Assembly (NCBI GenBank): GCA_039588275.1
Contig: JBDHAC010000005.1
Location: 34,309-98,308, forward strand
DNA: 64,000 nucleotides
Direction: 5' to 3'
Origin: Gemmatimonadota bacterium
GTDB taxonomy: Bacteria > Gemmatimonadota > Gemmatimonadetes > Palauibacterales > Palauibacteraceae
Positions 1 through 64,000 of the stretch are shown one piece after another (position 1 is the stretch's first letter; each line of letters starts with the position of its first letter). The notes under the pieces were generated by a model. It was not told where the DNA came from, ran no database searches, and saw nothing but the letters and a program-made list of their open reading frames with translations. A program made the translations under genes and the position numbers.

Positions 1-41
1 AGGACTCCGTGTTCGTGCGGCTGACAGAGACCTCGGACTAG
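1..41 (+). CDS. 3' end of an upstream CDS (partial)
   Basis: Frame 3 reads DSVFVRLTETSD-TAG with GC-rich third positions; too short to identify. Confidence 0.35.
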   Translation, partial: DSVFVRLTETSD

Positions 42-121
42 GTGAGCGTAAAGGTGCGCCGGGCGCGCGAGTGGGTGCGCCCGGCGCGGGAATCGTTACC
101 GAGAGTGCATCCGAGAGGCGA

Positions 122-538
122 TCAACCGGGTCCGACCTCGATCTCTGGATCGAGCACTCTCATACCGTCGTCGGTGATCACGATGATGTCGTACTGGTAG
201 CGGCCCTGGGGAGCACCTGGCCGGACCTCGCCTCCGCGTCGCTCTCCCCTGCGTCCCCGAATGCCTTGCTGACCCGCGAACCCGAGCGGTCGCCTGGCAT
301 CCGGGATCCTGATCTCCCATTCGAAGTCGCCTTGCCACAGAATCACGTCGCGGGGTCTAACGGGGACGGGATCGGGGTCCGCGACCGGATTGCCCTCAGA
401 ATCCAGGCTGAGGGTCACCGGCACCTCACGGGGAGCCTGCTGTTGCGCGTCCGGCGGTTCCTCGGGTCCGGTTCCCGAAGCGATGATCAGGGGGATTACG
501 ATCGGGGCCGTGATGGTGAGGGCTCGGGCTCGCATCAT
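122..538 (-). CDS. Small exported hypothetical protein (possible beta-sandwich)
   Basis: GGGAGG RBS before ATG 538; basic/hydrophobic signal-like N-terminus; beta-rich body ending YQYDIIV...LDPEIEV. Confidence 0.7.
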   Translation of the reverse strand: MMRARALTITAPIVIPLIIASGTGPEEPPDAQQQAPREVPVTLSLDSEGNPVADPDPVPVRPRDVILWQGDFEWEIRIPDARRPLGFAGQQGIRGRRGERRGGEVRPGAPQGRYQYDIIVITDDGMRVLDPEIEVGPG

Positions 539-776
539 ACTACCTCCCACGCGAGTGGTTCCTCCGATTGGACCGGACAGGGTCAAGTAGGCGAGAACCT
601 AGGCCGACAGTCCTCGGTCGGCTAGAGGTGTGTTCCCCCAGACACAACGACATCCACAGATTTGGCCCGGCCTCACGACCATGGCGCTTGGGAGGTGCTC
701 TTTCGCGGGGTGTTGTTGTTCGGCTCGAAGGACCGGCTGGGGCGAGGGGTTCGCGAACGTCCTTACGGGTACCTGA

Positions 777-1598
777 TCACGGTGTCGAAGCGTCGGCTAC
801 CGCCTCGGTCCCCTCGGTGTACTCTCGAAGGTGCAGCGCCATCGTCCCGAACTTCGTGGAGGTCGTCAGCTTCACGATGATCCGCCGCGCATCGTCGCTC
901 AGGTATACTTTCGCCTGAGCGTCCCTGCGGAAGATCCCCATCGCCGGCAGGACCGGATCCACCACGACGGTGTTGAACCGTCCCGCGGGCACGCGGACCT
1001 TCTCCTTGCCGAGTACTCGGAAGACGACAGGGTTGCCGCCCGGCTCGAAATGCGAGCCGAACTCGTACCGGGCCCCCGGCTCGAGCGCCAGGAGCCGCAT
1101 CAAGTAGAGGAAGGCGACCTCGTCGAGCGCCGGATCCGGAATCGGCGCGGACCCCACCGAGCCGCGCATGGGAACGTAGGAGGCCAGCCGGTCATCCCAC
1201 TCTTCGGCGCGATACGTACCTCGCTCGTAATCGAGCTCGTAACGCCGCCGGTATCGCGTGTCGCCTTCGTGAATCGCCTTCTCGATGCCCAGCGATCGAA
1301 CCGGATCGGTGGCGATCCAGCTCGTCCATCGATCCTCGAAGGCCACGAAAGGCACGCTGGCCTCGATGCTGAGTGAGACCCGGTAGGCCCGCATCCCCCG
1401 ATAGACCTCGTACGCCTCCACGGTGAGGCGCCCCCGACCCGCGTTGATCGGCCCGAGTCCGACCACGTACTCGAGCGACTCTCCGACCGCGAACCGCCAT
1501 GGGGCCACGTCGTTGTCCTGGGAGGTCGCACGGGATGCGCCACCCGCCAGGAGAAGAGCCGGGAGCAGTGGGAGGACGCACCGTCGAGTGCTGGACAT
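777..1598 (-). CDS. DUF3108 domain-containing exported protein
   Basis: Signal peptide; F.VGE.LEY, G.EKVRVPAGRFNT and VYLSDD.RRI.VK motifs; GGAG RBS before ATG 1598. Confidence 0.85.
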   Translation of the reverse strand: MSSTRRCVLPLLPALLLAGGASRATSQDNDVAPWRFAVGESLEYVVGLGPINAGRGRLTVEAYEVYRGMRAYRVSLSIEASVPFVAFEDRWTSWIATDPVRSLGIEKAIHEGDTRYRRRYELDYERGTYRAEEWDDRLASYVPMRGSVGSAPIPDPALDEVAFLYLMRLLALEPGARYEFGSHFEPGGNPVVFRVLGKEKVRVPAGRFNTVVVDPVLPAMGIFRRDAQAKVYLSDDARRIIVKLTTSTKFGTMALHLREYTEGTEAVADASTP

Positions 1599-1842
1599 TT
1601 GAGGCTCCAATGGTCGGCCAGCCGCATCTAGGGGGCGTCAAGTGGGCAAGACGCGGGCCCTCCCGGTCCAGATACGCTGTAAGCTGCTGTTAGTGTAGGG
1701 CGTTACGCGGTTCCACGAGATCCACGATCTGGTTGATCGTGCGACAGGGCGGGGACAAAAAAGTGCCCAGATTACACCTGCGGCGAGTTCCTCGCCGCTG
1801 GGAGAGTGCCGCCTGAAGCGACCGTGGGAATCTGCCGCGAGC

Positions 1843-2508
1843 CTATCGCAGCACGCTCTTCCCTCGAGCCCAGATCTCGGTCGCGTCCAGGTAGCTGAGG
1901 GGCCGCAGAGACTCGTTCTCCAATCCGAGCTCCAGCCGCGCGGCCAGCAACGCGGCCTGTCCTCCACTCGCCTCCTCGGGCTCCTTCTCGTCGCCCCAAT
2001 TCTCGAGGCCGACGGACAAGACATCCTCGGGCGAGGTGATCGTCGCCAGCTCGACTTTCACGGCCCCCGGCGGACCCGGCCACAGCCACGCCTGCCGGTT
2101 CTTGCGCACCTCGACGACCGTGATTCGCTCGTCCACGGCCCTGAGGTGATCCAGCGTCGCGGGCAGGTCGGTGGGCTCCTCGGGACTCACCTCGAGAGTC
2201 AGGCCGACCTTCCGTAACTCGGAAGCTAGCCGCTCCCAGGCCGCGTGATCGAGCGGGAAGTCGTACAACTCTTCGGGGTCCTCGTGCCACAGCTCCAGCT
2301 CATTGGCTCTTGCCAGGAGACGCTTGAACTTGAGCCCGTCCTGGACACCGGACCGAAGCTTCACGTTCACGGTGAGCCGCGGGATCCACAGGTACCGGTC
2401 GACGACCTCCTGGGGCGGGAAGAGGTCCTCGAGGCCGCCGATGGTGTCCGCCAGGCGCTCCGACCCCTCACCGAAGCCTCTCCACTCCCAGTGAACTCCG
2501 AGTGCCAT
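1843..2508 (-). CDS. Hypothetical protein, CYTH-like fold suspected
   Basis: N-terminal WEWRGF, DRYL, NVKLR, LKFK, V.K.R and VEL pattern resembles CYTH tunnel strands. Confidence 0.6.
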   Translation of the reverse strand: MALGVHWEWRGFGEGSERLADTIGGLEDLFPPQEVVDRYLWIPRLTVNVKLRSGVQDGLKFKRLLARANELELWHEDPEELYDFPLDHAAWERLASELRKVGLTLEVSPEEPTDLPATLDHLRAVDERITVVEVRKNRQAWLWPGPPGAVKVELATITSPEDVLSVGLENWGDEKEPEEASGGQAALLAARLELGLENESLRPLSYLDATEIWARGKSVLR

Positions 2509-2581
2509 GCCTACACGCCTCGCATTCCTGGCCGCTGTCGACGAACGCGAGAGAATACGAATGACATCGCCAACGGTGGAT

Positions 2582-5500
2582 TCAGTCGCGCCACAGCCAA
2601 TCGTCCCTCAGCTCCTCGCGCTCCCACCAGAAGGGTTCCCGCGCCTGCGGGTGGTTTCCGATCTGGTCCATGGTCTCCGCATCGTAGATGCGCCCGTTCA
2701 CCATCACGTAACCGACATTCTCGGTCTCGTAGATGTCTTCCAGCGGGTTGCCGTCGAGCACCACGAGATCGGCCAGCTTGCCCACTTCGAGCGAACCGAT
2801 GTCGCCGTCCAGACCCAGGTACTGCGCGCCGTGAAGCGTCGCGGATCGGAGCGCCTCGTGCGGCGTCATCCCACCCTGTACGAAAGACCACAGCTCCCAG
2901 TGGGCCCCGAGGCCCTGGAGCTGCCCGTGCGCACCCAGCTGCACGATGTTCCCCTGGTCGACGAGCTTCTTGGCCTGCGCCGCCACCGTGATGTAATGAT
3001 AGTCATCGTCCGGCGTCATCTGCCGGCGACGCGATCTGGGGTCGATGACCCTGCGCGGGACGAAGTTGAGCAGTCTGTTCTTCGTCCAAACGTCGCTGTG
3101 CTCGTACCACCAGTACTCGCCCGACAGTCCGCCGTAGCTTACGACCAGCGTCGGCGTGTATCCCACATCCGTCTCGGCCCACAGCCGCGTCACGTCCTCG
3201 TACAGCGGTGCGATCGGGATGTTGTGCTCGATCCCGGTGTGACCGTCCAGGATCATGGTGAGATTGTGGAAGAAGGTAGAACCTCCCTCGGGAACCACCA
3301 ACATCTCGAGCTCTCGGGCGGCCGTCAGGACCTGCTGCCGCTGCTCGCGGCGTGGCTGATTGTAGCTCTTCACCGAGAGAGCGCCGACCGCCTTCATGCG
3401 CCGCAGGTGTGAACGGGCGTCGTCCAGGCTGTTGATGACGGCCTTGAAGTCACCGTCGGCTCCGTACAGGATCGTCCCCGTCGAGTAGATCCTCGGTCCC
3501 GCGATTAACCCGGCCTTCACCATCTCGGACAGAGTGAATACGGTCCCGGTCGTTGCTGAAGGGTCGTGTGCCGTGGTGACGCCGTACGCCAGGTTGGCGT
3601 AGTACGGCCAGAACTGCTGAGGGATCGGCCCGGTGAAGAAGTGACTCGCATGCGCGTGCGCATCGATGATGCCGGGGATGATCGTCTTGCCCGCGACGTC
3701 GATCACCGCGGCGTCCGAAGGCACGGAGACGGCGTCGGCCGGCCCCAGATCGACGATGCGATTCTCATCCACCACGATCGTCCCGTCCTCCACCACCTCG
3801 TCCCCGTTCATCGTGATGAGGCGCGCGCCCACGAGCGCCACCGTCCCGGCGGGCACATCGGTCTGGACGGTGAGGCCGATCGCGAGCCCGGCGGTGTCGG
3901 GCTCGGGGAGCTCGTCCGGGGCGCCCGCCATGAACGAGAAGGCGTCCTGCAGGTCACGCGTGTAGTACTCGGGGCCGATCACCCAGTGCAGGCTCTGGCT
4001 ATCCCCCGACCAGTGCAGGGACGTTCCCGCGTCGCGTGTCACCTGTCGGACGGGGATGGCCTTGGTGTCCTTGTTGAGGTCCACGGCGCCGCCCGTCCGA
4101 GGGAAGGGCGCCACGTACGCGTTGAACAGCTCGTTGAACGCCACCCACCTGCCATCGGGGCTCGGCACGACCGTGTTCGCGTACTTGAGCGTGAAATGAG
4201 TGCGCTCGTCACCCCCGTCGAGTCGGACGCTCCGGTACTGCTTCTCGAGCCCTCCCCCGGTCAGGAACTCGATGCGCTCGCCGTCCGGGCTGAAGCGCGG
4301 CTCACGGCCGCTCTCGCGAATCAGGTGCGCTTCGCCGCCGTCGGTCCCCATCCAGTACAACCCGGTGTCGACGCCGTGGAGTGTGCCGAGAGTCCCGTTC
4401 CCCGTCCCGCGGCGATACACGATGCTGCTACCATCGGGCGAGAAGCGGGGCGTGAAGTAGTACCCGGGTCGCGTCGTGAGCCTGACGGGGGTGCCCCCGG
4501 AGAGCGGGACCTTGTAGATGGCGCCGAAATCGGCATCACTCCACGTGGTATACACGACCCAACTGCCATCGGGGCTGAGCGCGGGCTCGTGCTCCCAGTG
4601 CGCGTCCCCGGTCAGCCGCACCGGCGTGCCGTCCGGGAGCCGCTTCTTCCACAGGTGACCCAGCGCCCCGAACAACAACCACTCGCCGTCCGGCGAGGTG
4701 AGAACCTGCCGGATCATCTTCGCCTCGAAGCGCTCGGGGCTGACCTCGGTGGCATACCGGACGGCCTCGGTGACGGTCTGCTCGACCTCGGCTTCGAACG
4801 GGATGCGGGTCGCGGCGCGTGCCCCGACGTCCAGCCGCCACAGCCCACCCTGCGCCCAAAGCACGAGGCTCTCCCCGTCGGGTGTCCAGGCGTAGTTGGG
4901 ATACACGCCGAAGATCGCCCACGCCTCCTGTTGGTCGTGATCGAGGCCGTCCCACAGGGGCGTTTGGGCTCCGGTCTCGCGATCGTACACGTAGAGCACG
5001 CTCTTCGTCCGCACCCGCCGGACGAAGGCGATATGACGGCCGTCAGGCGATACTTCGGGACGCGCGGACCCGCCGGGCCCGGTGATCAGGTTCCGCAGGT
5101 CACCGGTCTCCCTGTCCAACCGGCGGATCACGTAGATCTGCCGGTTCGGGTCCTTGTTGTACTGGAAGGTCGAGCCACCGCTCATGTCCTCGCTGAAGTA
5201 CACGTAGCGGCCGTCAGGGGAGACCTCGGGCTCACCGGCATCCTGCTGGTCGTTCTTTCGTTTCGTGAGCTGCAGTCCGCTCCCGCCGCTGAGGTGGTAC
5301 ATCCACATTTCGCCGGCGCCCAGCGACCGCGTGCTGGTGAAGTGCTTGCGGGCTACGAGGAACTGCCCGTCGGGCGTCCATGCGGCGTTGTTCAGGAGGC
5401 GGAAGCTCTCCTCCGTCACCTGGCTGGGTTCCGAGCCGTCGAGGTTCATGACCCAGATGTTGTCGCCCCCCGCTCGGTCGCTGGTGAAGCTGATCTTCGT

Positions 5501-5881
5501 GCCGTCGGGGCTGAACCGCGGCTGAACGTCGAACGCCGGACCGCTCGTGAGTCGCGTCGCGGTGCCGCCCTCGATGGGCAGCGCGTAGATGTCACCGAGC
5601 AGGTCGAAGGCGATCGTGTTTCCGTCGGGGCTCACATCCAGGTTCATCCACGTCCCCTCCGACGTCGTGAAGCGCACGCTCTTCGTGGGTCCGCGCGCGG
5701 CCGTCACATCCCAATCCTTCGGCCCCTCCTGCGGGGATTCCTGCGCGGAGTCCGCGGCGGCCGGTTCCTGCGCGCTCAACGCGAACGCGCCGGGTTCGAC
5801 GAGCGCGAGCGCGATGACCGCGGCGAGCGCCGGTAGAATGGATCTCGGACCGTATGTTCGGGCGTGCGGCCGTACTGACAT
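2582..5881 (-). CDS. Exported amidohydrolase with N-terminal TolB-like (PD40) beta-propeller repeats
   Basis: Signal peptide; many SPDG/TPDG repeats; C-terminal IIDAHAH, GIEH and GSLEVGKLADLVVL; GGGAG RBS before ATG 5881. Confidence 0.92.
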   Translation of the reverse strand: MSVRPHARTYGPRSILPALAAVIALALVEPGAFALSAQEPAAADSAQESPQEGPKDWDVTAARGPTKSVRFTTSEGTWMNLDVSPDGNTIAFDLLGDIYALPIEGGTATRLTSGPAFDVQPRFSPDGTKISFTSDRAGGDNIWVMNLDGSEPSQVTEESFRLLNNAAWTPDGQFLVARKHFTSTRSLGAGEMWMYHLSGGSGLQLTKRKNDQQDAGEPEVSPDGRYVYFSEDMSGGSTFQYNKDPNRQIYVIRRLDRETGDLRNLITGPGGSARPEVSPDGRHIAFVRRVRTKSVLYVYDRETGAQTPLWDGLDHDQQEAWAIFGVYPNYAWTPDGESLVLWAQGGLWRLDVGARAATRIPFEAEVEQTVTEAVRYATEVSPERFEAKMIRQVLTSPDGEWLLFGALGHLWKKRLPDGTPVRLTGDAHWEHEPALSPDGSWVVYTTWSDADFGAIYKVPLSGGTPVRLTTRPGYYFTPRFSPDGSSIVYRRGTGNGTLGTLHGVDTGLYWMGTDGGEAHLIRESGREPRFSPDGERIEFLTGGGLEKQYRSVRLDGGDERTHFTLKYANTVVPSPDGRWVAFNELFNAYVAPFPRTGGAVDLNKDTKAIPVRQVTRDAGTSLHWSGDSQSLHWVIGPEYYTRDLQDAFSFMAGAPDELPEPDTAGLAIGLTVQTDVPAGTVALVGARLITMNGDEVVEDGTIVVDENRIVDLGPADAVSVPSDAAVIDVAGKTIIPGIIDAHAHASHFFTGPIPQQFWPYYANLAYGVTTAHDPSATTGTVFTLSEMVKAGLIAGPRIYSTGTILYGADGDFKAVINSLDDARSHLRRMKAVGALSVKSYNQPRREQRQQVLTAARELEMLVVPEGGSTFFHNLTMILDGHTGIEHNIPIAPLYEDVTRLWAETDVGYTPTLVVSYGGLSGEYWWYEHSDVWTKNRLLNFVPRRVIDPRSRRRQMTPDDDYHYITVAAQAKKLVDQGNIVQLGAHGQLQGLGAHWELWSFVQGGMTPHEALRSATLHGAQYLGLDGDIGSLEVGKLADLVVLDGNPLEDIYETENVGYVMVNGRIYDAETMDQIGNHPQAREPFWWEREELRDDWLWRD

Positions 5882-6088
5882 CGAAAACTCCCGCGTTGAC
5901 GCATGACAGCTATCTGGCCGGTCGCTCTCCGGAGTGCACGAGCGACCCGCTCCGGCACCGTAAGTTTCAACCCGTCGCTTCGCTGGGCGAGGGGTGACCC
6001 CGAGCGGTGGCGGAGACAACGGCTCGGGCCGAAGTTGCTCGCGTTCCGACCAAGAATTGAACCCACATCCTGTTCCCGGAGGGCCGAG

Positions 6089-6688
6089 ATGAGTGACACG
6101 GGGCGCCGCGCGTTCCTCAAGCAGTCCACGATCGCGCTTTCCGGCCTGGCGGTGAGCGGGTGCTCGCCGCGAGAGAGCGAGCACGAGGGCTCCGGACTGG
6201 ACCCGCGGCTCCTGCGGGCAATTGGCCGTCTCGCCCTCCCGGGGGAGCTGAAGGAGGACGGCGTAGAGCGGGCCGTAGCGGGCTTCGAGTCGTGGCTCCT
6301 CGAGTTCGAGCCGGTGGCCGAGCTTCCGCACGGGTATGGGTCGCAAGAGATCCGCTATGGACCTCCGAACCCCGTACCCCGCTGGGGTGCGCAGCTCGAG
6401 GCCCTCGAGATCGAGGCGGGGAAGCGCTTCGGGGCCGGGTACGCCGAACTCGACCAGCCCAGGCAAGAGCGCTTGCTCGAGCGCCAGTTGGTGGCGGTCA
6501 CCGAGGAAACCGAGGGGCTCCCTGGCCAACCGGCCCGGGCCGACCATGTCGCGGTGGGTCTACTGGCGTGGTTCTACGGCACATCCGAGGCCACGGATCT
6601 GTGCTACGGGCGTCAAATCGGCGCTTTCACTTGTAGACCCCTGGCTGCGGCACCCGATGAGCCCGCCGCCCTCGGGGACGGGACGTAG
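6089..6688 (+). CDS. Tat-exported small subunit, gluconate 2-dehydrogenase subunit 3-like
   Basis: GRRAFLK twin-arginine signal with lipobox-like VSGC; directly upstream of a GMC flavoprotein; GGAGG RBS. Confidence 0.75.
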   Translation: MSDTGRRAFLKQSTIALSGLAVSGCSPRESEHEGSGLDPRLLRAIGRLALPGELKEDGVERAVAGFESWLLEFEPVAELPHGYGSQEIRYGPPNPVPRWGAQLEALEIEAGKRFGAGYAELDQPRQERLLERQLVAVTEETEGLPGQPARADHVAVGLLAWFYGTSEATDLCYGRQIGAFTCRPLAAAPDEPAALGDGT

Positions 6689-6724
6689 CAGGGGAGTGTT
6701 TCAGCACCCTGCTGGAGCGATCCA

Positions 6725-8335
6725 ATGACTCGGGTGATCGAGACCGACATCTGCATCATCGGCGCGGGCATCACCGCCGCCATGGTGGCGGAGAAACTCG
6801 GCGACGAGCGCGACGCGACGATCACGGTCCTTGAGGCGGGTGATCGCCCCATCCCTTTGCGGGAGCGCGCGCGCTGGTGGCGGCGCTACGTGGACTACGG
6901 CGACAGCCCCTGGCCGGACGACCACATCGATGGTCAGGACGTGATTGGCCGGCCGCACGGTTACTCGCCGTCTTTCCTGGTAGGGGGACTGGCCATGCAT
7001 TGGGGCGCCGTCACGCCGCGCTTCTCCCCCGAAGACTTCCGCGTGCGCTCTCTGTACGGGGTCGGCGACGACTGGCCCCTTACGTACGAGGAGCTGGACC
7101 CCGCGTATCAGGAGGCCGAGGAGCGCATGGGAGTGGCGGGGGAGCCGGGGCCCACCGAGCTGGACCCGCGCGGCGCTCCCTACCCGATGCCTGCCCTCCC
7201 TCTCACGTACAACCTCGCTCGGCTGAAGGAGTGGGGAGAATCCGACGGCATCCCGTTTTGGGCGATGCCCTCGGCAAAGAACTCGATCGCGTACCGCGGA
7301 CGCGCCGCCTGCTGCCGCAACGACACCTGCTGGCCGATCTGTCCGGTGGGTGCGAAGTACTCTCCGGACTTCACGTTCGACGCGCTCGAGGAAGCGGGCC
7401 GGGCCCGGCTCCTCACCCGCACACTCGTCCGGCGTCTGGTTCTCGCGAATGGCTCCGACAGGGTGGAGCGCGCCGAGGCCGTGGATCGCGACGATCCCGA
7501 CCAGCCGCTTCACATCCACGCGCGGGTCTTCGTCGTTGTGGCCGGATTCGTGTGGAGCCCCCACCTGTTGCTGCTTTCGGCCGACTCCCGCCATCCCGAC
7601 GGCTTGGCCAACAGCTCGGGCCTGGTCGGAAGGTACCTGGCGGGCCACCGTGCCGTGCACGGGTTTGCCCGAGTGCCCTTTCAGCTCTACGCCGGGATGG
7701 CCAACCAGCACAGCCTCGTCTCCCAGCACTTCATGCGTCCGCGCGGGATGCGCCGCTATCTGCGGCACGACTTCCGGATCTGGGAGTCGGCCGTGGGACG
7801 GGAGCCGAGGCTCCGGGACGAGGATGGCCGGCTGCTGCTGGGGGATGAGCTGCTCGCGGACTGGCGGGGCCGTGCGCTGGGTGGTGGGACCGCCAGGCTC
7901 CGCGCGTACTACGATGTTCTGCCCGCCCGTGAGAGCGAGCTGACTCTGGATGCGGACGCCCGCAACCCGTGGGGAGATCCACTCCCCCGAGTGAGCTTTC
8001 AAGATGAAGCCGATTCGGTGGCGCTACGCCCGTACAGCGAAGAGACGATCGAAGCGCTGTTCCACTCGGTGGCCCGCGCGGGTGGTGGAGAGGTGGTGTC
8101 AGTCCGGCCGGGCAGTGCTCAGGAGCACCCGGGGGGCGGATGCCGGATGGGCGACGACCCCTCACGCAGCGTCGTGGACGGCTTCGGCCGCAGCCACGAT
8201 CACGACAACCTGTTTATCGTCGGGGCTCCGACCTTCGTCACCGCCGGGTGCACGAACGGCACGCTCACGATGGCAGCGCTGGGCATCCGCGCAGCCGCGG
8301 AGATCGGGAACGAGTATCCTGCCCGCTCGCCCTGA
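6725..8335 (+). CDS. GMC family oxidoreductase (FAD)
   Basis: IIGAGITA Rossmann motif, VGGLAMHW, DWPLTYEEL, CPVGAKY, EHPGGGCRMG, NGTLTMAAL. Confidence 0.93.
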   Translation: MTRVIETDICIIGAGITAAMVAEKLGDERDATITVLEAGDRPIPLRERARWWRRYVDYGDSPWPDDHIDGQDVIGRPHGYSPSFLVGGLAMHWGAVTPRFSPEDFRVRSLYGVGDDWPLTYEELDPAYQEAEERMGVAGEPGPTELDPRGAPYPMPALPLTYNLARLKEWGESDGIPFWAMPSAKNSIAYRGRAACCRNDTCWPICPVGAKYSPDFTFDALEEAGRARLLTRTLVRRLVLANGSDRVERAEAVDRDDPDQPLHIHARVFVVVAGFVWSPHLLLLSADSRHPDGLANSSGLVGRYLAGHRAVHGFARVPFQLYAGMANQHSLVSQHFMRPRGMRRYLRHDFRIWESAVGREPRLRDEDGRLLLGDELLADWRGRALGGGTARLRAYYDVLPARESELTLDADARNPWGDPLPRVSFQDEADSVALRPYSEETIEALFHSVARAGGGEVVSVRPGSAQEHPGGGCRMGDDPSRSVVDGFGRSHDHDNLFIVGAPTFVTAGCTNGTLTMAALGIRAAAEIGNEYPARSP

Positions 8336-8406
8336 GCCGCGTGGGGCCCCATCATTGGCGCCGGCCAGGAAGCATTCGCGGTCCGGGCGCCCCGCTTCGG
8401 AAACAA

Positions 8407-8453
8407 TGGCGCCATAACGGAACGGTGGCGCCATAACGGAACGGTGGCGCCAT
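8407..8453. repeat. 19-bp tandem repeat (TGGCGCCATAACGGAACGG, about 2.5 copies)
   Basis: Two exact copies at 8407-8425 and 8426-8444 plus partial TGGCGCCAT. Confidence 0.9.
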
Positions 8454-8492
8454 CGCGGCGACGCACGCCGGTTCAAGGAGAGGACAACGAGC

Positions 8493-9833
8493 ATGATCGA
8501 GCCACGTTCATCAATGCTTTTCCCAATGCGTTCGCCTAGAACCGGGGCCCTCCTCGCGGGAGCGTGTCTCGCTCTCGGGACCATGGTCGCGTGCGCCCCT
8601 TCCGCCGATCAGGGCGAACAGGGCGAGGGTCCGCGGACGGCGCTCACCGAGGAGACCGTCCTCCGCCCCCGCACCATCATCCTGCGTCCCGACCGGATCC
8701 TGGACGGGCTGGGCAACATGGTGACTGACCAGGAGGTCATCGTTCAGGACGGCTTGATTCTGGGGCTCGCGGAGACAGGTGAAGGCGGACGTGGGGCGGT
8801 GTACAATCTCTCCGGCACCACGCTCATGCCGGGACTGGTCGACACGCACGTGCATCTCGGGTGGCACTTCGACCGGGAAACGGGCCGCATTCACGGGGAG
8901 GACCCGGACGAGACCCCACAGGAGGAGGTCCTGTACGGGGTCGAGAACGCGTACGCGACGCTCATGAGCGGGGTGACGACGGCGCAGAGCGTCGGGGCGC
9001 CCGGGGATGCCTTCCTGCGTGATTTTCTCGCCGCGGGCGGTGTCCCCGGTCCTCGCGTGCTCACCTCGTTGCGAGCCGTGACGGCGCGCGCCGGCGAGCC
9101 CGAGGCGATTCGCGCCTTCGTGGACAGTCTCGCCGAGGCGGATGCCGATGTCGTGAAGATCTTCGCGTCCGAAAGCATCCGGGACGGAGGCGGCCCCACG
9201 CTCTCCGAGGAGCAGCTGGTGGCGGCGTGCGGCCAGGCGAGCTCGCACGGCCTCCGCAGCCTGGTGCACGCGCATGGACCGGAGAGCGCCCGCCGGGCCG
9301 TCATGGCCGGGTGCACGCAGATCGAGCACGGCGCCCTCCTCGACCGGCCGACGCTCGAGCTGATGGCCGAGCACGGCGTGTACTTCGACCCGCACATTCA
9401 CCTCGTCTTTCAGAACTACTTCGACAACGAGGATCGCTTCCTCGGTGTGGGCAACTACACCGCTGAAGGGTTCCAACAAATGCGCGACGCCGTCCCCACG
9501 GCGCTGGCCGCGTTCCGGGAGGCGCTCACCGTGCCGGACCTGAACGTGGTGTTCGGTACCGACGCGGTGGCGGGCGCGCACGGGCGCAACTGGGAGGAGC
9601 TGGCGTATCGGGTGCGGGAAGGCGGTCAGGATCCGATGGAGGCCATCGTGTCAGCTACAAGTCTCGCGGCCCGCTCCATGGGCCTCGAGGACCAGGTGGG
9701 CACCGTGTCGCACGGCATGCGGGCGGATCTGATCGCCGTGGAGGGAGATCCGCTGGGGGATATCGACATGCTGGGCCGGGTGGTGTTCGTGATGCAGGGC
9801 GGGAAGATCATCCGCTACTTCTCGAGCCCCTGA
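8493..9833 (+). CDS. Amidohydrolase family lipoprotein (Xaa-Pro dipeptidase-like)
   Basis: Lipobox MVAC; PGLVDTHVH, ADVVKI, HAHG, IEHG, FGTDA. Confidence 0.9.
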   Translation: MIEPRSSMLFPMRSPRTGALLAGACLALGTMVACAPSADQGEQGEGPRTALTEETVLRPRTIILRPDRILDGLGNMVTDQEVIVQDGLILGLAETGEGGRGAVYNLSGTTLMPGLVDTHVHLGWHFDRETGRIHGEDPDETPQEEVLYGVENAYATLMSGVTTAQSVGAPGDAFLRDFLAAGGVPGPRVLTSLRAVTARAGEPEAIRAFVDSLAEADADVVKIFASESIRDGGGPTLSEEQLVAACGQASSHGLRSLVHAHGPESARRAVMAGCTQIEHGALLDRPTLELMAEHGVYFDPHIHLVFQNYFDNEDRFLGVGNYTAEGFQQMRDAVPTALAAFREALTVPDLNVVFGTDAVAGAHGRNWEELAYRVREGGQDPMEAIVSATSLAARSMGLEDQVGTVSHGMRADLIAVEGDPLGDIDMLGRVVFVMQGGKIIRYFSSP

Positions 9834-10056
9834 GTCGCCTTTCGGAGAACGGGCCTGTAGGGTTCAGAGCCTGTTGATATCGGCCCGTATCTTGGTTCCA
9901 TGTCGAATGGAAGCGCTGGCAAGGGAAGAGTGACCGGGGCCGTTTCGGAGGTCGAAAGCTCGCACGCGCGTTTCAGCTGAAACGTCTCGCAGGCTTTCGT
10001 TGGCCTGGCCGCGCCTGCGCGGCACGACCGCCTCCGCGCGCGCGGGGACGTTGGAG

Positions 10057-10719
10057 TCAGAGCTTCTCGAGGTAGAGGTTCCGCCAGCGGATCTTGATCC
10101 CGCCCCCGTCGTGGATCTGGAGCGCGATGGAGCCCTCCGCCTCGCCGATGCGCTCGTCGCTCAGGTCGACCATCTGGACCCCGTTCAGCCAGGTGGTGAC
10201 GCGATCCCCGACGGCGCGGATCCGCATCGTGTTCCACTCACCCATGTTCAGGACCGAATCCAGCGCGGGGTCGGGCTGAATTAGCCAGCCGCGTCCGTAC
10301 GATTCGTAGATGCCCCCGGTGTGCCGACCCGGTGGCGCGACCTCCGCCTGCCACCCGCTGATCCGGGTCCCTTCGAGGTGCGACCGGATGAAGACGCCGC
10401 TGTTGCCGTCCGCCTCCTGCTTGAACTCGAGTGTGAGCTCGAAGTCGCGGTACTTGGCCTCGGTCGCCAGGTAGCCGTACGCTTCGTCCGGGCCGCTCTC
10501 ACACACCAGCTCGCCATCCTCCACGTACCACCGTTCGGTACCATGGATCGTCCACCCCGAGAGATCCTGCCCGTTGAACAGGGAGACCCCCTCGGCCTGC
10601 GCCCCGAGCGCAGCCGGCTGGGTGGCGGCAAGCAGGCACCAGAGCAGGCCCCTGAACGCGAGACGAACGGCGCGAAGCTCACATCGAGAGTCGGGGAAGC
10701 GCTGGGTTTGATCGGTCAT
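10057..10719 (-). CDS. DUF1080 family (3-keto-disaccharide hydrolase-like) exported protein
   Basis: LFNGQDLSGW, GNSGVFIR, TGGIY, GEWNTMRI, IALQIHDG motifs. Confidence 0.9.
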   Translation of the reverse strand: MTDQTQRFPDSRCELRAVRLAFRGLLWCLLAATQPAALGAQAEGVSLFNGQDLSGWTIHGTERWYVEDGELVCESGPDEAYGYLATEAKYRDFELTLEFKQEADGNSGVFIRSHLEGTRISGWQAEVAPPGRHTGGIYESYGRGWLIQPDPALDSVLNMGEWNTMRIRAVGDRVTTWLNGVQMVDLSDERIGEAEGSIALQIHDGGGIKIRWRNLYLEKL

Positions 10720-10942
10720 GGCACGAAGACTCCGGTTTTCCGGCCTCGAGGCACCTCTCCCCAAAACTTGGCCGGACCGTTCCGCGTCAGCAATTCGCCG
10801 CTCTCGCCGAACGGTTACACTTTCTCTCGCCCGAACGACCTGTCGCGCCCCAGGCCGACTGCGGGTCGCCGCCCTCGCTTGCCCTCTCCTCATGTGTCCG
10901 GCGACCTTGTTACGTGGAGGGTGAACAACCTGAAGGAGGCGT

Positions 10943-11479
10943 ATGGAGCTCAGCACGCTAGCTAACCTGGCCGAGATCATCGGTGCCGCCATCGTGGTCG
11001 GCGGCGTGGCGTTCGCCTTCGTTCAGCTCGCCCATTTCCGCCGCCAGCGGCACGATCTGGCCGCGCTCGAGCTGGCGCGCTCGTTCGAAACTCCCGAATT
11101 CGCACACGCCCTCCGCCTCGTCCTCTCGCTACCTGATGGGATCACCGCAGAACAGCTCAGGAAGATGGACTCACAGTACGAAGACGCGGCGATGCTCGTG
11201 AGCCTCACGTTCGAGTCGGTGGGGATCATGGTCCACCGCCGTATCACCAGCCTGGACATGGTTTGGGAGTTGATGGGTGGCGTCGTGTTAGCGGCATGGG
11301 AGAAGCTGAGCGTGTGGGCGGGTACCATCCGCCAGGAGCAAGGGCGCGAGAAGTTCGATGAGTGGATCCAGTGGCTGTGCGATCAGATGAGGCGCTACCC
11401 GGAAGTCGGGCTGGAGCCCGCCTACGTTGAGCACCGGGACTGGAAGCCTCGACGCGTCTCGATGTGGTCGCCCGGGTGA
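10943..11479 (+). CDS. DUF4760-like membrane-anchored protein
   Basis: AAGGAGG RBS; N-terminal TM helix then FE.VG..V, W.KL..W, F.EW.QWL pattern. Confidence 0.7.
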   Translation: MELSTLANLAEIIGAAIVVGGVAFAFVQLAHFRRQRHDLAALELARSFETPEFAHALRLVLSLPDGITAEQLRKMDSQYEDAAMLVSLTFESVGIMVHRRITSLDMVWELMGGVVLAAWEKLSVWAGTIRQEQGREKFDEWIQWLCDQMRRYPEVGLEPAYVEHRDWKPRRVSMWSPG

Positions 11480-12666
11480 TGAGTCCCCTGGTGGGTCCTC
11501 CGGAGACCGCAGCGCTCACCTGCCAGAAGGAGCTGTTCTCGCTTCCCGACGGGTGTCACTACCTGAACTGCGCGTACATGTCCCCTCTATCCAGGCGGGT
11601 TCAGGAAGCCGGCGTCGCGGGCGTCCGGAGGAAGGCGGTCCCGGCCGAGATCCGGTCGGAGGACTTCTTCACCGGCTGTGACGAGGTGAGACGGCTGTTC
11701 GCCGGTCTCGTCAACGTATCCGATCCGACCCGGGTCGCGATCATTCCCGCCGTTTCGTACGGGCTGGCTGCCGTGGCCAGGAACACCCCCGTCGGACGTG
11801 GCCAGAACATCGTGACCGTGCACCACCAGTTCCCCTCGAACGTCCATGTCTGGCGGCGCGTGTGCGCCGCGGAGGGCTCGAGCCTTCGTGTGATCGCTCC
11901 GCCGGTTGCCGGCCCCGACCGCGTGCGACTGTGGAACGAGGCGATCCTGGACGCGATCGATCGTGACACGGCGATCGTCGCGGTCGGGCCCCTGCATTGG
12001 ACGGACGGCACCCGGATCGACCTGGTCCGAATCGGTGAACGGGCGCGGGAGGTGGGTGCCGCCTTCATCGTGGACGGTACCCAGGCTGTGGGAGCCGAGC
12101 CGTTCGATGTCGAGGAGCTTCGGCCGGACGCCCTCGTTTGTGCCGCGTACAAGTGGCTGACCGGGCCCTACTCGATCGGTGCCGCCTACTTTGGCCCTCG
12201 CTACGACGATGGCGTGCCTCTCGAGGAAACGTGGCAGGGCAGGGTGGGAAGCCACGACTTCGCGGGACTCGTGGAGCAGAGCGACGCATACAGACCGGGC
12301 GCTGCCCGCTACGATGTCGGAGAGACGGCCAACTTCGTTCTCATCCCGATGTTCACTGCGGCCCTGGAACAGCTGCTCGAGTGGGGGGTCGCGAACCTTC
12401 AGGGGTATGTGAAGGGGCTCACCCGCGACCTCTTCGAGGGCGGCCGACTCGAGGCGCTCGGCGTCGACGTGGCGCGGCCGCATGGCGAGCACCTGTTCGG
12501 CCTGCGGCTCTCCGAGGACAGCGACGTGGCGCGGGTACAGGCCCGCCTCCGCGAGCGAGACGTGTTCGTGTCCGTGCGTGGGACGGTCATCCGCGTTTCA
12601 CCACACATCTACAACGACACGGAGGACATCGAAGCGCTGCTGGACGCGTTGGAGGGCGCGCGCTGA
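11479..12666 (+). CDS. Class V PLP-dependent aminotransferase (Cys/Sec lyase-like)
   Basis: YLNCAYMSP, VDGTQAVG, AAYKWLTGP (PLP Lys), IRVSPHIYN; TGATG overlap with upstream gene. Confidence 0.9.
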   Translation: MSPLVGPPETAALTCQKELFSLPDGCHYLNCAYMSPLSRRVQEAGVAGVRRKAVPAEIRSEDFFTGCDEVRRLFAGLVNVSDPTRVAIIPAVSYGLAAVARNTPVGRGQNIVTVHHQFPSNVHVWRRVCAAEGSSLRVIAPPVAGPDRVRLWNEAILDAIDRDTAIVAVGPLHWTDGTRIDLVRIGERAREVGAAFIVDGTQAVGAEPFDVEELRPDALVCAAYKWLTGPYSIGAAYFGPRYDDGVPLEETWQGRVGSHDFAGLVEQSDAYRPGAARYDVGETANFVLIPMFTAALEQLLEWGVANLQGYVKGLTRDLFEGGRLEALGVDVARPHGEHLFGLRLSEDSDVARVQARLRERDVFVSVRGTVIRVSPHIYNDTEDIEALLDALEGAR

Positions 12667-12723
12667 GCAACCGAGATCAAGGAGCGGCCGAGGGAGGATG
12701 ACCGGCCGCGCATAACGAGAAGC

Positions 12724-14268
12724 ATGAGTCAAATCCCCGTCGTCGAGCATCATCGTGCGGGGCCGACCCCCGCGCAGGTAGCCAAGGCCGAGCGACTCGC
12801 TCGCAAGCTCGAAGTCGAACAGCCGGCCCTGGAGGTACCCGAGCGATTTCGCGCTTTGGTGCCGACCAGCCTCGAGGACGCCCCGACCCTTCACCTGGAC
12901 GACCTGAGCGCGATTCCGCTTCTGGATCGCAACTATGACATCAGCTTTGTCGAAGACCGGGCTCGGCTGCGCGCCGGCGATGGAGACTTCGTAGCCAGCT
13001 GCGCGGAACCGGTAGCCGAATTCGAGCCCTACTGCCGAGAACATCTGGGTCTCGGCTCCGTGACCTGGCTCCGCCCGCGCGCCCGCGGGCGAAAGCTACG
13101 GGTCGCGGACGCCTGCTGGTCTGACTCGGAAGTTCGCCGGCGTCTCCTGAAGGCGATCCGGAGCGATCGGCTGCTCTACGTACACCCGCACATAGGGAGC
13201 TTTCTCGTTTGGGCCGTGGCGCTCCTGTTTGCCGAGGCGAGCGGAGGCCCCCTCAAGGTCATCGCGCCTCCGCCGGGTGTCACGGGCGCCGCGAATCACA
13301 AGCTCTGGTTCGCGGATGTGGTGCGAAGACTGTTTGGACGGTCGGCGATCCCGCGCACCGAGCGGGCATCCGACTTCGCGACGCTGGCGGTGGCCGCGCA
13401 GCGTCTGGCGGAGGACTCCGAGCGCATCGTGGTGAAGATCCCGGACTCCGCGGGCGGGGCCGGGAACAAGGTCGTGCGCGCGTCGAAACTTCGCGGGCTC
13501 GAGCTGGGTCAGGTGCGACGCCGCCTGAAGCGAATGATGGAGGAGCTGGGTTGGTGGAAGGGCGAGCCCATCCTCGTGTCCGCCTGGGAGAGCTACGTCC
13601 TGTCCTCACCCTCCGCTCAGCTTTGGATCCCCCCGGTCAACGACGGCGAACCGGTAGTCGAAGGCCTGTACGAGCAGCTCCTCGAGGGACCTCAGGGCCA
13701 GTTCGTCGGGAGCCGGCCCGCCCACCTCCCACCACCGCTAGCCCAGGAGATCACCGACCAGAGCTGGCTGCTGGGCAGGTTGTTCCAGTTGCTGGGGTAC
13801 GTGGGTCGCTGCTCGTTCGACCTGCTGCTGATCGGGCGAAGCATGGATTCCTGTCGCATCGCGTTCGTCGAGTGCAACGGTCGCTGGGGCGGTACATCGG
13901 GCCCCATGACTCTGATGAACCGACTGTTCTCGCGCTGGAGCGCGCGGCCCTACGTCTCCAAGGCGTGCTTCGTGCCCGGGGTGACCCGCTTCGCCTACGC
14001 GGATGTCCTCGAGCACTTCAGCGACGAGCTGTTCGATGCACGGACCGACGAGGGGCGATTTATCTTCTTCAACCCGGGCGGGTTCAAGACCCCACACGGC
14101 GTCGACCTCATCGCGTTGGGCGAGGACTGGAGCCACGCCAGCGAAGTCGTCGAGCGGGAATTCATGGTGCGGCTGCAAGGCATGGTGGGGGCGTCGGGTG
14201 AGGCGCGCGCGACCCTGTCCCCCGACCGCGCACGCCCCTCGCGGACCGCAGCGGTGTCCGAACCGTAG
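12724..14268 (+). CDS. ATP-grasp ligase with pre-ATP-grasp domain (PGM1-like peptide ligase family)
   Basis: NHKLWF, VVKIPDSAGGAGN, SPSAQ, GYVGRCSFD, ECNGRWGGTS. Confidence 0.75.
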   Translation: MSQIPVVEHHRAGPTPAQVAKAERLARKLEVEQPALEVPERFRALVPTSLEDAPTLHLDDLSAIPLLDRNYDISFVEDRARLRAGDGDFVASCAEPVAEFEPYCREHLGLGSVTWLRPRARGRKLRVADACWSDSEVRRRLLKAIRSDRLLYVHPHIGSFLVWAVALLFAEASGGPLKVIAPPPGVTGAANHKLWFADVVRRLFGRSAIPRTERASDFATLAVAAQRLAEDSERIVVKIPDSAGGAGNKVVRASKLRGLELGQVRRRLKRMMEELGWWKGEPILVSAWESYVLSSPSAQLWIPPVNDGEPVVEGLYEQLLEGPQGQFVGSRPAHLPPPLAQEITDQSWLLGRLFQLLGYVGRCSFDLLLIGRSMDSCRIAFVECNGRWGGTSGPMTLMNRLFSRWSARPYVSKACFVPGVTRFAYADVLEHFSDELFDARTDEGRFIFFNPGGFKTPHGVDLIALGEDWSHASEVVEREFMVRLQGMVGASGEARATLSPDRARPSRTAAVSEP

Positions 14269-14285
14269 CGGCTCTCGCCGGCTCG

Positions 14286-15119
14286 TTAGATCGGCAGTAG
14301 CGTCGCGCGGATCCCGTTGTCGACCGCGAGGAGGCTCCCCTCTGGCACCTCCTCCCAGTCCTCCTGGGTGATCGGCTCCGAGGCCACCGCCACGGCTTCG
14401 TACGCAGCGTCTGAGATCGGCTGTACGTGTGGGATTCCGCACATCTCGCAATCCCTGATGCCGTGTCTGAGAACCCAATACAGCGAGTGGCGCCAGCGGC
14501 TCGCGAGCAGAATACTCCCATCGGTCAGGATGATGTTCAGTCGCGTCGGCTTGGTCTCGCCGGCAGCCGCCGATCGCTCGCTCAGCTCCGCGATACCCGC
14601 GCCCACCACGCTCGACAGGGTCCCCAGCTCGACAGGCTCGAGAGCGTCCACGTCGGCCTCTCGCATGCGGCTGAGGAGCCACAAGAACACCGCTTCGCTG
14701 TCGGTTTCCCCTCGGCGACCGGCGAGCAGGTCGGGGTCGGTCTCTGCATCGAGTTGCGGGCGCAGGGAGTCGATCGCGCGCAACGTGCCGTTGTGGGCAA
14801 ACACCCACCGTCCATGCATGAACGGCTGCGTGTTCTCGAGGGCCAGGGGTCCGACGGTTGCCTGCCGGACGTGCGCCACGACCGTTCGGGCGTAGCTACG
14901 CGCCGCGGTCAGGCCGAAACGGAAATCCTCGAACGCCGCCCGGGCGCGTCGCTGGACTCGCGGGACGCCATCCTCGTACGAGGCGATGCCCCATCCGTCC
15001 GGGTGAGGGAGGCCCCTGACGTCCGACGCGCTCTGACTCAAGAGCGCGTTCTGCGCATACACCAGGCTGCACTCGACCTTCGTCGGCTGGCTGGCGCGGA
15101 AACCGTACAGGCGGCACAT
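14286..15119 (-). CDS. Class II glutamine amidotransferase (EgtC/YafJ/DUG3-like Ntn hydrolase)
   Basis: N-terminal MCRL nucleophile, DGWG, AHVRQAT, NTQPF, FAHNG, GETDSE, VASEP. Confidence 0.92.
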   Translation of the reverse strand: MCRLYGFRASQPTKVECSLVYAQNALLSQSASDVRGLPHPDGWGIASYEDGVPRVQRRARAAFEDFRFGLTAARSYARTVVAHVRQATVGPLALENTQPFMHGRWVFAHNGTLRAIDSLRPQLDAETDPDLLAGRRGETDSEAVFLWLLSRMREADVDALEPVELGTLSSVVGAGIAELSERSAAAGETKPTRLNIILTDGSILLASRWRHSLYWVLRHGIRDCEMCGIPHVQPISDAAYEAVAVASEPITQEDWEEVPEGSLLAVDNGIRATLLPI

Positions 15120-15191
15120 GTAGGGTTGTCGGTCGCTCCTTCTTGACAGGCCGACTGCGTTCTGCCGCGCCCTGCCACGCCCTGCCGGGCC

Positions 15192-15671
15192 CTAGGCGTC
15201 GCCGGAGGGCCCCGACCGCTCGCTCCAGCGGGGAGCGCGGGCGCGTATCTCCTGCCAGCGCTCCATGACGCGCTCCTCCTGTGCCGGATCCAGATCGCCG
15301 ATGTGACTGAGCAGCGTCCCACAGCTGATAGCGTGATCGAGCGCGATTTCGACCTGGCCGAGAAGGCGCTCCCGCCCGACATCGTCAAGTTCGGCGATTC
15401 CTCCTGAGAGCAGGGTCTTGACCGCGGCCTGACCTTCGTCGTGCTCCTCGTACAGCCGGTTCACGAACTCGCTTCCGAGCCGGGTCGCGAGCTCCGGATA
15501 GAAGATTTCCTCTTCGAACTCCATGTGTGCCCCGACCAGACGATCCATGACCTCGGCCCGGTGGGCTGCGGTCTCCAGATCGTTCTTCTTCAGGGCTTGG
15601 TGGATCTCGTACAACCCGCGCGTCAGGTGCCGGTGCTCATCGAGAAACATCTGCGCTAGCTTAGAGCTCAT
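15192..15671 (-). CDS. Hemerythrin/HHE cation-binding domain protein
   Basis: DEHR...HMEFEEEIFYP...EEHD helical motif. Confidence 0.82.
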   Translation of the reverse strand: MSSKLAQMFLDEHRHLTRGLYEIHQALKKNDLETAAHRAEVMDRLVGAHMEFEEEIFYPELATRLGSEFVNRLYEEHDEGQAAVKTLLSGGIAELDDVGRERLLGQVEIALDHAISCGTLLSHIGDLDPAQEERVMERWQEIRARAPRWSERSGPSGDA

Positions 15672-16031
15672 CGTCGTTCCCACCGTGTCTCCGCGCGGCA
15701 GTCGGCCGTGGACCCCTTCCCCGAGCGGCAACCTGATCGACTCCCACGCACTGACAACCCACATGTTACCCCAAAAAAAACGAACTTGGAACCATGCGCT
15801 CCATTCGCTAGCCTTAAGGCGGGAGTTGTGAGGCAGGGAGATCGGTGGCCCCGCGACACTCTCGAGGCGGGGGACTCGTAGTCTCATGCGGGAACGGCCC
15901 CTCGCCCCCGCCGACTCATGAGCCGCGGCGGTACCGAGAGAACGGGCTGTGCGCGCGACGCCGGCCGCGAGAATGGGCTATGCGGACGACGCCGGCCAGG
16001 AGACAGGACAGCCTCAAGTGCGGATGACCGG

Positions 16032-17168
16032 ATGAACGCACACCGCAATCTACGAGCTGCACTGCTCGTCGCATTGCTCGGATTCCTGTGTATCACCTGG
16101 TTCGGCCAGCCGGGGACCCAGCTCGTGCCCCGCCTGGATACCGCCCGCACATGGACCGTCGACTTTCAGGCCCTGTCCCCGGCTCGACAGGCAGAGGCGG
16201 TGGCCGCGCTCACCCGGGTACAGGAACGACACAACCGCCGGTTCTTCGGGATTCCCGGTGTGCTCGCGACCGGAGTTGGCCTGACGGAGGGCGGGCGGCT
16301 GGCTCTCCGGGTCTACGTCAATCGCGATGCCTCTTCGCTTGTGGAGTCCCTGATCGGGGCGCGGCTTGATGGCTTCCCCGTCGTCGTACGCGAGGCCGGG
16401 CCCTTCGTCGCGCTCCAGGAGCTCCCCGCCGCAGCCCCGGCCCGCGAATCGGAACGCGACCCGGACGACTCGGATGTGAATCGCATGGGTTGGTTCGAGC
16501 GTCCGGTCCCCATCGGCGTGTCGACCGGCCACTCCACCGTCACGGCAGGAACGATCGGAGCCGTGGTAACCGATGGCGCACAGCAGTACGCCCTCAGCAA
16601 CCAGCACATCTACGCGGCTGAGAACCGCGTCAGGATCGGCGACAACCTGCTGCAGCCGGGTCCTGCGGACGGAGGTTCCGACCCGACCGACGCCATCGGC
16701 ACGCTGGCGGCATTCGAGCGCATCAACTACTCGCTCGTCGCGAACAACCGAATCGACGCGGCGCTCGCTCTCACGACGCAGGTCGACTACCGGACCCCGC
16801 GGGATGGCTACGGAGCGCCCCGCACGGGCACGACGACCGCTCGCCCGGGCATGAAGGTCAAGAAGTACGGCCGCACCACCGGCCTGACGACGGGCCGCGT
16901 CGATGCGATCAACGTGACCGTGAGCGTCCGGTACAAGTCCGACATCGCGCGCTTCACCGGACAGATCATCATCTGCTGCTCCGCCAGCGCCGGGGGAGAC
17001 TCGGGATCATTGGTCGTCCAGGACGACGTGGACAAAGACGGCGTCGAGGGTAGCGAGGATCGGAGGCCCGTCGGTCTCCTGTTCGCCGGTGACGGACGTT
17101 TGACGATCGCCAACCCGATCGACGAGGTGCTGGGCAGGTTCGGCGTACGAGTCGTGGGGGATAACTGA
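16032..17168 (+). CDS. Exported trypsin-like (S1-clan) serine protease with N-terminal prodomain
   Basis: Signal/TM segment; catalytic triad motifs LSNQH, IDAAL, GGDSGS; KYGRTTGLT. Confidence 0.85.
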   Translation: MNAHRNLRAALLVALLGFLCITWFGQPGTQLVPRLDTARTWTVDFQALSPARQAEAVAALTRVQERHNRRFFGIPGVLATGVGLTEGGRLALRVYVNRDASSLVESLIGARLDGFPVVVREAGPFVALQELPAAAPARESERDPDDSDVNRMGWFERPVPIGVSTGHSTVTAGTIGAVVTDGAQQYALSNQHIYAAENRVRIGDNLLQPGPADGGSDPTDAIGTLAAFERINYSLVANNRIDAALALTTQVDYRTPRDGYGAPRTGTTTARPGMKVKKYGRTTGLTTGRVDAINVTVSVRYKSDIARFTGQIIICCSASAGGDSGSLVVQDDVDKDGVEGSEDRRPVGLLFAGDGRLTIANPIDEVLGRFGVRVVGDN

Positions 17169-18562
17169 CGGTCCCGGCACCTCGCCCACCCAGGAGCTCA
17201 CAGGCAGGCCTCCGGCGGGAAATCCGCCTTCCACACGCCACGGCACTCGTCGTCGGGACCATCATCGGCGCCTCGATCTTCGTTCAGCCTTCGGAGATCA
17301 CCGGCCAGGTTCCGTCGGTGATGGGAGTGTTTCTCGTCTGGCTCCTGAGCGGCGCTCTCACCGTATGCGGCGCGCTCGTATGTGCGGAGATGGCCTCGAT
17401 CTTCTCGCGGACCGGGGGCGTCTACGTGTACCTGAGCGAAGCCTTCTCCCCCGCCGTCGGGTTCCTCTGGGGCTGGGCGATGTTCTGGGTGATGCACTCG
17501 GGGATCATCGCGGCCATCGCGATCGTGTTCGCCCGGTACGTCGGGTTCTTCACGCCGCTCGGCGACACGGCTACGAAGTCCATCGCCATCGCGGCGATCC
17601 TGGCCCTGTCGGCGGTGAACTACGCGGGGGTCAGGCACGGGGCTCGGCTGCAGGCGCTGTTCACGCTGGGGAAGCTGCTCGCGATCGCGCTCATCATCGT
17701 GCTCGGGTTCGCGCTCGGCGGCGGCATGGACGCGCCAGCTACGAACGCCTCGCCTTCTGCCGGGGTTGGCACTGGGGCGGACGCGGCCGGTGCGCCGCTG
17801 ACCCTCGACGGCTTCATCGCCGCGGTCGTCGCCGGCCTGTTCGCCTACGGCGGGTGGCACATGGTCACGTACAGTTCCGAGGAAACGGTCACGCCCAAGT
17901 CGACGATCCCTCGAGCGCTGCTGCTCGGAACGGCGATCGTGACGTTCGTCTACATCGGCATGAACGCGGTCTACCTCTACGTGCTCCCGCTCGAGACCGT
18001 CGCGTCATCCACTCGCGTCGCCGCCGATCTGGCGGATGCGGTCCTCGGGTTCGGCGGAGGCGCGTTCATGTCCGGACTAGTGATCTTCTCCACCTTCGGG
18101 GCGTTGAGCGGGATCATCCTCGCCGGGCCACGCGTCTACTACGCGATGGCGGGTGATGGGCTCCTCTTTCCGGGAGTGGGCGAGGTCCACGCGCGGTTTC
18201 GAACTCCGGGGCGAGCGATCGGTCTGCAGGCCGTCTGGGCATCCGTGTTGGTTGCCACCGGGACGTACCGGGCGCTGTTCAGCCGCGTCATCTATACGGA
18301 GTGGCTGTTCTTCGGCTTGTTGGCGATCGGGCTGATCCGGCTGCGGCGTAGAGTCGATCTCGAGCGGGGGTACTCGATCTGGGGCTATCCCATCACGCCC
18401 ATCGTATTCGCCCTCTCGTCGTTCTTCATCATCTTCAATCACATCGGGGCGAACGCGCGCGATAGCGCGTACGGGCTGTCGCTCGTTCTGCTGGGACTCC
18501 CGGTGTATTTTCTCTGGGCCTCGAAGCGAGCCCGTACGCCGGAGCGGCCGAAAGAGGACTGA
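17165..18562 (+). CDS. APC family amino acid permease (probable CTG start)
   Basis: About 12 TM; TM1 LVVGTIIGASIF lies upstream of the first ATG/GTG (17318); frame is open back to TAA at 17162; FAYGGW and GGVYVYL motifs. Confidence 0.88.
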   Translation: MTVPAPRPPRSSQAGLRREIRLPHATALVVGTIIGASIFVQPSEITGQVPSVMGVFLVWLLSGALTVCGALVCAEMASIFSRTGGVYVYLSEAFSPAVGFLWGWAMFWVMHSGIIAAIAIVFARYVGFFTPLGDTATKSIAIAAILALSAVNYAGVRHGARLQALFTLGKLLAIALIIVLGFALGGGMDAPATNASPSAGVGTGADAAGAPLTLDGFIAAVVAGLFAYGGWHMVTYSSEETVTPKSTIPRALLLGTAIVTFVYIGMNAVYLYVLPLETVASSTRVAADLADAVLGFGGGAFMSGLVIFSTFGALSGIILAGPRVYYAMAGDGLLFPGVGEVHARFRTPGRAIGLQAVWASVLVATGTYRALFSRVIYTEWLFFGLLAIGLIRLRRRVDLERGYSIWGYPITPIVFALSSFFIIFNHIGANARDSAYGLSLVLLGLPVYFLWASKRARTPERPKED

Positions 18563-18618
18563 TCGAGGACGAGAATCCCGCCGCCGCGCCGACTCGACCC
18601 GCCGGAGGGAACTGTCGC

Positions 18619-19611
18619 ATGCAGATCGTCGATTTCCACAACCACTACTACCCGCCGGAATACCTCGAAGCTCTTCAGAGCCGGCCCGGCAACATGGATG
18701 TGACCTTCGACGACGAGGGGAACCCAGTTCTACACTATCCGGGTGACTACAACGTCGTCGTACCCGGGCACCGCGACATCGGGTTTCGAGAGGGCGTTCT
18801 CGAAACGCAAGGCATCGATCGGCAAGTCCTCACCTTCACGGCCCCCGGGATTCTGATCGAGTCGCCCGAGCGCGCCGTGCAGCTGGCTCCGACCATAAAC
18901 GATGCACTGGCCCACATCGTAGAGGAACGCGGGCACCGCTTCAGCGCGCTCGCCACGTTGCCTCTGAACGACCCGCAGGCGTCGGTGATCGAGCTCGAGC
19001 GAACGTTCGACGAGCTAGGCCTGCCGGGCGCGATGTTGTTCGGAAACGTGAACGGCACCGCGCTCGCCGACGACCGCTTCTGGCCGCTCTACGAGCTGGC
19101 CAGCGAGCGAAGCGCGATCCTGTACATCCACCCGACGCAGGCCGTCGGCGTCGAGGCGATGCTCGACTACTGGCTGCTGCCCCTGATCGGGTTCACCTAC
19201 GATACCACGCTGGCTGCCGCCCACCTCGTGTTTAGCGGGGTCGTCGAGCGATTCCCGGGAATTCGCTGGGTCCTGGGCCACTTGGGCGGTGCGATCCCAT
19301 ACCTCGCCGAACGCCTCGATCGTGGCTTTGAGGCCTTCCAGGAATGTCGCCGCGACATCGACCGTCCGCCCAGCTGGTATCTGAGACGGTTTTACTATGA
19401 CACCGTGAACTTCGACCCAAACGCCCTGCGGCTGGCCATCGCCTTTGCGGGGACCAGCCAGCTACTCGCCGGGAGCGACTATCCCCACCGTATCGGGAGC
19501 ATCGAGAAGATGCTGGAGAGCATCGATGCTCTCGATCTCGACGAGGGCGATAAGGCTGGCATCCTGGGTGGAAACGCGGCGGAGCTGCTGGGCGTGTCCG
19601 CCTCAGGTTAG
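18619..19611 (+). CDS. Amidohydrolase_2 family protein (ACMSD-like decarboxylase/hydrolase)
   Basis: VDFHNH, YIHP, GHLGGAIP, FYYDT, GSDYPH; GGAGG RBS. Confidence 0.9.
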   Translation: MQIVDFHNHYYPPEYLEALQSRPGNMDVTFDDEGNPVLHYPGDYNVVVPGHRDIGFREGVLETQGIDRQVLTFTAPGILIESPERAVQLAPTINDALAHIVEERGHRFSALATLPLNDPQASVIELERTFDELGLPGAMLFGNVNGTALADDRFWPLYELASERSAILYIHPTQAVGVEAMLDYWLLPLIGFTYDTTLAAAHLVFSGVVERFPGIRWVLGHLGGAIPYLAERLDRGFEAFQECRRDIDRPPSWYLRRFYYDTVNFDPNALRLAIAFAGTSQLLAGSDYPHRIGSIEKMLESIDALDLDEGDKAGILGGNAAELLGVSASG

Positions 19612-19634
19612 GCCTCTTCAGGTTAGGCTTCTTC
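19603..19634. repeat. 15-bp tandem duplication spanning two convergent stop codons
   Basis: TCAGGTTAGGCCTCT / TCAGGTTAGGCTTCT. Confidence 0.75.
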
Positions 19635-20435
19635 GAAGGCGAAGGCTCCGTAGCCCACTACCCGGTCCTTCGGTCCAGCCGTATCACCCGAGTTCCGCAA
19701 GTCCAGAGTCCGCACCCTGAGCCCTCGCTCGGCGGCAAGACCCAGCAGGCCCTGGACGGCTACTGCACCGCAAGCTTGGGTCGGGCCGATGTCCTGCGGG
19801 CGCAGCGCCTCGATCGCGCTTGCCGTGGCTCGGTCCTCCCGGCGGGCGGAATCGTAGTCCAGATAGTGACTCAGATCCGAGCTCACGACGATCGAAGTCT
19901 CGGGCCCGCCCCACAGGAGACGTAGCGCCGTTTCGACATCAGCCGGCTCCGCGTCTCCGACCACGAGCGGGACGAGACGGAACGCCGAGAAGCTGCGCTG
20001 CAGGAAGGGGAGATGGACCTCCAGCGAGTGCTCGGGCTCGTGCGCCTCGTCGCGCTCCCGCACGCAGGGCAGGGAGAGAGCTCGTCCCACGGCCTCACGG
20101 TCCACCTCCACCAGCCCGAGCGGGGTCTCGAACGCGTCCGCGCCCGATGCGGCGAGCCCGCGGAAGGGCACCCGGTGGGCGGGGCCGACGAGGATGACCC
20201 GCTCGACGTCCTCTCCTGCCTCCTCGAGCCAGCGATACGCGGTCGCCGCGATCGGTCCCGAGTAGATGTATCCGGCGTGGGGTGCTACCACCGCTTTGTG
20301 CCACCCCGGCGCTTTTCCGGGACCGGTCGTCGCGTGCGGGACGGCTGCATCGAGGAGCGACGTCACCGTCTCACCCAGTGCATCTCGATCTGCGGGATAG
20401 AAGTAACCCGCAACGGCCGGGCGGCGAATCTTCAT
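19623..20435 (-). CDS. amrB: AmmeMemoRadiSam system protein B (MEMO1 family)
   Basis: RRPAVAGYFYP, PHAGYIYSG, EHSLEV, SSDLSHY, NSGDT...VVGYG. Confidence 0.95.
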   Translation of the reverse strand: MKIRRPAVAGYFYPADRDALGETVTSLLDAAVPHATTGPGKAPGWHKAVVAPHAGYIYSGPIAATAYRWLEEAGEDVERVILVGPAHRVPFRGLAASGADAFETPLGLVEVDREAVGRALSLPCVRERDEAHEPEHSLEVHLPFLQRSFSAFRLVPLVVGDAEPADVETALRLLWGGPETSIVVSSDLSHYLDYDSARREDRATASAIEALRPQDIGPTQACGAVAVQGLLGLAAERGLRVRTLDLRNSGDTAGPKDRVVGYGAFAFEEA

Positions 20436-20454
20436 CGTTCAATCCCTTGCATCC

Positions 20455-21552
20455 TCAGGCGGCGTAGGTCGCGAGCCGCACCGGCAAGCGCCTCGCGCCC
20501 CATCCGCCTGGCTTTGGCTCGAACAGGCCCGGGCATCTACTGCCGCAGCGGCTACACAGCCCGTCGCCCGTGAGATTCCATTCGGACAGCACGTACCAAT
20601 CGCGCCCGATGAGGCGCTCCCCGCACCCGTGGCAGTACGTGCTCTGCGTCTCGAGGTCGTGCACGTTCCCGGTGTAGACGTGCCGCAGCCCGTTCGCGAG
20701 GCCGATCCGCCGCGCTCGACGCAGCGTGTCGGGAGGTGTCCGCGGTCGGTCTCGCATCTTCCAGTCGGGGTGGAACGCGGTGAAGTGGAGCGGGACATCC
20801 GGTCCCAGGTGCTCGGCGATCCACGCGGTTTCCCCCTCGATCTCGCCGTCCGAATCGTTCTCCCCCGGGATGAGAAGCGTCGTGATCTCGAACCACACGT
20901 CAGTCTCGTGCCGCAGGTGGCGAAGCGTGTCAAGGACGGGCTCGAGCTCGCCCCCGCACACCTTCCGGTAGAACGTGTCGCTGAACGCCTTCAGGTCCAC
21001 GTTGGCGGCATCCATGTGCCGGTAGAACTCCGCGCGCGGCCCGGGAGACTGGTACCCGGCCGTGACGGCGACCGAGCGGATACCACGCTCGCGGCATGCC
21101 CGGGCTACATCGATCGCGTACTCGTGGAAGATGATTGGGTCGTTGTAGGTAAACGCCACGCTGCGACACCCGAGACGCTCGGCGGCCCGAGCGATGGTCT
21201 CGGGCGACGCCGCATCGGCCAGCGTGTCCATCTCGCGCGACTTCGAGATGTCCCAGTTCTGACAGTACCGGCAAGCGAGGAGGCATCCGGCCGTCCCGAA
21301 CGAGAGCACCGGTGTGCCCGGCAGAAAGTGGTTGAGCGGCTTCTTCTCGATCGGGTCCACGCAATAGCCGCTGGAGCGGCCGTACGTGGTCAGGACGATT
21401 TGATCGCCGGCGTTGGCGCGGACGAAGCAGAACCCGCGCTGTCCGTCGCGCAGCCGGCACTCGCGGGGGCAAATGTCGCACTGGACGCGTCCGTCTTCCA
21501 GCCGGTGCCAGTGCCGCGTCGGGTGTCCCTCCAGCGCGTCGGCGACTTTCAT
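20455..21552 (-). CDS. amrS: AmmeMemoRadiSam system radical SAM enzyme
   Basis: CDICPREC, DPIEKKPLNHF, GCLLACRYCQNWDIS, AFTYNDP, YTGNVHD. Confidence 0.95.
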   Translation of the reverse strand: MKVADALEGHPTRHWHRLEDGRVQCDICPRECRLRDGQRGFCFVRANAGDQIVLTTYGRSSGYCVDPIEKKPLNHFLPGTPVLSFGTAGCLLACRYCQNWDISKSREMDTLADAASPETIARAAERLGCRSVAFTYNDPIIFHEYAIDVARACRERGIRSVAVTAGYQSPGPRAEFYRHMDAANVDLKAFSDTFYRKVCGGELEPVLDTLRHLRHETDVWFEITTLLIPGENDSDGEIEGETAWIAEHLGPDVPLHFTAFHPDWKMRDRPRTPPDTLRRARRIGLANGLRHVYTGNVHDLETQSTYCHGCGERLIGRDWYVLSEWNLTGDGLCSRCGSRCPGLFEPKPGGWGARRLPVRLATYAA

Positions 21553-22520
21553 GCGTCCGCAGCCCGGTTGAGGACCCTGAAGAGCCGGAGGTGTGACTGC
21601 CGCTCATCCAGCCTCCGGAGACCGAGGTCGCCCGCGATCTCCCGCGCCTGACGGAACTCGGCGGCGGAGAGACGCCGGCACAGCTCCGGGTACCGGTCCT
21701 CGCTCACCGCGCCGGCCGGCGAGTACTGGTCCATGAGGTTCACGTACGTCCCCGGTCCCAATTCCCGGGCGATCCACTCCAGAATCGCCCGCGTCTCGTC
21801 TAGCTCGCCGGGCATGACGAGGTGCCGCAGGAGTACGCCTCGCCGCGCGAGCCCGTCGGCATCGATGACGAGATCCCCGACCTGGCGGTGCATCTCCGCG
21901 ATCGCGGCACGTGCCGCGTCCGGATAATCCTCGGCCTTCAGGTATTTCCGGCTCTTGTCCGCGCTCCAGTACTTGAAGTCCGGCATGTAGATGTCGACGA
22001 CCCCGTCCATGAAGGCCAGGCTTTCGAGGGCGTCGTACGCGCTCGTGTTGTAGACGATGGGAAGCTCGAGCCCGTCCTCCACCGCCTTCGCGATTGCCTC
22101 GAGCACCTGAGGTACGACGTGCTCGGGGGTCACGAAGTTGACGTTATGGCACCCGAGCCTTTGTAGCTCCAACATCATGGCCGCGATCTCGTGCGCCTTG
22201 GCCTCGCGATCGGATCGGCCGGGCTTGATCGCCTGGCTGATGTCCCAGTTCTGACAGAAGGCACACCGCAGATTGCAGTGCGAGAAGAAGATGGTGCCCG
22301 ACCCGTTCCACCCCCGCAGGCAATCCTCTTCGCCCAAGTGCGGGAAGCAACTGCTCACGACCGCGTGGCGACCGGTCTTGCATGCCGCCCACTTGTCCTC
22401 GAGCCTGTTCACACCGCAATCGCGCGGGCACGCGCGGCAATCCGCCAGGCTGGCGACGGCGCGCTCGGCCCGCAGCTGAAGCTCGCGGCGAGATAGGCTC
22501 AGGTACGCCGCACGAACCAC
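21549..22520 (-). CDS. PflX-like radical SAM protein
   Basis: CRACPRDCGVNR, HLGEE, GSGTIFF.HCNLRCAFCQN, DIYMPDFKY, LLRHLVMPG; ATGA-type overlap with amrS. Confidence 0.9.
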   Translation of the reverse strand: MVRAAYLSLSRRELQLRAERAVASLADCRACPRDCGVNRLEDKWAACKTGRHAVVSSCFPHLGEEDCLRGWNGSGTIFFSHCNLRCAFCQNWDISQAIKPGRSDREAKAHEIAAMMLELQRLGCHNVNFVTPEHVVPQVLEAIAKAVEDGLELPIVYNTSAYDALESLAFMDGVVDIYMPDFKYWSADKSRKYLKAEDYPDAARAAIAEMHRQVGDLVIDADGLARRGVLLRHLVMPGELDETRAILEWIARELGPGTYVNLMDQYSPAGAVSEDRYPELCRRLSAAEFRQAREIAGDLGLRRLDERQSHLRLFRVLNRAADA

Positions 22521-22566
22521 GGGGCCTCCGATCCTGCCATATTGACCTTCCCCGAAATGTACGCGC

Positions 22567-22602
22567 GGACCGGGGCTTTCGCCCCAGCCTCGTGTCTCGG
22601 AT
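22567..22602 (+). promoter_or_regulatory. Conserved upstream motif, copy A (also at 25738-25772)
   Basis: GGACCGGGGCTTTCGCCCCAGCCTCGTGTCTCGGAT matches copy B at 28 of 36 aligned positions; contains GGGGC-TTTC-GCCCC hairpin. Confidence 0.45.
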
Positions 22603-22679
22603 GCGTCAAGATGTAAGATTCAGCTCATTCGTGGCATCCATACGCTGGTGAGGGATGGTGTGGGTGCCGACTCGAACCG

Positions 22680-23228
22680 GTGGGAGTGTCGGCAGGCAAT
22701 GGCGTGAAACCCGAAGCTACCAGGCCCGAGGTCCTGACGCGGGCGGGTCGCGGTGACCGCGACGCGCTGACGCAACTGTATCAAGAGTACGCGGAGGGGG
22801 TGTACGAGGCTGCCTTTCACCTCACGGAATCCGCCGCCGACGCTCAGGATGTCGTGCAGGAGGTGTTCTTGGGGCTGCCGGAGGCACTGCGGACGTACGA
22901 GGGACGCGGCAGCTTCGGTTCCTGGCTGCGGACGGTGACGGTGCGGACGGCGTTGATCAAGCTTCGCCAGCGTCGGCGGCTGAGGGAGATATCGCTTGGC
23001 TTCAATCGGACCGGACTATCGCTCGCGCCCGCGGGCCATATCGATCGTATCGAGCTGGAGAGGGCGCTGAGCGCGCTCCCAGAGAAGCTGAGGATCGTGG
23101 TCGTTCTCAAGGAGATTCAGGGTTTCTCGCACAGGGAGATCGCCGGCCTGCTGGGGATTCGACCCTCGGCGTCGGCCGCGCGGCTTTCGAGGGCGAGAGA
23201 GCAGCTCCGGGAGCACCTCAACACCTGA
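22680..23228 (+). CDS. ECF RNA polymerase sigma factor
   Basis: GDRDA...DAQDVVQEVF, F.SWL (region 2); LPEKLR...GFSHREIA (region 4); start could be GTG 22704. Confidence 0.93.
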   Translation: MGVSAGNGVKPEATRPEVLTRAGRGDRDALTQLYQEYAEGVYEAAFHLTESAADAQDVVQEVFLGLPEALRTYEGRGSFGSWLRTVTVRTALIKLRQRRRLREISLGFNRTGLSLAPAGHIDRIELERALSALPEKLRIVVVLKEIQGFSHREIAGLLGIRPSASAARLSRAREQLREHLNT

Positions 23229-23229
23229 G

Positions 23230-23427
23230 ATGGTGCTTCGTCGCTGGCACCCGGACCTGGAGACGCTTCACGATCTCGTCGAGGGAGCGGTCGCGGACGG
23301 CCTCCGAGGACGCGTCGAGCGTCACGTGGAGAGCTGCGGCGAGTGCCAGCGCGAAGTGGGGATGAGACAGGATGCCAGGACAGGGCTCGAGAATATCGCG
23401 CGTCTGCGCGCGAGGTTGAGAGGATAG
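23230..23427 (+). CDS. Small stand-alone zf-HC2 (anti-sigma zinc finger) protein
   Basis: HP...L...ERHVESCGECQREV = HxxxCxxC; starts 1 nt after the sigma stop. Confidence 0.75.
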   Translation: MVLRRWHPDLETLHDLVEGAVADGLRGRVERHVESCGECQREVGMRQDARTGLENIARLRARLRG

Positions 23428-23432
23428 CGGGG

Positions 23433-25577
23433 ATGCGGGTACGTAGACATCCGAGCCACCAAACGCTCAGCTGCTACATCGACGAAGAGCTGACGGAAGC
23501 TCGACACAGCGAGGTGGATGAACACCTCGAGGGCTGCCTGAGATGTCGGCGTGAAGTCGACTTCATGGCCGAGGTGCAGCGCGGACTGCGTGAGATCGCG
23601 AAGCCGCGCCCGCCCCGGGACGTCCTGGAGCACATCCTCGAGCGCCGAGAAGCGGGCGAACGGATCATCCTGCCGACCGCGTGGGCGAGCCCGCGGAGAC
23701 TCAAGCCCGCGGTGCCCGCGGTCACAGCGGTCGCCGCGGCCCTGTTCGCGGCCGCGGTGGGGCTCATGCTCCTCGACAGCCGCGAGGCCGCTGCCGGCGC
23801 CAGCGGCATGGAGTTCTCGCCCTCCAACCTGGCTTACACCCACGAAATCGAGATCGAGTACCGAACTGCGGGTGCACTGGCGGGTGAGCCGAAGCTCCGG
23901 GTGCGCGGTCGCTACCTGACGGCCGATGACGACATCCGGTTTGGCGCGGGCGGGTCCTTCGTGTCCGCCGATCTGTGGCCTGGTGAGGACGGGACCTTTC
24001 AAGGAACCCTCCGTCTGCCCGGTTCCGCGGTGTACGCTCAGTTCGCGGTGGAGGACGAAGACGGCGAGTACGTGGATCACAACGGTTACCTGTCGTGGGA
24101 CCTCGTGGCCGAGTACGAGGATGGTCGACCCAAGTTCGAGGCGTTGTGGCAGCGCGCCAGAGCCTTCCAGGAGAGAGACCGGCAAGAGGCGTACGAGTCG
24201 ATCAAGCGGCTGACAGAGCTGTACCCGGACCGCGTGGAAGGGTGGTCGGCGCGGTACGGGTACGAGAGGGCCGCGATCGCGTCCGTGCTCACGCGACCGC
24301 TCGAGAGCCGGCACCGCTCGAAGTTCGCCGGGTTCCTCGAGCAGGCGTCGAGAGGTGCGTTGTCCGCCACGGAGCTGGGTGCCCTCGTCGACTACGCCCG
24401 CCGTTTGGGCGACCGCCCTGCGGTCGAGATGGTGGCCAGCGAGCTGCAGCGGCTTTACCCGAGCGATCCGATCGCCGTTGGCGAGCGCGTCGTGCGTCTG
24501 CGGGAATCGCTGCGGGGCGAACCCCAGGCCATGCTCCGCGAGCTCGAGCGCGAGTGGGAGCGTGTGGGGCCGACGCAGCCCCTGCTCGTTGAAGACGCAT
24601 ATGAGGCGGCCACGAAGACCCGTGATCCCGCGGCGATCCGGCAGTGGACCGACCGCCTCGTGGCGCTAGAACCCAGCCGAACGCCGATCATTGCTCGCGA
24701 CCTCGAGGGAATCCCTTCCGTGCGCCCGTACGTGGCCGAACTGATCAGGGTCGAGCTCAGGCGGCTCGAAGAGGCCCCGGAGATCAGTCGCCCGCTGCAC
24801 CTCGGCGTGAGCGAGTACCGTGATGAGAACCGGCGCCTGCGCCACGACCTCTTGGCGAGGCTGGGTCGGATGCTGGTAGCCGAAGGAAGGGTGGAGGCCG
24901 GAGTCGACACATTGCTGCTGGCGGCCGAGACCGGCTGGGATCCCGAGCTGTTTGCTGAGCTCGGCGCGCTATCCGCATCCCGCGGTGACGTGACGACGGC
25001 ACGCCGCTACTCTGCGTTGGCGGCCGTCGATCCGCTAATAGAGCATACAGAGCTGGAAGCTCTGCATGCGCGGGGCGACAGACTTACCACGGAGAGTTCT
25101 TGGGAGGAGGCGCTCGAGGCAGCAAGAGAGGAGCAAAAGGATCGACTGTACGAGGGCGACATCAATCGGAGGTTGCCCGACGGTATCGTTCTCAGAGACC
25201 AAGGCAGAGCCGTACGACAATTCGAATCCTTGCTCGGAGAGGGGGCCACAATCGTCCTTCTGTGGTCACGGTGGGAGCGGAGGACCATCGAGGTCTCCAG
25301 GAAGTTGGGGGAGTATCGTGACCGGCTCGCTCCGGCGGGGGTGGAGATCCTCGCGATCACCCGGGACCCGGATGCTGAGGGAGCGTTGAACGGCTGGAGG
25401 GAGTTAAACGTTGACCTTCCGGCTTACCTAGACCCCCGGGGGCGGGCGACGGCCGCCATGGGTTCTTTCGCGTTCCCGGATCTGTTGGTGCTGGACGCTG
25501 GTGGGCGGGTCCGATTCGCGGACAGAGACGCCGACGGAGCGGCGCGCGCCGCTCTGACATTGGCCGGAGCAAGGTAG
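23433..25577 (+). CDS. Large anti-sigma-like protein: zf-HC2, TM, extracytoplasmic beta and TPR-like region, C-terminal redoxin-like domain lacking CxxC
   Basis: HLEGCLRC; TM VAAALFAAAVGLMLL; helical repeats; C-terminal IVLLWSRWERRT...ILAITRD...YLDP...FPDLLVLDAGGRVRF. Confidence 0.8.
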   Translation: MRVRRHPSHQTLSCYIDEELTEARHSEVDEHLEGCLRCRREVDFMAEVQRGLREIAKPRPPRDVLEHILERREAGERIILPTAWASPRRLKPAVPAVTAVAAALFAAAVGLMLLDSREAAAGASGMEFSPSNLAYTHEIEIEYRTAGALAGEPKLRVRGRYLTADDDIRFGAGGSFVSADLWPGEDGTFQGTLRLPGSAVYAQFAVEDEDGEYVDHNGYLSWDLVAEYEDGRPKFEALWQRARAFQERDRQEAYESIKRLTELYPDRVEGWSARYGYERAAIASVLTRPLESRHRSKFAGFLEQASRGALSATELGALVDYARRLGDRPAVEMVASELQRLYPSDPIAVGERVVRLRESLRGEPQAMLRELEREWERVGPTQPLLVEDAYEAATKTRDPAAIRQWTDRLVALEPSRTPIIARDLEGIPSVRPYVAELIRVELRRLEEAPEISRPLHLGVSEYRDENRRLRHDLLARLGRMLVAEGRVEAGVDTLLLAAETGWDPELFAELGALSASRGDVTTARRYSALAAVDPLIEHTELEALHARGDRLTTESSWEEALEAAREEQKDRLYEGDINRRLPDGIVLRDQGRAVRQFESLLGEGATIVLLWSRWERRTIEVSRKLGEYRDRLAPAGVEILAITRDPDAEGALNGWRELNVDLPAYLDPRGRATAAMGSFAFPDLLVLDAGGRVRFADRDADGAARAALTLAGAR

Positions 25578-25737
25578 CCGGCGGCGGCTCGATCCGGCCG
25601 CCATAGGCTCGAAGAGCAAACCACCCAGGTACGCAATAAGAAGGGGCGTGCTCACCGGTCGGGTGGCCTTGGGCGCACCCCCCTCCGCTTTTCCTGGCAG
25701 TTCGTAAAACAGTAGACATCACAGGCCATCCGCACCC

Positions 25738-25772
25738 GGACAGGGGCTTCGCCCTGGCCTCGGGTGCGGGAT
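25738..25772 (+). promoter_or_regulatory. Conserved upstream motif, copy B
   Basis: GGACAGGGGCTTCGCCCTGGCCTCGGGTGCGGGAT, 27 nt upstream of the small peptide gene. Confidence 0.45.
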
Positions 25773-25799
25773 CTTCACGCGCTTCCAAGAGGAGGAATC

Positions 25800-26000
25800 A
25801 TGGATTCCAAGCGCATCTCCCGATTCACGAGTGCGACGCTGCTGGCCGCGGGCTTCTCGCTGATTCCCGTCACGATCTCCAGTTCCGGCGAGCTGGAGGA
25901 AGCCGCCGTGTGCGCGAATCAGGGACAGTGCACCTTCGAACTGGGGTCGTGGTGCGACGACAACTTCGACTACTACGATAAGCCAGTGGTCGTCGACTGA
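25800..26000 (+). CDS. 66-aa exported Cys-containing peptide
   Basis: Strong RBS AGAGGAGG; MDSKRISRFTSATLLAAGFSLIPV signal-like; core EEAAVCANQGQCTFELGSWCDDNFDYYDK. Confidence 0.8.
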   Translation: MDSKRISRFTSATLLAAGFSLIPVTISSSGELEEAAVCANQGQCTFELGSWCDDNFDYYDKPVVVD

Positions 26001-26050
26001 TCCGAGCGCGAGACGATTCCAAGAAGCTCGAGACGAAAGGACTCGAAGCC

Positions 26051-27175
26051 ATGTTCAAGCGATTCGGGAAAGCGCTCGCGCTCCTGGTGACCCCCTTTAT
26101 CGTCTTCCTGGGCTCGACGGGCCTCGGCTCGTGGGCCATCGCGTCGGACGAACGCTCCCCTTCGAGCGAAGAGGTGTCGATCCTGGACCTCCAGGGCGCG
26201 GTGCATCACCAAGGTGAGCACCTCGGGATGCCCGTAGGGTTGGCGGTGTTCGGCAACACGCTGGTCGCGATCGACCGCTTCGCGGAGCGCAGCGTCCACG
26301 TCGTCGATCTCGGCACGGGGAAGCTCCGCGGATCGGTCGGACGGGAAGGGGAAGGGCCGGGCGAGTTCAGGGCTGTGTACTCGATCGATCGCGTGGCGAA
26401 CAGCGATGAACTGTGGGTGTTCGATGCCGGAACGCAGCGTCTGACGCGCCTGGACCTCGCGGCGCTCGACTCCGACGGCGGCTGGGCGAAGGAGTTCGTC
26501 AGCTTGCGGGGGAGTGCACGCGTGATGAACCCGGTCCGAACAGCTGAGGACAACGTCCTGGCCGTCGGCCTCTTCACCGAGGGTCGGTTCGGCGTCTTCA
26601 ATCAGAACGGTGAGCAAGTCGACGCGCTCGGTAGCCTGCCTGAGTGGTCAGAGCCCATCCCGCCGGGAGTGCTCCAACACGCGTTTACCGGGACGATCAA
26701 GGCCGACCCGGACCGTCAGCGGTTCGCCGTCGGAGCACGCCACGCCGGCTTGCTGGAGATCTTCGACGCGTCCGGTCGGCGGCTCGCCCGGGCCGAGGTC
26801 CCCGTGGAGTTCGAGCCGCGATTCACCGTCAACGTGCGTGATGACCGCATCTCGATGGGGAGCGGTGAGGACCTGAGGTTCGGCTACGTCGACGTGGCTA
26901 CGACGCACGACCGTGTCTACGGCCTCTTCTCGGGGCGGGTGCGCGGCGAGTACCCGAAGAGCGCCAACTTTGCGCGCGAAATCCATGTGTTCGATTGGAC
27001 CGGTCGGCTAGAGTCGATTATCCACCTCGACGCGGACATAATCGCGATCGCGGTGGACGAATGGGACGATAACCTGTACGCGATCGGTCACGACCCGCTC
27101 CCAGCGATCCTGAAGTACGAGCTGCGGGACGCGGGCGGATCTCGGGCCGTGGGCTCCATCGCGATGCGTGACTGA
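26051..27175 (+). CDS. Six-bladed beta-propeller protein (BF3164/TolB-like family)
   Basis: Signal peptide; GREGEGPGEF signature, YVDVATT...VYGLFSG, IHVFDWTG. Confidence 0.85.
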   Translation: MFKRFGKALALLVTPFIVFLGSTGLGSWAIASDERSPSSEEVSILDLQGAVHHQGEHLGMPVGLAVFGNTLVAIDRFAERSVHVVDLGTGKLRGSVGREGEGPGEFRAVYSIDRVANSDELWVFDAGTQRLTRLDLAALDSDGGWAKEFVSLRGSARVMNPVRTAEDNVLAVGLFTEGRFGVFNQNGEQVDALGSLPEWSEPIPPGVLQHAFTGTIKADPDRQRFAVGARHAGLLEIFDASGRRLARAEVPVEFEPRFTVNVRDDRISMGSGEDLRFGYVDVATTHDRVYGLFSGRVRGEYPKSANFAREIHVFDWTGRLESIIHLDADIIAIAVDEWDDNLYAIGHDPLPAILKYELRDAGGSRAVGSIAMRD

Positions 27176-27241
27176 CGGGCTGACGCGGCTTGGCCGCGGC
27201 CGGCGTGCGACGCCGATTGAAAACCCGCTCCCGAGGCGCGA

Positions 27242-28252
27242 TCAGGAGTTCGCGGGTTCGGTGGTTACTGTAACCGAGCCCGCCTCGGAATCGGCGACGG
27301 CGGAAGCTCGCGACACCGCGGGGCGGTGTCGGGCGGCTCGCCTCTGCGACCGCTGAACGAGTATCACCGCAATAGTGATTATCGCCATCGCCACGAACGT
27401 GCGCTGGGTGAGGGGCTCCGAAGCCAACGCCCAACCCAGGACGACGGCCACCACAGGGTTCACGTACGCGTACGTACCAACCAACGCCGGTCGCACGGCG
27501 CGGAGTAGCCATATGTAGGCCGAGAACGCCACGAGCGAGCCGAACACGATGAGATAGGCCAGCGCGGCGACCGATTTCAGGGACACGGCCGCCAGCTCGA
27601 TCTGCCCGAACTCGCCCCGAAAACCCCCCGTCAACAAGAGCAGGCCGCCGCCGCAGAGCATCGTCAACGACGTGGCGTACAGCTGCGGGCTCGGGAAGGT
27701 CGCGCTTCGGCTGTAAATGGACCCGGCCGCCCAGGACACAGAGGCGATCAGCACCGCCACCGCGCCGAGCACGAACGAGCGTGGGTCGGCGCCCACGTTG
27801 CGCAGCACCTCGGGCGACGGCGCCAGGAGCAGAGCCACACCGCCCAGCCCGAGCCCCAGGCCCGCGATCTCGCCTCCGCTGGGCCGCTCTCCGTCGGGCC
27901 CGAGCCACGCCATCAACACCAGCCACAGCGGCGCGGTCGCGACGAGGAGCGCCGCCAGACCGGATGGCACGAATTGCTCTGCCCAGCTCAGGAGCCCGTT
28001 TCCACCCAAGAGCATGAGACCGCCGGATATCGTGGCGGCCTTCCAATGCCCCCCGGCCGGCATCTCGCTTCCCCGCAACCGGAACCAGGTGAACAGGACC
28101 CCGCCAGCCACGAGGAATCGAATCCCGGCCATCGAGAACGGTGGGATCGTCTCGATCGCGAAACGGATCGACAGGTAGGTCGATCCCCAGATCACGTAGA
28201 CCAGCCCGAGAGCCAGCAACACGCGTGCGGGTGACGCGTCCCGGGGACTCAT
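27242..28252 (-). CDS. EamA/DMT family transporter (YedA-like)
   Basis: VYVIWGSTY, GIRFLVAG, PSGLAALL, YLIVFGS, YAYVNPVVAV. Confidence 0.92.
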   Translation of the reverse strand: MSPRDASPARVLLALGLVYVIWGSTYLSIRFAIETIPPFSMAGIRFLVAGGVLFTWFRLRGSEMPAGGHWKAATISGGLMLLGGNGLLSWAEQFVPSGLAALLVATAPLWLVLMAWLGPDGERPSGGEIAGLGLGLGGVALLLAPSPEVLRNVGADPRSFVLGAVAVLIASVSWAAGSIYSRSATFPSPQLYATSLTMLCGGGLLLLTGGFRGEFGQIELAAVSLKSVAALAYLIVFGSLVAFSAYIWLLRAVRPALVGTYAYVNPVVAVVLGWALASEPLTQRTFVAMAIITIAVILVQRSQRRAARHRPAVSRASAVADSEAGSVTVTTEPANS

Positions 28253-28388
28253 ATGCGGCTGGGCTTCGATTCGCGGTGCATCTGACCCGATCCTGGCTCG
28301 ATCGCACTCACCTCGCGGCGATTCGATAGTGAAACGACCGAGGAGACCGACGCGTGAAAAGCCCCTGTGGCGGGAGTCGGGAGACGGG

Positions 28389-29048
28389 CTACTCGGCCTC
28401 GAAGCCCACCGAGAAATGCGAGCCGTCGCAGAACGGCTTGTTCTCCGAAGCCCCGCAGCGGCACAGCGCGGCGTTGCGCACAGGGATCCGGGTCGCGCCA
28501 TCCGCGCTCCGAAGCTCGGCCCGCCCGTCGAGGAGAAGCGAGCCATTCGGGAGCGGCCGGATCTTCAACGGGCCCTCAGCCGGCTCGTTCGACGTCGAGC
28601 CACTGCCCTCGGCGTCGAGATCCCCCGCGTCCCGGAAGCCGAGCTCGACGTGGTTGTTGTCGCAGAACGGTTTGCGCTCCGATGCCCCACAGCGGCACAG
28701 AGCCGCGCGGATCTCGCGGCTCGGGGCCCCAGGGCCCGCGATCTCCAGCTCGAGGTCTCCCCAGGCGTACAGAGGGCCATTGGGGACGAGGGTAAGCGCG
28801 TTGCTCGGCGGTGGCGTCTCGCCCGGGCCACCATCCGAGCGCTCGAACTGAAGGGCACCGGTCGGGCAGCGACCCACGACGGCAGCGATCTCGTCGGCCG
28901 TGGCACCACGTGGGTCCACCCATGGCCGGCGGTGAGCGTCGAACACCCCCGGCAAACCGTGAACACATTCCTCCGCATGGATGCAGCGCCGGGGCTCGAA
29001 CCGCACGACGATGCCGTCGCCCTCGTACTCACGAACCTTCGGCTTCAT
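28389..29048 (-). CDS. Divergent 4Fe-4S domain plus two CDGSH iron-sulfur domains
   Basis: CIHAEECV...CPTGAL; LCRCGAS..KPFCDNNH and LCRCGAS.NKPFCDGSH; GGAGGA RBS. Confidence 0.92.
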   Translation of the reverse strand: MKPKVREYEGDGIVVRFEPRRCIHAEECVHGLPGVFDAHRRPWVDPRGATADEIAAVVGRCPTGALQFERSDGGPGETPPPSNALTLVPNGPLYAWGDLELEIAGPGAPSREIRAALCRCGASERKPFCDNNHVELGFRDAGDLDAEGSGSTSNEPAEGPLKIRPLPNGSLLLDGRAELRSADGATRIPVRNAALCRCGASENKPFCDGSHFSVGFEAE

Positions 29049-29074
29049 GTGTCTTCCTCCAGGGGACCGCTTCT

Positions 29075-30445
29075 CTACGGGATGGGTGTGGCCAGTTCGG
29101 CCTCGCTCACGAGCAGCAGGAGCGCGGCCTGAATCGCCAGGTGGCCGTCGCGGTTGATCCACCATTCGCCAGGTGAGTGGCCTCCACCCCCCTCGCCTCC
29201 CCGCCCGATCGTCACCGCCGGGACACCCAACGAGATCGGGATGTTCGAGTCCGTCGACGAGCGAGCGAGCGAGGGCTCCCCGCCCATGAACGCCAGCGAG
29301 GCGAGGGCTCGCTGCACCAGCGGCGCGTCATCGGGAATCTCGCCCGACGGTCGCTCGCCGATGCGGTCCAGGTGCAGCTCGATGGGTGGCCCCTCCCGCC
29401 GGAGCGCGTTCTCCTCCTCCAGCGCCCGGGCCATCGCATCGCGGAAAGCCGCGTCGATTCTGTCGAGGCTCGCGGGGCTCTCGGAGCGCATGTCGACCTC
29501 CATCCATGCCTCGAACGGGATCGAATTCACCGATGTCCCTCCGCCGATGCGTCCCACGTTGTAGCTCGTCCGGGGCCCCGAGCGGGTCAGGGTATCGGCG
29601 ATGTTCTGAAAGTGCTGCACGGCACGCCCGAGCGCGTGCGCCGGGTTCGCCAGTCCGAAGGCGCCCCACGAGTGACCACCGGGCCCCCTGAACGCGACCC
29701 GATACCGATACGAGCCCAAGCCCTTGTTTACGACCCGGTCGAGTCCACCGCCATCGATCTCGATCCATGCGTCGATCTCCGGCGCCTGCGGACGAAACAG
29801 TTGCTTCATGCCGCGCAGGTCGCCCAGGCCTTCCTCGCCGACCACACCCACGAACCAGACATCCGCCTCGGTCTCGACGCCGGCCCGTTCCATGGCACGC
29901 AGCACGGTGAGCACCAGGATCATGCCGCGCGTGTCGTCACCGATCCCGGGTGCGAACAGCGTGTCGCCACGCTGCCGCACCGTGACGTCGGTACCCTCGG
30001 GGAACACGGTATCCAGATGACCACCGAGGACGACGGTGCGGCGCGCGACACCGCCGCCGGGATCACGACCCCCCCGAACCGTTCCCACGCCACGGCCGCG
30101 ACGCACCGCGACCACGTTCCCCACGTCGTCGATGTATACGGAGTCGGCACCCGCCTCCCGCAGCCACACCGCGAACAGGCGCGCGCGTTCATCCTCCATG
30201 AACGGGGGAGCGGGTACCTCGGTGAGGGTCACGAGATCTTCCATCGTGCGGGGCTCGAGCCCCTCGATGACCCGGAACGCCTCGCGGATCACGTCGTGCT
30301 CGGCCAGCCGCCGAATCTCGGAGGCTGGATCCTCGCGGGAGATTGGCTCCTGCCCGGAGACGGGGAATCCGATACCCGACAGTCCGAGGGCCCACATCGC
30401 ACCGGTCAGGGCCGCGAGGGCGAACCCGCCTGTTCGGCGCGTCAT
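29075..30445 (-). CDS. Exported M20/M25/M40 family metallopeptidase
   Basis: GHLDTVFP, GIGDD, GEEGLG, GGHSWG, SSTDSN; signal peptide. Confidence 0.9.
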   Translation of the reverse strand: MTRRTGGFALAALTGAMWALGLSGIGFPVSGQEPISREDPASEIRRLAEHDVIREAFRVIEGLEPRTMEDLVTLTEVPAPPFMEDERARLFAVWLREAGADSVYIDDVGNVVAVRRGRGVGTVRGGRDPGGGVARRTVVLGGHLDTVFPEGTDVTVRQRGDTLFAPGIGDDTRGMILVLTVLRAMERAGVETEADVWFVGVVGEEGLGDLRGMKQLFRPQAPEIDAWIEIDGGGLDRVVNKGLGSYRYRVAFRGPGGHSWGAFGLANPAHALGRAVQHFQNIADTLTRSGPRTSYNVGRIGGGTSVNSIPFEAWMEVDMRSESPASLDRIDAAFRDAMARALEEENALRREGPPIELHLDRIGERPSGEIPDDAPLVQRALASLAFMGGEPSLARSSTDSNIPISLGVPAVTIGRGGEGGGGHSPGEWWINRDGHLAIQAALLLLVSEAELATPIP

Positions 30446-31530
30446 TGGGCCGGGCGCGCCGGGCGCAGGTGACGGGCCAGAAACCGCCAGATCCTTTGCC
30501 GGATCTCCTTCGCCGCCTTCGTATCCAACCGGTCGAACGAATGCCCGCCGGGCAGGTCCTGATAGATCTCGTACTCGAACCCGGGCGTCCCCTCCGCTTG
30601 CAGCGCCTGGATGAGCCGCTCCACCTCGAGCACGTTCACGTCCTCGTCGTTCGTGTTCGTGTGGATGAGGAGCGGGGTGCCGTCGTACCTGTGGGCGTTC
30701 CAGGAGGGTGACCGCCGGCGGTATTCCTCGACATCCTCGTACGCCGTCTTCCCGATGTGGTAATCCGCCGAGTACAGATCGCGATAACCCTGCGTCTTGT
30801 ATCCCATACGGGCGATCAGATCGCTGACGGGCACGCCCGCAAACGCCACCGCGTAGTCATCGCCGTGGTCGAAGATGTTCATCAGGGCGTGCAGCCCACC
30901 GTGACTCCAGCCGAGGATTCCGACGCGGGAGGGGTCGAGGAAGTCGTAGTTCTCGAGCATGTAGTTGCGGGCCGCGTACGTATCCTCGGTCTCGAGCCCG
31001 CCGTAGTCGATCGCGCGATACACACCACCCCCGTACCCCGTGCTCCCTCGATACTCGGGCGCGACGACCGTGTAGCCCTGCTCCAGCAGCTCTCGAAGGA
31101 TATTGGCGTAATACGTGGTGAAGTTGCTGTGCACTCCGCCGTGCGGGAGAACCAGCAGCGGGTGTCGACGACTCCGATCCAGATCCTTGGGGATGAAGGC
31201 GTACGAGTAGAAGCGAAACGGATTGCCCGCGCCCTGCGCGGTCGGATTCGGCTGATATCGAAGCGGAGGGCCGGTCAATCGGACCACCTCGATCTGGGCG
31301 ATATCGCTCAGTCGCATGAAGAACATCAGGTCGTCCACCTGGCGCGAGACGGCGTCGAGTCGCTGGCGGAGAAAATCGGTCTGACGATCGATCTCCTCTC
31401 GAAGCTCCTCGACGGTTCCGGGTTCCTGCGCACGGCCGTCGGTGAGCGCTCCGACGCCGGCAACGGCCAGAAGAGCTACGCTGGTTGATCGGAAGACGCG
31501 CGGAATCGCGTGAACGGTTCGTTGGGACAT
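30442..31530 (-). CDS. Exported S9 family peptidase (alpha/beta hydrolase)
   Basis: HGGVH, EYRGSTGYG, GWSHGG nucleophile, DEDV, GGHSF. Confidence 0.9.
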   Translation of the reverse strand: MSQRTVHAIPRVFRSTSVALLAVAGVGALTDGRAQEPGTVEELREEIDRQTDFLRQRLDAVSRQVDDLMFFMRLSDIAQIEVVRLTGPPLRYQPNPTAQGAGNPFRFYSYAFIPKDLDRSRRHPLLVLPHGGVHSNFTTYYANILRELLEQGYTVVAPEYRGSTGYGGGVYRAIDYGGLETEDTYAARNYMLENYDFLDPSRVGILGWSHGGLHALMNIFDHGDDYAVAFAGVPVSDLIARMGYKTQGYRDLYSADYHIGKTAYEDVEEYRRRSPSWNAHRYDGTPLLIHTNTNDEDVNVLEVERLIQALQAEGTPGFEYEIYQDLPGGHSFDRLDTKAAKEIRQRIWRFLARHLRPARPAQ

Positions 31531-31593
31531 GGTCTCCCCCTAATTCGGGCCGAAAAAAGCCGCACGGCGGCCACGGGCGAGTCGATGCACAGA

Positions 31594-33411
31594 CTACACG
31601 TCGAGCCCGACCGTGCGCATTAGCTCAAGCGCGTTGCCGGTCTGGACAACCCCCGGACGGAGCTTGTAGTCGAACCGAAGCCGACCGTCCATGACCTTGA
31701 ACTCGAAGTGCATATTGGCCGCCTCAGGCGCGAGGTCGTCGGCGATCTCGGCAAGAGCGAGATCGTGGGTGGTCGCGATCCCGATCGCACCCCGGTCCAG
31801 CAGCGCTCGAAGGATCCGATCGGCGCCGATGCGCCTGTCGTGCGAGTTGGTGCCGTGCAGGAGCTCGTCGAGCAGGAAGAGCGCGGGCCGATCGCGCTCG
31901 GCCGTCTCGACCGCCCTCTTGAGCGCCCGCACCTCCGCGAAGAACCCGGACTCCCCCTCCTGGAGCGAGTCCACCGTACGGATCGAGGCCGCCACCGCGA
32001 GCGACGAGAGACGCAACGCGGTCGCGCAAACCGGAGCCCCCGCCCGTGCGAGCACGACATTCACTCCCACGGTCCGGAGGAGCGTGCTCTTCCCCGACAT
32101 GTTGGAGCCCGTGACCACCAGCAAGCGGTGCTCGGCGTTCAGGAGCACATCGTTTCGAACACGGGTCTTCACGGGAAGGAGCGGGTGCCCCAGCTCACGC
32201 GCGTCGAGCGAAGGGGCGTCGTCAGTCAGCTCGGCGAACGGGTTCGCCGGATGTTCGTACGCGTACGACGCGAGGTCCAGGAACGCCTCCAACTCGCCGA
32301 CCGCGCTTATCCAACGCTGGATTTGGGGACCACACCGGATTCTCCATTGTTCGATCGAGAAAGCGGAGTTCGTGCTCCACAGAAGGAGCGGCGCGATGGG
32401 AGCGAAAAACAGGTTGCCGCGCCATTCGTGCCGGGCCACCCGTGCCAGCAGGCGATCCAGTTGCCGTGAAGCCGGCTGACCCCCGGCGCCGAGAGCATCG
32501 TGCAGAGCGACCAGGACAGGGGCCTCGAAGCGCTCAGCCTCGAGTCTCTCTACGACTGCCCTGATCCGGCGCAGGTCGCGCGCAGGCCGTTGAGCCTGTC
32601 CAAGCACGCGACGGACTCGACCGGCGACCGCCCGCGCGACGATGATCTCGAGCGCGATGACCACGAGGAGGGGAATCCCGCCGATCCAGGACACGGTGGC
32701 CGCCGCCGGAAGCGCAGCTAACGCGAGTAGACGCGCTCCCGTCTGCAAGCGCGGCGCCTCGAGCACCGGCGGAGCCTCGGCCCATTCGAGGAGGTGCCAG
32801 GATTCGAGCGCCTTCACCACCTCGGGGTCGATCGTCGCGAGGTCTTCCCGGAGGTCGAGTCGAGGGCGGAGCTCGCGGACCACGCCATTCCGGTCCTCGA
32901 TGCCGTCGAAGTCGGGAGGGTCGAGCAGCCAGGTAGCCAGCTTCTCTTGCCCCGCCGCCGTCTGCGAGTTGCACAGGAGCTCGTACAGCGATCCCTCGCC
33001 GAACAGGTCGAGGTGCGCCACGTAAGGGTGCGCGTCGTCCAGAAACCGAAATCCGGCGTTGCCCGTGCCGGCGAAACGGTGATCCAGTCGGGCCAGACCG
33101 CGCTCGTAAAACGCGGTCGCACGCTCCGCACGCAATCGCGCCCGGCGCGCTCTTTCGTGCGCCACCACGAGCAGCGCGAAGGCGATGACGGGTGCGAGCG
33201 CCAGTGGCGGAGCCATGCGCCATAGCAGCCACCCCACACCGATACCGACCACGAACGTGAGCAGGCGAGCGTTCGAGATCCGGTCCTCGAGTCGCTTGGC
33301 ATCTCGAGCGGCGGCGGCTCGCGATTCGCGCCGACGTGTGTACTCGGCGCGAGGCTCGGACGAGTCACTGACGGCAGCGGTGTCGAGAGGCGGACGGTGT
33401 TCATCGATCAT
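31594..33411 (-). CDS. Membrane-anchored MutS-related ATPase (domain V only)
   Basis: N-terminal TM segments; TGSNMSGKSTLLR, DSL..GES.F.AE, LLDELLHGTNS, ATTHDL. Confidence 0.9.
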   Translation of the reverse strand: MIDEHRPPLDTAAVSDSSEPRAEYTRRRESRAAAARDAKRLEDRISNARLLTFVVGIGVGWLLWRMAPPLALAPVIAFALLVVAHERARRARLRAERATAFYERGLARLDHRFAGTGNAGFRFLDDAHPYVAHLDLFGEGSLYELLCNSQTAAGQEKLATWLLDPPDFDGIEDRNGVVRELRPRLDLREDLATIDPEVVKALESWHLLEWAEAPPVLEAPRLQTGARLLALAALPAAATVSWIGGIPLLVVIALEIIVARAVAGRVRRVLGQAQRPARDLRRIRAVVERLEAERFEAPVLVALHDALGAGGQPASRQLDRLLARVARHEWRGNLFFAPIAPLLLWSTNSAFSIEQWRIRCGPQIQRWISAVGELEAFLDLASYAYEHPANPFAELTDDAPSLDARELGHPLLPVKTRVRNDVLLNAEHRLLVVTGSNMSGKSTLLRTVGVNVVLARAGAPVCATALRLSSLAVAASIRTVDSLQEGESGFFAEVRALKRAVETAERDRPALFLLDELLHGTNSHDRRIGADRILRALLDRGAIGIATTHDLALAEIADDLAPEAANMHFEFKVMDGRLRFDYKLRPGVVQTGNALELMRTVGLDV

Positions 33412-33497
33412 AGGAGGCCGATGATGCGCGGCCCGACGGGGTTAGGCCAGGATGGGCCTACGATCGCTTGGTGTGTGCGGCGCGTGCGGGAGCGGGG

Positions 33498-35015
33498 TCA
33501 GCGGGTGCGGGCGAGGATCCAGGCGGAGATGCGGTCGAGCACTCCGGGCACGAACTCCTTCTGAAGCGTCATATACTCGGTCGGACTTCCAGTGGTGGCG
33601 GCCTGGAAGAGATGGTTCGCACCCACTACCACATCGATGGTCACGTCGGTGTTGCCCGCTTCCGCGAGCGCCCGAGCCAGGGGCTCGCTGTTCTGCGTCG
33701 GAGGTACCTGAAGGTCGAGCTCCCCGAACAGGGCCAACACCGGCGCTCGCGTCTGGCGCAGGGCCCGGCGCGGATCGTGATCCAGGAAATGACGGAACCA
33801 GGTCGAGGTAGTGGCCACCAACTGCGGCAGGACGCGCGCGGCGACGAACGCATCGACGTCGTGGATCGATTGGCGCCGCTCGGGTGGCATCGCCTCGACG
33901 CTCTCACGGATCATCCGCGCAAGCGCCGCCTCGAGCTCATCACGACCTGCATTCCGGCGCAGCAGGCCGAACAGCTGGCGCTGGTGCGCCTGTTGCGCCT
34001 CGATGGCCTCCGGCGAGCTACGGTTGGCGCGGCCGATCAGCTCAGATTGTCGTAGGAGGATCTCCTCGCCGGACACCGCCGGGCCGGCCAACAGGACGAG
34101 GAAAGCCACATCCCGGGATCGAGCGGCCACCAGCGGGGCGACGATGGCTCCCTCGCTGTGGCCGAGCAGACCGATCGCCGCCGGATCGACCTCGGGCCGT
34201 GATCTCAGGAGCTCCATCGCGGCCTGGACATCGCGCGCGAAGTCCTCCGAGGTGGCGTCGGCGACACTGCCGCCCGATCCGCCCACGCCGCGGTCGTCGT
34301 AGCGGAGTACGGCGATCCCTTCACGGGTCAAGTGCTCCGCGATCAGCCGAAAGGGCTGGAAGCCGAAGATCTCCTCGTCGCGGTTCTGAGCTCCGGAGCC
34401 CGAGATCAGCACCACGGCCGGGTGGGGTCCCGGGCCCTCGGGGAAGCTCAAGGTGCCCGCGAGCACGATGTCTCCGTTCTCGAACGTGACCTCTTCGTGC
34501 CGGTACCGCGGGATCGCGTCCTCCGGCTGCCCGGGTCGCACGACCCCCGTCGCGGGAGTGTCGGTAGGCACCACCCGAGATAGCACGAACACCCCGTCGA
34601 CGCCGGCTTGCGTGAACTCGCCCTCGATCGTGTCTCCTCGCAGTACCCCATCCCAGACGGCGAGCCCCGGCCCAGCGACGAGCTCGAAGTGCACCCGGGA
34701 TTGCTCGATCGAGACATTCTGAAGCTGCAGTCCGCGAGCGCCCTGCGCCGGGATGTCGATTCGAGCCGCGAGCGGGGTCACCGTAGCATCGAACGTCACA
34801 CCTATTTCCAGGTTCTGGCCGAGTGCGGTCAGCGATCCCTGCCAGCGACCCTCGAGGGCACGGCTTTCGGGCTTCGCCGCGTCGCTGCCAGCCGGTCTTT
34901 GCTGGGCGGCGGCCGAGTCGAGCCCGAGCCCGAACATGAGGAATGCCGCCGCAAGCGTGATCGGGCGATGCGAGACACACCGGACCCGCGCCGTCCGTGT
35001 CTGGAGTGACCTCAT
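33498..35015 (-). CDS. Exported alpha/beta hydrolase family protein
   Basis: SGSGAQNRDE, YDDRGVGGS, GHSEG, GELDLQV, NHLFQ; ATGA overlap with ybjQ-like gene. Confidence 0.88.
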   Translation of the reverse strand: MRSLQTRTARVRCVSHRPITLAAAFLMFGLGLDSAAAQQRPAGSDAAKPESRALEGRWQGSLTALGQNLEIGVTFDATVTPLAARIDIPAQGARGLQLQNVSIEQSRVHFELVAGPGLAVWDGVLRGDTIEGEFTQAGVDGVFVLSRVVPTDTPATGVVRPGQPEDAIPRYRHEEVTFENGDIVLAGTLSFPEGPGPHPAVVLISGSGAQNRDEEIFGFQPFRLIAEHLTREGIAVLRYDDRGVGGSGGSVADATSEDFARDVQAAMELLRSRPEVDPAAIGLLGHSEGAIVAPLVAARSRDVAFLVLLAGPAVSGEEILLRQSELIGRANRSSPEAIEAQQAHQRQLFGLLRRNAGRDELEAALARMIRESVEAMPPERRQSIHDVDAFVAARVLPQLVATTSTWFRHFLDHDPRRALRQTRAPVLALFGELDLQVPPTQNSEPLARALAEAGNTDVTIDVVVGANHLFQAATTGSPTEYMTLQKEFVPGVLDRISAWILARTR

Positions 35016-35332
35016 TCCGGCTCGACGACGACGGCCGCACCGAACGCGAGGATCTCTGCCGCTCCACCCATCAGATAGGAGGTCGAGAAGCGAGCGCTCA
35101 CCACCGCGTTGGCGCCCAGCTCGTCCGCCTGCTCGAGCATTCGGTCGACGGCCTGCTCCCGCGCCTCCCCCATCATCTTCGTGTACTCCTCGATCTCGCC
35201 TCCGACCACGCTCTTGAACACGGCCAGGATGTCGCGGCCGAGGTGACGCGCCCGAATCGTATTGCCGCGCACGAGCCCGAGGTCTTTGACCGTTCGGTAT
35301 CCCGCGACGCGTTCTGAAGGTGTGACGATCAT
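35012..35332 (-). CDS. YbjQ/UPF0145 family protein
   Basis: LGLVRG, VGGEIEEYT, AREQA..RM, GANAVV, EILAFG.AV. Confidence 0.92.
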   Translation of the reverse strand: MIVTPSERVAGYRTVKDLGLVRGNTIRARHLGRDILAVFKSVVGGEIEEYTKMMGEAREQAVDRMLEQADELGANAVVSARFSTSYLMGGAAEILAFGAAVVVEPE

Positions 35333-35808
35333 CGGACCACATCCTTGTACGGGTCGCTCTTTCGTATGTGGAGCTTCTCGCGCAGCACCGAGACGAACAA
35401 GATGACGAGCCCGACCACGAGCGCGACCGAGGCCCACCGGATGAGCCCCGGGACGCTCGTATCGGCCAGCACATCCTGTACCCAGTGCACGAGTCCCCAC
35501 GAGATCAACACGATGGCGCCGACCGACACGAGGATCCACGCGATGCTGCGCTCCATGCGTCGGTAGACGCCCGACCAGTAGCTGTCCCAAACCTCCTTGG
35601 GCGGCTCTCGCATCTTCATCGTATCCGTGACCTCCTTCACTCGCCGAAGCCGATCCCATTCGGTGCGGAGCTCCGGTTCTCGCTCGAGCACGTCCTCGAA
35701 CTCCCGCCGCTGGACGTCCGACAACTCGTCATCGAGCGCGCGCATCAAGAGCCTCGTCCAGCGCTCGTCGTTCGCAGGCATGTCGTTTTCGTTTCCGTCG
35801 CGGCTCAT
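35329..35808 (-). CDS. Anti-sigma factor-like membrane protein (two TM)
   Basis: L...LDDELS...EFE anti-sigma-domain-like N-terminus, two TM helices, coupled to sigma gene. Confidence 0.78.
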   Translation of the reverse strand: MSRDGNENDMPANDERWTRLLMRALDDELSDVQRREFEDVLEREPELRTEWDRLRRVKEVTDTMKMREPPKEVWDSYWSGVYRRMERSIAWILVSVGAIVLISWGLVHWVQDVLADTSVPGLIRWASVALVVGLVILFVSVLREKLHIRKSDPYKDVVR

Positions 35809-36425
35809 ATCGCGTCTCCGAGCGCCGCCGCCAGCGAGCGACGGGCAGTGTGCAGCCGGGACATGACGGTCCCGATCGGGATCCCGGTCACCTCAGCGAT
35901 CTCGCGATAGCTGAGTCGCTCGAATTCGCGCAGCACGATGATCTCGCGCTGGCCCGCGGGCAGAGACCGGATCGCTGCCGCCACCCGGGTCCGTAGCTCC
36001 GACTGCTCCACCGCGCGCGAGGGATCAGAGCCCGCACGAGCGCTCGCCTCGCTCACCAGCCACGAGCTGGCCTGTTCCAGAAGCCTGCGCCTCGTCTTTC
36101 GATCGCGACCGACGTTGAAGCTGAGTCTGCGCAGGATCTGGTACAGCCACGGATAGAACGGTCGTTCGGGGTCGATAGACCGCCGCGCCCGAAACGCCCG
36201 CGCGAACGCCTCCTGCGAGACGTCGAGCGCGTCGTCGTGGGAACCCACGATCCCGAGCGCGCCGAAGTAGGCGCGTCGCATGTAGCGGCTCACGAGCTCC
36301 CCGAACGCGGCCCGGTCCCCGCCCTTCGCCCTGCGCATAAGGGTCGCATCCGTCGCTTCGGCGTGGCTCAACCCGCACTCCCATGGCGATCGGTCTCGAT
36401 GACGGTCCGCTTCATTCTCCGACAT
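35805..36425 (-). CDS. ECF RNA polymerase sigma factor
   Basis: GDRAAFGELV, DALDVSQEAF, FYPWLY.I, LSYREIA...GTVMSRLH.AR. Confidence 0.93.
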   Translation of the reverse strand: MSENEADRHRDRSPWECGLSHAEATDATLMRRAKGGDRAAFGELVSRYMRRAYFGALGIVGSHDDALDVSQEAFARAFRARRSIDPERPFYPWLYQILRRLSFNVGRDRKTRRRLLEQASSWLVSEASARAGSDPSRAVEQSELRTRVAAAIRSLPAGQREIIVLREFERLSYREIAEVTGIPIGTVMSRLHTARRSLAAALGDAI

Positions 36426-36808
36426 CGATACACGTGAAGCGAGGGGTTATTCGATTCGGGTGGGGGCGAGCCCCGGCAAGACGGGCGTAAGGTGGGCACC
36501 AGGTGCCGCTAATCGTCCGTGACGGACCGCTGGGGAAGCGTAACTGTCTGTGCCTAAGCTCGTTGCCAGGACCAGTGCGAGCGGGCAGTATTCTCATCGC
36601 CCCTCGCTCGTGGAGCGGCAGGAGAGGCAGCTCGTCTTCCGACGTGGGTCGTGAGCACGTTTTGCGTGCCGGACCACAGTCGCGGTCTGCATGTTGCACG
36701 TGGGACGTGAGGCCCGGGGACCCAAGGGGCGCCCGGAGAGACGAGGCCCGTGACTTTGACGCGGGATTCCACCTGGATAACGACAGCCTTCACCGTGTTG
36801 AAAAGATA

Positions 36809-38881
36809 ATGTCCGTGCCCGAATCCAGTCCTCCGCAGACGGACCTGCGTGTCGCCATCCTCGGAGCCGGTGTAATGGCGCGCCAACACGTCAACGCGCT
36901 GCGTCGTTGCCGGCGGCCCGTTCGCCTGGTCGGGGTCGCGGACCCCGACACGGGGAGCAGGGACCGGCTGCTCGAGGAGGCTCCAACCGGTGCCGCGTTC
37001 AGCACACCCGGTGAGCTCTTTGAAGCGGTGGAAGCGGACGCAGTCCACATCTGCACGCCGCCCGACACCCACGCGGACCTCGCCCTGCGCGCGCTGGATG
37101 CGGGTTGTCACGCTTATGTCGAGAAGCCATTCGCCGAGACGGTCGAGGACGCCCACCGGGTCCTCGACGCGGCTACGACCCGGAAGCTCTGCGTGTGCCC
37201 GGGACACCAGTTGCTCTTCGAACGCCCGTCGAAAGAAACCGCGGCGCTGCTGTCCGCCCTCGGGGATCTCGTTCAGGTCGAGAGCTTCTTCTCTTTCCGA
37301 CCCGTAAAGACACGTGCGGGAGGACGCCTGGGACTGAGTCCCGATCAACAGCTGCTCGACATTCTCCCGCACCCCGTGTACGTGCTGCTCAGGTTCCTGG
37401 AGCTCGGGTGTCCGGATGGCGAGGCGAAGCTCTCGACCATCGAGATCGGCCCAGCCGGCACGGTGCAGGCGCTCGTGAGGCGTGGTAACCTCACCGGCAA
37501 CCTCCTCGTCACGCTCGAGGGAAGACCCGTAGACAGTCACCTGCGCGTGGTCGGTTGCAACGGAACGGTGCTCGCCGACTACGTTCGTGGCACGACGATT
37601 CGCGCGATCGGGCCGGGTGCGTCGGGGATCGACAAAGCGCTCGAGCCCTATCGACAAGCGCGACAGCTCATGGGGCGAACGACCCGCGCGCTGACGAAGC
37701 GAGTCATGGGGGGTGAGCGGAGCTATCCGGGACTCGTCGAGATCTTCGATGCTTTTCACGTCTGCGCCGAGACCGGGGGTGAACCGCCGGTCTCGCACGA
37801 CAACATCTTGCAGACCGTGGAGATCTGCGAGGAGGTCACCCGCTCGCTGGGGCGGACCGCGCCGCACGCCGTCGGGGCGGCGCCCGGACTCCCGGTCGGC
37901 GAGGAGGCCGGTACGCTCATCGCGGTTACCGGAGGTACCGGTTTCTTGGGCCGCCGCCTCGTGCAAGAGCTGCTGCGGAGACCCGGCGTACGCGTACGGG
38001 TGCTGGCGCGTAGACACCCCGCCCCTTGGGAGGTCATCCCCGGTGTCGAATACGTCTGCGCGGACCTCGCGCGCGATTCGCTACAGGGTGCGATGAGCGG
38101 AGTAGACGTGGTGGTGCACTGCGCCGCGGCGACGACGGGTGGCTGGGATGCGCACCAGAGCGGCTCGCTGGATGCGACGGAGCGTCTCCTGCAGGCGGCC
38201 TCGAAGGCCAACGTGCAGCGAGTAGTTCACGTGAGCAGCCTGGCCGTTCTCTCGAAGCTCCACGGTGGCGAGCTGGTGAACGAAGAGACCCCGCTCGCGC
38301 CCGACAGCCGCCAGTCCGGACCGTACATCTGGGGCAAGCTGGAATCGGAGCGGTTGGCTGCACGGCTGGCAGAGGAGCTGGGACTGGGGCTCAAGATCGT
38401 GCGGCCAGGGCCGTTGCTCGACTACGGTGTCTTCGATCCTCCGGGACGGTTGGGGAAACGCGTCGGGAACCTGTTCGTCGCGGTCGGGAGCCCCGGTCAT
38501 ACGTTGGGGGTGGTCGATGTCGGGTTCGCGGCCAACGCGATCACCAGGCTCGTCCTCGACCCCGGGGCTTCGCCCGACGTGCTGAATCTTCTCGAGCCCC
38601 GTTTGCCGACCAAGCGGGAGTTGGTGGATCGACTCAAGCAGCGGAACCCCGGCTTGCGTGTGGTGTGGCTGCCCATGCCCGTACTTCGCCCACTGTCCTG
38701 GTTCGCGATCGGCGTCCAGAAGGTCCTTCGCCGGGGACAACCGCCCATCGACATAGCAAAGGTGTTTTACGAGCCTCGCTTCGATCTCAGGCTAGTCCGA
38801 GAGGTTGCGGCAGCGCTGGCGGCAACCGAGGGCGAGTCCGGTGCGGATCGAGCTCGGCCATTGGCACCTGCGACGGAGTAG
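36809..38881 (+). CDS. Gfo/Idh/MocA oxidoreductase fused to NAD-dependent epimerase/dehydratase (extended SDR)
   Basis: ILGAG, ICTPP.TH, EKPF, DILPHP; second half TGGTGFLG, HCAA, HVSS, YIWGK. Confidence 0.88.
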   Translation: MSVPESSPPQTDLRVAILGAGVMARQHVNALRRCRRPVRLVGVADPDTGSRDRLLEEAPTGAAFSTPGELFEAVEADAVHICTPPDTHADLALRALDAGCHAYVEKPFAETVEDAHRVLDAATTRKLCVCPGHQLLFERPSKETAALLSALGDLVQVESFFSFRPVKTRAGGRLGLSPDQQLLDILPHPVYVLLRFLELGCPDGEAKLSTIEIGPAGTVQALVRRGNLTGNLLVTLEGRPVDSHLRVVGCNGTVLADYVRGTTIRAIGPGASGIDKALEPYRQARQLMGRTTRALTKRVMGGERSYPGLVEIFDAFHVCAETGGEPPVSHDNILQTVEICEEVTRSLGRTAPHAVGAAPGLPVGEEAGTLIAVTGGTGFLGRRLVQELLRRPGVRVRVLARRHPAPWEVIPGVEYVCADLARDSLQGAMSGVDVVVHCAAATTGGWDAHQSGSLDATERLLQAASKANVQRVVHVSSLAVLSKLHGGELVNEETPLAPDSRQSGPYIWGKLESERLAARLAEELGLGLKIVRPGPLLDYGVFDPPGRLGKRVGNLFVAVGSPGHTLGVVDVGFAANAITRLVLDPGASPDVLNLLEPRLPTKRELVDRLKQRNPGLRVVWLPMPVLRPLSWFAIGVQKVLRRGQPPIDIAKVFYEPRFDLRLVREVAAALAATEGESGADRARPLAPATE

Positions 38882-38886
38882 CCCAG

Positions 38887-39795
38887 GTGAGAGCCTTGGC
38901 CCTGGCCGGTTACACCGTCGGCTTGGCGGCAGGCAGCCATCTCATGGTGGAGTCGATGGCTGCCCAAGAGCTGGATGAGCAGTCCTGCCAGGCCCTGCCC
39001 GACCTTCACGTGCCTCTGCCCGTCGCGCCACCGCCTGCCGTTCGGCCGGAGTCGGACCCAGGCGATTATTGGCTCTCGCTGCACGCCCATGACACACCGG
39101 TGTCCCTCGGCGTGGGTCACCTGAGAGTGACCAGCGACCATTACGACTGGCTGAAGGACGTCTCGATTCCCATGTTCGCACGGCCCGATGCGCCTGGCGG
39201 CCCGATCGCGTGGCTCCGGCAAGGGTGGCTGGACGGCAGCGCCTCCGAAGGGCCTAGGCGCAGGATCGGCTACCCTGGGGCAATCGAAACCGAGTACGAG
39301 CGCGCCACCGCCATCGTGCTCGAGACCCGCCCGGACGGGTGGGTCAGGTTCCGATACGACCTCCCCCCCGGGGCCCCACCGACCGATACGGCCGTCGAGC
39401 GGCCCGATACCTGGCTCCCGACCGAGGATGGCACCGCCTGGACGCACGAATGCTACCTGGGGCTGGGAGAGGCGAAGCTCGCGGTGCAGCTGTGGCGCGA
39501 CCTGTTCTTCGGCCCGGATGCGCCACCCCTCTCGTTCCTGGACCGAGCTCCGCACGCGCTTCGAGAAGGTCCCGCGACGCAGGCGGCCCGAATCGCTTGG
39601 GTGGAGGCCGATGACGAAGTGGAGGCGCTCGAGATCCGGGACGAATGGATGCGCGTGCGCGTCTCGAAGCCGGGCAAGTTCCTCACCCTTTGTACGAGCA
39701 TGGAGGAGTGGGCCGGCGAGACGCTCGAAGGGTGGGTGAAGTGGTCGGATCCCGAGGACGGGCCCTGGCTGTGGTATCCGACGCGGGGGTGCTGA
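38887..39795 (+). CDS. Hypothetical exported protein, possible C-terminal SH3-like domain
   Basis: Coding-like codon use after GTG 38887; LREGP...IRDEWMRVRV...GWVKW. Confidence 0.65.
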   Translation: MRALALAGYTVGLAAGSHLMVESMAAQELDEQSCQALPDLHVPLPVAPPPAVRPESDPGDYWLSLHAHDTPVSLGVGHLRVTSDHYDWLKDVSIPMFARPDAPGGPIAWLRQGWLDGSASEGPRRRIGYPGAIETEYERATAIVLETRPDGWVRFRYDLPPGAPPTDTAVERPDTWLPTEDGTAWTHECYLGLGEAKLAVQLWRDLFFGPDAPPLSFLDRAPHALREGPATQAARIAWVEADDEVEALEIRDEWMRVRVSKPGKFLTLCTSMEEWAGETLEGWVKWSDPEDGPWLWYPTRGC

Positions 39796-40029
39796 CTCGA
39801 ATACCCTCTGGCTACCCCCGCAGCGTGGTGTCATGCGGGGGATGAATCCTGGCCGTTCCGGAATACGTAGGACTCTCGCGACCTGGCGCCGTCTCGCCTC
39901 CGGGGATACCGCTCCTCTCGCTGACGCAATAGGCTGAATCGAGCCCCGGGCACGGGCATCGTCACCGCAGCGAAGGAACGCGTGCTCGCATCGACACCGG
40001 CGAACCGAGTCCATAGGAGTGAGGAGCGT

Positions 40030-40449
40030 ATGTCGCGAACACCCACGGTCTACGATCCGGCAAGCATACGAGTGCCCGCTCGGTGGGAGCTGATCCGAGA
40101 TGTGCTCGTGTTCCAGGGGAAGCTGTTCGTGGATGGTCTGCGCGACCTGATTTGGGCACCGGTATCGGTGGGCCTGGCGATCATGGATCTGTTGGGAGCC
40201 GGCAAGAACGCCGGTCTCCACTTCTACAGGTTCCTCTACTTCGGCCGGAAGACGGAGCACTTCATCAATCTGTTCGGAGCGACGGATCATGCCGAGTCGC
40301 ACGCCCTCGTAGGCAGGTCACCCGAGGGCCTCGATGCGCTCGTGAACCGGCTCGAGGGCATGGTCCTAAAGGAGTACGAGCGCGGGGGGATCACGGCGTC
40401 CGCGAAGAGTGCCGTCGATCGCGCGCTGGACAACCTGCAAAAGAAGTAG
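40030..40449 (+). CDS. Hypothetical protein
   Basis: GAGGAG RBS; LIRDVLVFQGKLFVDGLRD helical protein. Confidence 0.75.
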   Translation: MSRTPTVYDPASIRVPARWELIRDVLVFQGKLFVDGLRDLIWAPVSVGLAIMDLLGAGKNAGLHFYRFLYFGRKTEHFINLFGATDHAESHALVGRSPEGLDALVNRLEGMVLKEYERGGITASAKSAVDRALDNLQKK

Positions 40450-40453
40450 CGCC

Positions 40454-41452
40454 TTGAACGACGCGCAGCCGCCGACGCTCGCCGAGATCCGAGAGGCGCG
40501 CGAGCGCCTCGAGGGCCTCATCGTCGAGACGCCCGTCTGGCGGTGGGCGAGCGACGAGATCGATACGGCGCTCGGCTCCGACACCGAGGTCATCCTCAAG
40601 CTCGAGCTCTTCCAGCGCACGGGTACCTTCAAGCCCAGGGGAGCTCTGACCAACATGCTCGCCCTGGACCCCGCGGCGCTCGCGCGAGGCGTGACGGCCG
40701 TGAGCGCCGGAAATCACGCCATCGCGGCCGCCTACGCCGCGCGTCTGTTGAACACGACCGCCAAGGTCGTGATGCCCCGCACCGCCAATCCGGCGCGGGT
40801 CGAACGCTGCCGAGCGATGGGCGCCGAGGTGGAGCTCGTCGTGGACGGCGCCCGCGGGTTCGAGCGGGTACGAGAGATCGAGGCGGAAGAGGGCCGCACG
40901 TTCATTCACCCGTTCGAAGGTCCCCTGACCGTGCGCGGCACCGCCACCCTCGGGCTCGAGCTGTCCGAGCAGGTGCCGGATCTGGACGCGGTCATTATCC
41001 CGATCGGCGGTGGAGGTCTGTGCGCGGGCGTGGCCGCCGCCGTCAGGGCAGCGCAGCCGGGATGCCGGCTGTTCGGCGTCGAGCCGGAGGGCGCCGACAC
41101 CATGCACCGCAGTTTCGACGCCGGTGAGCCTGCGTCCATCGACGCGGTGCGTACGATCGCCGATAGCCTGGGTGCGCCACACGCCGCGCCCTATAGCTTC
41201 GAGATGTGCCGCCGCTTCCTCGATGACCTGGTCATGGTGGACGACGACGACCTGCGCCGAAACATGGCCCGCATGTTCGCCGACGCGAAGCTGGCGGTCG
41301 AGCCCGCGGGAGCCGCGGCCGCGGCGGCGATGTTCGGTCCCCTGCGTGACAGGCTGGTGGGCAAGCGGGTCGCCCTGGTCGTGTGCGGTACGAACATCGA
41401 TATCGAGACGTTCGCGGAGCAGGTGCGCGCGGGGATGGCCGCGCTCGGCTAG
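40454..41452 (+). CDS. PLP-dependent threonine/serine dehydratase family protein
   Basis: LKLELFQRTGTFKPRG, SAGNH, PIGGGGL, EPAGA, CGTN; TTG start. Confidence 0.92.
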   Translation: MNDAQPPTLAEIREARERLEGLIVETPVWRWASDEIDTALGSDTEVILKLELFQRTGTFKPRGALTNMLALDPAALARGVTAVSAGNHAIAAAYAARLLNTTAKVVMPRTANPARVERCRAMGAEVELVVDGARGFERVREIEAEEGRTFIHPFEGPLTVRGTATLGLELSEQVPDLDAVIIPIGGGGLCAGVAAAVRAAQPGCRLFGVEPEGADTMHRSFDAGEPASIDAVRTIADSLGAPHAAPYSFEMCRRFLDDLVMVDDDDLRRNMARMFADAKLAVEPAGAAAAAAMFGPLRDRLVGKRVALVVCGTNIDIETFAEQVRAGMAALG

Positions 41453-41563
41453 CCACGGGTCAGCCGCGCTCGGCTAGCCACGGGTCGGCCCCGTTCGGCT
41501 AGCCACGGGTCGGCCCCGTTCGGCCAGCCACGGGTCGGCCCCCTTCGGCCGGCCAGGGCGTCG
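41438..41563. repeat. 25-bp tandem repeat, about 5 copies, beginning in the dehydratase 3' end
   Basis: Units such as GCCGCGCTCGGCTAGCCACGGGTCG at 41438, 41463, 41488, 41513 and 41538, diverging progressively. Confidence 0.92.
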
Positions 41564-41746
41564 GCCCTGCCCCCGCCGCAGCTTGGCGACGCGCCGTCAG
41601 ACGGGGAAACCCGCACTTCCCGCCGGGTACATGACCCTACCGGCAGGCAAGATCATGATACCGCCAATCATACGAGGCCGATCGAGATGCCCTCCCATAT
41701 AGAGATCCGCGGCGTGGACGAGCCAGACCTGACCGGGCACTTCGGC

Positions 41747-42514
41747 ATGTCCCGGCGGGACTTCGTGAGGAGCAGCCTGGGGGCGGTGGCGGCGTCGGCG
41801 GTGCTCCCGGCCTGCGGGAACACCTCCGTCACAGGCACCGGGGGCGGCGACCCGCGGCTCAGCGCGCGGCCCGGGTCACCTACGGTAGAACCCACTCTCG
41901 GGCTCAGCCAGTTGGGTCTCGCGAGCGGTCGGGACGGGGTCCTGTACGTTCCGCAGAGCTACTCACCGGACACGCCGACGCCGCTGTTCGTAGCCCTCCA
42001 TGGCGCCGGCGGCGACGGAGAAGACTGGGCCAGCTACTACACGCGCGCCGAGGATCGGGGCATGGTCTTTCTGGCCCCGGACTCTCGCTCCGGGACATGG
42101 GACGCCATACGCGGTAATTTCGGGGCGGACGTAGGGTTCCTGGATCGGGCGCTCCGCCACACCTTCGAGCGCTGCCGGATCGACCCGGCGCGGCTGGCGC
42201 TGGGAGGTTTCTCCGATGGCGCGTCGTACGCGCTGAGCCTCGGCGTCTCGAACGGCGACCTGTTCAGTGACCTGGTCGCCTACTCGCCGGGCCTGTTCCG
42301 ACCCAACGACCCAATCGTCGGGAAGCCACCGATCTTCATTTCGCACGGGAGAAGCGACAGGATCCTTCCGGTCGGCAACAGTCGCGACCAAATCGTACCG
42401 ATCCTGCTCGGGAACGGGTACGACGTGACCTACCTCGAATTCGAAGGAGGGCACGAGGTACCCGCGGAAATCTCGGACCAGGCGCTGGACTGGTTTCTGG
42501 GAACGCCCTCCTAG
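41747..42514 (+). CDS. Tat-exported phospholipase/carboxylesterase family lipoprotein
   Basis: SRRDFVR signal, LPAC lipobox; LHGAG, GFSDGA, HGRSD, GGHEV. Confidence 0.88.
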   Translation: MSRRDFVRSSLGAVAASAVLPACGNTSVTGTGGGDPRLSARPGSPTVEPTLGLSQLGLASGRDGVLYVPQSYSPDTPTPLFVALHGAGGDGEDWASYYTRAEDRGMVFLAPDSRSGTWDAIRGNFGADVGFLDRALRHTFERCRIDPARLALGGFSDGASYALSLGVSNGDLFSDLVAYSPGLFRPNDPIVGKPPIFISHGRSDRILPVGNSRDQIVPILLGNGYDVTYLEFEGGHEVPAEISDQALDWFLGTPS

Positions 42515-42539
42515 GCAGGCTGTTGAACGACTCGACCCG

Positions 42540-43118
42540 CTAAGGGTGGAAGCGACCCAACGACATCTTGGCGAGCACCAGCATCGCCGCCTTGGTGAGG
42601 GGTGACGTAGCTGCCTTCTCCAGCGTCGTTGGGGGCAGCCTCCCGGCGGCCTCGAGGACGCAGTCCCGCAGCGTCATGCTCGCCTTCCGATGGAAGCGCC
42701 GGAACTCCCACACCGTGCTGGTCGGGAAATCCAATGCTGAGATCAGTCCCGCCGCGATCCCCGGACCCCGGACCTCTCCATCCGGCGAGCATATCGCGAT
42801 CCGACCACAGGTCTCTCCGTGCAGTCGGGCGAAGTTTAGCGCGAACGACGCTTGACGCAGGAGACGCGCGTGCGATTCAACTGTCCGGTTTGCCAAATAA
42901 TCGGGGGGGATTCGGATCCGGAGCCTGCGCTCGAACGGACCCGCGAGGTCTCTGGGCCAGCGAAGTGGATCGAGGATGAGAATTAGCCCATCGTGCTCTC
43001 GCACGATGAAGTACTCGAGCTCTTCGTAGGACAGAATCTCGATCTCGAACGGATTACGGGGCTTTCGCCGCTCCACCCTCTCCTCCACCGCGGATCCGAC
43101 CGGTCGTTGCCGTCCCAT
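42540..43118 (-). CDS. Hypothetical protein (possible degenerate tyrosine-phosphatase-like fold)
   Basis: Only long ORF filling the gap; IAICSPDGEVRGPGIAAGL resembles a PTP P-loop. Confidence 0.55.
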   Translation of the reverse strand: MGRQRPVGSAVEERVERRKPRNPFEIEILSYEELEYFIVREHDGLILILDPLRWPRDLAGPFERRLRIRIPPDYLANRTVESHARLLRQASFALNFARLHGETCGRIAICSPDGEVRGPGIAAGLISALDFPTSTVWEFRRFHRKASMTLRDCVLEAAGRLPPTTLEKAATSPLTKAAMLVLAKMSLGRFHP

Positions 43119-43233
43119 CCGCCCCCGCGTTTCAGGCTACCGGCTCCATTATGGCCGGGCCTCGGGCCCACCTGCGCTCGGGCCCGCTACAAGCAAGCTG
43201 AGGTGTCGAGGTGTCCGTGACAAGCCGGGCTTC

Positions 43234-44175
43234 CTAGGGTTCGAGCTCCGAATTGTAGCTGAGCAGGAACTCCAGGAACGCCGACGCCCCGGCCGCATCC
43301 TCCGCCACGTAGCGGATGGTGTGCGCATCAACCAGCTCGACGATGGGCAGATACGCCAGGACCTGGACGGGCCGGTAGCTCTTGAACGACACTTCTAGAG
43401 TCACCGGCGACGACAGTCTCACCGGGGTGAACTCGTCCACGCGAGCGAGGGCCGCCTTGACCTTCTCCCTAATCAGCGCGTAGCCGGCCGCGGGGGTCAG
43501 GGTACGTGCCGAGTGGAACCCGTAGTTCCACTTTACCACGGCGCCCTCGATGTCCCCGATGACGTGTCGCGCCTCCTCGACCGCCGCGTCGTCCCCGGAG
43601 ATCATCACGACGGGGACGCCGAAGTGTCCGGCGATCGCGGCGCTCATCCCCGCTTCGGGAATGGACTGACCGTTCAATCGGATGTCCGTCAGGCGCGCGC
43701 TCGACATCGTATGAGCCCGCACGCCTTCCGTGTTGGTGGTACCGGCGTGGTAGCCCAGGAGGATGGCGGCATCGAAGGTGGAATCGATCCCCTGCATCAT
43801 CATCAAGGGTCGCGGCCAGGAGCGGACGACCTGGACGTCGGCCGGCAGACGGTCGATGAGCAGGTTCTGTCCGTTGCCATGCGAGTCGCTGACCAGGATC
43901 TCGGTGGCGCCCGCCTCCCGGGCCGCCTCGATCGCGGCCAGGACCTCCTCCGTCATGAACTCGCGGAACCGTTGGTACTCGAAGCCGCCTGGTCCCAGCT
44001 GCTCGCCCGTCACTGCCCCGACGACCCCCTCCATGTCGGCCGAGATGTAGACCTTCAGACCGCGTTCCTGCCCCGACGCGGCGCCCTCACCGAGGGAGCA
44101 CAGCGCTCCGAACGAGATGAGGGCGGCAGAGCCCAGCCGACCGAGCTTCATTCGCCGTCGCCCTCCGCCGATCAT
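43234..44175 (-). CDS. M55 family D-aminopeptidase (DppA-like) with signal peptide
   Basis: KVYISADMEG, VSDSHG, GYHA, AHT, SGDD; ATGA overlap with upstream gene. Confidence 0.92.
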   Translation of the reverse strand: MIGGGRRRMKLGRLGSAALISFGALCSLGEGAASGQERGLKVYISADMEGVVGAVTGEQLGPGGFEYQRFREFMTEEVLAAIEAAREAGATEILVSDSHGNGQNLLIDRLPADVQVVRSWPRPLMMMQGIDSTFDAAILLGYHAGTTNTEGVRAHTMSSARLTDIRLNGQSIPEAGMSAAIAGHFGVPVVMISGDDAAVEEARHVIGDIEGAVVKWNYGFHSARTLTPAAGYALIREKVKAALARVDEFTPVRLSSPVTLEVSFKSYRPVQVLAYLPIVELVDAHTIRYVAEDAAGASAFLEFLLSYNSELEP

Positions 44176-46976
44176 CGGCTCCCCCCTTTCGATCCAATCT
44201 CGGGCCGCAGCCCGGGCGCTCCGTTTTCCGGCCCAAGGCCATCGCGCTGCGTCGTGATCGCGCCCTTCCCGCGTCGGTTGCGGAACTTCTTGAACAGGTC
44301 CGTATGCTTGCTGCCGAGCGGCACCTCGACGCCGTTGATGAACGCGCGATCCACATGCGTGATGATCTGCATCGGATCCCCGTCGGTCACGATCAGGTCC
44401 GCGCGCTTCCCGACCTCGATGCTCCCCATCTGGTCGCCGACCCCGAGGATCTCGGCCGCGTTCAGCGTCAGCGCCCGCATCGCGTCGTCCGCCGAGAGCC
44501 CGTACGCGACCGAGCGCGCCGCGTGATACGGCAGGTTGCGAACATTCGCGACGTCGTTGGTTCCGAACGCGATCTTGACGCCTGCCCCGGCCAGAATCCC
44601 GGCGTTCCGCCACCCGGCGGACACCGGATCATCCCGGTCCATGGTGGGTGAGAGCCCCGACCCGACGATCACCGGTATGTTTCGCTCCGCGAGTTCCTCG
44701 GCGACGCGAAAGGCCTGGTCTCCGCCCACGATCACCGGCTTCATGTCGGGGAAGCTGTCCTGCACGAGCATGACGGTTCGGATCTCGCGCTCCCTGCGCA
44801 CGCGGAAATACACGGGTATCTCACCAGTCACCGCAGGCACGAGCGCTTCGAGCAGGTGCGCCTGGCCGAAGCGAACGTTGGGATCGAAGGGGTCGTCGGC
44901 GCGCTCGCGCACGCTGGGCCGGTTCGCGTATAGTCGTGCCCGCGCGAGCAGGTCCAGCAGCGATTCCAACTCGTCGCCCTCCAACTTCGGCTCGTCCCAG
45001 TTCTTCCCGCTCGCCGAGGGGAGGTTCACCACGATCGCCGCGCGGTCCTCGATGACCATCCGTTCCGGCGTATCGCCCTCGTACTGGATCAGCGAGCCGG
45101 CCCCCTGGATTACCCCCGACCCGGGCACCGCGAGACTGGCGAGGATCCCGTTCGCGCGCGCCACCGGGATCGCCTCGGAGTGCGGATGGACGCCGGTCAG
45201 CCCGCGGATGTGAGGGTTGTACTTCCCGGTCTCGCGATCGTCGCGCGACGCGGCGACCTGTCCGATCTCCGCCATCCCCATCTGCGTGATCGGATCGATC
45301 ATCCCCGGATAGATGTGCTTGCCGCTCAGGTCGACCCGCCGCGCGCCGTCGGGGATGGGCACGTCGGCGGCCGAGCCGACCGCGGCGATACGGCCCTCCT
45401 GAACGACGACCACGCCGTCCTCGATCGGGGCCCGGGCCACCGGGTGCACCGTCGCGCCGACCAGCGCATAGATGCGGTCCGTCACCAGCGGCGGCGCGTC
45501 ATCGCGGGCCGACTCGGGGAGGGGCTCCTGATCGAGCGCATCGGGGGCACCGAGCCCGAAACCCTCCGCAACGGAGGGTGCGAAGTCCGGCATCGCCCGG
45601 ACAGGCTCGCCTCGCAACTCGGCCTCACGCGTTCGGTCGTAATACACGATCCCATCCACGATGGTCTTTTCGACGCGCGAGTAGGTGTTGAACGGGTGTC
45701 CGCTGAGGAGGAGCACATCTCCGTCCTTGCCGACCTCCAACGAGCCGACGCGATTGTCGATGAGGAGCTGCATCGCCGGATACAGGGTCAGCATCCGCAT
45801 CGCCTCTTCGGGCGAAACGGCGCCGTACTTGACCGGCTTCGCCATCTCCTCGCGCAGGAACGTCTGGAGCCAGGGGATGTCGGAGTTGAGGCTGGTGACC
45901 ACGCCGTGCTCCTGCATCACGGTCGCGTTGTACGGGATGGCGTCGTACGCCTCGAGCTTGTACTGCCACCAGTCGGAGAACGTGGATCCACCCGCGCCAT
46001 GCGCCGCCATCTCGTCGGCGATCTTGAAGCCCTCGAGGACGTGCGTGAACACGTCGATCTTGAACCCGAACCGCTCGGCGACGCGCATGAGCATCACGAT
46101 CTCGTCCGAACGGTACGAGTGCGCGTGGACGCGGATCTGACCCTCCATGATGTCCACGAGCGCCTCCAACCGGAGATCGCGCCGCGGTGGCACCAGGCTA
46201 ACGGATGGGTTCGCCCGGTAGTCGGCCCACACCTGCCGGTAGGCGCGAGCCGCCTCGAACGCGGCCACGTACGTGGCCTCGACGCCCTCGCGCGAGGCCG
46301 GAAACCGCGTCGGCCCCGACCCGCTGGAGTTCTTCCGCGTGACGTTCTCGCCAAGGGCGAACTTGACCGTCTGGGGCGCGCCCTGGACGAGGAGCGTCTT
46401 CGAGTCGTCCATCCCCCAGCGCGTCTTGATGATCGCGCTCTGCCCTCCGATCGGGTTCGAGCTCCCGTGCAGGATCTGGGCGGCCGTCACCCCTCCCGAG
46501 AGCGCACGGAAGATCCCGAAATCGCGCGGGTTCAGCGCGTCGATCACGCGTACCTCCGGGACCACCGGGGCGGTGGATTCGTTGGTCGAGGCCATCGCGA
46601 TGTGTGAATGCTGATCGACAATTCCCGGCATCGCCGTGTACCCGGACCCGTCGATCACCTCGATGTCGGACGGAGGGGAGAGATCGGGTCCGATTGCGCG
46701 GATCACCCCGTCCCGAATGAGGATGGAGCTGTTCTCGAGCACGTCGCCGGCCGCGGTCCAGATGGCATCCAGCCCCTGGATGAACACATCTCCGGTCGGC
46801 ACCGGCACCGCCCCCCGCTCGATCTGAGGCCTGAATTGCTGTGCCGCCGCGCCCGATGCGCCGATGAGCCCGATGATCAGGGCGAGGCTCGGCTTCAGGG
46901 CGACCCGGCTGACCGTCCGGTTCAAGCTCATGGCGCCTGCTCCCCTGCTCCTGGTCGTAGCCGCCGAGGCCTTCAT
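44172..46976 (-). CDS. Exported protein with two tandem amidohydrolase domains
   Basis: Domain 1: IVDQHSH, KFALGEN, HSYR, GSLEVGKDGD; domain 2: YPGMIDP, GSIEVGKRADL; alternative start 46931. Confidence 0.9.
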   Translation of the reverse strand: MKASAATTRSRGAGAMSLNRTVSRVALKPSLALIIGLIGASGAAAQQFRPQIERGAVPVPTGDVFIQGLDAIWTAAGDVLENSSILIRDGVIRAIGPDLSPPSDIEVIDGSGYTAMPGIVDQHSHIAMASTNESTAPVVPEVRVIDALNPRDFGIFRALSGGVTAAQILHGSSNPIGGQSAIIKTRWGMDDSKTLLVQGAPQTVKFALGENVTRKNSSGSGPTRFPASREGVEATYVAAFEAARAYRQVWADYRANPSVSLVPPRRDLRLEALVDIMEGQIRVHAHSYRSDEIVMLMRVAERFGFKIDVFTHVLEGFKIADEMAAHGAGGSTFSDWWQYKLEAYDAIPYNATVMQEHGVVTSLNSDIPWLQTFLREEMAKPVKYGAVSPEEAMRMLTLYPAMQLLIDNRVGSLEVGKDGDVLLLSGHPFNTYSRVEKTIVDGIVYYDRTREAELRGEPVRAMPDFAPSVAEGFGLGAPDALDQEPLPESARDDAPPLVTDRIYALVGATVHPVARAPIEDGVVVVQEGRIAAVGSAADVPIPDGARRVDLSGKHIYPGMIDPITQMGMAEIGQVAASRDDRETGKYNPHIRGLTGVHPHSEAIPVARANGILASLAVPGSGVIQGAGSLIQYEGDTPERMVIEDRAAIVVNLPSASGKNWDEPKLEGDELESLLDLLARARLYANRPSVRERADDPFDPNVRFGQAHLLEALVPAVTGEIPVYFRVRREREIRTVMLVQDSFPDMKPVIVGGDQAFRVAEELAERNIPVIVGSGLSPTMDRDDPVSAGWRNAGILAGAGVKIAFGTNDVANVRNLPYHAARSVAYGLSADDAMRALTLNAAEILGVGDQMGSIEVGKRADLIVTDGDPMQIITHVDRAFINGVEVPLGSKHTDLFKKFRNRRGKGAITTQRDGLGPENGAPGLRPEIGSKGGSR

Positions 46977-48670
46977 CGCTCACCTCCCGGCTGCCGGGTG
47001 GCCTTCCACGTCAAGGTGAAGTCGTCGGACGACCCATCCCCCGACGCCTGGTCACCCTCGACGGTTCCCGTGAAGGTCGCGGTGCCCCCGCCGCCTCCAA
47101 TGTTCACGATGAAGCGAACGTCGTTTCCGGACACGGTGCCGCTGCGCACCGTCCCGGTCCCCATGTCCAGATCCATCTCGCCCTCGAAAGAGTCGCCCTC
47201 CTGGACGAGGGTCATGGTTCCCCCGATCACGAACCCCTCGCCAGCGGTGATCTCGAGCCTCCACGTGCCAGTAAGATCCACGGCCGCGGGCCCACCGCCT
47301 CCGGACCCGGCTTCATCCACACGCTGTAGCTCACCCTCGACGAAGGCGTACAGGATCCGTGAGCCTTCTTCGAACAACGGCTTGTCGGCGATGATCAGTG
47401 TGGCCGGATATCCCGACTCCACCCCGGACAGGTAAGGGACACCATAGATCTCCGCGGGGGCCGTGGTGAGCGCTCGCAGCGCGGCGTCCTCGGACAGCCC
47501 GTATTTGATCGCCCGTCGGGCACCGTCGATCAGATCGGCTCCGCCTCCACCGCTGGTGAGCGCGAAGCGGACACCGCCCTCTGCCAGTTTGGCCGCGTTC
47601 GCGTAGATCTCCTCCAGCCGTTTGCGCTCGCGCCACACCGCCGGGTCCTCCGGTTCAGCTTCCTGCGCGGCGCCCCCGTTGTCTCCCGGCGGCTCTTCCG
47701 CCTCCACCTCCTCGCTCCGGTCCTCCTCCGGCTCCCAGCGTTCCGGGAGGGGAAAGTCGAGCGAGACGAGCACCGGTACGTCCCTTCGCGCCAGCTCGGG
47801 AGCCAGCTTCCAGGCCTCGTCCCCTCCCACGATCACCGGACGGAAGCCGAGCTCATCGCCGAGCTGAAGGGCGCGTCGGATGTCTTCGTCCCGATCGGCT
47901 CGAAAGAAGACCGTCGCGGCGCCCGTCTGTACCTGCTGGATCACTTCGAGGGCAGGGTCCCAAGCGGGCGTCGATACTCCCCGCGGATTCTGCCGGTACG
48001 CGGCGCTAAGGCGAGCTTGGCGCTCGGCGTCGGCGAACTGCTGGCGAAAGAACGCCATGAGGCCGAAGAGCTGGCTGGGGTACACCCCTCGCCCCGCTCG
48101 GAAGGCCATGACCGGCCCCAGAGTCGGCGTCACTACCAGCTCCCACGCCTCCTCGGCGCCGGGCCGGAAGAGAAGCAGCGTCCCGCGGCCGGGCATCAGG
48201 GCGTTCGCGGGATGAACCGCCGCGGCCACGACCCCCGTACGCCGGTGGCTCTCGAGATCTCCGCCGTCCAGGTCGAGGTGGTCGAGCACGCGACGCTGCG
48301 GCATGAAGCCCTGGAGCTCCCTCGGCGGATTCCAGGATTCGACCTCGCCGCGGTCGAACTCCTCCTCGGGGAAGGCGTAGGCCACCGCCCCTTCAGCATC
48401 GACGAGTCCGGGATACACGAAAACGCTGTCTCCGGGCAGCACCACCGCGTCGCCCGGCACCTCGACCTCGGCACCGATAACCTCGATGAGCTGCTCGCGG
48501 ATCACGACCGTAACGCCCTCGAGACGCGAGCCATCGGGCCGAACGACCGTCGCTCCCTGTACCGCGTAGGCAGCCGGTGGCGGGACGTCGGTGAACTGAG
48601 CCGCGGTCGATGCCGGGAGGACGAGCCCCAAGACCAGCCCGAGCCGGGTCCCAAATCTGAAGCGGATCAT
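46973..48670 (-). CDS. Exported amidohydrolase-like protein (metal ligands degenerate) with C-terminal beta domain
   Basis: YPGLVDAEG in place of DxHxH; GLSEDAALRALT..PAEI; DLTGTW tail domain; AGGAG RBS. Confidence 0.85.
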   Translation of the reverse strand: MIRFRFGTRLGLVLGLVLPASTAAQFTDVPPPAAYAVQGATVVRPDGSRLEGVTVVIREQLIEVIGAEVEVPGDAVVLPGDSVFVYPGLVDAEGAVAYAFPEEEFDRGEVESWNPPRELQGFMPQRRVLDHLDLDGGDLESHRRTGVVAAAVHPANALMPGRGTLLLFRPGAEEAWELVVTPTLGPVMAFRAGRGVYPSQLFGLMAFFRQQFADAERQARLSAAYRQNPRGVSTPAWDPALEVIQQVQTGAATVFFRADRDEDIRRALQLGDELGFRPVIVGGDEAWKLAPELARRDVPVLVSLDFPLPERWEPEEDRSEEVEAEEPPGDNGGAAQEAEPEDPAVWRERKRLEEIYANAAKLAEGGVRFALTSGGGGADLIDGARRAIKYGLSEDAALRALTTAPAEIYGVPYLSGVESGYPATLIIADKPLFEEGSRILYAFVEGELQRVDEAGSGGGGPAAVDLTGTWRLEITAGEGFVIGGTMTLVQEGDSFEGEMDLDMGTGTVRSGTVSGNDVRFIVNIGGGGGTATFTGTVEGDQASGDGSSDDFTLTWKATRQPGGER

Positions 48671-48889
48671 GGACGAAAACTCCTGCAGCGGGTCCACAAC
48701 AGCCCTGCAGCGTCTGGCAGGGGGGTCTCCCCGGGACAGGCCAGTGCTGCGGAGCCCGTAGAGTGTGGCGTGACGCCCGGATCCTCAAGAGCCCCCGCAA
48801 AATCCCCGCGATCTGACGCCCCGCGCCGGCCCTTGGAACCCCGGACGCTTCCGCGTACCGTGAGGGGATCCGCTGACTGCGAGGGACGC

Positions 48890-50536
48890 TTGAGCGACGA
48901 CTTCCGGCTTCAGACACAGATGGGTGTGGGCGGCGCCAAGGCGGCGCTTGGCCGCTCCTCGTCCGGATCAGTGCCCACCGACGTGCTGCGGGAGGCGTCG
49001 CGTCGGTTGGGATGGGCGGCACTGGTCTATTCCGTCACGTACTTCCTCGCATTCTTCGGCGCGCACCTCGTCGCCCTTGGCAGCGGGATGGTTCCTCCAC
49101 TGTTCGATCGACCCCTGCACCTCGGTGTGGCAGTCATCTCGATCCTGCTCGGATTGGGCATGTTCTGGACATCCCGTCGCGGTCGGATGAAGCCGCAGCG
49201 GCTGCTGGACGTCGGTTTGGCCTTCGCGGTTGTCGGGGCGTTCGGGATCGCGTTCGCCGAGTTATGGGGAGTCTTCCCGGAGTGGCGACCGGATGAAGTG
49301 ATTGGCTCGTACGTCGGAGTTTCCTGGGTCGGGATCTGGATCCTGATATTCCCGATCCTCGCGCCCAACACTCCCTGGAGGATCCTCACCGCCTCACTCG
49401 CCGCCGCGTCGATGCCGCCGCTCGTCGTCCTTCTGTCGATGGCTGCCGGCGCGACGAGCTCGGAGACGCCGCTCTACTTCTTCGCCACCTATTTCCTGTT
49501 TACCACCTACCTGTGTGCCGGGATCGCCTACGTCGTAGCCCGGATCGTCCACCGGCTCGGCGTTCGAATCCGCGAGGCGCGTGAAGTCGGCAGTTACCGA
49601 CTGGTCGAGCGGCTCGGGGCCGGGGGCATGGGCGAGGTATGGCGAGGCGAGCACCGGATGCTGGTGCGGCCGGCGGCCGTGAAGCTGATTCGCGGAGAAG
49701 TGCTGGGCACCGACCCCGGCGCGCGGGACAGCGCGGTGAAGCGGTTCGAGCGGGAGGCCCAGGCGACCTCGTCGCTCCGATCGGTTCACACCGTGGAGCT
49801 GTACGACTTCGGGCTGACCGATCAGGGCGTCTTCTATTACGTGATGGAGCTCCTGGATGGCCTGAACCTGGAGCTGTTGGTGAAGCGCTTCGGACCCATC
49901 CCCCCGGGGCGCACGATTCACCTGCTGCGGCAGGTATGTCGTTCGCTCGGCGAGGCACACGAACGAGGCATGGTCCATCGAGACATCAAGCCCGCGAACA
50001 TCTTCACCTGCCGGCAGGGGCCCGACCACGATTTCGTCAAGGTGCTCGACTTCGGGCTCGTGAAGATGCACCCACGGGCCACGTCCTCCGCTGCTCCCGA
50101 GGAACTGGAGCTCACGGCCGAAGGCGGGTTCGCGGGCACGCCGGCGTTCATCGCGCCCGAGATCGCACTGGGAGAGGGACTGGTGGATGGACGCGCTGAT
50201 CTGTACGCGGTGGGTTGCGTCGCGTACTGGCTCCTCACCGGTACCCGCGTGTTCGAGGCCTCGACCCCCATGGGTCTGGTCGTGGAGCACCTCAAGACCC
50301 CCCCGGTCCGTCCCTCGAGACGGACCGAGCTCGAGATTCCGAGCGATCTCGAGGATGTCGTGCTGCAGTGTCTGGCCAAGGAGCCCGACGGCCGCCCGCG
50401 TGACGCATGGGCTCTCGAAGGAACACTCGCCGCCTGCGCTGCGGTCGGTGACTGGGGACCGGTCCAGGCGGAAAGGTGGTGGCGGCTACATGTACCCGAC
50501 GGGGAGCCGCCCGAGGCGACGCGCCCGGAGGCCTGA
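48890..50536 (+). CDS. Hanks-type Ser/Thr protein kinase with N-terminal multi-TM domain
   Basis: LGAGGMGEVW, AVKLI, HRDIKPAN, DFGLVK, GTPAFIAPE; about 6 TM before the kinase; TTG start after GAGGGA. Confidence 0.92.
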   Translation: MSDDFRLQTQMGVGGAKAALGRSSSGSVPTDVLREASRRLGWAALVYSVTYFLAFFGAHLVALGSGMVPPLFDRPLHLGVAVISILLGLGMFWTSRRGRMKPQRLLDVGLAFAVVGAFGIAFAELWGVFPEWRPDEVIGSYVGVSWVGIWILIFPILAPNTPWRILTASLAAASMPPLVVLLSMAAGATSSETPLYFFATYFLFTTYLCAGIAYVVARIVHRLGVRIREAREVGSYRLVERLGAGGMGEVWRGEHRMLVRPAAVKLIRGEVLGTDPGARDSAVKRFEREAQATSSLRSVHTVELYDFGLTDQGVFYYVMELLDGLNLELLVKRFGPIPPGRTIHLLRQVCRSLGEAHERGMVHRDIKPANIFTCRQGPDHDFVKVLDFGLVKMHPRATSSAAPEELELTAEGGFAGTPAFIAPEIALGEGLVDGRADLYAVGCVAYWLLTGTRVFEASTPMGLVVEHLKTPPVRPSRRTELEIPSDLEDVVLQCLAKEPDGRPRDAWALEGTLAACAAVGDWGPVQAERWWRLHVPDGEPPEATRPEA

Positions 50537-50590
50537 CGCGCCCGGAGGCCTGACGCGCCCCAGACCTGAGGCGCCCCAGACCTGACGCGG
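50518..50590. repeat. 16-17-bp tandem repeat, about 4.5 copies, starting in the kinase 3' end
   Basis: GACGCGCCCGGAGGCCT x2, GACGCGCCCCAGACCT, GAGGCGCCCCAGACCT, GACGCGG. Confidence 0.9.
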
Positions 50591-50610
50591 CCGGGCGGAC
50601 GGCGCGCTCG

Positions 50611-51033
50611 CTACTCCCCGATGATCGTCACCGCGACGCGGCGGTGGCGCGCTCGCGTGTCGAAGTCGAGCAGGACCACTTGTTGCCACGTCCCCAACGG
50701 AATCGCGCCCCCCACGATCGGCAGCGTGAGTGCGGGACCCACCAGCGTGGCGCGCACATGGCTATGCCCGTTGTCGTCGTGCCACGTCTCCTCGTGCTCG
50801 TACCGGCCATCGCGTGGAGCGATCTTCTCGAGCGCCGCGGCGATGTCGTGGTGCACGAGGCCCGGCTCGAACTCGAGCGTCGACAGAGCACCGGTCGAGC
50901 CTGTGACCATCGCCGTGAGCTGGCCGGTCCCGACGCCGCTATCCCGCACCAGGTTCTGCATCTCTGCGGTGAGATCGAGGATGTGATCGTTACCCGCCGT
51001 CTCGCGCTCGATCGTGTGATTCTGACAAACCAT
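50611..51033 (-). CDS. yjbQ: YjbQ (UPF0047) secondary thiamine-phosphate synthase family
   Basis: GSTGA...EPGL, YEH, DNGHSHVRA, LGTWQQ. Confidence 0.92.
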   Translation of the reverse strand: MVCQNHTIERETAGNDHILDLTAEMQNLVRDSGVGTGQLTAMVTGSTGALSTLEFEPGLVHHDIAAALEKIAPRDGRYEHEETWHDDNGHSHVRATLVGPALTLPIVGGAIPLGTWQQVVLLDFDTRARHRRVAVTIIGE

Positions 51034-51205
51034 GGCTGGCTCCAGAGGCTCAGACCGTTCCCGGTTCGTCTTCCCGGGACTCCCCTCACATAATGCCGGC
51101 CCGTCCGACAGGAAACCTTTTCCGCGCCCGACACGTCCAAGACAAGGTGAACGTGTGGTCCAGCCGACTCACTGAGACTCCGCGGGCCGTGAGGCGACGA
51201 CTTCC

Positions 51206-53614
51206 GTGAGACGCACGCTCCGCTTCATCCGCAGGCAGCTGTACGGCCGGAGGCTCGTCCTCAATTTGGCCGTAACCGCCACCCTCGTAGCCTTTTACGC
51301 CCTCTTCGAGGGTTGGGTCGCCGTCAGCTTCGAGGCCGCGACGGCGAATCTCCCTACGCGGATCTACGCGCGACCCCTGATCCTGCAGACCGGAGAGCGT
51401 CCGGATCGCGAACGGGTAGACGCGCACCTGCGGCAGACCGGATATCGACCCGTTCGCCGACAGGTAGGCCCCGGCGAGTATCGGTTGGATCGGAGCGAGT
51501 GGCGCATCGGACGGCACCCCATGCGGATCGTCGGCGTGCTGGATCCCGGTGGCGTGGTGCGGGTGCGGCTCGATCGGCGGGGTCGGATCCGGACGATTCG
51601 CAACGCCGAGGGGAGCGAGCTCCCCGGCGTCGTGCTCGAGCCCGAGCTGATCGGTACGCTGTGGGGCGAGGCCCGTCGGGACCGCGTCCCGGTCGCCCTC
51701 GACGAGATTCCGGACCACCTGGAACAGGCGATACTAACCGTCGAGGACCGGCGGTTCTTCGATCATGGCGGCATCGACGTCCGCCGTATCGGAGGAGCGA
51801 TGCTCGCCAACATCCGGGCCGGACGAGTCACGCAGGGCGGGAGTACGCTAACACAGCAGCTCGCGCGAACGCTCTTCCTCTCGCCCGACCGAACCCTCTT
51901 CCGAAAGCTGCGGGAGACGGCGATCGCGTTCGCGCTGGAACGCCGATTCTCGAAGGAGCGGCTGCTGGAGGAGTATCTCAACCACATCTACCTGGGGCAG
52001 AACGGTGCGGCCGCGATCCACGGCGTGGGTCGGGCGGCGCAGTTCTACTTCGGTCGCGATGTGAGCGATCTATCGGTCGGAGAATCCGCTCTCCTCGCCG
52101 GGGTGATTCGGGGCCCCAGCCTGTACGCCCCGTTCAGGAATCCGACCAGCGCGAAGGCCCGCCGAGACCTCGTGCTCGCGATGATGCACGAGCGCGGCGA
52201 GATCGACGAGCGGGCGCTCGAACGCGCGACGAGTCGGCCGCTGGGGCTCCGCGACCGCCGCTCGGCCCAGGCCGCTCCCAGATACTACCTGGACTACCTC
52301 GCGACGGAGCTCCGAGAGTCCTTCACGGATAAGCAGCTGGAGTCGGGCGGCCTGGCCGTCATCGCCTCGCTCGAACCATCGGTCCAGCGCGCGGCCGAGG
52401 ACGCCGTACGACGTGGTCTGGAAGGTCTCGAACGACAATTCGCGCACCTGAGACGAGATGGTCAGCCGCTCCAGGCGGCCCTGGTGGCGCTGGACCCGTC
52501 GAGCGGTGAGGTCCTGGCCATGGTAGGGGGGCGATCGTACGGCTCGTCCCAGTTCAACCGCGCTTCGCTCGCGCGGCGACAGCCCGGCAGCGTCTTCAAG
52601 CCGGTCGTAGCGCTGGCGGCGCTCGCGCGGGCGACCGAGCGTCGCGATCCGTTCACGCTGGCGTCCACGCTCGATGACACCCCCCTGTCGGTCGAGACGC
52701 GCCAGGGCGTGTGGACCCCGTCCAACTACGACGGAGAGTTCTACGGCGATCTGAGCCTGCGCGAGGCCCTCGAGGGATCGCGGAACGTTCCCTTCGCGCG
52801 CCTCGGCCTGCGGATCGGCCCCGAACGTATCGTCGAGACGGCACGTGCACTGGGCATCAAGAGCCATCTGGCGGCGGTGCCAAGCCTGGCACTGGGCGCC
52901 TCGGAGGTCTCCCTGCTAGAGATGACGGGTGCGTACGGGGTACTGGCGGCCGAGGGGATCAGGATCGCGCCCCACGCGGTGCGAGCCGTACTCGATTCCG
53001 AAGGGGACCGGCTCGAGGACCCGGAAGCGACGGCCCCCGAGCGCAGGTTCACGGCGGCCGAGACATACCTCGTCACGTCGGCGCTTCTGGGCGCCGTCGA
53101 GCACGGCACCGGGCGGGGCGTTCGGGCGTACGGGTACGACGGACCCGTCGCCGCCAAGTCGGGCACCACGAACGGGTATCGGGACGCCTGGTTCGTTGGG
53201 TACACACCCGAGCTGACGGTGGGTGTTTGGGTCGGCTTCGATGACGGCGGCCGAATCGGGCTGCCAGGCTCACGCGCGGCGCTCCCGATCTTCGCCCAGT
53301 TTCTCCGTACCGTGCTGGGGCCGGAGGGAGGCGACGATTTTCGGGTCCCGAACGGCGTCGAGCTGGTGAACGTGGATCCGGTCACCGGCCTCCGCGCGGG
53401 GTGGGGCTGTTACGGTGAGCCCGAGTTCTTCCTCGCCGGAACCGTGCCCGAAGAGGGCTGCAGCGATGGCTGGGAGGCGCGGCGCTGGTGGGAGCGGGAA
53501 GTTCGAGTGGAGGCAGATCGCCTGGGTCGTGACGCGGCGCGTTGGCTGCAATCACGGCTGAGAGAGCTCGAGCGCCAGGGAGTGCGGATCCTGCGCCGCG
53601 GCAACAACCGCTGA
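51206..53614 (+). CDS. mrcB: Class A penicillin-binding protein 1B (UB2H, transglycosylase, transpeptidase)
   Basis: IYARP and UB2H-like region; EDRRF..H.G, GGSTLTQQL, RKLRE; SVFK, SRN, KSGT. Confidence 0.9.
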   Translation: MRRTLRFIRRQLYGRRLVLNLAVTATLVAFYALFEGWVAVSFEAATANLPTRIYARPLILQTGERPDRERVDAHLRQTGYRPVRRQVGPGEYRLDRSEWRIGRHPMRIVGVLDPGGVVRVRLDRRGRIRTIRNAEGSELPGVVLEPELIGTLWGEARRDRVPVALDEIPDHLEQAILTVEDRRFFDHGGIDVRRIGGAMLANIRAGRVTQGGSTLTQQLARTLFLSPDRTLFRKLRETAIAFALERRFSKERLLEEYLNHIYLGQNGAAAIHGVGRAAQFYFGRDVSDLSVGESALLAGVIRGPSLYAPFRNPTSAKARRDLVLAMMHERGEIDERALERATSRPLGLRDRRSAQAAPRYYLDYLATELRESFTDKQLESGGLAVIASLEPSVQRAAEDAVRRGLEGLERQFAHLRRDGQPLQAALVALDPSSGEVLAMVGGRSYGSSQFNRASLARRQPGSVFKPVVALAALARATERRDPFTLASTLDDTPLSVETRQGVWTPSNYDGEFYGDLSLREALEGSRNVPFARLGLRIGPERIVETARALGIKSHLAAVPSLALGASEVSLLEMTGAYGVLAAEGIRIAPHAVRAVLDSEGDRLEDPEATAPERRFTAAETYLVTSALLGAVEHGTGRGVRAYGYDGPVAAKSGTTNGYRDAWFVGYTPELTVGVWVGFDDGGRIGLPGSRAALPIFAQFLRTVLGPEGGDDFRVPNGVELVNVDPVTGLRAGWGCYGEPEFFLAGTVPEEGCSDGWEARRWWEREVRVEADRLGRDAARWLQSRLRELERQGVRILRRGNNR

Positions 53615-53865
53615 GGGCTTTCGACCGCGGAATCTTCACACGCCCGGCACGTGTCCTCGCCGCCGGGACCGTGCCCCATCCTGATCGGAGGCCTTCCCCG
53701 ATGCGACCGTTTGCCGCATTGGGGATCCCTTCGGCCTCGCGGAGGTGCGTTTCGTCGCTACGGTTTTCTCCTTCGGCCCTCGGCCGGGTATGCTTGGGCC
53801 GCGAGCGACGCGCTCGCGGTGATCGGAGTGATCGGAAGAACGCGGATGATTCAAGGAGCCCTTTC

Positions 53866-54420
53866 ATGAGACCGTTTTCCTTCGGACGAACCGTGACGGT
53901 GATCCCCTTGGCCCTGGCCCTCACACTGGTCTGGTGGCCCGCAGACCCGGGCTCCGCCTCCCCCGCGAGCATGACCGCCCAGGAGACACCGTGCGCAGGC
54001 GATGAGTCCCGCCAGTTCGACTTCTGGATTGGCGAGTGGGACGTGACCGCCGGCGAGCGCTCCGCGGGTCGCAACCGGATCACGTCCATCCTCGGCTGGT
54101 GCGCCCTGCTCGAAGAGTACACGGCGACAAGCGGCGGGTACGAAGGCAAGAGCTTCAACATCTACGACCGTACCGCCGGTGAGTGGCACCAGAGCTGGGT
54201 CGACAACCAGGGGTTGCTGCTTCAGCTCCGAGGCGGTCTCGAGGACGGCCGTATGGTGCTGAGCGGAGAGCGGAAAGGCCAGGACGGACAGCCGGTCATC
54301 GACCGAATCACGTGGAGCCCGAGCGGGGACCGCACCGTGCAGCAGACGTGGGAGGTCTCACGGGATGGCGGAGAGACCTGGAACGCGGTCTTCGACGGCA
54401 CGTACGCCCGTGCGAGCTGA
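53866..54420 (+). CDS. Exported hypothetical protein (DUF1579-like beta barrel)
   Basis: AAGGAG RBS; signal peptide; QFDFWIGEWDV, W.QSWVDN.G, WE.S.DGG.TW. Confidence 0.78.
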   Translation: MRPFSFGRTVTVIPLALALTLVWWPADPGSASPASMTAQETPCAGDESRQFDFWIGEWDVTAGERSAGRNRITSILGWCALLEEYTATSGGYEGKSFNIYDRTAGEWHQSWVDNQGLLLQLRGGLEDGRMVLSGERKGQDGQPVIDRITWSPSGDRTVQQTWEVSRDGGETWNAVFDGTYARAS

Positions 54421-54767
54421 CGACCGGACCGCCGCGTCGGACGGCGACGCCGGTCCCGATCGCGAGCCTGACCCCGGTTGCGAGGTTCCGGCGTCGCTCA
54501 CGAGCCACAAAGCGTACGGCGATGTGGATGTGGAGCCACACGCCGCGTCGAGAATCGGGCCGGCGGCCAACGCCGCCGCCACTCGTCTGGCGGCGTAACC
54601 TAAGTAGTAGTATTCGATTATGGGGCCAACCGGCGGACTGACCGACCGCCCCCGCCGCCGGCACCGGACCAGCATCCGTCCCCCCCAAACACGCCTCGAG
54701 GTGTCGAGACCAGGCCGGCGCGCCGATCACTAGGCGCCGCCGGGCGAGGTGGGGGAGGAGGATGACG

Positions 54768-54947
54768 ATGCGTCGGTTCCTAAACACGCTTTGGCGGAAC
54801 ACCGCAGGGCAGGATGTGACCGAATACGTGCTGCTCCTGGTGCTCATCGCCCTGGCGATCTCGGGCGGAATGGTGCTGGTGTCGAATGGGATCAACAATG
54901 GCTTCGATGACGCGGCCGGGACGCTCGACGGGCAGATAGGCGCCTAG
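54768..54947 (+). CDS. Flp family type IVb pilin
   Basis: G|QDVTEY cleavage/Flp motif followed by hydrophobic helix; GGAGGAGG RBS (alternative ATG 54762). Confidence 0.9.
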   Translation: MRRFLNTLWRNTAGQDVTEYVLLLVLIALAISGGMVLVSNGINNGFDDAAGTLDGQIGA

Positions 54948-55372
54948 CTCCGACGGCTGCCGGAGCTGCCAGCGCGGCCACCTGCCAGTCCATAACGGGT
55001 TGTCACCGCGACACTTGCGGCGACAGCCCGTTCTCCTTTGAGGCCAGGACGGCCAGTAACGTGCCCACCGGCGTCGATCCGACACCTCGACCGTCGCCGA
55101 GTCGCTCTCGGCCGCCGAGACCACACTAGGAGGATCCGGTCAACAGGTGGAGCGAGGAATCGTTGTGCGCGCCCCACACATCTCGCGAGTCGACATCGGG
55201 CGACACCAGCATAGACCGACGCGCAACGTCCTTGTTGACACGGCATTACGCATTCTGGCACAGCGGGGGCCGAAGTGGTCGGACGAAGGTACGGATCCTT
55301 CATACCCACCACCTCGCCTGCAAACCGCTCGAGCAGCTCAGGTGTTCACAAGTCGATCGACGGAGGGTGAAA

Positions 55373-55555
55373 ATGCAGCAGTTTCTGCGCAACCTTTGGA
55401 GCGACGAGTCTGGTCAGGACGCTACGGAGTACGTCCTGCTCGTCGTGCTGATCGCCCTGGCAATCACGGCCGGAATGACCGTGCTTGCCACGGGGATCAA
55501 TGGCGCGTTCAGCAACGCCAGTAGCACGCTGAACACCACGACTGGTGGTTCCTGA
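55373..55555 (+). CDS. Flp family type IVb pilin
   Basis: DESG|QDATEY motif plus hydrophobic helix; GGAGG RBS. Confidence 0.92.
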   Translation: MQQFLRNLWSDESGQDATEYVLLVVLIALAITAGMTVLATGINGAFSNASSTLNTTTGGS

Positions 55556-55604
55556 CCCCAGTCGAGGGCCATAACTTCGCCGCGTAGCGAAGTAACTCCT
55601 CGCG

Positions 55605-55640
55605 AAGGGGTGCAGCCTTCTTGGCTGCACCCCTTTCTCT
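55605..55640 (+). terminator. Intrinsic terminator (probably bidirectional)
   Basis: Perfect 13-bp stem AAGGGGTGCAGCC/GGCTGCACCCCTT, loop TTCTT, pyrimidine tail; lies between convergent genes. Confidence 0.85.
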
Positions 55641-55683
55641 CATCCGAAGCTGGCGCGATCCCCGTCTGCCGCCGGCCAGTCGG

Positions 55684-56181
55684 CTACGGTACGGACGTGT
55701 AATGCCCGTGGATGCAGAGCCAACGATCTCCTTCCCGCACGAATATTCGCGTCGACTTCCCGCGGCTCGTCATTCGCTCACCGTCCACCCAGCCCGAGTC
55801 GGTCCAGTAATAGACGATCCACGCCACATCGCCTCGGATGGTAACCTCGGGTTGGTGCATCTCGGTATGCACGGCCCGCGCGCGCTGCAGATAGTCCGCG
55901 ATCCCCCGCAGCTCCAACTCCTTCCCCCGGGCCAGGTACACGTCGCTCTCGCCGAAGGCCATGAAATCCGGGTGGATGTAGCTCACGTACCGGTCGAGGT
56001 CGCCGCTTTCGATCGCGTCCCACATCGCGATCAGGGTCTCCCTCACCTCCCGAGCCGCGTTGACATCGGTCGGCGACTGCGCGAGCCCCGTGCGGGGTAC
56101 CAGCAGTGCGAGCACGAAGAGGGTGAGATGCCGCAAAAAGAACAGGGGCAGGTGCCGCGAGGGGTTCGATAGTGAGCGCAT
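55684..56181 (-). CDS. Exported NTF2-like (DUF4440/SnoaL-like) protein
   Basis: Signal peptide; GDLD, GDVAW, STRIFVR...WLCIHGHY. Confidence 0.85.
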   Translation of the reverse strand: MRSLSNPSRHLPLFFLRHLTLFVLALLVPRTGLAQSPTDVNAAREVRETLIAMWDAIESGDLDRYVSYIHPDFMAFGESDVYLARGKELELRGIADYLQRARAVHTEMHQPEVTIRGDVAWIVYYWTDSGWVDGERMTSRGKSTRIFVREGDRWLCIHGHYTSVP

Positions 56182-56329
56182 CGGTAATCACCTCCAGATC
56201 CCAAAAGGCTGTCCGCGCCCGCATCCTTGCGGCCCCTCGAGCCGATGTCCAGCTTCCCACGGCGGCCGGCTGTCCCGTCGTGGACCGCCGTCTCACTACA
56301 GTCTCAGGCGCTTACACGCGGACGGAGCC

Positions 56330-56929
56330 ATGAACGATACGACCTCACCGACAGATGATGTCTATTCGATGGACGAGTTCGAGCAGGACCTGAAAAAAGC
56401 CAAGGGAGGGCGGCGCACGCTCTGGTTCCTGGCCGGTCTTCTCATCGGAATCGCGGGGACCCTGGTGCTGCCGCCGCTCCTGCGGCCCTATCTGCCCGAC
56501 TCGCTGCGAGGATCACAGGAACTGGCCATCGGTCCGGTCCTCGCCGAGCAACGCGAGGGTGACCGGCTGCTGCTGACGGTGCAGGCGGAGCAGGGGGCCA
56601 TGCTCGCGACGTTCACCGAGCGTGTCCCGGAAATCGACCTGTTGGTGGGCGTTGGCGACACCGTGACGCTCGGGGTGCCACGCTACCAACCGTTCGTGGA
56701 GAACCCGAGCTTCGAAGGCGTGAAGAAGGCGGACTCGACCAGCGAGGGGCCGAGCACCGACCAGGCTGGCGCGGACGAATCCGGATCTGATGACGCTACA
56801 CAGGAAGGAGCGGTGTCTGAATCCGGGTCCGATGAACCCGGGCGAGATGAAACCCCCGGCCCGATCGAGCCCGACTCCGCCGAGGCGAGCGCCGCGGCGG
56901 AAGGGGACTCCGGGGCGGAAGGAAGCTGA
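56330..56929 (+). CDS. Hypothetical single-TM protein with acidic low-complexity tail
   Basis: GGAG RBS; TM LWFLAGLLIGIAGTLVL; D/E/S/G-rich C-terminus. Confidence 0.75.
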   Translation: MNDTTSPTDDVYSMDEFEQDLKKAKGGRRTLWFLAGLLIGIAGTLVLPPLLRPYLPDSLRGSQELAIGPVLAEQREGDRLLLTVQAEQGAMLATFTERVPEIDLLVGVGDTVTLGVPRYQPFVENPSFEGVKKADSTSEGPSTDQAGADESGSDDATQEGAVSESGSDEPGRDETPGPIEPDSAEASAAAEGDSGAEGS

Positions 56930-56982
56930 AGGAGCGCTTCGCCGCTCCCGCCCCGGGTGCCCAAATCTGCTCAGGGCCGCGT

Positions 56983-57507
56983 CTAGCGGCTCTCGTATAC
57001 CTCCGTCGCGCCTGACTCGTCGAATGTGAAGATGTCGTACGGATCGACCCGATCACCCATCTCCATACCGGGTGATCCGATCGGCATCCCGGGCACGGCC
57101 AGCCCAACCACCGCGGGTCGCTCCTCCAGAAGCCGAGTCACGACATCCCCGGGAACGTGCCCCTCGATCACGTAGCCGTCGACGGTCGCCGTATGGCACG
57201 ACTCCAGATGCCCAGGAACCCCATGCTCCGCCTTGACGGCCGACAGCTGGTCCGTCTCTTCCACTTCTACGTTGAACCCCATCGCTCGTAGGTGCACCAC
57301 CCACTGATTGCAGCAACCTCAGTCGGGGGCCTTGTACACCCGGATGGTGGCGTTCGCGAGCTGCACGCTGCCTTCTTGCAGCACCGGCGCGGGCGCTGCC
57401 CCCTCTTCCGCCGCTTGGGAGCCGTCCGCACCGCCGCACGCGGCGAGTGCCCCTCCGAGCAGCAGAGTCATCGGGACGGATCGTCGGTTTGACACGTTTC
57501 CTCCCAT
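56983..57507 (-). CDS. DUF411/CopG-type metal-binding lipoprotein, candidate selenoprotein (in-frame TGA at 57321-57319)
   Basis: AAGGAG RBS; lipobox LAAC; VYKAPD-TGA-GCCNQW..HL continues in frame to SCHTA, IEGHVP, GLAVPGMP.GSPGME. Confidence 0.85.
57281..57318 (-). promoter_or_regulatory. Putative bacterial SECIS hairpin
   Basis: After UGA: lower stem GUUGCU/AGCGAU, upper stem GUGGGUG/CACCUAC, apical loop GUG starting 22 nt after UGA. Confidence 0.6.
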
Positions 57508-57748
57508 GCTTTCTCCTTGATGTGGGGCGGGCTCTGGCGCGACCCGAGCCCCCCCCACCGGATTCGAGAACGGCCCAAAATAAGACATGGCCAGCGTGTA
57601 TGGTACCGAAGGGTCTGATCTGGTGTAGGGAGGCTCCGAGCCGAACCAGGCATCCAAGCGTGAAACACGGTTCTCAGGAGCCGGGCTTTGGACGCGGTAT
57701 CCGAGCGGATCGCGCGCTCCAAGCGGCCGTCGAGCAGGGAGGCGCCGA

Positions 57749-58114
57749 GTGGAATTGGAGATCAAGCGTTTCGAGTCCGCCGACGAAACGCGGACCTTCG
57801 AGGCCGGAAGCTTCGATTTGATCACCCTGGGCGGAATGACGCTCGGGCGGGCCACGTATCAGCCAGGGTGGAGGTGGTCCGAGCACGTCGGACGGACGAT
57901 CGGTGAGAGCAGCTGTCAGGTCGAGCACATCGGCATCGTCGTTGCCGGCCGCGCGATGGTAGCGATGGATGACGGAACCGAGATAGAGCTCCGAGCCGGC
58001 GATGCGTTCGCGATCCCGCCGGGCCACGATAGCTGGGTCGTCGGGGATGAGCCCTACACCTCGCTTCATCTGTTGGGCGCCGAATCGTACGCCCGAACCG
58101 AAGGAGCCGACTGA
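57749..58114 (+). CDS. Cupin domain protein
   Basis: QPGWRWSEH, CQVEH, GD.F.IPPGHDSWVVGDEP; GGGAGG RBS. Confidence 0.9.
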   Translation: MELEIKRFESADETRTFEAGSFDLITLGGMTLGRATYQPGWRWSEHVGRTIGESSCQVEHIGIVVAGRAMVAMDDGTEIELRAGDAFAIPPGHDSWVVGDEPYTSLHLLGAESYARTEGAD

Positions 58115-58118
58115 CCCG

Positions 58119-59483
58119 ATGCCGACCCGCACGCGCGTCCGGATGCGCCTGAGCGCGCGCGCCCTGCGCGTCATGACCGTGTGGGGGATCACGCTGTGGC
58201 CCGCAACGATCGACGCCCAGCAGCGCGACAGGTTCTTGGGCCAGTCGGCGTTGCTGTTTGCGGGTGGCACGGTGATCGATGGGCGCGGCGGCCCGCCGCG
58301 CCCGAACACCGCCGTACTCATCTGGGATGGGCGGGTCCAGGCCGTCGGGCCCACGAGCGACATCCCGATCGTCGAGGGCATGCAGGTGATCGACATCGAG
58401 GGCTACTACATCGTGCCGGGGTTCATCGACACACACGCCCTCCCGTCGGACTCCGCTGCGCTCGTGGAGATGATGCTCGCCGGAATCAGTGCGATACGGA
58501 GCCCCGGTACGAGTCGGTTGGCCTACGAGGCCGAGGGGTTGCAGCCCTACGACGGCGACGTCTTCCCCGACGTCTTTACCGGCGGACCGAGACTCGACGC
58601 GGGCGGTAGCGGCTCGACCGCCGGATTCCTCGTGAGCGACGAGGCAGAGACGGCCGCGGCGGTCCGCCGACTGGCTCGGGAGGGGGTAGACCTGATCGCG
58701 CTCGCCCCGCGGTTCCCGGTTCCCCTGACGGCCGCGGCGGTCAGGGCGGCCCGCAGCGAGCGACGACCCGTGTGGGCCGATCCCGGTGAGACCGGTTGGG
58801 TCGCCTCGGCGCGACTCGGAGTCGACGGGCTCAGCAGGATCGTGTCGGGGGATCCTGACCTCTTGAGCGCGGAGGAGCGTGAGCGCTACGCGCAGGCGCT
58901 CGCGGGTGCGCCTTTGGCCTCGACCGCGATCTGGCTCGACGGCCTCGACCCAGAGGGGCCCGAGGTGGATCGAGTGATCGGGGCGCTGCTGGCCACCGAT
59001 GTAGTCGTCGCTCCACTGCTGGCCGCGGGAAAGTCGCGGCAGTGCGTGTCGGAAGGGCCGATGACACCCGCGGAGTGCGCGGGCTGGCCGGATTGGGTTC
59101 GGAACCTCGCTCGCCAGGCTTGGCCGAAGGCGCTACGGGTGATCCGTCTGCTGCACGAAGAGGGAGCTCGTCTGGTCGTCGGATCCGATTCCCCGCTCAC
59201 CCCCCCCGGGCTTGGCTTCCACCGTGAGCTGGAGCTGCTGGTGCAGGCCGGCATCCCCCCGCTGGAGGTGATTAGCATGGCGACCCGGAACGCGGCCGTC
59301 GCCCTCGGAGTCCTCCACCAGCGCGGCACCATAGAGCCCGGCAAGCGAGCCGACTTCGCGGTGCTACGTGCCGATCCGGTGGCCGACATTCGGAACGCGC
59401 GCGCGGTGGAGTTCATGGTGCTGGAAGGAAGGGCCTGGGGCCGCTCCGAGGAAGGCGAGTTGGGCCGGATTCGGTTTCGCTGA
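58119..59483 (+). CDS. Exported amidohydrolase family protein
   Basis: VPGFIDTHA, VGSDS, ELELLVQAG, GTIEPGKRADF. Confidence 0.85.
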   Translation: MPTRTRVRMRLSARALRVMTVWGITLWPATIDAQQRDRFLGQSALLFAGGTVIDGRGGPPRPNTAVLIWDGRVQAVGPTSDIPIVEGMQVIDIEGYYIVPGFIDTHALPSDSAALVEMMLAGISAIRSPGTSRLAYEAEGLQPYDGDVFPDVFTGGPRLDAGGSGSTAGFLVSDEAETAAAVRRLAREGVDLIALAPRFPVPLTAAAVRAARSERRPVWADPGETGWVASARLGVDGLSRIVSGDPDLLSAEERERYAQALAGAPLASTAIWLDGLDPEGPEVDRVIGALLATDVVVAPLLAAGKSRQCVSEGPMTPAECAGWPDWVRNLARQAWPKALRVIRLLHEEGARLVVGSDSPLTPPGLGFHRELELLVQAGIPPLEVISMATRNAAVALGVLHQRGTIEPGKRADFAVLRADPVADIRNARAVEFMVLEGRAWGRSEEGELGRIRFR

Positions 59484-59500
59484 GCGCCCCTGGCAGCCTG

Positions 59501-60205
59501 CTAGATCGCCGCGGCGGCTTCGACGGGACAGGATTCGTCCCGGCGCCGCGTCAGATCCTGGATCACCACTCCCTTGAACCCATCCTCTCCCGCGCTCTCG
59601 AACAGCATGCGGCGGTACGCCTCGATATCGACGATCTCGATGCACAGGCGAACCCGCTTGAAGAAGCGCGGGAATCTGTCCCCTGGGGCGTGAACGTGGT
59701 GCAGGCCCCCACTGTACGCGAGCAGCATGCGTCCGCTCGGCACCGCTTCGATGATGTCTGCGATGCCCCCGCGGACCGTCATGGGCTCGCCGTGCGAGTC
59801 CAGGCCCGTCCGGCGCATCATCCGGCCCTCGGGCAGGATCACGACCAACGCCTGCGGGTCACCCACGCGTGACATCACGTCCGCCCACGTATGATCGCGC
59901 TCGCGGGTGACCGACACCACCTGGTGCGCGACGAATCCGAAGAACCGCCCCACCAAACGCCGGTCGGCCGTCTTCTGCGCCACCGGCACCACCCCATGCG
60001 CCGCGATCTGCCACAACAGCCGATTCGGAGCGACCGCCGCGTAGATAGGCTCGAACAGGCTGGTATGGTTCAGCATCGCGAGAATGCGCAGGTCTGCCCA
60101 GGGATCGGACGGTGGCGTACCGATCCACTCGAGTCGCGCGCGATACAGGACCCGACTCGCGTACTTGATGAGAAGGAGCAGCAGGAAGACGGCGTAGCTA
60201 CGCAT
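59501..60205 (-). CDS. PlsC-like lysophospholipid acyltransferase family protein
   Basis: NHTSLFE (HX4D-like) and LPEGR motifs. Confidence 0.8.
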   Translation of the reverse strand: MRSYAVFLLLLLIKYASRVLYRARLEWIGTPPSDPWADLRILAMLNHTSLFEPIYAAVAPNRLLWQIAAHGVVPVAQKTADRRLVGRFFGFVAHQVVSVTRERDHTWADVMSRVGDPQALVVILPEGRMMRRTGLDSHGEPMTVRGGIADIIEAVPSGRMLLAYSGGLHHVHAPGDRFPRFFKRVRLCIEIVDIEAYRRMLFESAGEDGFKGVVIQDLTRRRDESCPVEAAAAI

Positions 60206-60425
60206 CTCACATGAGTCTGACGATGGGTCGGGATCCCGGTCAAGACGGGACCCGCCTGCAGCCTGCAGAGAACACCCGGCAGGCGCTCGCGATGGTGGTC
60301 CCCGCCGGTGGCGCGCCCGTCCCCCTCGCCGCATCTTCTCGCGTCCCCGAGCGCCCGGCCGAGTTCACGAACTCGGCTTTCAGGCGCCGGGTCAGGGTGT
60401 TCACTCCCAGAGGGAAGTCCCGAAA

Positions 60426-60749
60426 ATGGTATCGTACTGGTTGGTGACGACGGCCGGTCTTCAGGCGCCGCCCGTGATGCCGATCGACGTGACGGCAGTG
60501 GTCGCGGTCGTGATGGGTCTGATGGTGGTCCTGATCCCCATCGCCGGCCTCACGGCCCGCTTCGCACTCAAACCGATCGCGGAGGCGGTAGCGCGGATGC
60601 GCTCGGGCCAGGGAGCGGGCCGCGAGCTGGCCGTGATGGAGCAGCGCGTGGCCCTACTCGAGCAGCAACTCTCGAACCTCGAGACGGACGTTCGAAAGAT
60701 CGAAGAGGTGGCCGACTTCGACCGGCAGCTAGAATCGGGAGAGAGCTAG
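60426..60749 (+). CDS. Small membrane protein with C-terminal coiled coil
   Basis: One TM followed by heptad-like MEQRVALLEQQLSNLETDV. Confidence 0.72.
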   Translation: MVSYWLVTTAGLQAPPVMPIDVTAVVAVVMGLMVVLIPIAGLTARFALKPIAEAVARMRSGQGAGRELAVMEQRVALLEQQLSNLETDVRKIEEVADFDRQLESGES

Positions 60750-60867
60750 CGGACAGCCTGGCGGGTCACAGAAGACCCGAGTATGTCGCGCTCGCGGGCG
60801 CAGCCGTCTCTTCGGACACCCGCGGACCAGCCCGTGCGTCGGGCCTGTTGGATGGAGGAGAAACAGC

Positions 60868-61762
60868 ATGAGTGAGAAGACCATTCGGCGTGTCGGCGGG
60901 ACCGGACGGTGCGGTGATGGTCGATGACCAGTTCGCCCCGCTCGCCGACAAGATCCGCGAAGCGCTGCGCGGGCTCGGCCAGGGCGGTCCGGAGGCAGAG
61001 CTCGAGTTCGTGCTGAACACCCATTGGCATGGCGATCACACGGGCGCCAACGTGGAGTTCGGGCCCGAGGCCACGATCGTGGCGCACGCCAACGTCCGTC
61101 GGCGTCTCTCCACGCGCGAGGACCTGGGCGGGGGGCGCACGCAGGAGCCGCAGCCGCCCGAGGCGCTCCCGGTCGTGACCTTCGGTGATTCCGTATCCAT
61201 CCACTTCAACGGTGAAGAGATCCGCGCGATCCACTTCCCCCACGGGCACACCGATGGGGACGCGGTGATCTTCTTCACCGGTTCGAACGTGGTCCACCTG
61301 GGCGACAACTTCTTCGCGGGCCGCTTCCCGTTCGTCGACCTGGCTGCCGGCGGGAGCGTCCAGGGACTCGCGACCGCGATCAGGGTGGTCGTGAGCGAGG
61401 TCCCCGCGGACGCGCTGCTGATCCCCGGACACGGGCCTCTCTCGACCGTGGATGACCTGCGCGCGTACAAGCGCATGCTGGAGGAGACGATCGACATCGT
61501 CGAGGAGCGAATCGCCGACGGCCAGAACATCGACGAGGTGAAAGCGGCGGGTCTCCCGGACGAATGGGCGGAATGGGGCACGGGCTTCATCAACACGGAA
61601 CGGTGGCTGGAGACCGTGTACCAGAGTCTGACGAGCGGTGCCGGCGACGGGCAGGCGGATGCCTCCGACGGCGGTGCGGCTCGGGCGCGTCACGCGACCG
61701 ACCCCTCGCACGGGGGTAACTACGGTTCCCGGCGCGAGTCAGGGCACGATCACCACCATTGA
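60868..61762 (+). pseudogene. MBL-fold metallo-hydrolase (cyclase-like), N-terminally deleted or frameshifted
   Basis: THWHGDHTG, HGHTDGD, GDNFF, IPGHG intact; RBS-linked ATG 60868 is out of frame (stop at 60925-60927); in-frame ORF starts at GTG 60872 directly into FGVSAGPDG. Confidence 0.6.
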
Positions 61763-61777
61763 GCGAGACCGAGCGAG

Positions 61778-64000
61778 GTGAGCGACACACCCGGTAACGA
61801 CGGACGCGGACGCGAGGGCACGGCGGACGGGTATAACGCCGGGTACGCCGAACGGCTCTACGAGCGCGCCCTCAGGGATCGCGGGCTGATCCCCCCGTCC
61901 CTCGCGGATTGGGTGCCGCCCGCACCGGACGAGGAGTCGGCCCCGCCTCCACCCCAACAGATCGCCGGGACCGTGGCCGAGGTCGTGGTCGCGGAAGACC
62001 TTCGTCTGGCGGCGATCGCCGGTGCGCTCGTGGAGGACTACCGCGCGTACGGCCACCTGGCCGCCGAGCTCGATCCACTCGGGTCGCCACCGCCGCGCCA
62101 CCCGTTGCTCTCGCCGGAGTTCCACGGCGTGCGGCGTGACGAGCTCGCCCACATCCCGGCCACCGCCCTCCAGCTGGAGCACCTGGGAGAGAGCGCCGCG
62201 GACGTCCTCGACCGGCTCGGGGAGATCTACTGCGGGAGCATCGGCTACGAGCTGGATCAGATGGAGAACCCCGCGCAGCGCGACTGGCTGGTCGATTACA
62301 TCGAGGCGGGCCGTCATCGACAGCCGCTGCCCGCGGACCGAGCCCGGCGGCTTCTCCGCCGCCTGACGCGCGTCGAAGGTCTCGAGCACTTCCTGCACCG
62401 CTCATACCTGGGTAAGAAGCGCTTTTCCATCGAGGGGCTCGACATGATGCTCCCGATGTTGACCGAAGTTCTCAGGATCGCCGGGCAGAACTGCACGCGT
62501 CAGGTCTTTCTGGGGATGGCGCACCGCGGACGACTCAACGTCCTCGCCCATATCCTGGGGCTCTCGTACGAATCGATCGTGGCGGAGTTCGAGGAGCAGA
62601 TCTCGCGCGGCATACAGCCGGTCCTCCCCGAGCTTGGCACGGGAGACGTCAAGTATCACATCGGGGGCCGTGGGCGAGTCAGCGAAGACGAGGTCGAGCT
62701 CGAGGTCCACCTGGCTCCCAACCCGAGTCACCTGGAGCACGTGAACCCGGTCGTCCTCGGCATGGCCCGCGGGGCGCGGTTCAACGACGAGACCGGCAAC
62801 CCGCTGTGCATGCTCGGGATCCTGATCCACGGCGACGCGTCGTTCGCCGGCCAGGGGATCGTGGCCGAGACGCTCAACCTGTGTCGGCTCGAAGCGTACG
62901 AGACGAGCGGGACGATACACATCATCGCCAACAACCAGCTCGGGTTCACGACGCTACCCGAGGAGGGCCGCTCGACGCGCTACGCCAGCGATCTGGCCCT
63001 CGGGTTCCGGTTGCCGGTGGTGCACGTCAACGCGGACGACCCGGAAGCCTGTCTCGCGGCCGCTCGACTCGCGGTCGAGTACCGCTTCGAGTTCGGCGAA
63101 GACATCGTGATCGACCTGGTCGGATATCGTCGTTACGGTCATAACGAGGGAGACGAGCCGGGCTACACACAGCCCATCATGTACGAGCAGATCCGCGAGC
63201 ACCCCACCGTGCGCGCGCTGTTCGCGGAGCGGCTGATCGACGCCGGGGTCGTGACCCCGGAGGATGCGCAGGGGTTCGTGGACGAGGTGGATACACGCCT
63301 GACCCAGGCGCGCGAATCCATCCAGGCCACACAGACCGAGGAGGCGGAGCCCGTCGCGGATTCCGACCCGACCGTGTGGCTGGCGGAGCCCCGCGAGGAC
63401 GCCGTCATCGAGACGCGCGTGGAGACGGACCGGCTTCGGTGGCTGAACGATGCGCTTCACCGATGGCCCGATGACTTTCAGCTGTTTCACAAGCTCGGTC
63501 GCCAGCTTGAAAGACGGCGCGGCCTCCTCGACACGGCCATCGACTGGGCACACGCCGAGTCACTGGCGTTCGGAAGCCTGTTGCTGGAAGGGGTGCCGAT
63601 CCGCTTTACGGGGGAGGACACGGAGCGCGGGACCTTCAGCCAGCGACACCTGGTGCTGCACGAGGCTGCCAACGTTCGCACGCACGTGCCAGCCAACGGT
63701 CGCACGCATGTGCCACTCGCGGAGCTGGCTGGCGACCAGGCGCCGTTCATCATCGCCAACAGCCCGCTCTCCGAGATCGCGACACTGGGATTCGAGTACG
63801 GGTTCAGCACGATCGCGCGCGACGCGCTCGTGCTATGGGAAGCCCAGTTCGGCGACTTCGTGAACGTGGGACAACCGATCATCGATCAGTTCATCGTCGC
63901 GGGCCGCTCGAAGTGGGGTCAGGAGTCGCGGCTCGTGCTGTTGCTCCCGCATGGCTACGAGGGGCAGGGACCGGAGCATTCCAGCGCCCGCTTGGAGCGT
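61778..64000 (+). CDS. sucA: 2-oxoglutarate dehydrogenase E1 component (3'-truncated by window end)
   Basis: GYNAGYAERLYE, KRFSIEG, GMAHRGRLN, GDVKYH, NPSHLE, HGDASFAGQG, WEAQFGDF, LLPHGYEGQGPEHSSARLER. Confidence 0.95.
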   Translation, partial: MSDTPGNDGRGREGTADGYNAGYAERLYERALRDRGLIPPSLADWVPPAPDEESAPPPPQQIAGTVAEVVVAEDLRLAAIAGALVEDYRAYGHLAAELDPLGSPPPRHPLLSPEFHGVRRDELAHIPATALQLEHLGESAADVLDRLGEIYCGSIGYELDQMENPAQRDWLVDYIEAGRHRQPLPADRARRLLRRLTRVEGLEHFLHRSYLGKKRFSIEGLDMMLPMLTEVLRIAGQNCTRQVFLGMAHRGRLNVLAHILGLSYESIVAEFEEQISRGIQPVLPELGTGDVKYHIGGRGRVSEDEVELEVHLAPNPSHLEHVNPVVLGMARGARFNDETGNPLCMLGILIHGDASFAGQGIVAETLNLCRLEAYETSGTIHIIANNQLGFTTLPEEGRSTRYASDLALGFRLPVVHVNADDPEACLAAARLAVEYRFEFGEDIVIDLVGYRRYGHNEGDEPGYTQPIMYEQIREHPTVRALFAERLIDAGVVTPEDAQGFVDEVDTRLTQARESIQATQTEEAEPVADSDPTVWLAEPREDAVIETRVETDRLRWLNDALHRWPDDFQLFHKLGRQLERRRGLLDTAIDWAHAESLAFGSLLLEGVPIRFTGEDTERGTFSQRHLVLHEAANVRTHVPANGRTHVPLAELAGDQAPFIIANSPLSEIATLGFEYGFSTIARDALVLWEAQFGDFVNVGQPIIDQFIVAGRSKWGQESRLVLLLPHGYEGQGPEHSSARLER

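Follow-up and report, generated by a model that had tools for sequence, protein, structure and literature searches.

A four-gene ECF sigma cassette of Gemmatimonadota with a cysteine-less thioredoxin-fold anti-sigma factor, a three-cysteine peptide and a beta-propeller

Background

The RpoE-RseA-RseB system of E. coli is an autoregulated ECF operon that encodes an anti-sigma factor together with a periplasmic accessory protein; the periplasmic part of RseA is small and unstructured, and the system lacks a zinc finger, a thioredoxin fold and a peptide gene. The locus reported here is alike in being a (predicted) autoregulated ECF operon with a co-encoded, putatively periplasmic partner.

In Bacteroidota, small leader-bearing cysteine peptides of the NVEALA family (PF14055) are encoded directly before six-bladed PF15869/DUF5128 propellers, and genes for a thioredoxin-like protein and a membrane-bound regulator lie in the vicinity. 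This parallel, drawn in the preliminary description of the locus, is borne out by the Phocaeicola record OY726023.1, where seven NVEALA genes alternate with propellers. The arrays differ from our locus in four respects: the peptide families share no sequence homology, the thioredoxin-like partner there is a separate CxxC protein, the regulator carries Trans_reg_C rather than being an ECF/anti-sigma pair, and the peptide cores are even in cysteine (6/7).

Passages of PMC11506125 describe DdvS-DdvA of Myxococcus xanthus, in which a zinc-finger/TM/TPR anti-sigma factor is cleaved by RseP; DdvA has a caspase-like CHAT end and controls CBASS/CRISPR, and its signal is thought to be a protein. Compared with that description, our locus also has an ECF sigma gene followed by the gene for a zinc-binding, single-pass anti-sigma factor with a large periplasmic TPR region, and the C-terminal end of the ectodomain is likewise an enzyme fold whose active site is incomplete. 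However, this end is of the thioredoxin type, and a beta-sandwich has been added ahead of it; the TPR-like solenoid is present, the DdvA-type succession of periplasmic TPR and CHAT is not, and the operon also encodes a peptide and a propeller. The passages of PMC7826278 on group ECF284 report a putative anti-sigma factor at +1 that is somewhat homologous to AhpC/TSA (thioredoxin fold); unlike our cassette, the group is confined to Actinobacteria, usually has two TM helices and the promoter GAATCCTTT/CTCTT, and its context is not conserved past the anti-sigma gene. The main text of this classification mentions no thioredoxin, propeller or Gemmatimonad, and the passages of its supplement retrieved by term search describe no cassette like ours. 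Finally, the passages of PMC6107167 present NHLRC2, whose Trx-like fold and NHL propeller form one cleft. NHLRC2/SOQ1 (PDB 6gc1, 7djk) resemble our proteins in that a Trx-like fold lacking classical reductase activity acts next to a six-bladed NHL propeller, with a presumed ligand cleft, and differ in that both domains occupy one chain, CCINC is kept, and there is neither sigma factor nor peptide; in our cassette the two folds are encoded by separate genes and any contact between them is hypothetical.

We tentatively propose that the dead thioredoxin/TPR ectodomain of this four-gene ECF operon monitors the co-encoded peptide, with the propeller as a predicted carrier or co-receptor, and give this reading a probability of about 0.4.

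Results

The window is the whole 64,000-nucleotide stretch of Gemmatimonadota DNA analysed. All five same-direction genes claimed in the preliminary description were recovered as plus-strand open reading frames (Table 1), and the unrelated opposite-strand flanks were also confirmed: upstream lies a minus-strand radical SAM gene belonging to an AmmeMemoRadiSam cluster, and downstream a minus-strand YedA/EamA exporter gene. Position 22567, given there as the start, is intergenic and not a gene start; the stretch from it includes the promoter motif. Purifying selection acts on all five genes in one pairwise comparison with G001, another genome of the same genus (dN/dS 0.08 for sigma, 0.25 for the 65-aa frame, 0.21 for the anti-sigma factor, 0.17 for the peptide, and 0.16 for the first 229 codons alone of the propeller). 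Rfam gave no matches within 22400-27400 and PADLOC none among the four core proteins; a pattern scan of the genome contigs with P0003 gave a single match of 50 residues.

Table 1. Features of the cassette, in positions of the window
Feature	Position	Strand	Basis
ECF-type promoter motif	22612..22639	+	-35 TGTAAGATT, 13-nt spacer, -10 GCATCC; 30.2 bits (matrix trained without this genus)
ECF sigma factor, sigma2 + sigma4 only	22680..23228	+	Pfam Sigma70_r2, r4_2; TIGR02937
zf-HC2 anti-sigma-like domain, 65 aa, accessory, soluble	23230..23427	+	PF13490 8e-5
Single-pass anti-sigma factor, 714 aa	23433..25577	+	PF13490, hydropathy, AlphaFold2, Foldseek/HMM, motif survey
Predicted stem-loop and strong ribosome-binding site before peptide gene	25730..25795	+	folding energy
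Three-Cys peptide precursor, 66 aa	25800..26000	+	homolog alignments, dN/dS
Six-bladed NHL-type beta-propeller, PF15869 (TolB_like), 374 aa	26051..27175	+	Pfam, model, fold searches

The conserved Gemmatimonadota cassette consists of four genes: the ECF sigma factor, the zinc-finger anti-sigma factor, the three-Cys peptide and the PF15869 propeller. The sigma gene lies 5' of the fused anti-sigma gene in all 60 copies with flanking sequence, and the peptide and propeller follow directly 3' in 46 of 57, in many different flanking contexts; the co-occurrence of the two pairs assumed earlier thus holds. Of the five-gene module, the five genes stand and the conserved unit of five does not, the 65-aa zinc finger being an accessory extra outside the core. 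This frame aligns with the anti-sigma N-terminus at 31% identity (54 aa). It is intact in G001, largely deleted in G002 (a third genome of the genus) and undetected at this position in the remaining loci compared; one further separate zinc-finger frame occurs in G133. We considered the 65-aa frame as a frameshifted fragment of the anti-sigma gene and rejected this, because a complete zinc finger is present in the anti-sigma factor itself.

Of 61 related genomes, 22 contain PF15869, usually as a single copy within the cassette. Where a genome has paralogous cassettes, each carries its own, differing peptide (G156, G106, G280, G114, G289). In G057 the peptide gene is divergent yet linked, and no motif is oriented towards it; in G286, G277 and G320 it is antisense yet linked; no cassette-type propeller was found in G277 and G320 at E<=1e-30. 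The peptide-propeller pair moves as a unit (G057, G024). The directly downstream pair is missing from 11 of the 57 fused copies, and 7 of these have no peptide of their own nearby. Five of the seven (G133, G388, G086 and the first tandem copies of G174 and G079) also lack the cysteines, so a Cys-less ectodomain needs no adjacent peptide. The sensing model is further weakened by G024, where peptide and propeller occur without the sigma pair, and by G025, G008 and G009, where propellers occur but no peptide was detected. Neither a modifying enzyme nor a metal transporter was seen in the cassette.

The sigma factor (GTG start at 22680, an alternative start at 22704 being possible) matches Sigma70_r2 at 6.5e-16, r4_2 at 7e-15 and TIGR02937 over the cut-off; with about 180 aa and only the sigma2 and sigma4 domains, it belongs to the ECF (group 4) factors. 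In keeping with this group, a conserved bipartite promoter is computationally predicted before its own gene. The consensus is TGTAAGATT-N13/14-GCATCY, and the motif occurs within 700 nt 5' of 42 of 63 cassette sigma genes, training sites counted in; in this genome (G000) it precedes one of 16 ECF-like genes, the cassette sigma only. Since this conserved ECF-type promoter sits before the sigma gene, it supports autoregulation, and the loop postulated earlier gains in this part; the sigma factor is likely to act on this promoter and on about 15 more, for about 15 other genes in G000 carry the motif upstream, the RND-TolC efflux operon among them. G000 has 14 sites above 20 bits, against 0-3 in each of five shuffles, and the anti-sigma family is present in 16 of 18 genomes of the class with at least two exact sites. 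The motif precedes an RND adaptor gene in 5 of 18 cassette genomes versus 0 of 12 others, the RND operon itself being found in 53 of 61 relatives, with or without the cassette; in G022 and G005 the efflux operon is followed by a DUF5128 propeller. The targets are rich in exported proteins and include one caspase-domain locus. They are mostly lineage-specific and point to no signal, which counts against the sensing model, as do G140 and G354, each with three motifs and no close sigma factor found. No promoter of this type occurs in the 19 peptide upstream regions; a look-alike at ~25700 before the peptide gene scored below zero and was rejected.

The anti-sigma factor has an N-terminal zinc-finger domain (PF13490) with H31, C35 and C38, each conserved at 90% or more in 61 rows, and a TM segment at ~94-114 by hydropathy. 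The N-terminal HxxxCxxC, the single TM helix and the adjoining sigma gene indicate a class I zinc-binding (ZAS) type, predicted to bind and inhibit sigma. In the AlphaFold2 model (pLDDT 89.8, pTM 0.87) the ectodomain comprises a beta-sandwich (~125-225), a TPR-like solenoid (~235-573) and a TlpA/ResA-type thioredoxin fold (~586-712). The last matches ResA by HMM (E 3e-10) and ResA/TlpA by Foldseek (target TM-score ~0.8, rmsd 2.2-2.5 A); both methods also match TPR proteins in the ectodomain. The redoxin named in the preliminary description has the fold and lacks the catalytic cysteines: CxxC is absent, as is any cysteine in the whole ectodomain, and the motif survey found no thioredoxin-motif cysteine in the 46 peptide-linked anti-sigmas. 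All eight stand-alone homologs keep it (6 CxxS, 2 CxxC), as do 3 of 58 full fused copies, with an adjacent peptide detected in none of the three. The stand-alone homologs include two encoded in BlaI-BlaR1(M56)-redoxin-propeller operons, which represent a second transmembrane relay. Since most of the Cys-keeping forms group into a single clade (FastTree support 0.887, with G086 excluded and deep nodes unresolved), cysteine loss and linkage to the peptide may have been a single historical event. Against the sensing model, residues of the former Trx active site are not conserved family-wide, which is unexpected if the binding pocket is fixed.

The peptide precursor has a basic/hydrophobic N-terminus and, in the alignments, an invariant Pro23 and three invariant core cysteines (C38, C44, C52). 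Export of both the peptide and the propeller is predicted from their hydrophobic N-termini. The ribosome-binding site AGGAGG lies at 25790-25795; the stem-loop before the gene (-35.6 kcal/mol, z -2.1) has modest support, with a similar hairpin in G001 (z -2.8). The peptide has no relevant Pfam match, nor is there any Pfam annotation on its 68 homologs; it is an unnamed family. The cores vary about the fixed cysteines (mean identity ~30%), and the one in this genome is acidic, not cationic. Their cysteine number is odd in all 57 aligned rows, a count that leaves out the frameshifted peptide L224 and P0072, with 2 of 67 homologs unparseable. These odd cores by Cys-less anti-sigmas contrast with the NVEALA cores, and the few peptides detected near Cys-bearing homologs are even as well (6 in G050; 8 and 8 in G137). 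Reading the peptide as a tiny lipoprotein would also account for an odd number; however, between the hydrophobic stretch and the first cysteine lie 10-15 residues, mostly polar, unlike the usual lipobox. In a mirror-tree of 39 cassettes, the leader control tracked the partners about as closely as the core did.

The peptide has an NVEALA-like layout, i.e., a leader, a Cys-rich variable core and a gene directly 5' of a propeller. It is not a member of the NVEALA family: PF14055 matches 0 of 13 family members and 7 of 7 Phocaeicola controls, and the profile comparison gives a probability of 3.6%. The second place of an NVEALA cluster in the ESM Atlas (0.80) is a weak lead. Bufferin-type RiPP clusters have a DUF692 oxidase and DoxX beside a cysteine precursor; neither gene was found in the cassette, here or in the compared loci, by ORF lists and four family profiles, and the cassette does not fit this type.

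The propeller matches PF15869 (TolB-like/BF3164) at 7e-21 and 75.2 bits (cut-off 29.2), its model is six-bladed (pLDDT 86.2), NHL domains rank first in the fold searches (Z 25.3, rmsd 3.5, 267 aligned), and it is ~24% identical to Bacteroidota 'BF3164 family lipoproteins'. The protein (P0005) contains no cysteine; therefore this copy has no lipobox and no lipoprotein signal. Some relatives carry an N-terminal cysteine. The fold also matches peptidyl-alpha-hydroxyglycine amidating lyase (PAL; Z 23.1, rmsd 4.1, 279 aligned), an NHL propeller with several conserved metal-binding histidines. The lyase reading was rejected because the metal ligands are not conserved; H83 is the only histidine conserved at 70% or more (39/47).

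Discussion

We presume that the zinc-finger domain of the anti-sigma factor would hold sigma at the membrane, while the exported peptide would form one or two disulfides and leave one cysteine unpaired. The ectodomain may descend from a Cys-bearing redoxin accompanying peptide-propeller cassettes and may have kept client binding and lost the chemistry. A change in the amount or folding/redox state of the peptide would then alter the ectodomain and free sigma, probably by regulated intramembrane proteolysis (cf. DdvA), and sigma would transcribe its own operon, the RND-TolC operon and further lineage-specific genes, most of them for exported proteins. In favour of this model stand the gene linkage, which persists where the promoter would not transcribe the peptide gene in sense, the distinct peptides of paralogous cassettes, the pattern of cysteine retention in the Trx motif, the BlaR1-type operons, the promoter sites, and DdvA and NHLRC2 as precedents. 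It is tempting to go further and propose a split redox switch, in which the unpaired cysteine docks in the emptied Trx site and the propeller clamps it as in the NHLRC2 cleft, the secreted peptide supplying in trans the thiol lost by the receptor; we hold both the docking and the supply in trans to be unlikely.

Co-transcription explains the gene linkage equally well if peptide and propeller are outputs. It is possible, if on balance doubtful, that the anti-sigma factor senses an unrelated envelope cue and the pair are regulon effectors, a periplasmic thiol/metal buffer and its carrier, with export perhaps through the co-regulated RND-TolC pump. The pair does lie behind the operon promoter with none of this type of its own, three cysteines suit soft-metal binding, the efflux operon is co-regulated in 5 of 18 genomes (with the DUF5128 propeller following in G022 and G005), and fused anti-sigmas without a peptide occur; but the peptide stays linked when divergent or antisense, every paralogous cassette keeps its own peptide type, and a modifying enzyme or metal transporter is missing.

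In the strongest form of the preliminary interpretation, which we consider improbable, the peptide is a diffusible pheromone that leaves via RND-TolC, accumulates and is read by neighbours via propeller and anti-sigma factor in a density-dependent positive feedback. The variable cores round fixed cysteines, the strong ribosome-binding site, the autoregulatory promoter, the co-regulated efflux operon, and targets that include exported proteins and the caspase-domain locus would agree with it; however, the cassette has no dedicated peptidase or peptide exporter and no importer to take a peptide of ~30-40 residues across the outer membrane, and the RND operon occurs in relatives regardless of the cassette. 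An antibacterial disulfide peptide with the propeller as its immunity protein, under ECF control, is most unlikely: the one-to-one alternation in the Phocaeicola array and the movement of the pair as a unit speak for it, against an acidic core, a single-copy cassette spread over the whole family and not arrayed, the G277 and G320 peptides without a detected cassette propeller, and the empty PADLOC result.

Conclusions

Cassettes of peptide, propeller and redoxin are common in Bacteroidota and Gemmatimonadota, and a literature search, with most subscription journals outside it, returned no paper naming or explaining them. Here the cassette is tied to a sigma factor whose promoter is predicted, and the role of the peptide can therefore be read with one reporter gene in a laboratory host. 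If the ectodomain does not sense the peptide, the locus still presents an undescribed anti-sigma architecture, together with a predicted regulon, in a phylum that has been little studied; if it does, the anti-sigma factor carries a peptide receptor derived from an enzyme. The split redox switch, if true, would represent a new class of peptide receptor and provide a first function for the widespread peptide-propeller-redoxin cassettes.

Results

Gene set and conservation

All five ORFs that the preliminary description placed at this locus are present. Pfam and NCBIfam identify an ECF sigma factor, a zf-HC2 domain in the 65-aa ORF and another in the 714-aa anti-sigma protein, and TPR and Redoxin matches in the latter, both weak; the same scan gives no family match for the peptide, and Pfam assigns the propeller to PF15869. 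The 65-aa ORF shares 31% identity with the N-terminus of the neighbouring anti-sigma, is intact in G001 and deleted in G002 (both congeneric with the genome under study, G000), and was found elsewhere once (G133). Judging from its sequence, it is an accessory soluble zinc-finger domain, and the proposed five-gene module is better described as four core genes with this addition.

The flanking radical SAM and YedA genes both lie on the minus strand. The GC content of the cassette is in line with that of the surrounding DNA, and comparison with G001 indicates purifying selection on all five genes. G000 (86% complete) has one copy each of the anti-sigma, peptide and propeller.

The anti-sigma family occurs in 78/401 genomes of the class and 53/94 of the family (E<=1e-40). 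Loci were fetched for part of these matches and yielded 61 full-length fused copies, from 51 genomes. The expected co-occurrence of the two gene pairs is borne out: sigma lies upstream in 60/60 copies with a flank, and the peptide and propeller lie directly downstream in 46 of the 57 copies whose flank reaches 1 kb or more, related rows being non-independent and many coming from one large genus, g16. Among the 11 exceptions, the pair is divergent and upstream in G057, the peptide is antisense and upstream of sigma in G286, G277 and G320, and seven have no peptide of their own. The genes flanking the cassette vary from genus to genus.

In L214, L215 and L216 (the loci of G286, G277 and G320) the antisense peptide gene lies between promoter and sigma, and a second promoter copy behind the anti-sigma is directed back into it; L218 also has an antisense peptide, without the two promoters. 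Many g16 cassettes carry a distinct five-Cys peptide type, and some g16 genomes have two or three cassettes. The anti-sigma frame is broken in G002, G028, G323 and G086 (L003, L043, L224, L222); these and the broken propeller frame in the table reflect either assembly error or decay.

Features and their coordinates
Feature	Location	Observation
Promoter motif	window 22612-22639	TGTAAGATT-N13/14-GCATCY, ahead of sigma
AmmeMemoRadiSam-type cluster	window 19623-22520	Ordinary; TIGR04337 above cut-off; divergent from cassette; adjoins it in G000's genus alone among loci listed
Hairpins	window 25730-25800	A long one, and a small one over the RBS, ahead of the peptide gene (G000, G001)
Antisense peptide arrangement	L214:1125-4260	G286
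Fifth gene, 99 aa	L199:5517-5816; L045:6336-6635	Behind propeller in many cassettes, these and other g16 loci; no Pfam match
Broken propeller frame	L032:7321-8405	G001
NVEALA array	L100:4420-18765	Phocaeicola massiliensis, OY726023.1; NVEALA genes unannotated
Paired promoters	L152:15283-19998; L153:1-2216	G000 contig C1; two copies back to back
Eight-Cys peptides	L227:9527-10000	G137; two in tandem, the stand-alone CxxS homolog lying ~3 kb away
Six-Cys peptide	L047:6474-6719	G050; with DUF5128 propeller, ~1.2 kb behind a Cys-keeping homolog

Peptide and propeller

The N-terminus of the peptide precursor is basic and hydrophobic; one Pro and three Cys of the precursor are invariant. The core behind the N-terminus has three or five Cys in 57/57 aligned rows and 65/65 parsed homologs (overlapping sets); homologs with a named source are from Gemmatimonadota. 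The hairpins ahead of its gene may serve as an mRNA stabiliser or in translational control.

NVEALA genes do stand beside propellers in Bacteroidota, as the preliminary description states: seven alternate with propellers in a Phocaeicola array, which also holds DUF1573/thioredoxin-like genes and a membrane protein with Trans_reg_C. The layout is that of the present pair, but the peptide family differs; HMM and profile comparison ruled out that our peptide is an NVEALA. The literature search found no paper on NVEALA and, judged from its listing, one on BF3164.

The model and fold searches give the propeller six blades of NHL type. Its homologs have no conserved metal-binding His set, which points to binding rather than catalysis. 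The fold search relates it to NHLRC2 and SOQ1 (Z 20-21), where a thioredoxin-like fold is joined to such a propeller. PMC6107167 describes an interdomain cleft in NHLRC2, and reports that reductase activity was absent when the protein was assayed with insulin.

Anti-sigma ectodomain

The AlphaFold2 model (alignment of 34 rows) is compact (pLDDT 89.8, pTM 0.87), with a beta-sandwich, a helical solenoid resembling TPR proteins and a thioredoxin fold resembling ResA/TlpA. The N-terminus of the anti-sigma matches the zinc domains of DdvA and ChrR; fold and profile searches found no solved protein spanning the whole.

None of 46 peptide-linked anti-sigmas has Cys at the CxxC position, whereas the first Cys is kept in 8/8 stand-alone homologs with a signal-like N-terminus (6 CxxS, 2 CxxC) and in 3/58 full fused copies, with an adjacent peptide detected in none of the three. 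Since the Cys-keeping forms fall mostly in one clade of the tree, the contrast may reflect a single event. Both CxxC homologs sit in BlaI-BlaR1-redoxin-propeller operons; L228 and L229 (G153, G350) combine BlaR1 (M56), the homolog and propeller-like genes, with BlaI in L229.

Promoter and regulon

With a matrix made without G000's genus, the site ahead of sigma scores 30.2 bits, and G000 has 17 sites of at least 18.8 bits; the top 17 sites lie 32-368 nt upstream of a co-oriented ORF, and 0/21 sites examined are inside called genes. The full matrix gives 14 sites above 20 bits, where five local shuffles yielded 0-3. The motif precedes 42/63 family sigmas (training sites included) and 1/16 ECF-like genes of G000.

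The exact pattern occurs in 43/401 class genomes against 5/401 for the reversed control. The anti-sigma is present in 16 of 18 genomes with at least two exact sites; in the other two (G140, G354) neither it nor a close sigma was found. In genus g15, 8/11 genomes have a single site and no cassette, and the three tested have a close sigma without an adjacent anti-sigma (L263-L265), there upstream of a gene that reads as ferritin-like. The sole site of G030 precedes a vWA-domain gene.

The sole target common to several genera is an adaptor-TolC-double AcrB operon, preceded by the motif in 5/18 cassette genomes and 0/12 others (30 of 53 matches examined) and followed by a DUF5128 propeller in two genomes. 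The other targets in G000 are diverse. They comprise a locus with a caspase domain, two subunits of molybdopterin enzymes, a TonB C-terminal protein, an endonuclease/phosphatase, a laminin-G protein and several unnamed exported proteins. On one side, the C1 promoter pair would drive a locus that encodes a caspase-domain and an HTH protein and includes three coiled-coil or lipoprotein-like genes without a name. This locus may be a conflict system not yet described; in G022 (L139) the motif is followed by genes of similar appearance.

Discussion

The observed part of the mechanism comprises the architecture, the linkage, the Cys loss and parity, and the promoter sites. By analogy with known families, the zinc-finger domain would sequester sigma; release would probably require proteolysis, which PMC11506125 shows for truncated DdvA and RseP. 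We propose, with a probability of roughly 0.4, that the ectodomain derives from the redoxin found as a partner in peptide cassettes and would now bind the peptide, reporting the amount or state of the latter.

A somewhat less likely alternative is that peptide and propeller are effectors and output only. A diffusible pheromone seems improbable to us, and a toxin-immunity pair still more so.

The nearest entry in the ECF classification, among the passages of PMC7826278 examined, is the actinobacterial ECF284 with its AhpC/TSA-like anti-sigma. Combined-term searches, judged from listings, found no description of the four-gene cassette, which is apparently unpublished. It is a real, conserved variant of ECF/class I anti-sigma signalling, and its promoter is directly testable.

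Follow-up and report, generated by a model that had tools for sequence, protein, structure and literature searches.

An in-frame UGA, very probably decoded as selenocysteine, in a CopG/DUF411 lipoprotein gene of a Gemmatimonadota bacterium

The gene considered here raises the question of whether an in-frame TGA, located where the copper protein CopG has the first cysteine of its CxCC motif, is a stop, an error or a selenocysteine (Sec) codon, and what selenium might do at such a site. The gene lies in a 64,000-nucleotide stretch of contig JBDHAC010000005.1, hereafter the window. Its features, and the selenoprotein genes detected elsewhere in the same genome (G000), are collected in Table 1.

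Table 1. Features of the CopG/DUF411 gene in the window and further selenoprotein genes of the window genome
Feature	Coordinates	Strand	Basis
CopG/DUF411 lipoprotein gene, UGA read through, 174 aa	56983..57507	-	translation, Pfam, 6wis alignment, model
In-frame TGA, codon 63, predicted selenocysteine; first position of U-G-C-C (UxxC)	57319..57321	-	alignment
Ribosome-binding site AAGGAG, 5 nt before ATG	57513..57518	-	sequence
Predicted lipoprotein signal peptide, residues 1-23, then lipobox Cys24 (LAAC)	57436..57507	-	by eye and regex
Cys65 and Cys66, remainder of CxCC	57310..57315	-	invariant in aligned homologues
Pfam DUF411 core with Cys104, His105, His117, Met141, Met148	57064..57207	-	Pfam and alignment
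bSECIS-like hairpin, 7-bp stem, GUG loop 57297-57295	57288..57304	-	published rules
Inverted repeat, 16-nt arms, 5-nt gap, immediately upstream of the ribosome-binding site	57522..57558	.	repeat search
Inverted repeat, 12-nt arms, immediately past the stop, overlapping the end of convergent ORF 56060..56929	56910..56956	.	
DUF3179 gene, in-frame TGA	G000:C15:2097-3248		motif and family
AhpD-like gene, in-frame TGA	G000:C28:37085-37717		motif and family
AhpD-like gene, in-frame TGA	G000:C46:22068-22823		motif and family
AhpD-like gene, in-frame TGA	G000:C35:11975-12694		motif and family
SelW-like gene, in-frame TGA	G000:C55:9074-9532		motif and family
ArsC gene, in-frame TGA	G000:C30:37048-37635		motif and family
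FdhA gene, in-frame TGA	G000:C6:115429-116631		motif and family
SelD gene, in-frame TGA	G000:C4:94346-95272		

Reading frame and gene layout

Translation of the minus strand from 57507 to 56983 yields one reading frame of 174 codons, in which the TGA (context VYKAPD*GCCNQW, the asterisk marking the TGA) is the single internal stop, the gene's own stop being a TAG at 56985-56983. The ORF track cuts the gene in two (57319..57855 and 56983..57300) though it is a single frame, an observation of the original prediction that was reproduced. The gene had also been described as otherwise intact, and the ribosome-binding site, the lipobox and the motifs SCHTA, EGHVP and PGMPIGSPGM are indeed all present. 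The protein matches Pfam DUF411 (PF04214) over residues 101-148 (E 3e-26; 91.4 bits against a curated cut-off of 27), and a genome search identified its gene as the sole DUF411 gene found in the window genome. The sole solved relative by sequence is CopG of Pseudomonas aeruginosa (PDB 6wis, E 2.4e-33), in which the first cysteine of CGCC aligns with the TGA codon, the very position that had been deduced from the DUF411 motif. By inspection, the N-terminus contains a predicted export signal, composed of a basic N-region, a hydrophobic stretch and the LAAC lipobox, and export with lipid anchoring of the product is quite probable.

Alternatively, the TGA could be a nonsense mutation or an assembly error in a pseudogene, or translation could yield just the portion that follows Met76. 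A possible start codon occurs no more than 40 codons past the TGA in 90 of 91 TGA genes, and short versions of this kind are stored in databases: the best two database matches, with 91% and 86% identity, begin at Met76, past the motif, bearing out the expectation that standard pipelines truncate the gene. However, a product starting at Met76 would be devoid of the signal peptide and of the entire motif, and within the genus purifying selection acts on the sequence before the TGA as well as on that after it, the synonymous to non-synonymous codon differences being 12-15:9 and 20-25:8-13, respectively. The same TGA is found in both of the other genomes of the genus (2/2). Support for the TGA in sequence data, another point raised at the outset, comes from a 550-nt assembled contig of public run X1 that spans it with zero mismatches, X1 being a possible source sample and hence not independent; run X2 covers small parts only, outside the TGA. 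Among the public runs listed, no RNA data set was found to contain the sequence, a result that carries no weight as to expression. Its presence in the two related genomes and in the X1 contig argues that the TGA is neither chance nor a private error.

The AGGAG and the ATG are conserved in both genus relatives (2/2). The inverted repeat past the stop, which is without a U-run, is a possible terminator; searches near the gene returned neither a sigma-70 promoter nor an intrinsic terminator nor an Rfam family. The genes around it encode, according to Pfam, a cupin, an amidohydrolase and a SnoaL protein, and one ORF has no family assignment; the gene order is conserved across the genus. Two imperfect direct repeats without an Rfam match lie within 57627-57754, between the CopG gene and the divergently oriented cupin gene. 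The product of the convergent ORF (56060-56929, plus strand) has a single hydrophobic segment and an acidic tail; the ORF has no Pfam match and is syntenic in the genus. A Flp/Fap pilin gene is located at 55163-55555 (Pfam), and a stretch resembling it some 600 nt upstream (about 54757-54872), with a cross-match in relatives, is possibly a second pilin copy.

Selenocysteine machinery and alternation of TGA with cysteine codons

The Sec machinery, which the original prediction had named as something to look for, is complete in the window genome: selA (E 5e-132), selB (above cut-off), selC and selD were all found, and the tRNA-Sec scores 75.7 bits with anticodon UCA. The selD gene carries an in-frame TGA of its own, with a G-started triloop hairpin at +21, the same layout as in the CopG gene. 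As no tRNA other than tRNA-Sec has the anticodon UCA (tRNA-Trp has CCA, tRNA-Cys GCA) and release factor 2 is encoded, UGA is not generally reassigned. These findings bear on the idea that the UGA is read as Cys or Trp through a changed genetic code or plain read-through. Insertion of Cys would also yield a working protein, as the TGA aligns with Cys, but the tRNA complement and the release factor speak against such a reading, as does the fact that TGA forms track selB and a bSECIS-like hairpin (see below), and we consider it highly improbable.

The window genome is selenoprotein-rich. It was scanned with a loose motif filter (1985 candidates, 70 listed), which samples rather than exhausts the selenoproteome; family search confirmed seven of the eight candidates examined as further selenoprotein genes of known type (loci L250-L256, i.e. 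those other than SelD in Table 1), and the remaining one (candidate C3) was dropped as it matched no family.

Within the order, 59 DUF411 homologues were found in 53 of 61 related genomes, the window genome counted. The codon corresponding to codon 63 is TGA in 30 of them, TGC in 27 and TGT in two, with no other codon, and the TGA genes are spread over 28 of the 53 homologue-bearing genomes; the TGA/Cys alternation among relatives that had been proposed as a check is therefore present. Genome G014 contains one TGA copy and one Cys copy (L263 and L284), and G050 and G060 contain two TGA copies each. A selA match was obtained in all 61 genomes, although it is weak in the incomplete genome G057 and fragmented in G056 and G058. 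Cys65 and Cys66 are invariant in the order-level TGA genes (30/30), and this remainder of CxCC is likewise invariant in 180 of 180 aligned rows, a figure partly imposed by the search pattern.

Beyond the order, the 80 best tblastn relatives in a genome collection comprised 77 Cys and three TGA forms, because this search favours the Cys spelling. The collection was also scanned with the DNA pattern P-x-TGA-G-C-C-x-x-W-x-x-H, which returned at least 120 stretches, and 77 of the 80 examined are full-length DUF411 genes. Judged by their record labels, the TGA-CopG genes come from about eight lineages (Acidobacteriota, Gemmatimonadota, Rokubacteria/Methylomirabilota, Binatia, Burkholderiales, Chloroflexota, Tectomicrobia and Desulfuromonadales). 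A few labels conflict with the tree and may be wrong: L132, L137 and L204 are labelled Streptomycetaceae, Bordetella parapertussis and Bifidobacteriaceae, respectively, and for L132 and L204 the labels are doubtful, as these two fall among Burkholderiales and Acidobacteriota genes, owing to mislabelling or transfer. With TAA or TAG in place of TGA, the same pattern gave eight stretches in the whole collection, none of which is DUF411 (0/8), and when the TGA was placed at the second Cys, in a stricter pattern, two stretches resulted, again without DUF411 (0/2). The recurrence of TGA at one codon in about half of the order-level genes and in the 77 collection matches, where TAA and TAG never occur, argues against a pseudogene, and a broken or shortened gene is in our view very unlikely.

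The distribution of selB follows that of the TGA. Of 50 genomes with the TGA form, 45 have a selB match above cut-off, compared with three of 50 with the Cys form, the two sets being unmatched in lineage and containing non-independent kin. The TGA set represents 50 of 57 non-Gemmatimonadota loci, seven near-redundant Vicinamibacterales having been left out, and the Cys set the first 50 of 68. Among the five TGA genomes without selB over the cut-off, four have tRNA-Sec and three selA, and at least one of selB, selA and tRNA-Sec was detected in 49 of the 50. Genome G076 (L154) has a TGA gene adjoining copper genes, yet selA, selB and tRNA-Sec were not found in it; it is likely an incomplete bin. 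A tree of the CopG genes (quick method, 123 columns) leaves 83 of its 177 inner branches open and requires 12 changes of the Sec/Cys label; only one of these is forced by starred branches, so that neither one origin nor many is shown.

The hairpin downstream of the UGA

The published bSECIS rules (loop of 3-9 nt with G first or second, stem of 4-16 bp, spacing of 16-37 nt, energy at or below -7.5 kcal/mol), as given in the available part of PMC13188914, were applied with our own script. By these rules the window gene has a hairpin whose loop lies 21 nt after the UGA and whose energy, -7.5 kcal/mol, is exactly the threshold; the stretch encodes Q-W-V-V-H-L. Such hairpins are found in 54 of 91 distinct TGA genes as against four of 89 Cys genes; the strict rule excludes 37 of the 91, and relaxing the energy limit to -5 still leaves 15 without a hairpin. 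In the order alone, whose genes were collected independently of the pattern, 26/30 TGA and 6/29 Cys genes have a stem of 5 bp and a loop beginning with G. Folding over codons +4..+13 in the order, compared with synonymous-codon shuffles, gives a mean z of -1.91 for TGA and -0.17 for Cys genes, and in nine other codon ranges treated in the same way no comparable excess of TGA over Cys genes was seen. Residue 71, which falls in the loop, is Gly or Val in 26 of the 30 TGA genes and Asp or Glu in 25 of the 29 Cys genes of the order, which implies that the hairpin alters the protein.

It is this contrast across genes that carries the weight, not the window hairpin alone. The window gene reaches z -1.14 against synonymous shuffles, and its 73-nt stretch folds no more stably than dinucleotide-shuffled sequences (z +0.52). 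Covariation is confined to one pair (A-U/G-C at +19/+27), RNAalifold gave no consensus structure for 41 multi-phylum sequences (-0.09 kcal/mol), and the stem is partly imposed by the coding of W-V-x-H-L.

Taken together, the TGA/Cys alternation, the machinery, the TAA/TAG control, the co-occurrence with selB and the hairpin contrast make it very likely, on sequence grounds, that the UGA at codon 63 is decoded as Sec, and the core of the original prediction is in this way supported by machinery, alternation and hairpin alike. SelB would read the hairpin directly after the UGA and insert Sec at this codon, and the predicted product would be a membrane-anchored, exported protein with a thioredoxin fold.

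The copper site and comparison with known systems

A structure model with Cys in place of U (pLDDT 95.8) superimposes on CopG (6wje/6wis) with a TM of 0.93 and an rmsd of 1.3 A; the next matches are NrdH/glutaredoxin-like folds with TM about 0.45. CopG is described, in the available parts of PMC7558416 and PMC8456105, as a periplasmic thioredoxin-like protein that holds a tetranuclear Cu cluster via CxCC and two Met, and that is proposed to oxidise Cu(I) and then hand copper on. The corresponding residues of the window protein are U63-G-C65-C66, M141 and M148, and the residues of the DUF411 core listed in Table 1 are invariant in 91/91 TGA and 89/89 Cys rows. The impression that TGA forms have lost a third Met (M150) was rejected as an artefact of Cys-set sampling, the order alone giving 4/30 against 4/29. 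For CutG of Rhodobacter capsulatus, the CxCC and Met motifs are reported as dispensable for CutO activity (PMC8456105, in the part available), so that the role of even the Cys form is not settled.

By homology to CopG, copper binding with Cu(I)/Cu(II) chemistry is likely for the window protein. The first Cys presumably bridges copper, the selenolate would take its place as a ligand, and Sec-CopG would handle copper redox outside the cytoplasm. The reading as a whole, SelB-dependent Sec in an exported CopG lipoprotein with a selenolate in the copper site, appears likely as well. With more reserve we lean towards its widest form, in which Sec bridges metals of a multinuclear copper cluster as a natural Cu-Se site active in copper redox outside the cytoplasm, and the family, widespread and uncatalogued, has repeatedly been gained or lost, the Sec and the Cys version coexisting among relatives that use Sec (G014 has the two).

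Linkage of DUF411 genes to copA, cusCBA or multicopper oxidase genes is common, not obligatory. No copper gene adjoins the window gene (neighbour ORFs, Pfam), and the copper ATPase and oxidase homologues of the genome are on other contigs. A copper-type neighbour (seven families, within 3.5 kb) is found at 17 of 91 TGA loci versus 34 of 89 Cys loci, with flanks of only 1.5 kb for 30 loci; reading the lower linkage of TGA forms as a changed function was discarded, because lineage and flank length are not the same in the two sets. The main rival explanation draws on the 74 TGA loci, the window's included, that are without such a neighbour: the protein would be a true selenoprotein, but a general exported selenol/thiol oxidoreductase (UxxC, glutaredoxin-like fold) or one acting on another soft metal. 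The NrdH/glutaredoxin proteins ranking next after CopG in the fold search agree with this, as does the U at the N-terminal CxxC position, shared with the thioredoxin-fold selenoproteins in the available part of the inventory (PMC13188914). However, at the 30 order-level loci Cys forms are equally without copper neighbours (0/13, versus 2/17 for TGA forms), and their absence is thus not tied to Sec. The His and Met residues outside CxxC are kept in every TGA form, two of the Met being described as Cu ligands (PMC8456105, available part). In addition, all nine genes of the Burkholderiales-type TGA clade (L132, L134, L137, L144, L165, L182, L192, L193 and L201) adjoin multicopper oxidase and cupredoxin genes, with CusF at seven of the nine, which makes this clade the best locus type for the question of a copper role. 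A general oxidoreductase therefore seems unlikely to us, and a copper-handling Sec-CopG is preferred.

The original prediction did not recognise the family among the classical bacterial selenoproteins. This agrees with the 119-family inventory of 2026 (PMC13188914), in whose available part, by table and term search, DUF411, PF04214 and CopG do not appear; the families of Haft and Tolstoy 2025 do appear in the table of that part. Term searches of the deep-Sep main text and its four supplements, and of the Haft and Gwadz preprint, gave no DUF411/CopG, and literature listings for CopG with selenocysteine or Gemmatimonad with selenoprotein held nothing relevant. No literature joining DUF411 with a selenoprotein was found in a search mostly outside subscription papers; the text and supplements of Haft and Tolstoy 2025 may bear on the matter. 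NCBIfam 20.0 gave no match to the window protein at E <= 1, and among the best 120 of 5762 database proteins none has U or X, while 117 have Cys. Sec-CopG is thus apparently a family widespread in uncultured bacteria and uncatalogued, and the bacterial selenoproteome would gain a family that is common among uncultured lineages of sediment, soil and water and that databases store as fragments without the active site. As the structure of CopG with copper is solved, the Sec/Cys pair offers a direct test of selenium versus sulfur at a metal site, possibly a natural copper-selenolate cluster, no such site having been found in the literature searched. If the copper role is true, Sec-CopG would connect selenium supply with copper tolerance in these bacteria.

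Nothing in the way the UGA would be decoded is unusual, and there are earlier examples of Sec in proteins that handle metals. In the available part of PMC13188914, a cation-transporting ATPase (UxxC), the SO_0444 Cu/Zn efflux transporter (UxC), CopZ-family (2Fe-2S) proteins and a mercuric transport protein are predicted selenoproteins, which places Sec at metal-binding Cys of metal-resistance proteins; these are other families, and none is listed there as a multinuclear copper-cluster protein. The UxxC thioredoxin-fold selenoproteins of the same source (Trx, Grx, DsbA-like and arsenate reductase-like) have in common with the window protein Sec at the first CxxC position, Cys homologues and a hairpin directly after the UGA, but the window protein differs from them in its UxCC motif and in that its Cys counterpart forms a metal-cluster site. 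The closest known systems are P. aeruginosa CopG (DUF411, PF04214; PDB 6WIS, 6WJE) and R. capsulatus CutG (47-48% identity, TM 0.93), which share with the window protein the position of CxCC, SCHT, EGHVP, the two Met and export, predicted in our case. Unlike these, the window gene has TGA with a SECIS-like hairpin as its first Cys codon, is located outside any copper operon, and encodes a protein with a lipobox in contrast to their soluble periplasmic form.
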